A stretch of 59,465 bases of DNA, counting the filler, from Bipalium vagum (Eukaryota): assembly GCA_037834085.1 (NCBI GenBank). It is 3 parts of 3 records of this genome, joined end to end, with 100 filler letters (N's around TTAATTAATTAA, not from the genome) between each part and the next. Parts side by side here need not be neighbours in the genome. Positions count along the whole stretch, not along the records: positions 15,708 to 42,667 come from JBBMKC010112224.1; 2 more parts are not named here. One strand, written 5' to 3'. The notes beneath the pieces were generated by a model. It was not told the DNA's origin. It ran no database searches and saw only the letters and a list, made by a program, of their open reading frames with translations. Made by a program: the position numbers and the translations under genes. Positions 1-59,465 of this stretch are shown one piece after another. Each line of letters starts with the position of its first letter. Position 1 is the first letter of the stretch.

Positions 1-1199
1 TTAAATTCCTAAAATATCTACTTATCTTTCTGTATTACTACTAATAATAATAATGATAATAATAATAATTAATAATTTTAATTAATTAAAGAGAAGGTTT
101 TTATCTTCCACAAATCCTTACATAAAAAATAAAAATTAAAAACACAAAAATCATCACAATTGTCAATAAATAAAATGTTTATTGTGGGATACTCCACAGA
201 ATCAACTTCAGAGGCCAATTGACAAATTAATTAAGATTGATTGAATTCAAGATATCTTCATATCAAAATTGAATACCATTCCGCAGTAACATTCATATTT
301 GTTGGGTTTGCCAAAGGATTTTGTAAAGTGTCATAATTGTAATAAAGTTTTTCTGTGATTGTTTTGATTCATTTTGGGTGCGAACCAAGATAAGGTTTTG
401 TTGGGATTGTTTTGATTCAACCGAATATAGATTTTTGTAATAGTTTCGTTAAAACAAATACGATAGTTACGATGTGAGGAGTTAGAAGTTTGAGCTAAAG
501 TTACTTATTTCATTGAGGAAAATTGTAATATATTGGAAATTTGTTTTACCTGATTTGAAATTTCGAACTTCCAATAAAGTCTGTAATGAAACGAATGTCT
601 TTTAACACATATAATGTCCTGGAATTATTAAAATCTTAAATACTACGGTCATACGACATTTTTATATAGAAACATTTTTCAGTTTTATATTTAGAGAGTT
701 AAGCGAATTTTTACACAGTGATGTATTATTTCATATCTTCTCATATACAAAAGATGTTTCATTTAAGACTTAATAGCAAAAATTATATTTTTATAGAACA
801 AATTAATATTTTTTAATTTTAATATTACAGTTACTTATTACAAACTGTCTATTGCCTATGAAAAAATTATATTAAGCGATATAAAATTTGATTAGGTAAT
901 GCCTAAAATTCATTGGTCCAAGGCTTATCTATACACACTTAATGACAGATCTCGCATACATACATATGAAAATTAATATTTTTCCCACACAATGACTAAT
1001 CTAGTCATAAAATGACCGTACATGATACTGACATATCTGTCAAACAAAGATGAGAGTCCAGAAAAAGTAGTCAATTGTAGAGCATTTAAAATGTATTTCC
1101 AAAACAAGATTCTGTAGCATAGACTGTCGTTTAAAGTTAATTGCTATTCAAATTAAAGACGACTCTAGAGTGTTCAAAAAATCAAAATCTTTTGGAGAT

Positions 1200-1780
1200 T
1201 TCGAATGACGTAATAAGCAAAGACGAACTTGCTGCAGCATCTGTAGAGTTTCTGCCAGGTATGGTGATTGAGGCTATTCTTCTTGAAAGTCTTCTTTTGT
1301 GATTTGTCATTATCGTGGGAAGTTAACGCTGTAGAAGCCAGTGATTTCAGGATTGCATTTTCTTCACTAGATTGTGACCTACAGTGTGACGTAAGACTTG
1401 CATTTTAAATCATTGTTTACCGTTCGACTTACTGTCGACTCAGAAACAGATAGTCAATGGGCAATTTCTCTCATTGATGTTCCGGGACTTTCATGAACAA
1501 CATCCTGGACTTTTTGAACGAAATAAACATTTCTGACAATGTCTGAACGTGAGGAATGTGATTTTCTTTTATATATAGAGGAAAAACTTCGATCAGATGC
1601 CAAAAATTCTTTTCTAATTTTATTGACAAACGATCTGGTCAATAATAATAATACAATAACTTCATGCATTTTCATTTTTTGTGTTAATTCAAAAGTTATC
1701 TCTTCAATTTATAAATTAAAAAATAATTATTTAATATTGTATCCATAAATATTGCAAATCAATTTTAGCGCCACTTAAAA
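1200..1780 (-). mobile_element. Degenerate maT/DD37D-like (Tc1/mariner superfamily) transposase relic
   Basis: Minus frame reads RKSHSSRSDIVRNVYFVQKVQDVVHESPGTSMREIAH*LSVSESTVSRTVNNDLKCKSY (HTH region typical of maT-like transposases). GCGCCACTTAAA at ~1768 matches the TIR core of the element at 12200-12619. Confidence 0.6.
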
Positions 1781-1809
1781 AATTATCATGGTATATTTTA
1801 ACAATTGTC

Positions 1810-2740
1810 CTCAATTCGTGTTAACCTGTAATGAGGTTATCATCGATAATATTTAGAGTATTCATTGTTATTGCTTCTGAGAGAAAATGTTACTCTCTAA
1901 CGATCGAAGATATTTCCGAGATCAACATATGTCAACTCTTCCACAAAACCAGAAACCTTGAAGCAGTTGACGATTGTCTCTGCTTTCACGCTTTCCCATC
2001 CATTCATCAACCACATCAGAGATGAGAGGAGGTTAGTTTTGAAGACCTTCACGTTATGTGAAATCAGAAGTTTTGTCATTAGAACTTTTAAAACTCCATA
2101 TGACACCGTTATTCATTGGCTGAATCTTTGAATCTTTTGCTCTTCTATCAGAAAATGAGAAGAACAGTTGTCCACAACAATTGCAATATGTCGTTTGTCT
2201 TGCTTTGATGATGCAGGAAAGCCTCGGTGGATTGATATTAAACTCATAATGCTTCTTCTTAAGAAATGGAGATGGTTTATTGTGTTCATTAACTTTGTGA
2301 ATAATCTACAGCTTAGTATTATTTGTGAGATCTATTCGCCTGTTTAAACTCGTCATTATTGACTAAAATCGTATATTGTCACTGGACCACTTAAAACTAA
2401 TTAGCGATTTATTTAAAATAAAATTCATTTACAATTTTTATTTATTACTTCAAATTGTGAAACATCATTTTAAGTAGATTTATTAATACAAATATTAAAA
2501 AAAGAATTTTTGCCAATTATACTTAAATTCATCTTGACTTTGTATTAACCAAATCTATGAAAACTGAGAATAATCACCTAGTACCACATGATTATTTGTA
2601 ATAACCGGTAGTTAACCGAATTTTTATTAACCGACTAGTTTAGTAGGTGGTGAAACAGATAAATGTTGTTGACAGAGAAAACTTTTGTAATATTTGATAT
2701 TTCGTGTTAACCAACTTTGTAATAACCGGAAGTAACTGTA
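1810..2740 (-). mobile_element. Degenerate pogo/Tigger-like element
   Basis: Minus-strand motifs RHIAIVVDNCSSH and GWESVKAETIVNCFKVSGF (DDE_1/CENP-B-type transposase C-terminal half). Right end reads TA-CAGTTACTTCCGGTTATTAC on the minus strand, a pogo-type terminus with subterminal ATAACCG repeats. Confidence 0.7.
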
Positions 2741-3059
2741 TTTAAAATCATGAACAAATTTTGCAAAAAGTATTGTATGTTTAAAGATAATAAAATCAAT
2801 CTGATATTAGTTAACTATTTTGTTAAACTCTAGTTAACTCCTTTGCAATCTAGATCAACAATGAAGATTTGAAATCTATGTTAGAAAGCTACATATTTCA
2901 CTATCTATCACATAATTAGGAGTAATATTTTATATTTCTATCCAAACCATTTGAGAACATTTGCGAGAAATAAATGAAGCGAAAAAACTTATTGATGGAT
3001 TCGATATGAATAAACAGAAACTCAACATAAAGACATTTCTTTGCTTTCAAGGAATAAGA

Positions 3060-3685
3060 GTGATCCATTTTGTATCGAATTATTATGTGTAATAAAAAGT
3101 AAATTCTATTTTTCAAGCGTAAGAGATCTGCACAATGACTAGATGCATATGAATCACCCAAACATTCTTTAAAGTCGAAAGTTTATCAAATGTTTGATGA
3201 ACAAGTGGTGGGTTTATGCACTACAGATACATGAAACAATACCAATCAATAACAGCAGATGTCTACTGTAATCGGTTGGAAGAAATAATGAAGAATCTTG
3301 CAAAAAAGCAATCGATATTTGCCAATAAAAGTAGACCAATATTCTTTCAACGTTGAAAATGGAACTCAATTTAAAGTTCTGGAAAGAGATTTAAAAATTA
3401 TTGATCATCCTTATTCCTCACCAACGGACTACCATTTTTCCATAAGTTTGAAAACTTCTTTTAAAAAAAATTCCAATCTTGAGAGACTATCCAAAGTACC
3501 TTTATTGGTTCTCTCAAACCAGAATTTTTTAATAAAGACATCTCCGAACTGCCGTTGAGATAGCGGAAGTTTATTTTAGCTGAGAGCCTTTATTTTGATT
3601 AATTCCATTGTTCCTTGTTAAAGATTTCATTAATAATAGTTTGGTATTAAGTTATTATGTATTTCATACTTTATGAGTTAATAAT
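3060..3685 (+). mobile_element. Degenerate mariner relic
   Basis: ORF 3298-3558 contains IIDHPYSSPTDYHF, a decayed HPPYSPDLAPxDYHLF motif. Multiple stops and frameshifts. Confidence 0.6.
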
Positions 3686-5489
3686 AAATAGTATCTAATC
3701 TCGATATCCAGATTATGTCGATCCACAATTAGAGCCGGTGTAATATAAAAAATAATTTTTGAGTTACAAAGGAAATAGGCTTCCAGCGATTATTAATTGG
3801 TCAATAACTGAGTAGATTCTTCTATGTTCATCGAGATATTTGTTACTAAATTATTTGCATTTAGGTATTTTTGATGAAACAGAATTATATAGTGAGTCAT
3901 ATCCTGCTATATTGTATACTAAATTATAAAAATAGATTCTATATTTACTCGTTATTGTATATGGAAAAGAGATAGCTAAAATTTCGTTGCTCAAAGTTCA
4001 ACACACCTTTCATGATTCAACCTTTAAGAATAATTATAGGTTTGAAATAGCGATAACTTCTTACCAGTTAATGAAGTATTTAAACAAACTTCAAAACAAA
4101 TAATAAGGACTTATAATTAATTAAAGATTTATATTTAAAGTGTGTATACATTTGTTGAGACACTGTATATTGTGGGCTGTATTTAATCATCCTGAGCATT
4201 TGACAAAATATCAATATAAATATTCAAAAAGATATTTAAAATCAAGAACAACTGAATTATTCAATTTAATTTGACTCAATGAAAACAGTAAGAATAGTTT
4301 TTTTATAATTATTCTGGATCTTATTAATTGGACATTTTCATAAGTCTTTTCGATTTATCAAAAATTTTTCAATATAAATTATTATTAATTCATTATTAAA
4401 TTCACTCTAATTTATTTTAGCAGAGTTTAATTTTTAAAAAATATACTAATAAAACTAAAAAATCCAAATATTCTTCGTTATTATTTACTAGAAGGCACTT
4501 TAAACTAAATACTAATTAATCATAAATAAATACTTAAGAAGAACCTTCTTTCACTCTGTCAAGAAAATAACAAATATAAAAATCATGATGAACCAAAATT
4601 TCAGCACAAATAATTGGAGATATGTGATCTTCACTTATGATTTATCCAGACTTCTTCCATAATCTTTTATTTTCTTATTAATAAGAAATCTGTAGTAAAG
4701 TTGAAGAAGCATTTCGAGTTTTTACATTAAATTCAATTGTAATTGTGATAATCAAAATATAAATTAAAATACCATAATTTTTCTCTCATTTATTTAATTC
4801 AGAATCACTTTGTTTAATTTGTAAAATGTTAGTTAAACTAGACCAATACATTTTCATAAACTCAGTGGTAGAGACAACTAAGCCCAATTATACTTTAACA
4901 AGTTTACATAACTGTTAATATAATTTTAAAAATATATGTAGTTTATATCAATATTACTGTAAAATGTTTATATTTTTTATGCAAAACCATATTATTACAG
5001 ACATTTGTCTTCTCTGTTCTCATAGTGTCTTCTTCTATTTCAACCTTTCTTTTTGGTTTTTTATTATTTCTTGTTCCGTTGATTTCTTTCACAGATTTAT
5101 TATATTCGCCATGATATGCATTTTTTTCTTATGAAAAAATTTAAAGTTTAAATATTCTCTATTTGAATAAATTTAGGTAACAAAATTTAAATAAGATATT
5201 TTATCTAATTTTTTTGTCTAGATTTATTTATTTATAATTTAATTAACGATTACTTAGAAACCTAATATCTTAATTTATTAATAATTCATTTACGATTTGA
5301 TTTTTATATTTATTTGCAATTCAGTAAAGAATTTTAGAAAATATTTAGCTTCATGTAAATAACTTGTTTTAATTATTACACTTTTCAAATTTTTAATGTA
5401 ATACTTTAAATATCATAATTTTTAAACTTCGTTTATTTTCCTTATTATAATTATTAAATAAAACCTTATTGTATTTTTCTCAGTTTCAA

Positions 5490-8400
5490 ATGGAACAAAC
5501 TGAAAGTCCATTATCTTCGGATTCTGCCCACACACCTCTTCTAGACGAACATATATCTTGCGAAATAACTGCACCAAGTTAGACATTTATAAATACAAAA
5601 CAGTAAAGAATATATGAAATTTTAGTAAATATTGAAATTGGTGAAAATGTTGATATGATTGAAGAGCAGTTAGACTATGAAGAGTTTATTGAAGTAAAAG
5701 TGAATTGATCTTAACAAATGTTGTCAAGTAAAATAATATTTAATTATAGAATAACGAAGAAGCCAGGGCTGAATCAGAGGCAGAAGAAGGCGAATATACT
5801 TCAGGTGATGATAATGACATAGTAATTTGTGAAGTTGAAGACAAGCAATTACTGGAAAATGGAGAATTACAAATTCTTGATGAAAACAGTAACGATGACA
5901 AGAAGGTAGTATTGTATCTTTTCTTCACAAAATTTGTAACAGTACAATAGTGTGCCGTTGTGAAATCTTTATCAAAACATGGGACAGATAACGAAGTATC
6001 TGATGAAAATGTTGTATTAAAGGATGATGTGAAATGTGATGGAGAATTGGCTGAAGGTGAATTGAAAGCAGAAGAGGAAGAAGTAATAATTGAGGAAACA
6101 CCATGGGAAAGGGGCTTGCGACTTGCACGCGAAGTAAATCCTTATTTTTAATAAATTGATTTTTGAAAAATTTAAAATCCAAAATTAGCGAAGGGAATTA
6201 GCAAAATTAAAAAAGGTCCAAGAAAAAGACAATTTGAGAGATCGACAACTTCACATAAACCTGGACAATATCGAAGAAGTAGAGCCAATATCAAAGCCGC
6301 AAACCGAGAAAAATCACGAGGTAAATCACAAGTTGCTGAAAGCGCTGCAACCCATCGTAATTTTGCCAGAGGAGCCGCGGCCTAATGAAATGTAATGGTG
6401 TTATTGACTTGTAAGCTGATGTGATATTGAGCGTAAATGGTGATAGGCTATTGGAATATTATCTGGCTGAATTAGATTACCAACATCGACCACGATTCAT
6501 TCCGAGTCGATTGTACACACTTGACCCCTGGGAAGTGGAAGAGTGGAAGCGGGAACTCGACATGATGAAAATGGAGAGTGAAATGGAACGAATTGCGTCA
6601 AGTAAACGAAAACGAGTTTTAGACAGTAAATCGTTAAAGGGAAGACGCCAAGGTAGTATGTCGTCCTCAGGATCATCCAGATCAAGTTCCCCATCAGGTT
6701 AATCAATAATCAATAATGGAATAATATACATAAATTACGTTCAGTAGGCAAAGGAATATTTAATCAATCCAATAGGACCTATGAGTTCCAGACATCCCAG
6801 TATGCACTGAGCCGCAACAAACCTAATCTGATGAACAAGAGCGACAAGCCTTTTATGGATGATTCGATGAGGAAGTCTAATGTTCACCACGGTCAGCGTG
6901 ATTTGCCGCCTGAATTCAAGAATCGCATTCTCAGTTCCAGTCGATCATCCAGTCGATCATCGAGTGGGTCACATTCGTCAAGCAGCGGAAGCTCATCGTC
7001 ATCACGGTCTACTTCAAGTCCCCGGGAACTAATCAAGAAGCGCGGGACTGCTGTGTTACCGTCGTCATTGGATCAAAAGAGACATGGATTGTCGACCAAT
7101 CAACCAGCTTATAGGACGATTAAAAAACCCGCACTCGGCAGGGGTCGGTCCGACTCATCATACAGTTCCAGGAGTTCGGATTCCAGCTCCTCGTCTTCAA
7201 ATGGAACTTCATCTCAGTCATCTGACAGTTCTGATGACAGCAGGAAAGGTCGAAAATCGAAAAACGACAAGGAGTTTATCAAATCCTGGTTCACGAAAAC
7301 ACCGCAAAATCAATTGGAAGCGACTATCGTATCAGAATCAACGCTTCCATCATCGACCACTGAAAAGGATGAAGTCAACGGATCTCAGAATCATTCGTCA
7401 AATTTATACGGTATACAAGTTGCTTCATTAAACCGCATGATTAATAAACTTTGGCTTAGATGGGACTGGTGCTAGCAGTGCCCTCGTGATGGGACCTGAT
7501 AACAATGATTGCGAATTGCCATCTGCCAGTACCAGACCAGGGGTGAAGCTGAAATTGGTGACCAGGCCCAAGGTAAGCATATTTGAAAGTGATTTCTGGA
7601 CATATGTATATATATGTCGATTTAGCCCATCATTCTTCCAAACCAAACAACGAAATCCACTTCAAAAAATATGAGCAGTGAGAAAACTCATAAAAAGACG
7701 GATGTAAGCTCAACTACATCGGCCAGTAACACCACTAGTACGGGAATAACAACAACTAAATCGAATACCGCTCATTCGAGTATATTTCAAAACAATAAAT
7801 CAATATTTTCGACATCATCAATAAGCTCTGCCGCTAACAAGTCGAGTGAAATCTCTCAGACCGCTAAAGAAAGTGCACTGAAAAGCAATTTGGCAGCCAC
7901 TAAGTTGGAAATGCAACAGGAATTCCTACGCAATTACAAAGACAAAATAGCAATTTATAGATCCCAATTGAGTTATCAGCAGCAAAATCCAATATCCGGC
8001 CAACATCCTGGTACGTTGATACATACTCAACCTCCACCAATCAAAGGTCCGATAACAGTGATGTCAGTTACTTCCAAAAAGACTGGACCGCCAAAAACCC
8101 ATGTAAAAGTCACCGATCGCTACTCGCAACACGAAGAGCACTCTCATCGACATAATCATCACCACTCCAATTATCGTAATGATTTCCGTGACAATGTTAA
8201 TTCATCATCAAACAGCAATCGCAACAAGTACGAATCGAACCGGAATCGTAGTAGAAGCTTTGAGAACGACAGGCGCGGTGAAAGTGGTGATTGGCGTGTC
8301 GACCGACCGCAAGGAGGAAACTATGATCGTGATCGGAACTATTTTGGCGAAAAAACCGGTATGTTTTCTCGAGATTACGATAATAAATTTCGTCAATCGT

Positions 8401-9059
8401 CAGACAACTTTCGGGCACCTAGAAACAGTAACGCTCACGACTATAATGATAAATTGCGGGACAACAATTATCGTTCATCGTTTAATGATGGTGGTGGAAA
8501 CAAATTTCGTGAATTACAGCATGATAAATACGGACGTGGTGGCGATCGAGGTAGGTTTGAAGGTTCAGATCGAGACAGAGATCGAGGACGCAATGATTTT
8601 GAAAGATCCAATAGATCGGATCGAGGTATGGATGATAGAAATAGAAGAGACGATCGGAGCAATCGGAATCAAAGAGATTTCAATCGTAACAAAGATCAAG
8701 AGCAAGAACAATATGTTAGAAAAGATCGGCCTCGCGATCGATTCCGGGAATCAGATCGAGAATTTGATAATCGCTTTTCAGATAACGTCACCAAAAGATC
8801 GGAAATCGATAGTCGTGATCACAGTTTTGAGTCGTCAAAACCATTGTTACCATCTCGTAATTCACGGAATCTTGATCGCGACAATATTGATTCAACGAGT
8901 AGTACTACAAATCACGCTATTGAAGAAGTTAGTGTTCCGAAACCTGCATTGATTCCTGCTGCAGTAGTTCCCAAAGAAAAACGTCGAGAAGAATTGTTGA
9001 AACAATTGAAAGCTGTTGAAGATGCCATTGCAAAGAAAAAGGCGAAGATTGATAAATAA
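5490..9059 (+). CDS. ZC3H18: ZC3H18-like protein (CBC-NEXT exosome adaptor), ~1052 aa, 9 exons
   Basis: Exons 5490-5577, 5626-5693, 5750-5905, 5951-6133, 6189-6391, 6447-6697, 6748-7410, 7460-7572, 7626-9059 join in frame with GT-AG introns (3159 nt). Family motifs: acidic N-terminus with LDYEE and DGELAEGEL, ETPWERGLRLARE (vertebrate ESAWERGLRHAKE), Ser-rich region, VKLKLV, and C-terminal RREELLKQLKAVEDAIAKKKAKI. Confidence 0.9.
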
Positions 9060-9067
9060 AATAGCTG

Positions 9068-9089
9068 TTATATATATATATATATATAT
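9068..9089. repeat. (TA)n microsatellite in ZC3H18 3' UTR
   Basis: About 10 TA units just after the stop codon. Confidence 0.85.
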
Positions 9090-9807
9090 GCTTCGGTAAT
9101 GAAGATACATTAATGTCCAGTCTCTATCATTTCGCACAGGCACTGTTTCATTAGATCAGTGTGTGTATTTATTATTGTGTCATTCTGATGGTGTTATTGA
9201 TATTTGTTGTAACCTTATCGCGAGCTCTCTTAACGTTTGGGGTAACTGATGTATATTTTTTGTGAATAACATGATAGACTATGTCAAAGGAGTGCGGTCT
9301 CCATCTGTTTGATTAAATATGTTTATCGTTTTATTATTTATAATAAACTTGTTTAGAATAAGTGACGTCTCTTTAATTTCAACTATCCACTATTAAAATA
9401 ATGCAATGTTCCTGAAATTAAATTCATTTTTTGTTGATTTGTAAATCTTCAAATTTTTCTTTGAATATTTTCATTGAAAAATTGTTTATAATGAAATAAT
9501 TTTAAATTAATCTTAATTTTTTACTATTTTAAAATGTAAAATTTTTATTATTATTAGCTAAGGTAAGTTATCAGAAATAAAACAATTATTTGAATTTATT
9601 GAATAAAATTTCATACTAAAGTTATTAAGAAATTACCGCATATAGTTATTTGACACACTTAATAAGAATTAAGTTTCTTTTATTTAATTTTAACTTGGAA
9701 TTAATTAATGTATCATCAATTAATCTAACTAAGTAACTAATTAAAAACATTCTGTAATTTTATCTCTAAATTAAAAAAACTGATTTGTTTTATTATTTCA
9801 AATAGAA

Positions 9808-9820
9808 ATATCTTAGTAAC
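9808..9820 (+). promoter_or_regulatory. Candidate RFX X-box upstream of IFT81
   Basis: ATATCT-T-AGTAAC ends 26 nt before the IFT81 ATG and loosely matches the X-box (good RGYAAC half-site) found at ciliary gene promoters. Confidence 0.35.
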
Positions 9821-9845
9821 CGTAATTTGTTATAAGAATATCTTA

Positions 9846-12800
9846 ATGAGTGAACATTTAAAGTTTATTGTCCAAGAGCTTAATAAGGACCCATTCAATA
9901 AGAATTTTAATATAATCTCATTTGATTCTTTGGAACCTTTACAGCTTCTGCAAGTTATTAGTGATGTGATTGCTATTATTGACAGTAAAGTAAGATATAC
10001 TCATTTTCTGTCACAATTTTATTTTTCCCAGAATAAAATCGATATTCGCGAGGAGTCTATAGAACAGACATGTATCCGATTTATGGAAATGCTACATATA
10101 TTCCGTTACAAGCCGGCTACAGACCAAAGTTCTGTGTAAATGAAGTATAACGTATCCAAACGAATATTTAATTTAATTTTATAGAAATAATTTAATGCAA
10201 GGGTTAGTTATAGGGGATAAATTAGTTATTTTTCCACTACTTAATTGGCTTTTGTCTCATATTTCTGATTTGAAAAAGAGAGCATATTTATCACGCTTTA
10301 TGGTTATGATTCAAGTTCCAAGCGAATTTTTACAAGACGATGATGTTTCTAGACTCTATGAACAGGTAGTAATCTTATTAATATATATTTTATACTGAAC
10401 CTTTCTTTTAATTTGTGATTAAAGTAATAAATATTATACGAAAATTTTTCGAAGTACTTTGAGGTAAGCATTTTGAAGTTTTGGATACGATCACAAGGAA
10501 TGTAAAATGAGTCACAGTTGCTTGCGCAAAAACAGCGAGAATGTCACTTCAAAATTGGGTACTCATTTATCAATCTCTTTCACGTTTTTAATTCATTTAA
10601 GAGTTGAGGGTCTATTGAATGATCGACATTGACTTTCTCTGTGACTTCTCTCGTGGTTTTTGATTGATGCATTATCCATTTTTCTATCCGTTTCCCTAGG
10701 TCTTAATTCATTGTTAAGTTATTGTCTAGAAAAGTAATAATAATATTTATTGTAAATCAATTATTATACAAAATACGTAATTAAATGTAAGTTTTCGAAT
10801 GGTAGCAAAATTTAAGTAATGTTTAATAAATAAAAAATGTTTAATAATGTTTCAATAAATTTTAGAAATAATTAAATACGATATTATTTTTGCACCTACC
10901 TAATAAATGAAAAATACTTGATGATATCTCTGGCTGGTATAAAAATGATGATTGTGTTTTCCCAAATACCTTAAATTTAATTAGCTCAATTCAAGCAATT
11001 TGCCAGATTCTTGTAAATTTTGTTAAGGGGATATATATATATTATTCAGGTTGTACGAATTTCAGAAAATCTCGCTGCGGGACATCCCTAATAGCTTTTT
11101 GGCATCTTCTTTATTTCTGAAAGATTTATCTGAGATTTATTGTTAAGCATGAAAAAACGAAAGGTTCACGATGTGATGGTGCAAGACGAAAAATTTTCAT
11201 TAACTTTTCTCGGGTGACTTTTTTAATCTGTCATAGAGCTAAAGATGTCTTATCAATTTCTTGAACATATTTCTCGGTACCATTTTGGTTTTAATCTAAT
11301 ACAAAAAGATGTAACAATTGAAACTCAATTGCAGATAATTTCAATTTTTAGATGTCATAACGATTTGGGATATGTCAAGTTCCAATTATTGAGATAATTA
11401 TACAATATCTTATTATCACATAACTTGTGATTTACTCAGGAAAAAGTCTTTGTGGAACAAAGAAGTCTGGAGTAGATTTCAGAACCGCTATTCTTTTGGA
11501 ATCAGGTTACTTCTGGGACATACATTTGTCGAGCTTTATTCTCATCGAACCATGCACAGTTTGGTCGCTTTGTACCAATAGTTCTATGGTAAATCCACCT
11601 TTTTTTTAGGGATAACAAGGTAGATAACAAAATCTAGAAAATTCCTGGTCTCTGTAACACTATCGATGTTTTTTGGATTTTTGTTTAGGTTGTGAGGAAC
11701 CCAATCGAAAAGAACGCTTCGTCTTTTAAAATCATCTGTCAATATTCGATAAATGGTTAAATGGCTCAAAACTGTACATTCAGTAAGAGAATCTCTAGAA
11801 ACATGAATATATAAGTTCAATAAGAAGTTAAATATTCTCAACAGTCCGCGAAAAACTTGGTCTATCATCACGTTCCTTGTCTCCAAAAGATGTTCGGTTT
11901 CCGGAAGCAAAATATGTAAACAGACGATACATAAACTGTAGTGATATGGAAGCATTATCCCAGATTTTAGTGACAAATTATGAGTATCTGTAGCAGTCAT
12001 ATAATTTCTCCGATACGTATCAACAATTAAATGAATATCAATTCTACTAACTACCATCTAAAATAAGTAATAAATTTTTCAAACACAAATTTATAACTGC
12101 TTTTAAAGTTCTACTCAGATCACATGTTGATACATAAGGACTTAAGTTAAACCTCTTTATAACGACACCCTTTGGGAACGATCAAACTTTCGTTATATAC
12201 AGGGTGCGCCACTTAAATCGAGAAGATAATAATTGTTACAAATCTTACATTTTAAATTAGAAAAGTAATTTTCTCCATTGTTTAAATTAATCATTTAATC
12301 ATTAACTTGTAAATTATAAATCAAATTTTAGAAATGAATTCCGAAAATGAATGCAGGGCTGCCATAATTGTAGCACTACGTGCTGGAAGCACGCGCATGG
12401 AAATTGCCAATTTTTAAAAACTGTCAATATCAACGGTATATGAAGTGGCCCGGAAATATTATAATCAACCAGTATCACTAAGACAAATTCACAACCTGTA
12501 AAGATAAATCTGTAAATTTTGAAAGCTATAAATAAATTTTATAATTTGCTTGATCATTACTAAAATATATTCAACTTTTGTTTTACTGATAATTTTCCTG
12601 ATTTAAGTGGCGCACTCTGAAGAGTTTCCACTGTATTACTGTCACATATAGTAATGTACTAGGCAAGTTGTTTGTCAGATTCAACACTTAATATAGAAAT
12701 ACCATGACTTTCTTACATTTTTGGAACAACCTAAGTAAATGTGCAATCCTTATCTACCATTAAAAGTTTTGTCTAAAAAAGTCTAATAATTGAAATATTC

Positions 12801-15466
12801 TTGTTATCTTTGAAAATTTCGTGAAGTCCCAAAATTCATTACATCATTATTCATTTATATATAAATTCAAAACTTCTCGCTTTAATCAATTTATCGCTAG
12901 TATGAGGAGATAATTCAAAACTTTAAAGAAACTCACAAGGAACTCGAATTAATAAAGTCATCTGGAATCTCGACTTCTGATGTGAAAAAAGATATAAATA
13001 CAATGCAAAATGAAAAGGAACAATTGGTCAAAAGAGTAGAGCGACAAAGACGTAAAGTTGAATCGTATCCGAACTCAGAACCAATGCTGGAAATTGCAAA
13101 AAAGTTACGCTCTGAACGGGACAAAGAAAATAAGCTGCAACATCAAATACAAGAACAGAAGGCTACTGTAAATCTATGACGTTGTATGGTTTTGGTATTG
13201 ATTTCCGTTCATTTCAGCTGATGACGATTGAGCAAAAAATCCACAGAATCAACCAACAAGTGAAAGAAATTAGACAAACAGGAGCAAATGCTTCTCCTGA
13301 AAGTAAGCCTGAAAACTCTTTTTGAACACTGGCTTCAAACAGATGAAATAAGTCTTATGATATGTTCTAAAGATATCGTGTTTTCTTATTTATTTTTAGA
13401 CATTTTCAACATTTTATCACAATTACAAATGAGGCGGAAACGGTTAAACCGTTTGACTAAGTGAATAAGATGTATTTGAAATTGTTACTCAAGTTTACGG
13501 TCCCACATATTATATGGAAAATTCTACTTTTCAGATAATAAAAGCATGATAAAATCCCCGATAATAAATTGGATAATTTATTTTTGATCAATATATTGTG
13601 TGCTTTGCTTCCTTTTGTCAATCAATTGAATTGAAGTCCTTCCAGGTCATCATTTTGATTCTTCCCAAAGACTTGTCTTCGTCCATTTTTCTTTTTTGAT
13701 TTCAGAATTATTATTGATTTCCTTTTTGTTACATTGACATTTTTCTGGAAGATTTGTTGACGAAATCTAAATACCTATATTTTTAAAAGTATTTCTGACA
13801 GAAATCATTGATTTTATATAATATTGAAACTTATCATTTAACTGAATAGAGAGAACGAATAATAATCCATTACTCTTAAAATTTCTTTTTATTTCTTCAA
13901 ATGATTGCACAATCACTCCATTTCAATCCGATGAAAAAACAAGCTTTTCAGTTGTGATCTGTGAACTTTTTCGTTTTCTTGATTTTCCTTCAACACTCTT
14001 AAATGTGAAGTTCACTCAAGGCAACGTAATTGCTTGTCTTTTTTCATTTAGAATTGGTTTTTTTGACACTTTCATATTTATTATTTTATTCCATTTTAAT
14101 ATATTGAATTATTGATGTTTTCACAAAACTTTTCCTTTTTTCATTTCAAAGCTTTGATGAATATTTTTTTAAAATTCATCGGTTACATCTCGAAGTTAAT
14201 ACTAGAGTATTAAAAGTCAATTGACTTTTGTTTTAAATTATCGAATTTCATGATATTCAGAAAAGCGGAATAGTTAAGTAAATTAAAATTATAAGAAAAT
14301 TTTTATTTTTGCAGAAAATATTGATTATTTTACCTAAATTCTGTAAATTGATTTTCACAAACCATCTAAAATATCAATTTTTAAAATAATATTTATATAT
14401 ATTTAATAAATAATATTTATCTCTTTACTGACAGGAAAATAAGTTCAAGTAAAAGTTTATTAATTAATCTTTATTGATCAGAACAACATAAATCGTCCAA
14501 TTCGCTAAAATATTAATGTTCTATTAAAAAGATAAACAACAAAATGACGATTATATAGAATTTAGAGAACAAAACCAACTTCGTAAATGACTTGATTTTT
14601 TGATGAGCTTGTCATTGGAGGTGATTGAACGACCAATGAATTTTCCAACTGATGCTCTGTGATCACATCATTTTCAAGTCATTTACTAATAATAATTCTC
14701 CAAATTTCCACAATCATTGGTCTCGTGAATAAACAGTGAATAAACATTTGAATATGTTACTGTACATACAGTCAAATCTCATTACTATGCTACCTGTCGT
14801 GACCTAGCAAGAGTGGCATAGTAACGAGGGTTTGTAAAAACGGATTTATTTTCTCAAGTTACTTATTAGCCCATAGCTCTCGTTAGCTGGCGCATCTTCT
14901 TTTGGCGGATCACGTGCATCTCGTTATCTAAATGATCGCATCCTTGCATCAAATCGGGCTTCCCGTTTTCTGTTGCACGAACTTCCGTACGGTACTCCAA
15001 GCGCACTTGGCTTCTTCGAATGACACGACTTCCTTCTCGCCTTCTCTTCACATCGGATCTTCACCTTTGTATCTCTTCCGCAATCTCCTTCAGTGTAAAA
15101 GTCCTGCCTATTTTTTATAATTTAAGCCAAAATTATAGTGATGTCTCATTTTGAGAGACTATCATATATTTTTATCATTCTCTGTTTCGAATTTCATAAT
15201 ATATTTTAAATTTAATTGATTCACGCCATGGTCCAGAACACAGAGTTTCATTTTTATCATTTGTGTTCAACATTTTTGTTATTATTGTATTCTTTATTTC
15301 AGGTCTCGTTAAAAGACAAGAAGAGGAAGCTCGATTTAACCAATTGATGGTTACCGAAAAGTTACCTAAAGAACTTGCCAAGAATGAAAAATATATTCAA
15401 GACTTGCAAAATCTAATTTTGGAACCAGCTATGAGTCAAGCCGATCTGGACAAAATTACGAAAAAG
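9846..15466 (+). CDS. IFT81: Intraflagellar transport protein 81 (5' part, ~315 aa, truncated by gap)
   Basis: Exons 9846-9989, 10032-10135, 10185-10365, 12901-13167, 13218-13302, 15303-15466 join in frame. N-terminal CH-like domain [54 protein letters not shown], then coiled coil with EKLPKEL and EPAMSQADL, all characteristic of IFT81. No stop before the gap. Confidence 0.93.
10420..10905 (-). mobile_element. Truncated mariner relic in IFT81 intron 3
   Basis: Minus-strand KWVP motif at ~10555. Terminus reads TA-TTAGGTAGGTGCAAAAATAAT on the minus strand (Hsmar1-like TIR). Confidence 0.6.
12144..12633. mobile_element. Short pogo-type MITE interrupted by a maT derivative
   Basis: Left end AGTTAAACCTCTTTATAACGA. 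Right end TCGTTATA[insert]AGAGTTTCCACTG-TA is its approximate reverse complement. Confidence 0.6.
12200..12619 (+). mobile_element. Internally deleted maT/DD37D-like non-autonomous element (420 bp)
   Basis: TIRs CAGGGTGCGCCACTTAAATC / GATTTAAGTGGCGCACTCTG (19/20 match), preceded by TA. Contains transposase N-terminus [41 protein letters not shown]. Confidence 0.8.
14768..15160 (-). mobile_element. pogo/Tigger-like end fragment
   Basis: TA-CAGTCAAATCTCATTACTATGC terminus with an internal inverted repeat (CTCATTACTATGC..GCATAGTAACGAG). GC-richer than its flanks. [15 protein letters not shown] resembles a Tigger C-terminal tail. Confidence 0.45.
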
Positions 15467-15535
15467 GTGAAATATTTTATTTTTCTATGTTTTCCATTAT
15501 TAATATTATTATTGTTACTGGTATTATTGTTACTG

Positions 15536-15607
<72 letters not shown>

Positions 15608-15707
15608 NNNNNNNNNNNNNNNNNNNNNNNNNNNNNNNNNNNNNNNNNNNNTTAATTAATTAANNNNNNNNNNNNNNNNNNNNNNNNNNNNNNNNNNNNN
15701 NNNNNNN

Positions 15708-15776
<69 letters not shown>
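15536..15776. repeat. (ATT)n and (TAA)n microsatellites flanking the gap linker
   Basis: Pure ATT run 15536-15607 and TAA run 15708-15776. Source of the poly-Leu ORF artefact. Confidence 0.95.
15608..15707. other. Artificial contig linker N44-TTAATTAATTAA-N44
   Basis: Exactly 100 nt with a palindromic six-frame stop cassette in the centre. Identical to 42668-42767. Confidence 0.97.
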
Positions 15777-15778
<2 letters not shown>

Positions 15779-16334
15779 TCATAACATATTAGACACTATA
15801 ACATATTGAACATTCTAATTTTTTCATTGCTTTCCTTTTCTTATTTTAAATATATAATTTTTAACATATAATTTATGTCAAAATAAATATAAATAAAATA
15901 ATTTATATGAAAAATATATAAATTCTTTGATATATATTTTCATGGAAACTATGCAACAAATTTACAATGTTTTATTATTTTATGAAGACATCAAAAAATT
16001 ATTTTCTCATTTTCTGTAATGAAAAGCAATCTCTCAACTTATTCAATAAAGGACGGGTGAGCTTGTTAGACTATTTCTCTGTGTCGACAGCTCATTTCAT
16101 GATTATTATTTTTTGGAATATTAACAATAAACGATATCTCATACTGTTTTTGGGATCCTTAATTAAAACAAAATAATTACATATTTAATAATAAAAGATT
16201 GATATATTGAAATTATAGTCTTGGTATTGACATATATGTTATACCTTTTATAAATAAGCTAAAACATTTTATATATTTCTGTATTTTTTTCGTTTACAAT
16301 TTTTCTTATAGCTATTATTATATAATTCATATAG

Positions 16335-16872
16335 TAACAGATCCCTAGACAGTGGGGTAGGACCTGATGACGCTGTGTACAGGAATGGATTTGTTTTCCA
16401 GAATGTAAGAAGTTCTAATTACGTATCTCCCTTTTCAACATTGGCATCCTCTAACAATTCGATCGGTCAAAACAATATCATTAATCGATATTGGCAGTCC
16501 TATCAGCCTGAATTCATACATTCACAAACCTCCGAAACTGATTCTAATAGAATGACCAGTAACGATAATTCCAACTTTAACGGTTCAATGCCTCCGGATT
16601 TTGTTCCATCGCCGAAGGAGTCCTGCGTGTCTTTAATACCGAACCCTGGAAATAACCAGTCATTTGTTTGTATACCAATCGAAGAATATCAGCAACATAT
16701 GCGCTTTCTTCTCGATTCTCAAGGTCCATCATCACTACGGTCATTTTCTATAGCGTCCGGTTCAACAAATAATGGAAATGTGATATTCAACCAAAATCAA
16801 CGGAACCAGAATGGAAACATCAGTCCCACCGATGTGTCTGTAAAATCCAATTCAACGAACTCAAAAGCGTAA
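16335..16872 (+). CDS. Terminal exon of an unidentified gene (Ser/Asn/Gln-rich, probably disordered)
   Basis: Acceptor ..catatag at 16334, ~178 open codons (NRSLDSGVGPDDAVYRNG...NSKA*), GC above background, AATAAA at ~17064. No resemblance to IFT81. Confidence 0.6.
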
Positions 16873-17823
16873 CGAATAGTGCTGATCAGTTTCGGTACTC
16901 GTAGTCTCTTTTGGGAATTTTGATAGAAGTACCTTTAAAAAGTATTTCTGTGGACTTTGTTTTATCAAGTCATTCAATGGAGGTCGCGAAAGTGTTGTAA
17001 ATATTTTTCTTGGCTGTCATCTTTTTTGGATTATATGTATTATCACTAACAAAATTATCAAAGAATAAAGTTTTTATTTAATTATTTTGACTTTTATCAA
17101 GATTATTATAATCATTTACTGGAAGTGTAGAACCTGTATTCATTAAGATAATATCATTTTCTTGGACATCAAAATCAATCAAGAAAAATTGATGAAACAA
17201 TGAAATACGGCTATCACGACGTAGCAAACCGTAGCAAATTCGTCGTAATATCCGAACAATATTACATCCCATATAATATTTTAATTACTATTTAGCATAG
17301 CAAACTTGATTTTCTAACAAGAACAAAGTGGAACACATTAGTTTTATTTCAAATATACATAAGTAGGTACATCCATTTGATTTTATTTCTCAAAATATTC
17401 AGTAATTTTCTTGGATGGGTAATCTGTTGCATGAAAGATTGCTATTACAGATTCAATAACATGAATTGACTATATGGTTATTTCATCTTATAAATTCTAT
17501 AATGAGATCAATGGTGTTTTGAGCTAAGAAAGCAGTCGACGTTGTTATCTTCTTTCTCAGCGAGAAATTCATCGCTAGTTATATTTCTGCTGTAAGAATG
17601 TTAGAACCGTTCGTCAACATTAGAATAATCACTAACACTGTTCGTTTCCAAATATATTAGTATTATTCACTGTACAGTCCCTTGCCATATTATTAGGGAC
17701 ACTTAGAAAAATGTTTGTTGGAATATTAATATAAAGTAATTAGCTATTGAAGATGTACAGCGATAATCTGGACATTTTAAAGTTAAACCGTATTAATATT
17801 ATTATCAAATTCTAAAATTTACT

Positions 17824-18650
17824 GTACATCCAGACCTCATTAATCTTAAACTCGATTGTCCGAACGAATAACTTTTTAAATCAATATTTGGATTAATTTA
17901 ATACCAAATCTTTTCGATAAATCGAATATTTATAATTCCTAATCCGAAGCATTTTTAATAACTTTTTTTATGGAAGATGAGTCAAAATTCGGATTAATTT
18001 TCTAATTTTTTAAAATAATTAATTTTTATTTTATAATAAATTAATAAAAACTTTAGGTAAATTTTAACTTGAAATTTCAGTCCATTTAATTATAATTATT
18101 GACAGATGACAAGGAAAAGCAAAGAGATATCAATTGGATTAAAGAAGGAAATATGGAGCTTGAAATTTAAAAAGTTGAAATTGTCAATTAGTGACAAAAG
18201 TGCTGACCATAAGGAACTTCTCAATATAATTCGGTAATTAGATTATAAGTAAACATTTAAGAAACTCTGAAAAATGGATGGATTTAGAGTAATAGTGATA
18301 GAACAAGGACAAAGAATGCAAAGCATAACCAATTAAAGAGGATACCTTTTTATGGATATGTAAAATGAACCCAAAAAAGGATTTCTCAATGACGAGATAA
18401 TAATAGGGGAAGAAAAAACATTTATTGAAAAGTTGAATGTTCGCAATTTTCCGGACTCCCGTGGTTGGCTTTCAAGCTTTAAGAAAAGATTCAATTTAAA
18501 ACTGAGTTTTACATAATGAAGCGGGCTCAATCAATGACAAAAATGTTAATGTTGCAAGGAATATTATAAGAGGACAGATGAAATATATTGATTCAGAATT
18601 CTTGTTAAATATTAAAGAAACTGGCTTTGTTGTTCAAGTAATACTTTGTT
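17824..18650 (+). mobile_element. Degenerate Tigger/pogo relic
   Basis: FPDSRGWLSSFKKRFNL at ~18450 matches the CENP-B-type HTH motif F.aS.GWL..FKkR. Many stops. Confidence 0.65.
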
Positions 18651-19194
18651 TTTTTTATTCATGATTTACAGTTCAGATTGCTGCTGTTTCATTATTGGTG
18701 AAATATTTAGGTGAAGCTTTGTTATGGATAAATTTGTGAAGAAAGGAATTATTATTGAAAATAGTATAAAGATACGTATAAATACTACTGACTAAAGATA
18801 GTCAAAAATTGTAGCTGCCAACGGAAAATATATTGACTGAAATAATTTTTTTATTATTTTAAATAAACAACTTTATTTTCATAAAAAAATGATGGGAATT
18901 AATTCCCATACTTAACGTGTAAATGAATTTTAGTTATAAAAAGTTCATTAGTTCGAGTAGTATATTTTCATGTTTGAAAGTATTTGTTTGAGGTCTATAG
19001 TTGGTGATACGATAAAGTTAATAATAAAGACACAATAATAAAGTTTTTACAAGATAAACTTTGTTATGATTATTCGCTTTAGTTTATTTCCAATCCAATT
19101 AAAAATTTTAATTTATGTTTTGTATAAACTCTTACTATTTTAAAATTAATTAATGTAATTAATTTATATTTATTATAAAATTTATTTATTTTAA

Positions 19195-19445
19195 TATTTA
19201 ATTTTTTCTTTTTATATTTAATATTTAAATTATTTAATATGTAAATTATTTAATATTTAAATTATTCAATATTTAAATTATTTAATATTTAAATTATTTA
19301 ATATTTAATATTTTAATTTTTTAAAAGTTTTTAATATTTAATATTTAATATTTAACTTTTTATATTTAATATTTTTTTTATATTTTATTTTTTTTTATAT
19401 TTTATTTTTTTTAATATTTAATATTTAATATTTTATTTTATATTA
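19195..19445. repeat. AT-only minisatellite (~16-nt ATTTAAATTATTTAAT and 7-nt ATATTTA units)
   Basis: Near-perfect tandem copies 19222-19285 decaying into ATATTTA and T-rich repeats. Confidence 0.75.
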
Positions 19446-19849
19446 TACAATTATTATTTCCTTTGTTATTACAAAAATGATTAAAGTACCATATGAAACA
19501 AAACTCATTATCTTGGATCAAATAACAAAGGCTCTATATTGAACACTTTGAGAATTGTCAAGCCTGGTCAACTAATGAGAAATGTATATTTAAACCTTTT
19601 ATGTATTCAATTTTACTTTATTAAATAATTTGGTTGAAAATTGTAAAATGTCTTCTAAGAGCGAAAATCGTGGACTGAAAACTTGAAAAGTAAATAACAT
19701 TATGCTTTCAAATCTTAATGGTTTATATTGGAAATATATAAAATGTAATTTAATAAAAAATAGAAAGAAAAGTTTTAAATTTTATATTTAAAGAAATATA
19801 ATGTTTTCGTATTAATTGTCCATCCATTAGATCTCCGAAACAAATAGAC

Positions 19850-20051
19850 TCACACAAAACAAACAGGATAAATATTTGCGCCTAAGACACATTTTCCATC
19901 TTTACGGAAAAACTTTATTTGAAAGTCTGTTATTGGAAGCATATCCGGTTTATTTGTACTTAAGACCATCTTCGTAAACGTTCCAGGTACTTTATACTAA
20001 GATCAAAATAATATAATAAATCAAAATTCGTAGTAAATTTAAAAATATATA

Positions 20052-20112
<61 letters not shown>

Positions 20113-20508
20113 ATTGTTGTTGTTGTTATTTTTATTATTGTAATTATTATTAATTTTTATTTTTATTAATAACATTATTATTAAATTCATTCAAAGCTTT
20201 AACTAATTATTATTAAGTAAGGTGTCATTAAAAGTTAGCAATTTATAACAAAAATAATATTTATTTCATCTATTGATTTAACGGATAAAGATAATATTAA
20301 CTTTTTAAACACTTCAGGTGAAAAATTATTTGCTCATTGAGAAATGTAAATAAGTTTCTGATATTTTAAAGTCAATCATCTTGCAGTGGCAGAGGAAGTG
20401 CAAATAATAAATCAAAAGTATTACGTTAAAGTTAACTTTAAAAACGAAATTTTAGAATAACTAATAATAAATGTTAAACATTTAAAATAATAATAAAAAT
20501 AACAACAA

Positions 20509-20564
<56 letters not shown>

Positions 20565-23500
20565 TTACATTTATACAAGAAATAGTAATAAAATGATGAC
20601 AAGAAAGAAATCTTCAGAAAATTATAGTCTGGTTATTTCAAAATGAAAATTTAGATGAAACAGAAAAAACACAAGGCTCAATGTCAGAGAATCCTATGCT
20701 AAGAAGAATACATAAACGAGAGAATATACTGAGAATAGTAAAATTGTATTTTAAAAATTTGCAAAACTTTGCCTACTAGACGAATAGAAAATAATATGGA
20801 TAAATAAAATGTGTTTATAACGACGTCACTTTTTAATCCTTTGATAACTGACATTTTAATTTATCAATAAAATATATTTTTACAACATTTTAAAACAGGT
20901 TTAACTTAATTCAAAAATTCGAGCAATGAGGTTATTTGTGAAGCAAGACATCTGACAAATGAGTGCCTTGTCCGTACAAGCACAGGTTGACTCTTGTTAT
21001 GAAATTTTTTATGACATTTTGGCATTGGCTCTTGGAAATTTCAGTCATCAAGTTTTGCATTTCTTCTTTTAACTCATCAAGATTTAGGATTTGTTAACGT
21101 ATACCTTATCTTTAAGATAACCCCAAAGACAGGAGTCTGGGAGCGTCAAGTCACACGATCGTCCTGCATTTTCGAATTGTTTCTGCAAAACATGACCCAT
21201 TCTGATAATGAATTTTGACAATTTGTATGCGTTGTTGGATTGTATAATTTTGCATTTTGAAATATCAACATTTATAGATATTAAAACAAGTATATATACG
21301 ATGGTATTTTTGCAATAGAAATTATAGCCAATTTATAATGTTAGTCCTTTATGAATGACCCTATAAAATATATTTTTTTTAAAGAGAAAATCAAACTGGA
21401 ACATGAATAAAACAAACAAACCTGAAACTTGAACATATTTACATAAAATATTTGCTTTCAGTTCAAACTAACTTTACATTCGTCGTAGAGAATGGTAACG
21501 TTAAAAATGCTGTGGCCATTATCAAATAGATAAACTTTTTTATCCAAATATCCATATCCGGGACCGAGAGATTGTCCTTTTATTAAATCAATATGTCTGT
21601 CATCAAATGTTTGAAAGGCCGTTGTATAATTGAAATTCTCTTTATTGTTTAAGAGATATCCATATACAACACATTCTTCGCACAGAAATTCAATTTCCTG
21701 TTCGGCATATCCTGACTTAATCTGGAGAAACTTTAACTGACTCTCATGAGGGTAACCTTTTCCTATCTGTTACATGAGGTTTTAAAATATTCTCATATTA
21801 CATTATCTTACATCAGGAGGAAATAATGCCACCCCTTCAAGCCTTAGTTCACTTTGCCAAACCGTTTCTGGATCATAAGGCCTCAAATAAGTCAATAAAT
21901 CACCCTAAGCACGAAATTGATAAATATTAATAAATAAACAAAAAAATCTTTTAAATCAAAATAAATAAAAACGCACTTTATGCTATATTATAACTGAAAT
22001 AATTGAAAGTTTATTAAAATTATAACATGTCCACAGTTATTATTAACATTCTTTCTAAATTTCAGTGATCGTTACTCTATTTAATGTTGCTTTAGTGCAT
22101 TGTTCTGCAAACCTTATCAATTTGACATACTATCAGGTTGTGTTGTATGAAATTTGTAAAATGAAAAACAAAGTTTATTAATAAATTACAAATAAAAGAA
22201 ACTATGCTATTCATCAAATAGGCACCCATATTGTCTACACATTTTTGCCATTTAAGCGGCAGCTTGTTCATGCCGGTCATATAAAACCCTGGCGGGCGAG
22301 TGTCAAGGAATTCCTGGAAGGCCAATTTCATATCATCGTCAGATTTGAATTGTTTTCCACCGAAACAGTTGTCCAAATTGCGAAAGAAATAGTAATCAGT
22401 TGGAGCTATGTCTGGTGAGTATGGAGGATGATTAAGAAGTTCCAACTCCAACTCCTGTATTTTTGCCACACTCATGTGTGATTAGCATTATCCTGCAATA
22501 AAATAGGAATTGATCTATTGATTAATTTTTGCTGTTTTATTTTAATTTTTTTCACCATTTCGTCCAATAATTTACAGTACACTTCTGCTGTGATCGATGA
22601 GCCCTGTTGCAAGAATTCATAATGAATCACACCTGCACTACACCACCAAACACTCACCATCAGTTTCTTTTCATGAATATTACGCTATGGACTGTGTTTC
22701 GGTGGTTCATCTTTGTCCAACCACTGTGAAGAATGTTTGCAGTTGTCATATCTTATCCATTTTTCGTCACAAGTGACAATACGATTCAAAAGTAGATCAG
22801 ATTTTTATCCAGAAAGGAACATCAAACAGGCTTGCAAACGCTTTTCTTTTTGTTTTGCATTCAGTTGATGAGGAACCCATTTATCTAATTTTATCACCTT
22901 TCCTATTTGATTTATATGATCTAAAATAGTTTTTTTGGTGACACCAAACTTTACAGACAATTCCTGGGCACTCTGACATGGGTTAGACTCAATGATCATC
23001 TTTAATTTGTCGTTGCACACCTTTGATTCATGGTGGCTCATTTTGGAGGTTAAAATTATCCTTACGAAATTTTAAAAACCAATTGGAAACTGTTTGTTGT
23101 GCAGTTACACGAGTCCCAAATACTGCAATTATGTTTTCAGCTGTCTGCAATGCCGTTGTTTTGCGTAAAAACTCATATTTCATAATTACGCGTATTTCCG
23201 ATATATCCATTTTTAAAAAAAGATTAATTTAAACAATTGATTTATACTTTATCAGATTAAAATGATATTTTCAAACAAGACAGATATATAATTTACCAAC
23301 GCAAAAAATAGAAAGGTAAAATATCAAGCCGATATCAAATAAACAACAATTAAATTTGGCATTTTAATTACCTACAAATTTCATACTAGACAACCTGATA
23401 TAAGTCTGTTATGAAGTTAGCAATGCAAAACATGTGATTGTCATATCACTATTTGTTTAAATATTCATATATGTTATAACGTCATTGACATCATTTGAAA

Positions 23501-26500
23501 GATTAAGTTTTATGCTTTCAGTACATAAATTTTTTTCTAAATTAGAATTCACTTAGCCATATAATTAAACTATTTATTTTAAAATGGATGGTACAGATTG
23601 TTGCCTATTTTTTTACAAATACAGATTTTGTAATAACTCCAAGGAAGCTGCAGAAAACATCAACAAGACATTTAGACAAAGCACTGTGAAGGATCACAGA
23701 ATTAGATTTTGGTTTAGAATTTTAATGTGGTGATACAAAGCCTGAGAATAAAATTCACCGACATCGAGAAACTAAGTGGATAATAATAATATGAATACTT
23801 TGAAAATTCAGTCGCATAGATTCAAAGTTCAACAAAGATTTTAAAAACTTTTTGAAGATAGGAAAAACCTTAAGGTAGGGTGTCATGCTTATGTTAAAGA
23901 TAAAGTGTGACCATTGTGAATTCCATAGAATGAAATCATTGTTTTGCAAGTTAATCCAGGTTAAATAATGTAATATTTATTGAAGACAGTATCTGGGCTC
24001 CAAAAATCTCCATAAAAATATCAAATTAAAATATTTTCTCAATTTAAACAATAAAAATTAAAAATTACAATTTAAAAATATTTGAATAATAAAAATTCAT
24101 AGTATCATTTTAGGGAACTTCATTCAAAGTGAACTCACCGACTCAAAAGTAGACCTAATACAGGTCAAGAAAGGCTTTTTGGTAATGTGAGAATATTTCT
24201 GTTCACTTTTTCTGCAAATTCCCTGAAAGGAATCATTCGGCTGTCCTTCATTAGGATCCAGCCATACGTCACCTGTCAACGTTGTATTGTTCTTTAAGTC
24301 TTGGCAACTGTTCAGTGGCCATTTTGAGGACATTCCTCTGTTCAATCTATAATTTCTAATAGTTCTAAGAATATCATTCACTTTATTCGATGCATGAACT
24401 TTTATGGATGCCAAATTTATTAATTTTAGTTCCTCTAATTATATTTAACAATTTATCATAATCTATAACCAAAAATACCATTATATAGATCTAAGAGAGA
24501 CAAACTAAGATCTGAAAGGAAAGACTTGTTATAAATTTTAAGTGATACATTTCCTATGGAGCCAGTTGATCCCAATTCACCATTTTCACCATTTTCTCCG
24601 ATTTCACCTTTTATTCCTGTAATTGAAAACTAAATATAAATTAAAATTGAATATTTATAAACCTTTCTGACCACGTGGTCCCGTTTTGCCCCTTTCTCCA
24701 GTAAATCCTGGATCACCACGAGGCCCTTGAATACCCTTTGTTCCTTTAGGTCCAATATTTCCCTTGATTCCACTTGTACCAATTGTACCACTTAAAATAG
24801 ATCCTCGATCTCCAACTATTCCCTTTACACCATCTGAACCACTTTTTCCGGGACTCCCAACTTCACCTTTCATTCCTTTATCTCCTTTAAATCCACTTTC
24901 CCCAACCGAACCCTAAAAATTTATTATTTATTTATGATACAAAAAATGTAAACCATTTCTCCTTTATTTCCTTTCATTCCTGGTATTGAAGCAGGTTGAA
25001 CACCCTAGTTTAATATTTAGAAATAAGTAGTACAATAAAATATTATTGAACATGAAAAAATAAGCCAATGTTTAGATAAACTTATGAATAAAATAGTAAA
25101 TAGTAAAGGACATGGTCTTACTTTTTGACCTTCATTGCCAGGAAAGCCTATAATACCATCGCTTCCATTTATCCCTTTTAATCCCTTTTCACCAGTAATA
25201 CCAGTTATTCCTTTTTGTCCCTTGTCTCCTTTATCTCCAATTTCACCATCTTTTCCAGATTTCCCTTTAGGACCAGTATCACCAGGTGGACCTCGTAATC
25301 CTGGTAATCCTTTTAAACCGGGAAGACCAGTGACACCGTCATCTCCTTTAGATCCAGCTAATCCAGGAACACCCAATAACCCAGTCTCTCCCTTTTCACC
25401 TCTCATACCACTCGAACCCTTAATTCCTTTGTTTCCAATAGGTCCCTATTTAGCATATAAAAATGTTTCATATCGAAAATACTAACATCATCACCTTTTT
25501 CTCCAGGTGCACCAGGAATTCCTTTTGAACCCGGTTGCTTGATTAATTTTCCAGGTTTACCTTTCGCTCCTTTTACTCCTTTTAATCCTTTTTTACCGAT
25601 AACTCCTTGAAAACCTTTTAGTCCTTTTTGTCCAATTATTCCCATATCTCCTTTAACTCCGATTAAGCCTTTCATTCCTTTTAAACCTTTTTTGCCTAAA
25701 TTTCCTTGTGATCCTCGTATTCCTTGGGACCCAATTAATCCTTGATACCCAACAGACCCAGGTTGACCTTTATCTCCCATAATACCGTTTCTTCCTTTTA
25801 GTCCTTTTACTCCTAAATTACCTCTCAATCCCTATAAAATTACCGTTTAATGTTTTAATAATGTAAAATTACTTGGAAACCCGGTCTTCCTGTCAAACCT
25901 TTTCCTCCTTTTTGACCCTCTTTACCAGGATATCCTTGACCACCTTGCACTCCGTGTTCCCCATTAATTGCTATTCCGTTAATTCCTGGTGGCCCAATTG
26001 GTCCCCTTAAACCCTAAACTCAAATAATTTATGTGTTAATTATTAACATTACCATATCTCCTTTGCATCCCTTATCACCAGGAAATCCTTTATCACCACG
26101 ATCCCCTTTTTCGCCATGTCTACCCATAAGGCCTTGATATCCCTTTTCACCAGGTTCACCTTTTTCTCCCTTTTCACCTTCTACGAATATTTCCTTTTCT
26201 AAAAATCTGGGAAACTACAGAATCTTCAGAAAACATTTTATTAATGAAATTATGCTTAAAAATATATTTATTTCTCAGTTTATTTTATTAAATAAATAAA
26301 TTCAGAGAAGAGGACAAATAAAATAAATTGTAAATGTGTTTTTCTGCAAACAAGAGAAGCATTCTCAGTGAAATATTGAAATATTGATTTATAAAATAAT
26401 AAAAATAATAAATATAAAACGAATTAACAGAAAAAGGTCAATAGTGAATGTAACCTTTTAGTAAACAGATACGTCCTTCTAAAATATGTTTGGTGAGTTG

Positions 26501-29500
26501 TTTTATTTAAAATAATATTATAATCAATTAATAATAATTAAAAGTAATATTGAGACAAATATATTACACTAGTATGTGAAGTACTGCAATAATTTAACAA
26601 AACAATTATGTAAAAACCATTTATAAAATTAATAAAAATATGAAAGAAAAAAATTTCAAAAAGTCGGTATGAGTCTAAATGCAACCGAAATAAAACGGAT
26701 ACGCAAAGGGTGTAGTCTAACAAAGTCCACGTTCTAGAGTTTGTGTTAGAGAAATTTTACAAATGGTAAATGTATCATCGTAAGTGTATCTGAGATATAT
26801 GTGACGTACTGGGAGCTTGTTTTTAAATAGCTGTAATAAAGAAAATGTATTCATTTGTTTAAATAAACTATTTGAATGTATATTTTTTTGCCTGTTCAAA
26901 AATAATCTATAAATACAAATTCTGATATCTCTAACTATTTATTATTGTTATACTTTTTAGATGGCAGTTTATATACCAAATAAACAATTTTTGGGTTGGG
27001 ACTTACAGAGACAATTTTTGGGTTGGGACTTACAGAGACAATGCTCTATCAAAAGACGCTTTCAAAAGATGGTTTGTAAGTTTCGGAAAGGGAGAATTTC
27101 TGGTGGAAGATAAAAAGTGCCCATTATAAATGAAAGTACGTATCTGAAGATCAATGCCATGAAGCGTTGGCGGCTGAAAATCCGTGCCAAACTCAAACTG
27201 GTTTCGCTAAATCATGAAATCTTCAATTACACGAAGTCTAAAAGCCATCAGAAAGGTATAAAAAATAAGAAGATGGGTACCACACGAACTCAAGGTAGAA
27301 GACATGGTAGAATGTAAAGCCTAAAGTAAAATGTCACTTGCTCGACAAAAAACGAAAAGTTTCCGGTACTGAATTATTACGGGTGACGAAAAGTGGATTT
27401 ATTTCAAAAACCTTAAACTCAGAAAAACAATTGGCGATATCGGACAGTCCTCCAAAGCAACACCAAAGAGGAAGATCCATAGAAAAAAGGTTCTATTAAG
27501 TATCTGGTGGGACGAAAAGGATTCATCGTGAGTTGTTAAAGCAAGGTGAAACGGTTATAGGGGAATAGAACCGAGAAAAATTAATACTGATAAGCAAGTA
27601 TTTTTCTGTCGGATACTTTGAATATATCAGAATTTGTAAAAAAGTGCTTTTTTATTTGAAAAATCGTGTAGTTAAAATAATATTTTATTTTTAAATTTTA
27701 TTTGTCTAGAAATTATTTTGGAATTATAATTTATGGTACTAAAAATAAGGTAAAAAATCAAAAGTTGTTCTTAGAAATTCGAGTTTTTGTCTCTCTCTGT
27801 TAAAAAGATCAACTTATGAACAAATTCTTACAATAGTTGATGTCATTGACATTGATGGCATTGTAGATTCTTGTGAAAAAATGGTAGAAATTGGAATATC
27901 TGTGGACATTTTGACAAGTTTTGTAATGTTCGGAGTATCCACTTCTATTAGACAATTGAGTATAGAACAGTCGGTATTGACTGGGCTGTAACTTCTGATC
28001 ACGGGCTCAGAGATTTCTCCCTGATTTAAAAAATTACGTATATCACATCAAACAGAAGGATATATAAGAATATCACCAGAAATATAGGTCTATCTTCATT
28101 GTTATCAAAGAGGAAAAATTTCTTTAATTCTTTCCAATTGATAAAACCCTGGTTCTCCATTTCCTGACTGTTTTCACAGTTATGGACAATGATTATTCTT
28201 TGGTTGCTTATTACTATTCGAATGTAGTTCCATCTGAATTGATTTGGATGTACAAATTATCTTTTACTTCAATCAAGTGATACTTTAATTTTGATAACCG
28301 AAGCTTGGGAAATGGATATTCAATATCTTGTTGTGAATCTTTTACATTGACTATCAGAAGTCCATTGAAAATAATTTTCAGCTGAATTTCATTTGATTCC
28401 AACGAAAGGATCAAACCCTTAGATCTTGTTTCCGGTTTCAGATAAAATTCAATATGCAACCCTGTCTGGTGTTAATACACAATAGAAAGAAAATATAAAA
28501 ACCTTCATCAAATTCCGATTGTCCTAAGTTAATAGTTGAATGTGATGCTCCACCTAAAGACTCTTTATCTAGGTTGACTTTCAAGATCTCTATAAAGCGA
28601 TTTTCGCACATTTTATAACGAGCTTGCATATGATTTAACATTCCAGAATTTACAAGTTGCCCCCCACTTTCATATTGAGACTTATCCAACTGACTTTCAC
28701 CTCTAAAGCAATCATTAATGACACACTGGGCTTTCTTTATATCATTTTTCTCATTCAATGGTATGACCATTATTTCACTGACTTTCGTCTATAATAGAAA
28801 AGAAAGCCATAAGCAGTACATTTTCATATATCTTTACAATAAATACCTGATAGTTATTAAAAGATCGATCTTGAAACAAAATATGCAACCTATCAAAATT
28901 GGTCCACCCTGTAAACCCTTTATTGTGCAGCTTTTGAATTCTGCCACAGTTGATTCTAATTCCAATTTCTGTTGAAGAAATTTGAATACTAACCTTGTTC
29001 CATCTAATAATAATTATTATAATGAACATTAAGGTACATAAGAATATAATGATTTCTTGTTTTAGATTCTTCCTTAAATAATTCCAAGATCACTTCTTTA
29101 AAATAAACACCTTTGATATAATATTAGGAGTACCCATAAGTAATCAATTATTTAAGTGGAAAAAAAAGAATTTAAATACATTTAGTTCTATTTTTAAACT
29201 ATTATATAATATCCATCGTTGTCTAGGACATTTTGCCATCTTGTTGGTAGAGTTTCAATTCCCCGGTCATAAAATTCAGTATCCTTTGAGTATCAGTATC
29301 ACTTTAGAGTGAGGGGTGGTTTCGGAATGAATACGGCTAGCTGATTTGGAGAAAACCATTGCTTGCTGAGCTTGTTGTTGTACAAGACCCATTCTCGTTA
29401 CCAGTAACAATCCTTCTTAAAAACGGATCATTTCTTTGTCTGCACAAAAGAGATTTGCAAATTGTACGCAGTTAATCTTTATTAAACTCCAACAATAGAT

Positions 29501-32500
29501 GTGACACCGATATACCCAACCTGTAAACCTACCCTATTTCTTAAAGATGTCTTTGAACCGATGACCAAGTAGCTTGAAGAACTTTTGCTATTTCCTAGAT
29601 ACTCATTTTGGGATTCATTTCCATTAATGCTTTTAGAGCGTCTTTATCAAACCCTACCGAGCGTCCAGTTTGAGCGCTATCAGACAAGCCAAAATCACCA
29701 TTTGAAAATTTTCGAAATCAATGTTGGCACTTATTGACTTTTAATAGGTTTCCATACACATCACAAATCTTCCTTGTTACAACGGTTGCATTAACAACCG
29801 ATCGAAAATGAAACAGTATGCAATGAGTAAATGTTCCTCACTTGGTTGATTCTCCGCCATTTTATATCAGAATTATAAAAACGTTTGAATTTAATTATAA
29901 TCCATATTCAATGTCAATGGTTGTAATTTGACGTAATAAAACACGTGTTTATATATTCAGGCTCTGAGGTAGAATGAAGCATACACTGTATACTAAAAAT
30001 AATTGATTACTTATGGATACTCCTAATATTAATTTTGGCAGCTTTTATTAAATTAGTGAAATATTTTGATGAATAAATATATGAAACTATACGTATCGAA
30101 AATATAAACATAATTAAAAATTCGTAAAACTGTGATTATGAAGAATAGAGGAAATTATTGGGTATTTAATACATGTACTTCCTTAGTTGAAAATAATAAA
30201 TTACTTTTTCAGTTAAAATAAACTTCACTGATTATATTAAATTTCTGAAAGTAATACATTTACGGTTTGAAAATAACATAACTCGACTAATATCATGACA
30301 AGAATGTAACGAATAATTGCACAATAATAAACTAAGAAAATTCTATTAGAAGAAGGTTAGCACTATTCAAGACTTCTACAGTCAGAAGTCGATTAGCTTC
30401 CAGCGAACAACCTAAGTGGAATCTAAGGGATATTTACCATTAATACTTGTCAGATTGAATAAGCTTTATAATTTATTTTTATATATAAAGTAAGACTTTA
30501 TTCTGAGATTAAATAATACAAGAAATTTTCAAACAAAACTTATGAAAATTGATTTTCTGAAAGAATTCGGAAATTGTAATGACATAATAAGGAATGAAAA
30601 TGATCATAAAGATTTTTTTGGTATAAATATTTTTGATTTTTCTTATTTTCAAAAAATGAGCCATTTTATTAAAAATGTTACTTATATCAAAATTGAAGTG
30701 TACACAATTATTAAGTGCATTAATTAAATAATTATTAATATTATTAACACCGGTAATTTAGGTTTTCTATACTCTCAAAGAAGTTCGATTTAAAATTGCT
30801 ATTATTATAATGATAGAATTATATTTACCTTTTTCTTATCTAAAGTTTTCTGTTATTACCTATTATTATCATGACATAAGAAGTGTTCAAATAAAATCTT
30901 TATCTGTAATCATGCTTACCTGTCACTCTTCACTTTCAAGGGTCTCAGAGGTCGGAATTCAAAGTTGTAGTTTTGAAATATTTCCAGTTTTAAAACACAA
31001 TCTTTAATTAGTTCCAATGCCATATAACTCTCCAAATTAGAGGAAAATAAATATAAAATGGGCTGAAACTGTTCCCCCTCAACATCGATATAATGAGGAT
31101 TCAAATAAAATTCCAACAGGAAACCTAGATAAGGAAATTCGAGTTAAGGAAATAAGATTTAAATACAAAATAGATATCAATTTTTTATTTATTACATCTA
31201 TATATTACAACACTTGTGTGATAAGGTATGGTGGAAAGGATAAGAATCCTGTGATAAGTGTCTTTTAGTCATCATTATCTCAAATTTATAGTTACAAATT
31301 ACTTACCAAACTTGATCTATTATAAGACATCTGTTGATATAATTTTATTTTATTATTAATTATAATTAAACTATCAAAGATTTTTGATAGTTTAATAAAA
31401 TTTTTGTTCGAATTTTCGATTTTCAAAAACGTTCTTTTATTACCTTTATTTGGGTATCGGTTCACCCGTTAACAGTGTGAAATCAAAGATTTTATTATTA
31501 TCATTTATTTATTAAAATTGAAAATGTTTAGTTGGCTTTGTGACGGATATATTACAACAGAATATTAAAAATAATAACTTTTAAAGATAAGGACTGAATC
31601 ATTTTGTCTGTACGAATTACGGAAGAATTATTTCTTTTTGGAAGTGTTTTTTAATTTACTCTTTGAATTTTTAATTCTAATTCTCTAACTTCGATTGATG
31701 TTTTCTTTCTGGAACTTGACTTTTACATTTGATTATGTTTAAGTTGTCTTATTTCGATACCTAATTTTTGATATTTGGTTATGAAATATGCATTTATATG
31801 GTGATTAATTTATATTTTTTCTTACTACTTTTATATTTTATTTTAAAAACTTTTGCAGTTGAAATGGGAAGTTTTGCTTCACCCATCATACTCACCCGAC
31901 CTAGCGCTCTCAGATTATCATTTATTCCGGGGGCTGCAGAACTTCCTGAAAGACAAAGAGTGTAGGACTGATAAAGAATTGAAAACTGCAGTTGGAAATT
32001 TCTTTGCTAGCAAACCAATGGAATTTTACAAGAAAGGCATTCACGATCTAGCCCGTCGTTGGAAGGAAGTATTGGAGAACAACGGTGACTACATTATTGA
32101 CTGACATGGGACTTTTGATGAATTGTTTTATTGTATTTTTGTTATATTTTCAATGAAATAATTCATAATAAAAATAGTGCGAGAACTTTGTTTCCAACTT
32201 AATACATCTATTTTTAGTAGTTTATATATATACAGTTTGGTCCAACGAATTGTCCACCTGTTGAAAAATCCACAAAATCAACATATTTATATTTCGAGTA
32301 ATTAGAGATGGATAATTAAATAGTTTTTTAAATAAAACGTGTTTAAATAAGCTTAATTATTTATTTTAGTGGTATTTTGTGTGTGATAATTATTGTAATT
32401 ATGTATAAAATTTCTTTTTAATTTTAAAATATTAAAACAAATTTATAAAAATTATTTAACAAAAAAACTTTTTAAATTAGTACAATTATGAAAATTATTT

Positions 32501-35500
32501 TTATATTTTATAACCATATAATGTTATTAAAAAGAAAAGATAAATGTTTTGTTTTACGCTGGGTACTTTCTTTTACACATAATAAAATAAATTTATAATT
32601 TCATACATAAAATGAAATATTTAACAATGGATGTCAGTCTTTTTAACCACTTGAGCTCTGAGTGTTCAGAGAATTAGAGAAGCTGCTATTAATATATCAT
32701 CAAAATCATGCTTTATAATAGCATTTTGAAATCTTTTTAAATTCATAAATTAATTACTAAATAATCAGAAAGTGTTTGTTTTTTTAAGAAAGTTACTTTG
32801 GCTTTCTTTTAGGAAAAATGAAGGTAAATATTTTTAGTTATCGTTGTCAAGTGACGATGGATACTTTCATTTCAATCGAACTCTTTGTTACTCAATAGAT
32901 GTTCCAATGAGTGAAATAAGTAAAACTCTGAAGGAGCGAATATGGCTGATGTATTCTTACATTTCATAAAATATTTAATAGTTTTAACTGAAACTCCAAA
33001 CTTTTATGAGGTTTGAAGTTTTCATGATAATAAATATTTCCCTCTTTATTTCAACAATGATGACTTCTTTAATTGCACACATTTATTTGATTTCTTGTCA
33101 TGCATTTTAAGTTTCTTAACTAAAAATTATTTGAAATAATAAAAGATTACCAATAAATCAAACTCGGCATATCGATTGCTGCAAGGAATATTAAAATTAA
33201 TAAATATTGTTTTAAATTAAGTATAAATCAGGTTGTGTAGAAAATAATGTGGGCTTTTGAATATTAATCGACACAAGCTTTGAGTTAATGAAATAATTTT
33301 TATGTATTTAATTGAAAGGTAATTAAAATTTTTAGTATACTTTCTTACCAGTCTAAAGTGATTATATATTACTATACACAAATTTTAATTGACCATGACC
33401 TTTTCGTATTACCTAACGTACTATATAACACACCAAAAAATTATAAAAACCATTTTCTTTTATGAATAATTCTATAATTTTCAGAAATTGTTAATCTTCA
33501 GAAGACTTTCCAAAGTTTATTTTATAAAAAATGTATTTGTGCTTATGATGGATTATGGTCTCTTACAATTCTATTAGCGTAAAATAATAATTATGATGTT
33601 AATAATAATAATAATGATAATGATGTTAAAATAATGATAATAATAATAATAATAATAATGAGTCTTAATCTTTATTAATACCTTTAGAGTTCATATTGTT
33701 CTTGAGAGATATGGGCATAATCTGACTTCTTGAATGTTGGTTATATCTGGACAATACTAAAATATTATTTTTCCAGCATCTTATGAATTCATGATCAAAA
33801 TGCTGTAACTGATCGTCATTCAGAAAAAATGCAACATTGAGCTGATGGACTGCTTTCTCAGTCAATTCTAATGGGATGACTGTACTGTTAAAAAATCTAC
33901 TTTTGGTACAAAGCGATGTTGTGATCTAGAGAAGTCATTATTATGTGTATAAGGAAGATGCACTGATGTTTTATAAGATAAGGAAAATTATGAATATTGT
34001 TTATTAATTTTTTTAAAATAAATTTTTGTAGAATATAAATTTATAACTGTAATCGGAAAATATTAATGATGAGAAATATAATAATATTATTATTAAGGTG
34101 GACCATAAGTCCTTTCGTATTTTTATTCAAAAATTAACAACAAGGAAAAAATATTTATTAAGCCTCAAAATAAAGACCATTTGAATTAATATTTTGAATC
34201 CATCTATCGGCAAGTTGTCTTTGTCTTTGGAGCTGAAAAGGTTTTGGCACCCTTTTTCTACATCTAAATTTTTGAAACAATGCCCTCGCAGAAAATGTGC
34301 CATAGACCTGAAAAGATGATAATCTGATGGCGCGAGATCTGGACGGTAAGTTGGATGTGGTAAAGGTTTAAGGCATCCAATTCCTTTTTTTCCTTTATTT
34401 TCCTGGCAGGGTGCGGTTTGGCATTATCGTGCTGTAGTAGTATTCTCTTTCAATTGACCAATGCTGGATATTTTTCCTTTACATCCTATCCAATTATAAG
34501 CAGTAGAGGTCTGCGACAATGGCCACCTTGTTTTTAAGAAGTTCGAAGTAAATCACGACTTCAAAATTCCACAAGACACATAGTAATACTTTTTTAGAGA
34601 ACCGTTCTCTCTTTGTTACCTGTTTTGGCAATTGTTCGGAGTCAGGCCATTGATTGTGTCAGTTAGGGTTATCTAGATAGACCAATTTTTCATCTGAAGT
34701 AACAATTCGGTGTATAAAATGGGCATCAAAAACATTTGAAATCAGTTTTTGCCAGATCTCTATTTTTTTATTTGATTTTCTGTAAATTCTTGGGGAATTT
34801 GTCGACAGTAACTGTTTACCTTATCCATTGAATTAAGATGTCTAAGAACTGACGTCTTTGGAATACCGAGCTCGTCACACAATCTTCGAGTGCTGGTCGA
34901 TGGATTAGTTTCAACTGCGTTGCGTATACATCCGAAATCAGTGGTTATCGGCCTTCCGGGTCGTCCTTGATCTTGAAGCTCTTCCTGACTTTGATTAACT
35001 TTTTTGAACTAGTTTCGGGCCACACGAATTGAAACAAAATCCTCACCTGCAATTCAATACATTTATTCAACGATATTCAAGTCTTTTAATACCATCAGCA
35101 TAATATGATTTATCAAGGACTTCAAAATATGATTCAGTTTCACATTAAACCTCCATATTTGATCTGAATCGTTTTCCTACAAGAGAATTCTTCAAGTTTG
35201 GAAACAAGAAAAAATCACTGGGACCCAAATCTGGCGAGTACGCCGGATGAGGAAGCATATCATATCGACGTTCATGGAGTTTAGCTTGTGCAACTATTGA
35301 AGAATGAGCTGGTGCGTTGTCATGATGAAAAATAACCTTTTTTCTTGCTAGATGAGGACGTTTATTCTTGATCTCGTCATTCAACTTGCTCAATAATGAA
35401 GCATAATATACTCCTGTAATGGTTTTCCCTTTTTCTAGATAATCAATCAATATTATGCCTTTTGCATCCCAAAAAACGGTTGCCATGACTTTTCCTGCTG

Positions 35501-38500
35501 AAGGAACAACTTTTGCTTTCTTGGTGCACTTGAATCTGCTTCTACCCATTGCTTTGACTGTTGTTTTGTTTCTGGGGTATAATGGTGTACCCATGTTTCA
35601 TCAACAGTAACGAATCGCCGTAGAAATTCATTTGGATTCGACTGAAACATCTGTAAAGATTGAATTGACAGATTAATTCCTTGACGCTTTTGATCAATGG
35701 TTAGCAAACGCGGCACCCATTTTGCAGATAGTGTTTTCATATTTAAATGGTGATGTATAATGTATCGAATGCGTTCCTCTGAAATCTTCCCAATATCAGC
35801 AAGTTCATGAATCTTTATACGACGATCATCGAGAACTGCACTGTGAATCTTTCCAATAATTTCATCAGATGTTGCTGTGCATGGCCTTCAATTACAAAAT
35901 TAATTTTAAATAGTAAAACAAAAATACGAAAAGAGTTTTGAACCACCCCATTAATAATAATAAAAATATAAAAATAATAATAATATTGGCTAGTCTAAAA
36001 AGTTTCCGCCGATTTTGGTAAAATAAAAAATTTAGAAAAACAAAGTCGAATTGAAAATTTTATTAAATTACATAATTACCATTTTTTGGTAAAACAAAAA
36101 ATCCGTCACTGTAAAACTTTTTTGATTTATTGGTAAAAAACTGAAATAAGTTTTTCGCATAAGATGATAATCTGACGGTGATATATCAGGACTATATGGA
36201 GGATGCAACAAAATTTTCCAATCAAGATACCTCAATTTTTCTTGCGTCATGAAAGATACATGTGGTCTGGAGTTATCCTGGTGAAACACAACGCCTTTCC
36301 TATTGAATCATTTGGGACGCTTTCTTGCAATTTCCTGATGTACTCTTGTCAACTATTCACAGTAGATAACTTTTTTCATATTTTATTATCGTACTTGACC
36401 CATATTTCGTCACTAGTTATAAGACGTTTCAAAAATGGATCGATCATGTTTTTATTCAACAATGTTTGGCATATTGAAATTCGGTCTTTTAAATTCTTTC
36501 ATTTAAAGTATGTGATATCCATAAATCCTGTTTCTTTGTATATTCACATTTCTCCAAATGATTTAAAACTATTTGATGATGAATCCATAATTCCTGAGCT
36601 ATTTCGTGGCTGCTTATATTCCTGTCTTCTTCAATCTTCCTAATTATTTTATCGACTATTTTCACAGATTGGTCGGTCAGAACAAGGTGTGTCTTTGACA
36701 TCAAAATTTCCGGAACGAAACTTAGCGAACCATTCAAGGACTGTTCTATCCGAAATAGTATCCGCTCCATAAACAGCATTAATTTTTTTAGTTACCTGTG
36801 TAGCATTTTTACCTTTCAAGAAATAAAATGTCATTATGTATCGCATTTCTTCTTTATTTATATCCATTTCTAAAGATGAATAAAATTTTATTAATTAATC
36901 AAAATGCCTACTTTTGAAAGTTTTTTGAATGTCAGGATTATAATAAATTGTAAAATGATATATTAAAACAAAATCAATTTCAATCAAAGAACATTTTCAT
37001 CGTCTATTAACAAAATCGGCGAAGATTTTTAGACTACCCAATAATAATATGATTTAAGATAAAAAAATTATTATTTTCAACACAAATACTTAATTTAACT
37101 TTTTAATAATGATATAAAATAAAATGTCTCTTAAATATATTAAGTATAATAAATAATATTTCCAGATTTGTTTTAATTTTAAACTATTAAAGAAATCTTT
37201 TTCAAGTTCTGCTTACTTTTATCAAAGTTGATTCTGTTGACATATCCTTAACCGATTCAGTCGACTTTATCATTGCTCTTCCTCTAAATTTTGGACTTGA
37301 TGACAAAGGAGAAAGTGTAATTCCAGGTGTAGAAATGTTATCCGTTTCAGGGTCTTTGGAACGACCTTCTAAACAGTCAAGAATATTGCAATTCTCAATC
37401 TCGTCTTGCAATCTTGCAATTCGGACATCAGCTATAAGTCCCTGAAAATATTCATGAGTCTCAAAATTTATTTTATTTTACTTATGCTACTTATAAAATA
37501 TTACACAAACAAGTATTGATTAATATCCGACTATTTGTTACTTCACGGATGCTTCACTCTTATTGTTCTTTGATATTTATAAGCATAAAATTTCGGATGT
37601 TTTATTAAATTAAAATTTGTCATTAATTTTTAATTGGAACTTTGTTGATATGTAGCAAATTAAAGAGGTATTTTCATCTTTTATTATCAATTAAAACGTA
37701 AATATATTGATTGGAAATATAATATTTTTTATTTGTTCTCTATGGAATACTTATCAACAAAATCATGATATACATATTGTATGAATTCAAACTAAAACAC
37801 CGTGTATCCCAATCACGTTCTAAACATTAATACTTTATCGGAAGATGGTAGCATACGTACACATATATTATAAAAAACACAGATTTGATTTAAGAGGTTT
37901 CAAGGCGATAATATGAATATCTAAAACAAAGACCCTGGGAAGCCTGATCCCTCTTAAATAAAGCTAAATTGAATTCAGTTTTTGAAGAAGTTAATCAGAA
38001 ACAGTTATTCAATTTGCACAAGATCTCATTTTTCTAAATCTACCATTCCCACTCATCTAAAAGCTCTTCAAAAGGTTAAAAACTACATTTATGAGTTGAT
38101 CAATTTTTATATAATAATAAAACATGCAATGAAAGGGGATTATGTACAAATTTCGTCGATAGTAAGTGCACTGGTTGCATGCTGATGAAAAGTCAAAACG
38201 TGTATATAAGCCAAGAAGACAATTATAATTGTTTGGTGGTCTGTATCTTGATTAATCTATTATAAGTTCTCAAAAACTGAAGTCACTATTACTACAGAGT
38301 TGCAATTTCAGGGAAGTGATACCATGCACACAAAATTAAATCAATTGATGTATTTCTTTCCAAAAACATTTAATTGACCAAGGCACCATTAATAAGTTTT
38401 TCGCTTCCAGAATAAAAAAGGAATTATAATCTATTACCTCTTTGGCAAGAATATAATTAGAATAATATTATTTATACTTGGAAACAATTTTCATCTTGGA

Positions 38501-41500
38501 TACAGATCATTTGGAATAAATTGAATTCCCTCCATCTATACCATGCAGTGATCTCTAGTGAATGTTTCACTTCACAATCCATAACCAAAGTGATCGTCGT
38601 CATATTCATATATAAGTCAATTTTGTACCACCTACATCCATCAATTCAATTACAAACATAATTATATTCTCACCTTTTCTTTTCAAGCTTCGCCTCGTGA
38701 AACTCCACCATCTTCTCAACAGAATTCTCTTTTATTAATAAATAAATATATTTGTTCAGTCCAACTTTCATCGAATATTCTCCATTTGATGAATAAAATA
38801 ACAAGAATCTTGAGTCCGAGTCTGCTTTCGAATAAATATAAAATGACAAATGGAATCCTGAACGATATTATCATTATAATCATTCAACATTTTATTTCAA
38901 CCCTTTTCGTATTGACCATTATCAAAATTGACTTTCGATGGTTCCAAAGATACCTTCGTATTTATTTCGGTCATTGATAAAATTTCCACTACTTCCTTTC
39001 GACAAGTTGCATAATTCACATTCAATTGTTTCATCATGATATTGGAGATTAAATCTCCGTCTTCCAAAATATTGACATCGTCTGAATAACATTTATCCAT
39101 CGTACATAAATAATTTTCGATGTCTGTCAACCTTGACAACGGAAGCAATGAGAGTCCCGATATCGATCCCTTACAAAAATTATTTACAAATAAATAACCA
39201 TTGTTACAACATGTATTACCATGAAATATTCTCCATTGTCTTCGTCGTTGAGAAAATCTAAATTTTTGAAATTATTCCATAACACTTCTTTATCAATTGG
39301 AATTGATGAGATCTCTCCACAATTTATTCTCAAACTGATCTCAAACAACGATATCTGAATTTCAATTTTGTTCCACCTGAATTAAAATGAAAATATTTTA
39401 CAAGCCTCGAATCTTTCATACTTATTTAGCAGAACCTTCTGTTCCTCAAAATTCCATTCTTGGAACCTTCGTCCACTACTGAATTCCAGTTTGATAAAAC
39501 TCGACGACATCAACTGAATCTGTAGCACCCTTTCCCTGTTATTTGAATATAATCTTAATATCGATTCTCTTTTGTCTTCACTCGGGATGTGATCAGATAA
39601 TCGAATATAGAATGAAACAATGAAACCTTTCAACATTTGAAGTAAGAAATTATTTATATTATTCTAACCCTCGCTGCTTATGAATTTGTTATTCTTTACT
39701 TTTACAGATTGTAGAGGTTCAGGACGAGAATCATACCTTGATAAAATGATGATATTCTTTCCTGAAAATCGGAGCAAAGATGTTTTGAATGATTTCAAGA
39801 CATTGTCAGGAAGCTTTGAGACCAGATCGAAATATTTAAAGTTTCCATAATCTAATTCATTCTAAACATAAAGAAAATCTTAGTTTTAAAAAATATTATT
39901 TTACGGTTTAAATTGACAAATTTATTGAACCAAAGTATAGTGAAACTTTCATAAAAAGCATACCCAATATTCCAGACATAAGTTATCAAATTTTACTTTA
40001 TATCGGATGTGGCATAAATGCTTTAATTTGTTTATTCTGAAGTATTGTTGTTACACAATTACACGAATGACTAACAAAAAGTTCAATATCAATAATATTT
40101 ATTTCGTGAATAATATATAATGAAGTCTAGTTTTCCAAAGAAATGATCTGGAGTCTTTGAACTGATGTTGCAGTTATACGATTTTCAATTTTATGTGAAA
40201 CTTGAAAAAAAATCCTTTTTTTCTAAATGAAAAATTTTTTCTGTCATATGAATTTCGTAGTTTGAGCTATTTGTAGGGCTTCATTATTTTTCATTCAATC
40301 GTCGTTGGAATTATTATTAATATTACCTGGAATAATTTCCTTGAGCAATTTCTTTTTCTTAATCTCCCTTATCTAAAATGTCAGCAATAACATTAGCTAA
40401 CAATTCTTTCTCATTTTTTCATTTCAAAAGTAATAGATTTTCTTCAAAGACCAATGAATGTCAGTGAATGGTAACTCCTTCAACTATTAGTTCTTATATA
40501 CATGATCTTTTATCTTGTAGTTCAGGTTTAACACAAGTTTTCACAAATCTGTAATTATTGATAAATTTTTGCGGATTGTCTCTGGTTTAACCAATTTCCA
40601 CGATTTGAAAATAAATCGGATTGTATATAATATAAAGAATGATTTTACAATTCACTTAAATGTTTGTCCGAATCCATATCCGGAAAAAGAGATAATTCAT
40701 TGACTTTAACACTTCTGATAATGCCACTTCTACTGGTTGTACTTAGCTATTCAAGTTAGATAGTACCAATATCACCTGAATATGTGATAATTATCTAATT
40801 ATTTAAACAATTTGTTATTTAAAATATACATATTAAATGAAAAATTGATGTGATGGAGCAAAGTGACTTACATATTTGAAATCAGCATGAAAAAACGATT
40901 CAGAAATGCATAATAAAATCTAGACGGCAAAATGATGCAGACCAGTGTAATCGCGTCTATTGTATGAGCTGAACAATTATCCAAATATAATATTACGTTC
41001 TCATTTTGGAAAAGTTGATTAAGATTTGAAAGACATACATTGAGAATAAAAGTTGTCATCCAGTTTTTTCTTTAACTGCTTTCATATTCAAGACAAAAGA
41101 CCTTTATATCTATGCTTCTTAAACATCGAGCTAATTTTGAGTTGACTATTACTGATTTGCGTCAATTTTTATCCTTCTGGTGAACATAATAACAAAACTG
41201 TGATTATTTTCTCTTATTACACAATTCATTCTTTTTGTACTTAGTGTTTTATGGGTCAACATTTTCGAAAAATATATTTTTAATTCATAGTCTTCAACCA
41301 TAAAATTGACATTTTCTTTTCAATTTTGATATCTCCAATTGCAGACTCGATTGATATCGATATCTACTGAAATAATCTTGCTCTTTCAAAATTTTTACAG
41401 CTTGACAATTGAAAGCAATTTTGAAATTTGAAACTCTTACAACCCTTTAGCATTTTCTTGTAAAATTGATCCCGATTTTGCAAAAATCTTGACCTCTTGC

Positions 41501-42472
41501 TATTAAAAGCCATTGATACAATGTAATATTAAATTCCCTTTGCTTAAATATATACTTGTGCGGATGGACTTGATTGATAAAACCATTTTTTGTTTTATTT
41601 TAACTCTTGAACTGATCCTTTAATAACGTTCAATTCATCACGCTATTTCGCGGGTACTCAAGCCTTGTTCAAGATAATTTAATATTAACTGCTTGCCTTC
41701 CAGGTTAATCTTGTTTCTTCTTTTTTTTTATCGAATGTCTTAATTTATCTCTATTTTGCCATAAATAAAGAGAAATAAAACAAGAGTTAATAAACAAGAG
41801 TTAAACAAAACAAGAGTTAATGAACTCCATAAAATGAACTCCATAAAACAAGAGTTAATGAAAATATTTTAAAGAAATCTTAAAATATTATAAGTAGTTG
41901 AAAGTTATGAATATTATTATTTGATAGATGTGTTCCCATCAAAACAGTACTTAAATAAACATTTTTTTTCGAACTTCGTGCTATTATATAATTGATTTTC
42001 ATATATAGATAGGTTCATAGTTTTATTACACTAAAAAATTTTAAATTGTACCTTTTATTGAGATAAACTAAAGTGTATATACATCACTTTATATATATAT
42101 ATATATGCATTTTATACGGAGGTTTCACTCAATTTGTTTTAATTTTTTAGTAATGATATAAAAATGATATCTCTATTATCTAAAATCGTTTCTCCCGATT
42201 TGTTTTAATTTAAAACTTTAAAGGGATCTTGTTTTAATTCTACTTACTTTTATCAAAGTTGATTCTGTTGACATATCCTTAATCGATTCAGTCGACTTTA
42301 TCATTGCTCTTCCTCTAAATTTTGGACTTGATGACAAAGGAGAAAGTGTAATTCCAGGTGTAGAAATGATATCCATTTCAAGGTCTTTGGAACGAACTTC
42401 TAAACAGTCGAGAATATTGCAATTCTCAATCTCGTCTTGAAATCTTGCAATTCGTACATCAGCTATAAGTCC
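19850..42472 (-). CDS. Atypical fibrillar-type collagen: (TSPN/LamG-like)x>=4 + short triple helix + COLFI; 5'-truncated by gap
   Basis: 26 phase-compatible GT-AG exons (5268 nt): 42472-42248, 39861-39669, 39626-39422, 39376-39220, 39169-38902, 38857-38674, 38631-38478, 37441-37217, 33925-33682, 31124-30920, 29003-28847, 28788-28503, 28461-28284, 28233-28077, 28020-27832, 26214-26053, 26013-25873, 25831-25487, 25445-25122, 25004-24954, 24912-24663, 24616-24479, 24434-24139, 21904-21812, 21766-21473, 19996-19850. COLFI motifs: NSCQDL, WLDPNEG, QLKFLQ..Q.I.F.C, YDEC, LPITD, PVCFV*. TSPN-like motifs: WNKVSIQI..I.I.INC, WYKIDL..ITLVMDC, FQGLIADVRI. Confidence 0.85.
20054..20562. repeat. (ATT)n (20054-20110) and (AAT)n (20510-20562) microsatellites
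   Basis: Two direct trinucleotide runs in opposite orientation within the last collagen intron. Confidence 0.9.
20900..21200 (-). mobile_element. Tc1/mariner-superfamily relic (rosa/DD41D-like C-terminus)
   Basis: Minus frame RSCDLTLPDSCLWGYLKDKVY matches the RSPDLTPxDFxLWGYLKxKVY motif. Confidence 0.6.
22133..23398 (-). mobile_element. Full-length (1266 bp) mariner DD34D element with a frameshifted transposase
   Basis: TIRs TCAGGTTGTGTTGTATGAAATTTGTA / TACAAATTTCATACTAGACAACCTGA, TA on both sides. ATG at 23210. Motifs KWVPHQL, RIVTCDEKW, LLQDNA, HPPYSPDIAPTDYYFF. Split over at least 4 ORFs. Confidence 0.92.
23580..23900 (+). mobile_element. Mariner 5' relic
   Basis: Decayed N-terminus (..NSKEAAENINKTF..TV..RFWF). 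Confidence 0.45.
26960..27620 (+). mobile_element. Degenerate mariner relic with an internal 27-bp tandem duplication
   Basis: WVPHEL, IITGDEKWIYF and KKVLLSIWWD motifs. ACAATTTTTGGGTTGGGACTTACAGAG occurs twice at 26984-27037. Confidence 0.7.
29124..30026 (-). mobile_element. Internally deleted mariner (903 bp)
   Basis: Near-perfect TIRs TTAGGAGTACCCATAAGTAATCAATTATT / AATAATTGATTACTTATGGATACTCCTAA with TA TSD. ATG near 29860, IVTGNE and LPTRWQNVLDNDGYY retained, central catalytic part missing. Confidence 0.88.
31853..32203 (+). mobile_element. Mariner 3' fragment
   Basis: WEVLLHPSYSPDLALSDYHLFRGLQNFL..RWKEVLENNGDYIID*, followed by TIR GAACTTTGTTTCCAACTTAA-TA. Confidence 0.85.
33598..33660. 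repeat. Imperfect (AAT)n microsatellite
   Basis: AAT/GAT trinucleotide run. Confidence 0.8.
34091..35954 (-). mobile_element. Chimeric mariner: outer element enclosing a Himar1/irritans-like transposase fragment
   Basis: Outer imperfect TIRs (..GGTGGACCATAAGTCCTTTCGTATTTT / AAAATACGAAAAGAGTTTTGAACCACC..). Outer transposase 34150-35050 (RPGRP, RIVTSDE, HDNA, PDLAPSDYHLF). Inner fragment 35055-35888 (KWVPRLLT, RFVTVDETW, HHDNAPAH, PAYSPDLGPSDFFLF). Confidence 0.8.
35986..37041 (-). mobile_element. Mariner (mellifera-like), decayed with deletions
   Basis: TIRs TTGGCTAGTCTAAAAAGTTTCCGCCGATTTTG / CAAAATCGGCGAAGATTTTTAGACTACCCAA, TA TSD. ATG 36867 MDINKEEMRYIMTFYFLKGKNA. FHQDN and HPPYSPDISPSDYHL motifs. 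Confidence 0.9.
37790..38400 (+). mobile_element. Heavily decayed mariner relic
   Basis: Remnants such as SKSTIPTHLKAL, ADEK and IVWWS in the expected order. Confidence 0.45.
39938..42129 (-). mobile_element. Degenerate Tigger/pogo element
   Basis: Ends AGTGAAACTTTCATAAAA / TTTTATACGGAGGTTTCACT are approximate inverted repeats. Minus-strand motifs LYQWLL, WMTTFI, VILYLDNCSAH, SWKLVKPETIRK. Confidence 0.7.
41776..41860. repeat. Composite tandem repeat (AAACAAGAGTTAA x4 interleaved with TGAACTCCATAAAA x2)
   Basis: Read directly from the sequence. Lies in the 5' non-coding part of the Tigger relic. Confidence 0.85.
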
Positions 42473-42575
42473 CTGAAAATATTCATGAGCCTCAAAATTT
42501 ATTTTATTTTAATTATTTTTCTTTTAAATTATTATACAAATAAATATGGATTGCTATCTGACTATTTGTTACTAG
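42150..42575 (-). repeat. Segmental duplicate of 37104-37545 (collagen TSPN-tail/linker exon plus flanks)
   Basis: The 225-nt exon copies differ at 8 positions by eye. Flanking intron sequence is recognisably homologous but more diverged. Confidence 0.92.
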
Positions 42576-42667
42576 TCCACTATTTAAATATTTTTATAAT
42601 AACCCGAAATACACCCGAATTAAATCCTGGTTTACTAAAAATTCAAAGGAATGATCTGCTTTTTCAA

Positions 42668-42767
42668 NNNNNNNNNNNNNNNNNNNNNNNNNNNNNNNNN
42701 NNNNNNNNNNNTTAATTAATTAANNNNNNNNNNNNNNNNNNNNNNNNNNNNNNNNNNNNNNNNNNNN
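42668..42767. other. Artificial contig linker N44-TTAATTAATTAA-N44
   Basis: Identical to 15608-15707. Confidence 0.97.
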
Positions 42768-45650
42768 TAATAATAATAATATAAATTCAGAAAAATCAAA
42801 TCAAATCATATACACAGATCGAGAAGTTTTTTCAATGAAAAAATTTACCCAATTTTTTATTTCAATCAATTTAAAATGTCATTTTAAATTAAGGTTTCAT
42901 CTGGAAGAAAGGAAATTTTTCTAAAAAGTAAAAATACTGAACCGATTCCAAAAATTAATATACTGCTAAAGCTATAAGTTACTCTAAAAGTATTATTTAT
43001 TATAATTAGTCTTGTCATACAAACAATCTGAAAAAGATTGAACTTATAATAATAGTGTGAAGATAGAAAACCTAAGAAAAAGATTATTTTTAACGAACTT
43101 CTTTCATGAATATAAAGTTTCAAAATATATATTTGAATTTCAACCTGCTACCTCTTTCAGTTTATAGATAATGTTTGGTTGTTATGAAGAAAGTCAATTA
43201 TCAAAAAGTGTGACATATCACTAAAAATTGTAATACATCTTCAAAAAACCCTATTTTTAAAACTCATGACCAGAATTACCAAGGTTTCTTTACATCTGGA
43301 ATATGTGCACTCTCAAAGCGCTGGTAGATGTGTTTTGATGTTGATACAGCTTTTTTTGATAAATAAAAGATGGCATAAAGCCTTTTTTTTTTCATTAATT
43401 TGGTCAACTGAAATTATATACATGTAAATTATATATATGTAAAATACGAAATTTCATATGCAACAACATAACAATTGATCATTCGTGAAAAATTAATTTT
43501 CTACTTACCTCACATAATATATCCAGTTAAACCTTGAAGTTTTTTGTTATTCACATCTTTCATGTCACTTGCTTAGTACAATTACAGTCAACTCCCTCTA
43601 TAAGCAATACTCACTATAAAGCTCACCATAAGATATAGAACGCACAGTTCCCGACAAATTTATATAAAATGTAGAAAAGCTACGTATAATTAGCAACACG
43701 GTACGATATTTTTATGAACTTTATTTAAATAGCTGTTTAAATAATATTGTTCTTATTTATTAAATAAATACTTAACAAATAACAATGATTACCTATTTTA
43801 TAAAATAAAAAATCTGGTTTTTTTATTGATTGGAGTAAGCACATTTTAAATAGACTTTTAGATTTAATAAATTGCGATGAGTAACCCACAAGGTTTATGA
43901 AAGTTGATTTAATCGAATTTTTATATTTTAGATTCAAAAATGTCTATAAATAAAAGAAAGCCTTATGATTTACGATTAAAACAAAATTTTCAAGCAATTT
44001 TGTTACAGGTGTGTTAGATATCATCGAAGCCCTTTCAAATAAAAATTACAAAAAATAATGTATTTTTTGGTCAATTTCCTATTTTTAAAGATTGTAAAAT
44101 CAATTTTATTTTTCTTCCAGTCAATTTAATACATCATTTTTTAAAATTATAAGGTAAATTCTCTGGGGCTCCCAGTGATTATATTCATTAATTCTCTATA
44201 TCAGGATCTCTTATATTTTAATTATTTTTAAGAAAATAAATAAATTTAAAATTCCAAAATGTTAACCACATAGAATAATTATGCATAAATTGTAAATAGG
44301 AAACGGAAAAGGTAACAGAAGACTGGTTTTGGTCAAAGGCTGTAAAATTCTATTTTACCAAAACATTTGGCTCTTTTCAATAATCAAAAACACTTGATAT
44401 TTTTTTTATAATATTTTAATAAAAGCAGAACCAAAATATTACATAAAATCCAGTAAGGGTCTTTTAATCAATCCCAAGTTCATAAAAATTATTTTTATTT
44501 TCAATGATATCAATATTTATGTCTATATCTATGTCTAATTATTGATGTAATTAACATTTATGACTGTAAATCAATACTATTTTAGGGACAATATGCAACT
44601 TAAAATTTTCTCCAGAATTATATAACTAGATCATGTAAGCTTTAATCTTTGAAAGAATGGAGTAACAATTTCTAATTAAAAATTTATAGAACAGTTAATT
44701 AAATGTGATATTTGTAAAATAAATTAATTACTGAAGATTAATGAGAAATTCATCAGATTAAGGTTTGTCATAATTTTATTTTATAATTATTAGTTTAAAT
44801 TGTAATTTCTTTTTTGATTAGAGTTATGGAATCTAAATAATTGCTAATTTCATTAGGAATTTCATTTTACATTTATTTCAATTTAAAAACATTGTTTGAA
44901 TGCATCAGCAAAATATTAGAGATTCAAAAATTAATTTTGTAGATTGGTTTCGTTTTCTGTTTTATCAGTTCTATGGGAAAATTGACCACGTAATTTTTAC
45001 TTGTTACAGGTATTTATTTGTTAAAAGTACCCATTTTTAAAAAATAGTATTATAAAAAATTTATCTAAATAAAAAGTTTAAGTAAATTAAATTCATAAAA
45101 TTTAACTGATACTGGAATAGTAGAATTAATATAAGTATAACTAAATAAAAAGGAAGGATTGTGAGAGTACATAATCGTGTTTGGTTTTCTTTGTTCACCG
45201 AGTTAGCGATATACTTCTGCCTATTATTAATATACAAAAGAATATTAACTAATTTTAATGTTTTCCCCTGTTTGTCAAATTATCTATTATTGTTCTCTAA
45301 CTCAATGATTTCTATTTGGTCAGTTCGGTATGTGGGTAAAAATAATTTACCAAATTTATTTGATAACCACTGAAAGAAAACAAAGGTACCAAATCACCTT
45401 TCAAGTTTGTTCAATTCAAACCCGAATTCGATTCAGACTTTACTTCAATTTACAATTTCGATATGATTTCAATATCTAATTTATTCCACACTAATTCACT
45501 GAAGCCTAATTTTACTTCTTATTCTAGTCTAAATCTAGACTGATTTTTGCGACTTATTATGGAGACCCTGCTAGTCCATTATATAAGAGTCACTGTCCCT
45601 CCACTAGTTCATGAATATGTCTATTTTCCATTAGTTAATGGAGAAAATTG

Positions 45651-45822
45651 GAGGTTTTAATTATTCAGCTCAGTGCGCACGTATTCACCGGAGTTCAATA
45701 ATTAATTATCCTATAAATCGGCTCTCTTTGTTCTTTTCCCATCAGCTTTTCTTTTCCACTAATGAGATTTTCAATTATTCAGTTCATCCCGAACTTATTC
45801 GTCTGAGCTGAATAATTAATTG
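45651..45822. other. Twin related hairpins forming an inverted repeat (candidate miRNA pair or MITE)
   Basis: TTAATTATTCAGCTCAG at ~45657 is the reverse complement of CTGAGCTGAATAATTAA at ~45803. Each arm also folds on itself. Confidence 0.5.
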
Positions 45823-45829
45823 CTTTAGG

Positions 45830-45832
<3 letters not shown>

Positions 45833-45877
<45 letters not shown>

Positions 45878-45900
45878 TCTATTATTATTATGATTATTAT
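45833..45900. repeat. (ATT)n microsatellite
   Basis: Direct trinucleotide run, imperfect at the 3' end. Confidence 0.9.
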
Positions 45901-46539
45901 ATAACTTGCTTACCTTTCAAGATTTAACTTTCCCTTTTATGATATTAGAAATTTCGGTTTCAAATATTCAGAATAATCAATCAGTAAAATATCCTTTCAC
46001 CAAACTGATTTTTCGAAAAGTGATTACTTTATTTAGAAATTAAATCGAAATTCAGACATAAAAATACTATTCAGTCTTACTAAATCAATAAAACAAAATA
46101 GATACACTCACTTCAAAAAGAAAAGCGAATAACAGTACCCATCAATCGAGTAATTGACATTCAAATAGCACAACACGATCCAACGAACTCGTCTGGAATT
46201 TATGCTCAAGGAATTTCCCCTTCCCTACTTTTCCAAAACTCAGCATTATTATTTAGTAATTCATTCTACCAGATATACCGATTATATCTGATTTGTGGAG
46301 AATTTCTGATGGCATAGACAATTTGCCAAACGGATTCAAACGTCCACGAACACCTTATCCAAGGATTCTTTTAATGATCACCTTTAGATATTTTGCTTAA
46401 GAAGAGTTTCATCAAAAACCTTTATTCTTCTACAATTTGTAGAATCAATTTTTAAAATTTTATGAATTTAATTTAGTAATATCTTTTGCTTATATAATAT
46501 TTATAAAAAGTAGGGTACATAGAGTAAATAAGTAATCAT

Positions 46540-46985
46540 ACCACGTTTTATTAACCGGAAAGTGGACAAAAGAAAACTCAATTACCATACATCATGATAA
46601 TATACGACATCATTTTGTTCAAATGGCATCGGACAAATTTGACTGATCTCATTGTTTTAGCAGCTTTTATACCGGATCTAGCCATTTTAGATTTTTATTT
46701 CTTTAGTCAGTTCAAGAGACATTTGCGTAACAGAAATTTGATTAATACGAAACCATAAAAATGCTGTAAAACAATGATGCAAAAGTGAAGATAGACAGTT
46801 TTAGGTGGCTGATCTTACAGCATAGAAAGAAAGGTCGCAGATACTATGTGTTGATGAAGAGGTGGGATATATTATTTGGTGGAAATATATAGCTTGGTAT
46901 TTTACCACCAATTGTAAAATAAAAAATTAATTTTACTTTTTTTATTTATTCTTTAACAGGCTAAACATTTTGAACGGCCTAATAT
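46540..46985 (+). mobile_element. Decayed mariner 3' relic
   Basis: HHDN and YIPDLAILDFYFF remnants, ending in TIR-like AAACATTTTGAACGGCCTAA-TA. Confidence 0.5.
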
Positions 46986-49900
46986 ATGAAGAGTGCGGGT
47001 CGTATTATGTTCTAGTGTTTTTATTTCTATTTCAGACATTTCTAGAGATACAAGGACATATCATATAGGTTATATAAATTATAAATAATTAGATAAATAG
47101 CAGAAACAATAAAAGATCACAAGGAAAATTCTCTGTTAATCAATTTCTTCATGGACATCGACTTCTGAGAAAAACTTTGTTTGCCGCTGTGGCAAGCAAT
47201 TATTAAAATTATTCTTAATAAGGACAATTTTCAAATTTAAGCTCAAAAATAGCGGTTATTATCTCCTAAAATTTATAGCAGAAACAGAATCTCCGAATCT
47301 CAAGTGTGATCAGAAATCCGTTGATCCGCAAGATTACTCAGTTTGTCTGGGCTTGAGTTTCGTTTTAATTAAATAGTAAAACATTCGCGAAAATACAAAT
47401 AACGATTTCAGTTGAGACGAGATTTATCCGGATTACAGGTTAACTTTCCATTCGGAACAGGTTCGCTATTCAGGTCTAATGGGAAAAACGAATCGTGAGA
47501 TTCTGATTTACATTCAACTGAAGCTGCAGGAATTGGGAAAATATTTATACGAAAATGTTGATGGTAACTCGTTTTATAACGACAATGTTGTATCAGTTTT
47601 GTAATTTTTGATGATTTTGTCCCAATTTATTAATGTACATTGAGGCCAGACTGCTGGAGAAATTGATTGCCTGTGAGTTTCCTTTCCACTAAAGTGATTG
47701 CTTTAATTGACAGTGTTGGCAAACCTTAAAATTGTGATCATTTCCTTTTACTTATATTAATCATAAAAGGGTCATTTTAATTCTTATAAAAAATCAGAAA
47801 AAAAACGTTTTCATTTTGGCATTATTTCGTTCGAGATTTTTATTAGTAAATCTTTTCGAACCAGTTTAATAAGTTTTCTCAAAATTATTGATTTATATTA
47901 TTAATACATGTAATTATCGTATTTTTCGAGACGTTTCCCTAATTAAATATTGATAAATAAAAAATAATATTAAACAGTAATTTGTCTATGCTTCATGAAA
48001 TTTTTATCATAAAATAATACTCAATAAATTACAAGAAAATTATTAAGTTCCTTTAACTTTTTAATTAAAACCATTAATTATTTTATTAGAGGTATTTTCA
48101 AATTGTTTAGCACATTGACTTCCAGACCAATTATAATTATTATTGTTACTTAATATTCAGTTACCAGTAACCAAATATGCATTCGATGGATGGTAGCATA
48201 TAATTATTATTGTTTGGAGGCCAAAATAATCTTTTCTGAGACACTTAATCATATACTTCGTAAAAACAAGGACGAACGATTCTCGATCCTGGCAGGTAAC
48301 ATATTAAACAATATAAATGTTGGTAATTTTATTATTTAGCTGTTATGTTTATTAATGAAATCATAAGTACGGAAGATATGAGATAAACGCTTTGATGTTT
48401 TAGAAATACTCCAAAAGGTTTTGGATTTTTATTATCATCGTGATGAATAATGACTAAATCTATATCTGCTAAAACTAGGCACTTTTTTTCAATTTCACGT
48501 TCAAAATCTTCAAATGAATTCAATGCTCATCTGCTCTTATTGTTTCATCAGGTTGTAGCAGGTCGAAATGCATAATATCCATATCGTATTTGATCTTCAT
48601 TCGGAATTTTGTCTGTTATTTAAGCATTAAACTAGCTTCATAAAATTACCAAAAAACAAAAGTTTTGATATATATAAACAATTCCTTAATTGATCGAATA
48701 TGCATTTTTAAACATTACTTCGATGTTCATCATATTAATTATTTTAATATTATAAATATAGTATGTGCCACATAAATCCAAAATAAAATTTCTAGAAAAT
48801 GTTAATAAAAAAATTTATTTTAAATAACCTTTAGTTCTTTTTAGGAAAATTTTTTTCTTTTCGAAATATTCTGAAATCATTTTTAATTTTCATTTATAGA
48901 CAACTGAATTTCTCTTGTGATCGTAGCTCTTTGCAGTTACAAACTTGAAAACCTTGAATTTCTTGTCAAATTCATCAACTTTTTAGACCCTTTCATTTAA
49001 TTAAGAAACTTTAATTTTTTTATTGTTTTCATGATTTTCTAATATTTTTTCAAGTTTAATTTTAAATCTTATCTTTAAAACATATTCTTAAACCCCATTT
49101 CATTTTAACTAATGATGTTTTTAGAATATTGTCAAGGCTTTTTAGAAAGCAACTAAAAGAAAGGTCAATTTTTTATAAAAATCTGTCATTGAAAAATATA
49201 TATAAAAGAAGATTTTTGTTCTTTACCCACTTTATTTTATTATTAAATCTGTTTTTGTTTATTGCATAAAATATTCAAGGACAGAGTGGGGAAAAAATAA
49301 CGAATTTTTTTCAAAAGATAATCCCTTCAAAATGGATTAACAATCATGGATTTGTATCAATTTTGGTATCAAGAAAACTTATCAAAGAAGAGCTAAGCTA
49401 TGGCTAAGCTTTCAATTTCTAATTATATTTAACAAGAGCTGGAGTAAGACAATTTTAACACGATCGAAAGAGAGAAACTACGAAAAGACTTCGTTTTACA
49501 TTCATGTTGAAGTTCACAAAGGCTTTGAAAAAATATTATTATAATTAATTAAATTAAAAATTAATTAAATTTTCTCAATATCTTCTTTTTATTCTCATGG
49601 CTTGTGATATTACGTGGTTTTGGTTACTTCCATCTTTTTTTTAGAAGAGATAATCTTGTTTTTCGAAGAAATAGTTTTATAAAAATAATGTTTTTAATTA
49701 AAATTTTAACAAAAACAGTTAAAGTTATGTGTAAAAATGTTACACTTGAAGCGTTCGGTCTTTTCAATTTTCGAATAAAGATTTTGACTTTCAAAAAAAT
49801 GATTTTTGTTTGAAAATTTTATTAATTTAATGAAAAATTAAATATAAAATAATTTCAACCGGTTCGAATTAATGAAATTTCCTATCATCATAAGAATTTT

Positions 49901-52194
49901 AAACACAAAAAGTAAAATAATAAACTTCAAAGTTTTAAAATATTTTAATTATTTTCAAAATCTAAATTAAAAATATTAAATAAAAATTTATAAATAATTA
50001 CATTTTCTTTATTTATAATTTTATATAATATTTTGAAAATAAATCATATTTTAAGGTTAGCCTTTTTGAAATGTAAATGTACATAAATAAATTTAAAAAT
50101 TCATTTAAATATGCTTTTAAAATACAATTCGCACTTATAACAGTAAAAACATCATTGTATTGTATTATAGATAAGTAAACGAACCTTGTTTATTTAATTG
50201 TTAAATTTAAATGAAAAATTATTAAAAATTTCTCAAAAAAATGAGAAATGAGACATATCAATTCATGTCTTGCTGAAGAACGCACAAATTCCTAGCATGA
50301 AAGCGATGTAAATGATACCCTTGATTGGATCCTTGAAATCAAATCAATGAAATCAGCATATTTTGATTTCAAATTTCTGCTAAATATCCTCAGCAACAAA
50401 AATGAATAATGTAGTTCACCTATTTTACATATGATAATAAATACTTTTTTAGACGTTTCAGGTATTCTTTCTCGTTTCTCTTTTCGCACTATCTATCTAA
50501 AAATAGTCATCCAATAGAAACGCACTTACTATTGGCTGTTACATACCAAAAAAGAACCATTTGTTTGTTCAGAGAAACGAAAAATGTCAAATATTGTCTC
50601 CTAAACCAGCTCTCTAAAATCTATAACGACATTGGTTAAAGATTTAATAATATTTGCTAAAAACAGATTTGATTTTTTAGAATCAGGTCTACTCAATGAT
50701 CATGAAAGAAATGAAATAGTAGATCATGAGAAACAAAAAAATAGTGAAAGCACTAATAAGAGTCGATTCACAATTACCTAGTGAAAAGATTGCAAAAATT
50801 TTTGAATCAACATCAATTAAGAACCGATTTTTATTCGATTGAATAATCATATAAAGCAAGTATTTAGGTACCGTTATGGTATTAAAAATCGAATTTTACT
50901 CCACAATCTCAATAGAAAAAACAGTGGTATTCCACAGCTTAGTTACATATCCTTACATTAAATCTAAAAGTTCATCCTAAGAAGTCTGATCGTAGTTTCA
51001 TGCGATTGCAGTGAAATAATCTATTGGGGATTGTTCAGTTAGAATATGAGACAAACGATATCAACAAATACTATGAGAAATTAGATAGATTATATGAGAT
51101 TTTTATTAAACAGGTTTAGTTTACTGAGTAGTAGTTAACAAATATGAATTTTTTTATAATTATTATTTTTCATGCAGACCCTCTGCAAACGGTTGTGGAA
51201 CCTCCCTTTCACTATTTTAAAATTTTATTCCCTAAAACCAAAATATAATCATTGAATTTCATGAAAGATTATATTTTTAATCCTTTATCCAAGCATTAGA
51301 TAAATAAAATAATAATTTATTAAGAAATTAATTTTGAGTCATTCTGAATTTTTGAAAATATTTTTCTTAGACTTGTTTATTTTATCCTTGAACAAGAAAA
51401 AGAAAAAAAGAGTGAAATTAAAATGGGTCGTTCTGGGGAACAACTGAGCGTTTGAATTATGGCAATGGAAATCGTTATTTCTTGGTGATTAATTTGAATA
51501 TTAAATAATTACATTAAAATTATTTATCTTTGAAAATTTCAATCCGTAAAATTTTTAATTTAATTAATTAAATATAATTGTCTAAAATTGTTACACAAAT
51601 GTAAAGATTCATCTACAGGAGAAATTATCTCTTCTTTAATTAATATCATATTTTTAATTATTTCTTTACATGCTATACGCAATTTATATGAGAAATATTA
51701 GAAGAATATTGAAGGCTATTGTGATTATTGAACAAACATTATTGATTTAAAAAAATTCTTTCAACATAAAATTTAATATTTGAAAAATATAATTTAAAAC
51801 AGATATTTTAAAAATAAGAAATGAAAAATAAAATGTGAAAAATATAAAATATTTCTTGAATTTTTAAAATATTTTTTACAAGTTTACTTTCGATTTAATT
51901 AATTTATATTTTTTACTTTCGCAAATGTTATATCGTTTTGTTTCAATCATTTTTTTGTATTATTTAATAATTATTTTTCGAAACTTTATTTTAAAAATTC
52001 TTGAATTAAATTTATTTAAAAGACTGACTTTTATCTGGGCTGATGGGATTTTATTGATGACATAAAATGAAAAGAAATTTATTTGTTTTATTAAAAGCTG
52101 AGAAAGTTAACTTCTTAATAATCGCTTAAGATTGTAATTATAAAATTTATTTATTAAATCTACAAATATTAATAACTAAATGGAATTAGATTTA

Positions 52195-52905
52195 TAGTAT
52201 GTTTCAAAAATAGTAGCACGAACTTTGGAAAACAATAATTTTAAAACCATAAATAATATTTAAAATATTTTTAATAAATATGAAAAACGAAGAAAAGATG
52301 TACAAACTGATATATAAACTTTACATGATAAACATCTTGATTAAAAATCTGGCTTTGTTTCTTAGTCCAATTGTTAAATAGTGATTTTCCATTATTTTGA
52401 GCCACTTTCTTGGATATTCTAGAACAATTGGTTTTGAAAATTTTAAGATTATATTGCGTTTTAATACTTTCTTTAAATTCTCTTTTAATCAGGCCCCAAA
52501 AATTTTCGATAGAACGCGCTTGAGGAAAGTTAGAAGGATTTTTTGTTTCAGTACATATTTGATGTTAATTTTCTCTAATTCCTCCAATACATCTTTTGTA
52601 TAATGTATGGTGGCCAAATTAGACAAAACCATTTTCGGCATCAATGGATTTCATAAAGGGAACTAATCTTTTCCTAATATATTCTTTTAAAGAAATATCA
52701 CTTTTCATTGAATCTTCTTGAATGTAAGACAAGCTTTTTTTCCCGAGGAAACAATTGGTTGCAAACTAAAATGGCGTATAAATTGCACTTATTTCTATTT
52801 TGCAAAACAATTTAAATACGTACAACAGTATTTTTGAAATAGAATTTCCTTTTAATTTGTAAAATATGAAAGAAATCGGCGAAGACATTTTCACCAACCT
52901 AATAC
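52195..52905 (-). mobile_element. Tc1-like transposase relic, with a mariner-type TIR end at ~52875-52903
   Basis: Minus frame DLATIHY and NPSNFPQARSIENF resemble the D...H and PPNxPxxxPIENxW catalytic motifs. Confidence 0.5.
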
Positions 52906-55900
52906 ATGTAAAAAAAGTTTTAGGTAAGAGAATAAACTGCTAATTCAAACACTTTAAACAATTATTTTTAAAGATAGTCAATAATTCATAATTAAAACAA
53001 ATAAATATAAATTCAGTTTAAAACTTTAATTGGTTGTTTTCAATTTATTTTATTTAATTCTTTTTATTTATATATTTTATTAATTAAGTTTAGAATAAAA
53101 TATTTGTTTTAATGCTTAAAAATTAAAACAAAGAATATATCTTTTTAAAACGTACTTTTATATTTAAACATTTTGCTTATTGCAAAAACCAAAAAGCAGT
53201 TGAATTATTTTTTTGACAACCTGTTAAATGATGAGTTAATGGAAAATTGTAATTAATGTAAAAATTGAAAGTAATTGAGTTTCACCCTTAACTGATATTT
53301 TCCATTCTTATTATCATATATTCAATAAATAAATATTTTATTATTTTATATAGTTGGATATTTTTTTATTCATTAATTTTGTTTAAATGATGTTCATTTT
53401 CAATGAAAAATTGCATCAAAATTTTAGAAAAAATTATTTCCTTCATGTCAGTATTAATGAAAACCATGTCAATCAAATTAATAAATCTATTTTATTTTAT
53501 TAAAATAATTTCTATTTAATTTTTCTCTTATAGAAATGATAATTTTCAATTATAGCAATTAATTCATAATTATTTACTTTGTCAACGATATTGCAATTGT
53601 TTTATAGAGTCAGAATAGCAAATCATTTTAATCATTCCCAATTATTCTCCTCCATTTTTACTATCCAAACAAGACTAAAAAAAAAGAAAGAAGATATATA
53701 CCAATTCATTTAACTTATTCAATTAGGTTGACGTACACTTATCCTTTTTAAAAAGGTATTCTCTTAAGAGACGAAATCTTTTTTCAATCTTTCAAATAAT
53801 ATGCACATTCTATTAATTTTGTTAGCATTTTCATCTTCAATGTTACTGGATAAAGAATACTGGAAATTACTTTTTTCAAAACCCTCACATTTTATTACGA
53901 TTTCTCTAAATAGATAAATATTATTATTTTGGTTCTAAAGTAATTTCTGTCTTTATACTGATCTTGTAAAAAATTGGTGAAAACTGTGTCATAATATTAA
54001 TTTAACATTTTGTATGGAATATTAAAGTTTTTTTACAAATTTATATGAAAATATTCTTTGTAATACAAAATTGTTTTAATTAATCAATGAAATATGTTTT
54101 TAATTACCATACTATTTAAAGTTTTTGAAGTTAAACTTTATGGCAGCTTTACTTCAAAGGATATACAAAATAATCATTTTCAACAGAAAAAAAGTTTAAG
54201 CTATCATAAGATCGTTAAATTTTTGCAGATTTCACTTAAAGTAATATAAAAAATCGTTCAGTAACCTGAACAGCGCCAATATTTAAGATATATTCTGAAA
54301 AGTGAAACTTACAATAAGAGAATTGTTGTATGTCAGTTAAAAATGTTATTGAGAGCTATTATGGGAAATCGGTAAATATTAAAACTCTGAAAAATACTTA
54401 AAAAAAGACTAAAATCGTGTCACAAATTCTGTGGTTGTTTCACAGTCTATTATTTCTTAAATTCTACATAGCTGGTCATTGTTTTACCATTAGTAATCCC
54501 AGTTTTGTTCACAATATAAGTTTCTTTTTGATTGTTCAAGACATTTTACCCATAGTGTATATCAATTCGAGAATAGTGAATACTATATCCAATTGAAGCT
54601 TTTATTTTTGTTTATCTATCAGGTTGCAGAATAGGAAATATTGTCTCTTTCTTTACCAAAACCATTTATGATAAAAACAAAAATAATACACTTTAGTCCA
54701 GTAAGTCCAACCAAACAATCATTTTTCTATAAACTTTATTTCAGTATTTTTTACATCGAATGGACTACTTTCAATGTAGATAATATAGAAACCAGCGTTT
54801 CCGATTAAAGAAACGTATAAGGAAAACGTAAAAATAAAATTTTGTTACGACCTGTCAACAATCTTCGTAACTTTTTACAACTTACCGGAATTTAGTTCAG
54901 CTGCTTTCGTGTTCCTTTCATGTGTTTTCAATATTATACCTTTGCTTTGGAAAAAGTAGAGAAAATTTTTGATTAGGGCATGCCATACTGATAAGATAAT
55001 CGTTTCTGTAAAACATCGATCTTGTCAGAAAATGATTTATCAAAATTTGAAATCTTCTACATTTGACGTTTGAATGGCTACCACTTTTTGATTTTTGTTT
55101 AACACGGACATTATCTTTGTATCCTTTGATAATACGGTAGACAGTTTTTGGCCTAAATTTAAGCATTTTCTAAATGCTACCATCAATGTAATATACAGAG
55201 TGCACAAAAGTCGTTGGACTTTGGAATTAAAAATGGTAAGGTTAATAATAACCAGTAATAAAAAAGTTAAACAGTAACCATATAAAAAATGCCTGAAATT
55301 TTATTTAAACAAATTCATTTTGCAAAATTCAAAAATTGTTTGATACAAGCTTGAAGGCGTCTAATGAACTGGTCTATCGCAATGCGCAGTGTTTTTTCGT
55401 TTATTTCTTCCGAGCCTTTAGTCAGATCAAGTTTTAAAGACATGATAGAATTAACAAGTGTTAAATCTCTCAATTTTTATTGATTTAAAATTAAAAATAT
55501 TAAATATATATATACATAAAAAAGATTTTTTTATTAATTATTTTATTTCATGATATAAGAGAAAAATAAATTCGTTAATTGGATAGTGAGCATTGGAGAA
55601 AACAGAGATATAAGTATGAAATATTATATGTTGAAATATAATATATTTCCATCAAAAATTAGTATTTTCTGTTTGCAATCGACAAGGAATTGAAATGAGA
55701 ACAGTTCCTGTAATGTCAATAAAATGGTAAAAAATAATAGACAAAAATATTATATTAATTATTTTTCTCAAATTAAGCAATAAATTAATTTCAATCTAAT
55801 TTCGAGACTTACAAATTAACGTGAACAATTTTTTCAAATTAATATTGGATAAAATGCAAATAATGTATAAATTATTTCCAATCATTAAAACAAGGTTGAG

Positions 55901-57862
55901 AATATCAATTGAATATAATAATAATATGAAATTTATGTAATGTCCTCAATAATTTACAAATGGGAATTATCAGGCATTTGAGAGAGAGAAGAGAGGGCAA
56001 TTATCTACGGAGATTTACATAGTTTTTATCTTCATTAAGGAAACTATCATTTTCAAAAACTTTTCGATTAATCAGAATAATAATGAGTATTAAATTAGAG
56101 TTAGTCAAATATGAAATTATTTATTTTACTGTATACTTTATGAAATTAGGATCATTTCAAGATTTCCCATCTGCATAAATCAGGTCTTTATGTAGAATTG
56201 TATGCGTATTACGTTATCGACTACTCTTAAATAAGTTTCATTGATATTTTAATAACTGAAACTGAAAGAAATCAAAATTATTTATATATAATAAAAAATA
56301 AATAATATTTTAATTGTAAAAAATAAAATAAATTAATTATTATAAAAATATCTTTTTTCATAATAGTACATTTTTTAATGAAAAAAATAAAATTTATTAA
56401 TTATTAAAAAGCAAAGTTTTTATAATTTTATAATTAATTATAATTTTTTTTAATTTTAAATTAAATAACTTAAATTTTTAAATATTAATTAAATTAAATA
56501 ATAATTATAATTATTAAATTAATAAATAATAATAAATTAAATTAATTATTTTTTTAATTATAAATTTTTATAATTATATAAGCAAAATTTTTACAATTTT
56601 TCATTATTTAATTATTTTCATACAGTATATCAAGAAATATAAATATTTACAGCTCTAGAATTAAGAAAACATTTTAAAAAATATATGTATTTATTTTTCA
56701 TATTTTTCCTTAAAACATTCTCTTTAATCTCTCAGGTCATTGAAAAATAATATTTATTTTATTTAATCAAAATGACAAATGTTATCTTTTCAGCTTGTTA
56801 AAACAAAAATGTCATGTTTCATATTTATTAAATATTTTAATTATATATTTTTAATTATTTACAATAAATTTTGATGAGATAATAATAAATTTAATTTCAA
56901 TTCTAACTTTGAATATAAAATAATAAATAATTTAATTTAAATAATTTATAATATATGATATATAATAAAATATTTCATTGGTTTTAGAGAAAATAATATT
57001 TTATTAGGTGAAACAATTTTATTTTACCATTTTCATGAACTTGGTGTTCTTTATTATATTACAGGGAAACATTTAAGAAAATGTAAATGTAAATTTAATT
57101 TGAAATTTATTATTATATAAAACATTACTCTTAAGTAATTAATTAATCTTAATTAATTAATTTATTATTTTAAAAAATGCCCCTGTTGTCTTTAACCTTG
57201 GGATCTTTGTGGCTATTATCTTTAGTGTCCTTGTTAAACCCAATATCTCACAGATTTCTTCTGATTTGATTAAACAGATTAAGAGTCAAATTTCATTTTA
57301 TCATTGTTAAAATTCATCTTTTGTTAATTAATATATAATTATATATAATAAAATCATAATAAAAAATATTATATACGCATATTGTACAATGTCTTGTTGG
57401 TAATAAATTCTTTTATATCAAAATTTATTTTCTTTGGAAAATCAAATAATAATTGAATATTCATTCTTAATTCGACATCAATTATAAAGGGAAATCACAC
57501 ATCAATATTACTGTTTCTCAAATCATCAATTAACATATTTCATATTTTTAAAAAATAATTTGGAAAATTAATAAAATAATAAATTACATTTAACTATCAA
57601 ATGTTTTAATTAGAAATATTTTTGAAAATTCTTTTTTGATAGACCATTTATTTTAATATTTAATTCTAATTTAAAAAATTTTTTATTTAATCAATATTAT
57701 GGAATCCATTATATTAGGTCTGCAAGTTGAAAAGATACCTATTTTTTAAAATTATTACAAATCAAAAAATTGTTAAAATAATTTTATATCCAGATATGCA
57801 GTCATTTGAAAAATAAATGTTTACATTTATAAAAATAACAATTCCTGTGTTAAAAACGAAAT

Positions 57863-58661
57863 TTACATGGTGTGGACAAAATGTCCTGAGACTCGTATAG
57901 AAATATAATTAGGCATTTCATGAAATTTTAAAAATAAATAAATTAATATATAAGTAAGTATTATTATATTTGTTTCAAGCGGTTTGTTGACATTAGGTAA
58001 GATTTTTTATTGAAAAAGATGTATCACCAAGTGGAATTTTGAAACGTCATACGGTTTTTGCTGTTGAAGAAGACAAAAAGAAGAAAATTATTTCTCAACT
58101 GGAGGAAGCATATGGAAATAAAGCACCACGCAAGGCGACTGTATACAATTGAATCAGATAGTTTTCTTGTGGTAGAAACAATGTGTTTGACGAAGAAAAA
58201 GTGAACAATCTACAGAAATTGGGGAAAAATTAGAAAAAATGAAGATAATTGTCAAAGAAGAGAGGCCAATTACCCAGAAAGAGCTTTCAAGTTAAGTTAA
58301 TTTTAACAAGAAAACTGTACAGGACATGCTTGAGAGTATTGGAGTCAGAAAATGATGTAGTAGATTTTTCCATCCATTTTTTACAGCGGTGATGAGACAA
58401 AAGCGAATGAAGGCATGTCAAGAAAATCTGTATCTATTTCATTCTCTTGGATAGAGTTTTTTGAAGAATTTTGTAACAGAAAACGATACCCCATTGAGTC
58501 TTTACATTCCACACAATAGGCGTGAGTCTCGAGAATGGGTATTTCCTGAGGAAAAGTTACCAAACATGCTTCGTGCAGGGACATATCACAGGAAATGCCT
58601 GACACTCACTGTATTCTGGGATGCAAAAGGTGTGATCAAAATTGACTTCGTGATGACTTAA
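57863..58661 (+). mobile_element. Decayed irritans-like mariner (5' two-thirds)
   Basis: TIR-like TACATGGTGTGGACAAAATGTCCTGAGAC. LEEAYGNKAPRKATVYN, FVTENDT and LTVFWDAKGVIKIDF motifs. Confidence 0.7.
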
Positions 58662-59465
58662 ATTTACCAATTAGACAGTTTCTCTCTAATTAGTTTTTTG
58701 AAAAAATAAAGGACCTTTGATTTTAATATGTCATCGGTTATTATAAAATTTTTTTGTCTCTTATGTTGAAACCATTAATAAATGTACCTTAAATATCCTT
58801 GGTTTTATAAAGATTTGGTTTCCTCTTATGTTTATCATTGATTGTTAAAATTTCATTTGCTTTTTAAAATTACGTTGATGCATCCTAATGAAGATTTGTA
58901 TTGCTCAGCCAGTTTTCTGTGTGATATTTTTGTTTCGCGATATTTTTTGGTAATTTCTTTTTAAATTATCCACGACTTCTGATTAGTTTTGGGTTTATTT
59001 GTATTTTCTAGAATTTATTCAAAATTATTATCTGGAAAAATATATTAAATTATAAAAGAAATTAAAAATATTATTCAACTTACTTGTATTGTATTTAAAT
59101 GTATTTATATCAATTTAATTTAGTTACTTAAACAAATGTTCAAATTAAACCGGTTAAAATTTATGTATTATTATGGATTTTTAAAATATTCAATGTCCAC
59201 TGTTCAAGATACACAATGTTCAACTTACAGAATGAAATTTATACTGCGATCTACATACTGTATAGCCACCGTTCTGAAAGATTAAAAAATTGTTCATTTT
59301 GAAAAATGTTCAACTTAGACAGGTTCAACTGTATTTCTTGCCTTATATGCTTTTTCTTCAATTAAAAGGTAAATAATATATAAAGATTTATATGCATTTT
59401 TCGAAAAGACATTTGAATTTTTGATATTTGTTTGAAATATTAAAACAAAAAATAGTTTATATATA

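Follow-up and report, generated by a model that had tools for sequence, protein, structure and literature searches.

We report that the window analysed here, 59,465 nucleotides of Bipalium vagum DNA (assembly GCA_037834085.1), probably holds on one contig of 26,960 bp a single large minus-strand gene encoding a secreted COLFI-bearing (fibrillar-type) procollagen chain, in which a tandem series of LamG/TSPN-like beta-sandwich domains has grown out of the N-terminal non-collagenous region. The original prediction held such an architecture to be new and, in agreement with this, we found no equivalent in the sequence searches or in the literature examined.

The gene model (Table 1) consists of 25 minus-strand exons with canonical AG/GT borders, which join, with no stop or frameshift, into one open frame about 1,690 codons long. 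Of these, 1,416 codons run from position 42472 through the last of the helix and 276 more lead to the stop at 19850; simple arithmetic at 28.7% GC gives an expected stop about every 12 codons. The earlier proposal that the short ORFs of this region splice into one frame is thereby borne out, AG/GT being present at all reconstructable exon borders; the donor of the exon fusing YA E4 to YB E1 is placed at 28503, replacing 28479. From 5' to 3' the layout reads: the tail of an X-type module (T0), an X module, a Y module, a helix of 418 aa and a C-propeptide of 276 aa. With 986 aa of head on the contig against the 418-aa helix, the head exceeds twice the length of the helix, as had been suggested. 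The signal peptide and the 5' end of the gene lie off this contig, in an assembly that is very fragmented (272,664 contigs), and the exon at 42248-42472, correctly described at the outset as the tail of another module, is bounded not by a gap, as had been thought, but by the end of the contig.

Table 1. Exons of the proposed collagen gene, in order of transcription (positions along the window).
Feature	Position	Strand	Remarks
T0: E4 last strand + Ser/Thr-rich linker, upstream X-type module	42248..42472	-	AG/GT, phase 0-0
XA E1, N-terminal strands	39669..39861	-	AG/GT; starts phase 0, ends phase 1 within Gly codon
XA E2, 205 nt, G-F-x-x-x-F-Y strand onward	39422..39626	-	E2 profile falls on LamG 35-72; Atlas lead in ConA-like/LamG clan
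XA E3, 157 nt, W-x-K-I ... I-N-C strand	39220..39376	-	E3 profile falls on LamG 81-98; sole PDB match collagen IX NC4
XA E4 (last strand, C-x4-C) fused to XB E1	38902..39169	-	AG/GT, open frame
XB E2	38674..38857	-	AG/GT; weak Pfam Pentaxin match, E 0.099
XB E3	38478..38631	-	AG/GT, open frame
XB E4 + 52-aa Ser/Thr-rich linker	37217..37441	-	AG/GT, open frame
YA E1	33682..33856	-	acceptor 33856 is the least certain border of the model
YA E2, 205 nt	30920..31124	-	AG/GT, open frame
YA E3, 157 nt	28847..29003	-	AG/GT, open frame
YA E4 fused to YB E1	28503..28788	-	AG/GT; donor corrected to 28503
YB E2	28284..28461	-	AG/GT, open frame
YB E3, 157 nt	28077..28233	-	AG/GT, open frame
YB E4 + 40-aa Ser/Thr-rich linker	27832..28020	-	phase-0 end at consensus GTAAGA donor
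Helix exon 1: 12 non-collagenous residues, then Gly-X-Y	26053..26214	-	phase-0 entry; Pfam Collagen 7.4e-09
Helix exon 2	25873..26013	-	AG/GT, open frame
Helix exon 3	25487..25831	-	Pfam Collagen 1.2e-18
Helix exon 4, 324 nt = 6 x 54	25122..25445	-	Pfam Collagen 9.4e-21
Helix exon 5	24663..24912	-	AG/GT, open frame
Helix exon 6, helix end	24549..24616	-	AG/GT, open frame
C-propeptide exon 1 (CP1), COLFI N-terminal part	24139..24432	-	Pfam COLFI 27.0 bits, cut-off 26.2
C-propeptide exon 2, tentative	21812..21904	-	placed by phase and spacing only
C-propeptide exon 3 (CP3), COLFI middle	21473..21766	-	Pfam COLFI positions 119-168, E 0.0028
Last exon: COLFI C-terminal end (...P-V-C-F-V) + stop codon	19850..19996	-	AG/GT, open frame

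The head contains four complete repeats of about 200 aa (XA, XB, YA and YB), which form the two two-domain modules X and Y. Each module is a set of seven exons, running from phase 0 to phase 0, that encodes two domains of about 200 aa (A and B) and a Ser/Thr-rich spacer. The regularities first noted in this array are upheld: introns recur in phase 1 in the Gly before F/L, in phase 2 before W and in phase 0 before the last strand, E2 measures 205 nt in XA, YA and ZB and E3 157 nt in XA, YA and YB, while linkers of 52 and 40 aa, composed of 29-35% Ser and Thr, follow every second repeat. With the domains of a Z module on another contig (L014) counted in, six domains share these phases and sizes. 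Pairwise amino-acid identity among the four repeats is 20-30%, and for this reason we regard them as old duplicates rather than as a simple repeat. The Y module, which adjoins the helix, is the older one and is single-copy; the linker exon at 42248-42472 differs from its copy at 37217-37441 at just 8 of 225 nt (3.6% DNA divergence).

The array was originally put at four to five domains or more; it is indeed a tandem array of many domains, but that figure is probably too low, as further modules lie on other contigs. Other small contigs carry at least three to five distinct X modules and the divergent Z module, which suggests a full array of some 13 or more LamG-like domains spread over several contigs, with the Z domain pair perhaps near the 5' end. 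That the extra X copies are part of the same gene we infer from the types of exon junction only, and some of them could be alleles. Genome-wide, the repeat family comprises the X, Y and Z modules only, together with one marginal match on contig C33519. In 19 alignments of paralogous copies the mismatch is 6.9% in exons against 11.5% in introns, indel columns number 0 in exons against 41 in introns, and mismatch at codon positions 1, 2 and 3 is 6.2, 4.7 and 10.0%, respectively; the copies are clearly under purifying selection. A paralogous copy with stop-free read-through of two exons was looked for and none exists.

The likeness of the repeats to LamG domains, part of the original prediction, was confirmed by a controlled profile-profile comparison with canonical LamG domains of the same genome. 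Aligned using hhalign to 13 canonical LamG_2 domains of the genome, the six repeats give a probability of 85.9 (P 5e-6, score 42.8), against scores of 18.1 or less for 41 controls (reversed 13.7, column shuffles at most 15.4, block shuffles at most 18.1). The alignment is local, with a core of 66 columns, and extends collinearly to 150 columns. Profiles of the individual exons are also collinear on LamG, E2 falling on positions 35-72 (P 0.008) and E3 on positions 81-98 (P 0.011), and the Atlas leads all lie within the ConA-like/LamG clan. Pfam searches with each exon piece, down to E <= 10, returned no LamG family (PF02210 or PF13385) and a weak Pentaxin match only, and a scan of the genome with PF02210 (Laminin_G_2) misses this contig at E <= 1; the power of the Pfam test for LamG is low because the exons are fragments of 50-100 aa. 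From the profile comparisons we predict that the repeats are LamG/ConA-like beta-sandwich domains. The TSPN subtype is tentative and comes from collagen IX NC4 (2UUR), the sole PDB match of the E3 profile, a weak one (E 0.36-0.47 over 28 residues) that falls on the W-x-K-I ... L-x-V-D/N-C strand. Neither the E2 profiles nor a single E3 exon sequence matched any entry of the PDB.

The helix comprises 136 Gly-X-Y triplets with three breaks, lies directly upstream of the COLFI domain and is matched by the Pfam Collagen model down to 9.4e-21. Each of helix exons 2-5 begins in phase 0 at an undivided Gly codon, and the last junction alone splits a Gly codon. In the four-exon model the C-propeptide contains eight cysteines and ends in ...P-V-C-F-V. 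The Pfam COLFI model (PF01410) scores 27.0 bits on CP1, where the cut-off is 26.2, and gives an E value of 0.0028 on CP3; among the COLFI domains of the genome, at least ten in number, this one diverges most (24.7 bits). The major helix of a prototypal fibrillar collagen has about 338 uninterrupted triplets (PMC2852846), and so, with 136 triplets and three interruptions, the chain described here is of fibrillar type by its domains and is not a prototypal fibril-forming chain, a departure that the original prediction did not emphasise. If fully folded, the helix would form a rod of about 120 nm.

Database searches were made exon by exon and the joined protein model was used only in local comparisons. 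The E3 profile gave no match at E <= 0.001 among 1.84 billion representative proteins, a search of low power as a profile of 52 positions has to reach about 41 bits. Among 5.8 billion proteins neither the profile of the bridging exon (A6) nor the COLFI exon CP3 found a homologue, a blank that says little since the length filter leaves out full-length proteins. An ordinary single-TSPN collagen was sought in the same genome, in which no contig has both a PF02210 and a collagen match.

Among known systems, the closest in plan are the fibrillar collagens of clades B and C, in which an N-terminal LamG/TSPN-type domain is followed by a linker or variable region, the Gly-X-Y helix and COLFI (PMC2852846), and which have a single TSPN and about 338 triplets in the helix (PMC2852846, PMC12549020, PMC6453901). 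These collagens (vertebrate types V, XI, XXIV and XXVII, Nematostella NvCol7 and four planarian colF genes) share with the present gene, as modelled, their domain order, helix exons that mostly open with an intact Gly codon and an eight-cysteine C-propeptide. The present gene differs in having at least four head domains on the contig, 136 triplets with three breaks, no minor helix, and mucin-like spacers. Growth of the N-propeptide by tandem duplication of a cysteine-containing module also has a counterpart in the sea-urchin fibrillar collagens (2-alpha, 5-alpha and a putative long 1-alpha isoform), with up to about 16 copies of the SURF module on frame-compatible exons (PMC2852846). SURF, however, is a four-cysteine unit unrelated to LamG, which has a VWC domain on one side and the minor helix on the other, in chains whose major helix is of normal length. 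A LamG-type head is also found on collagen IX (NC4) and other FACITs, but these lack COLFI and bear a single TSPN on each chain. Laminin alpha (LG1-5), agrin, perlecan and neurexin contain rows of several LamG beta-sandwiches, which serve in the multivalent binding of glycans or receptors; these proteins have no collagen helix or COLFI and, unlike the present repeats, their domains score strongly with PF02210. Hydra Hcol6 is likewise a collagen from an invertebrate in which a globular domain is present many times (PMC12549020), though its vWFA domains interrupt the helix, in contrast to the N-terminal LamG array here.

The critical point of the model is the join between array and helix. From the sequence we infer that both belong to one transcript by way of the 27832 to 26214 junction: the two parts are on the same strand and meet phase 0 to phase 0, the Y linker exon has kept a consensus GTAAG donor, homologous to the internal X-module donor position, and the first helix exon has a good, matching phase-0 acceptor at 26214. 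Agreement of phase across this 1.6-kb intron would arise by chance alone in one case in three. Some invertebrate fibrillar collagens (e.g. Hydra Hcol-I) have almost no N-propeptide, and the contig could hold two adjacent genes on the same strand, namely a secreted LamG-repeat/mucin-linker protein ending just past 27832 and a COLFI collagen that has a short helix, a minimal N-terminal part and its own promoter at 27.8-26.2 kb. Read through its donor, the Y linker exon reaches an in-frame stop after five codons, so that it could serve as a terminal exon, and within the intron, scanned outside positions 27672-27710, at 27305-27231 a Met and a hydrophobic stretch are followed by a phase-0 donor and offer a candidate first exon. 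We nevertheless consider two genes unlikely: Met-hydrophobic strings of this kind are about as frequent in unrelated AT-rich sequence, making this candidate no better than those found by chance elsewhere, the Y donor is homologous to those of the X module and is matched in phase by the acceptor of the first helix exon, and the succession of LamG/TSPN head, linker, helix and COLFI is the established clade B/C order (PMC2852846).

The same intron candidate would also fit a single gene transcribed from two promoters, to give a long isoform carrying the LamG array and a short isoform starting just upstream of the helix, an arrangement also proposed for the sea-urchin 1-alpha chain, in which the SURF modules are optional; no feature of the sequence specifically favours an internal promoter and we judge this arrangement improbable. 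Least credible of all, and very improbable, is a decaying pseudogene or an assembly chimera of unrelated repeat and collagen sequences. The extreme fragmentation of the assembly would allow it and one paralogous linker exon, on contig L007, does have an in-frame stop, but 25 exons free of stops and frameshifts, with every splice site canonical, and the clear purifying selection in the paralogous copies speak against it.

Under the one-gene model, then, a single transcript would give a secreted chain that trimerises, retains its head and binds ligands through it. The C-propeptide would select and register three chains and the helix would zip up from C to N, the product being a short rod with three long beaded arms in which LamG-like domains alternate with O-glycosylated spacers. 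Such a molecule might serve for multivalent binding or for spacing, either on collagen fibril surfaces or in between the matrix and the cells, a role that may be likened to that of the retained TSPN propeptide of collagens V and XI, which limits fibril growth. A bolder version, which we put forward tentatively and ourselves doubt somewhat, has the X, Y and Z modules all translated together with the helix, giving a single chain that exceeds 3,000 residues; a trimer of it would make a rod of about 120 nm whose mucin-spaced arms bear some 40 LamG-like domains. Collagens of this kind would make up a new class, which would not build fibrils but would be a multivalent adhesive of the matrix or an organiser of the fibril surface. 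It would be confined to one animal lineage and owe its origin to the runaway duplication of a two-domain module that is symmetric in phase.

Few animal proteins are as conservative as the fibrillar collagens. The rule from sponges to humans, according to a review, is a single module, VWC or TSPN, in the N-propeptide and a helix of some 338 triplets, the sea-urchin SURF repeats being the notable exception (PMC2852846). If our reading is true, the gene described here would represent a second, independent expansion of the N-propeptide, in which the helix has been cut to 40% of its usual length and the LamG-like head multiplied many times over. It would be a clean case of module amplification by means of phase-symmetric exon sets, spanning 3.6% DNA divergence to about 20% amino-acid identity between repeat types within one gene, and would imply that an array for multivalent binding can be mounted on the C-propeptide/helix cassette as its trimerising stalk.

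The gene-bearing piece of the window (15708-42667) is one entire contig of 26,960 bp, with a GC content of 28.7%, from a highly fragmented assembly of 440 Mb in 272,664 contigs. An exon model was built from the stop-free segments of its minus strand together with an analysis of GT/AG borders and phases; it comprises 25 exons, every one of which (25/25) is flanked by AG and GT, one donor border having been amended to 28503. Read from 42472, the frame meets no stop in the 1,416 codons up to where the collagen helix ends, and 276 further codons lead to the stop at 19850; at this base composition, arithmetic from the GC content leads one to expect a stop about every 12 codons. The repeat structure set out in the original prediction is borne out by this model: introns fall in phase 1 (inside the Gly before F/L), phase 2 (before W) and phase 0 (before the last strand), exon sizes of 205 and 157 nt recur, a Ser/Thr-rich linker of 52 or 40 amino acids (29-35% S+T) follows every second repeat and the head, with 986 amino acids on this contig, is more than twice as long as the 418-residue helix. 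The upstream module was not, as had been supposed, lost in a gap, since position 42667 is a plain contig end.

Some of the introns are unusually long because of Mos1/mariner-type insertions, fragments of which lie within the large introns (see table) and match the Pfam families Transposase_1 (5.9e-20) and HTH_48 (7.2e-19); the remaining introns measure 42-50 nt. The paralogous contigs L007 and L014 have comparable elements in their introns. The last intron of the gene carries long simple repeats, and a Ser/Asn-rich reading frame lies downstream of the gene on the opposite strand.

Paralogous copies of the modules on other contigs, in 19 alignments, were used to examine coding potential. Mismatches affect 6.9% of exon sites versus 11.5% of intron sites, indel columns number 0 in 3,737 exon positions versus 41 in 1,174 intron positions and change at codon positions 1, 2 and 3 amounts to 6.2, 4.7 and 10.0%, respectively. 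The low mismatch of the exons, their lack of indels and the excess at position 3, as read from these alignments, together show the modelled frame to bear the signature of purifying selection.

The array is composed of modules of two domains, A and B, with types X and Y lying upstream of the helix and type Z on contig L014. The six repeats (XA, XB, YA, YB, ZA and ZB) align over about 200 amino acids with a common motif skeleton, at identities of 14-30% (47% for XA against ZB). No Pfam LamG model matched any exon taken singly and a PF02210 profile search of the genome gave no match on the gene's contig; the same search supplied a comparator set from this genome, 13 canonical LamG_2 domains, each in a single open exon. 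Compared with these domains by local hhalign, the alignment of spliced repeats scored 42.8 (Prob 85.9, P 5e-6), against 13.7 for the reversed control and at most 15.4 and 18.1 for 20 column shuffles and 20 block shuffles, respectively. Extended collinearly, the alignment covers 150 columns, beginning at the G-F-x-x-F-Y strand and ending with the C-terminal F-x-G-x-I strand and the cysteine of that strand. Of the four exons of a repeat (E1 to E4), E2, compared as a separate profile, falls on LamG positions 35-72 (P 0.008) and E3, compared likewise, on 81-98 (P 0.011), adjoining and in the correct order. The Atlas leads for E2 all belong to the ConA-like/LamG clan, with scores below 0.9, and the sole match of the E3 profile among 177,635 PDB sequences, a weak one (E 0.36), is the TSPN-type NC4 domain of collagen IX. 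These profile comparisons lend good support to the LamG-like part of the predicted TSPN/LamG-like assignment, while TSPN would be a reasonable but unproven label for the subtype.

In the collagen half, Pfam matched Collagen (best 9.4e-21) and COLFI (27.0 bits, above the cut-off) on single exons. The helix consists of 136 triplets with three small breaks, is poor in Pro (only 6%) and contains 13% Lys, and an intact Gly codon opens most of its exons. The C-propeptide model comprises four exons in phase 0, of which one is tentative, and has the classical eight cysteines. At least ten COLFI-bearing collagen genes are present in this genome, among which the present COLFI domain scores weakest; its closest paralogue, on contig C29307, is 43% identical over the third C-propeptide exon and also has helix exons upstream. 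The helix exons span 1.7 kb here, whereas those of the other fibrillar collagens of the genome span at least 9 kb (e.g. contig C207787). A prototypal fibrillar chain has about 338 triplets (PMC2852846); the present chain is of fibrillar type by its domains and not by the length of its helix.

We infer that the array and the collagen form a single transcript. They lie on the same strand, the junction from 27832 to 26214 joins phase 0 to phase 0 with a good acceptor at 26214, a consensus GTAAG donor is kept at the site homologous to the internal module donors, and the order TSPN, linker, helix, COLFI is that established for clade B/C collagens. Two transcripts would be compatible with a Y linker exon that could terminate at a stop five codons further on, and with a candidate exon of Met-hydrophobic type at 27305-27231, which has a phase-0 donor, though such candidates occur at chance density; moreover, phase agreement alone has a one-in-three chance.

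The array appears to extend beyond this contig. Further X-type exons, with 88-97% amino-acid identity, lie on other small contigs; the five intact linker exons are all mutually distinct (3.6-22% nucleotide divergence), the XB-E3 exon occurs in at least five distinct versions, and X-to-X junctions in three. A sixth copy, on L007, could reflect a sequencing error, an allele or the decay of a module. On L014 the divergent domain ZA joins an A-type domain without a linker, with intron phases and exon sizes as in the other modules, and the uneven identity along the mosaic repeat of that contig suggests a boundary of gene conversion or recombination within it. Directly upstream of the Z domains lies a tentative exon resembling a signal peptide. 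In genome-wide profile searches the family was confined to the contigs bearing X, Y and Z modules and one marginal match, which may come from another, highly diverged repeat or have arisen by chance. The tandem array of at least four or five domains originally predicted stands, with its size understated: were all copies parts of one gene, the head would number some 13 domains or more, though some copies could be alleles.

Features of the collagen gene, its paralogous copies and its surroundings
Feature	Location	Strand	Observation
Sixth E4 + linker exon copy	L007:3408-3632	+	in-frame stop; 94% DNA identity to 42248-42472
Mosaic A-type domain	L014:3-743	-	E1, E2 only 33-41% identical to XA; E3 92%
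Signal-peptide-like exon (tentative)	L014:2635-2683		
Marginal E2-like match	C33519:1478-1609	+	E 0.023, 23.7 bits
Mos1/mariner-type fragment	window 34130-36894	-	
Mos1/mariner-type fragment	window 22095-23228	-	
Mos1/mariner-type fragment	window 31853-32104	+	
Simple repeats, last intron	window 19960-20640	-	A/T-rich; poly-Asn, poly-Ile or poly-Tyr by frame
Ser/Asn-rich ORF	window 16375-16872	+	165 aa

The assembly also holds several COX1-like sequences (contigs C253947, C246471, C253320, C38971, C246095 and others). In the mitochondrial COX1, TGA serves as a sense codon, which, together with the ten or more COLFI-bearing collagen genes, marks the source as an invertebrate animal. Three of the copies are intact bar TGA codons, with GC contents of 27-34%, and the others are full of TAA/TAG stops. 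The differing GC contents and the stop-riddled copies suggest nuclear mitochondrial insertions and possibly the DNA of a second organism.

Searches of protein sets numbering 1.84 and 5.8 billion returned nothing homologous to the repeat exons or to the COLFI exon; exon-sized queries have limited power in such searches, and full-length proteins fell outside the length filter. The literature searched agrees with the premise that clade B/C collagens normally carry a single TSPN domain, describing such heads in the fibrillar collagens of vertebrates, sea anemones and planarians, and the only repeated N-propeptide module within it is the sea-urchin SURF module, which is unrelated to the present LamG-like repeats. 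Trimerisation driven by the COLFI domain would give a short rod bearing three long, mucin-spaced LamG arms, and the product may serve for multivalent binding or for spacing, at the surfaces of fibrils or between matrix and cells.
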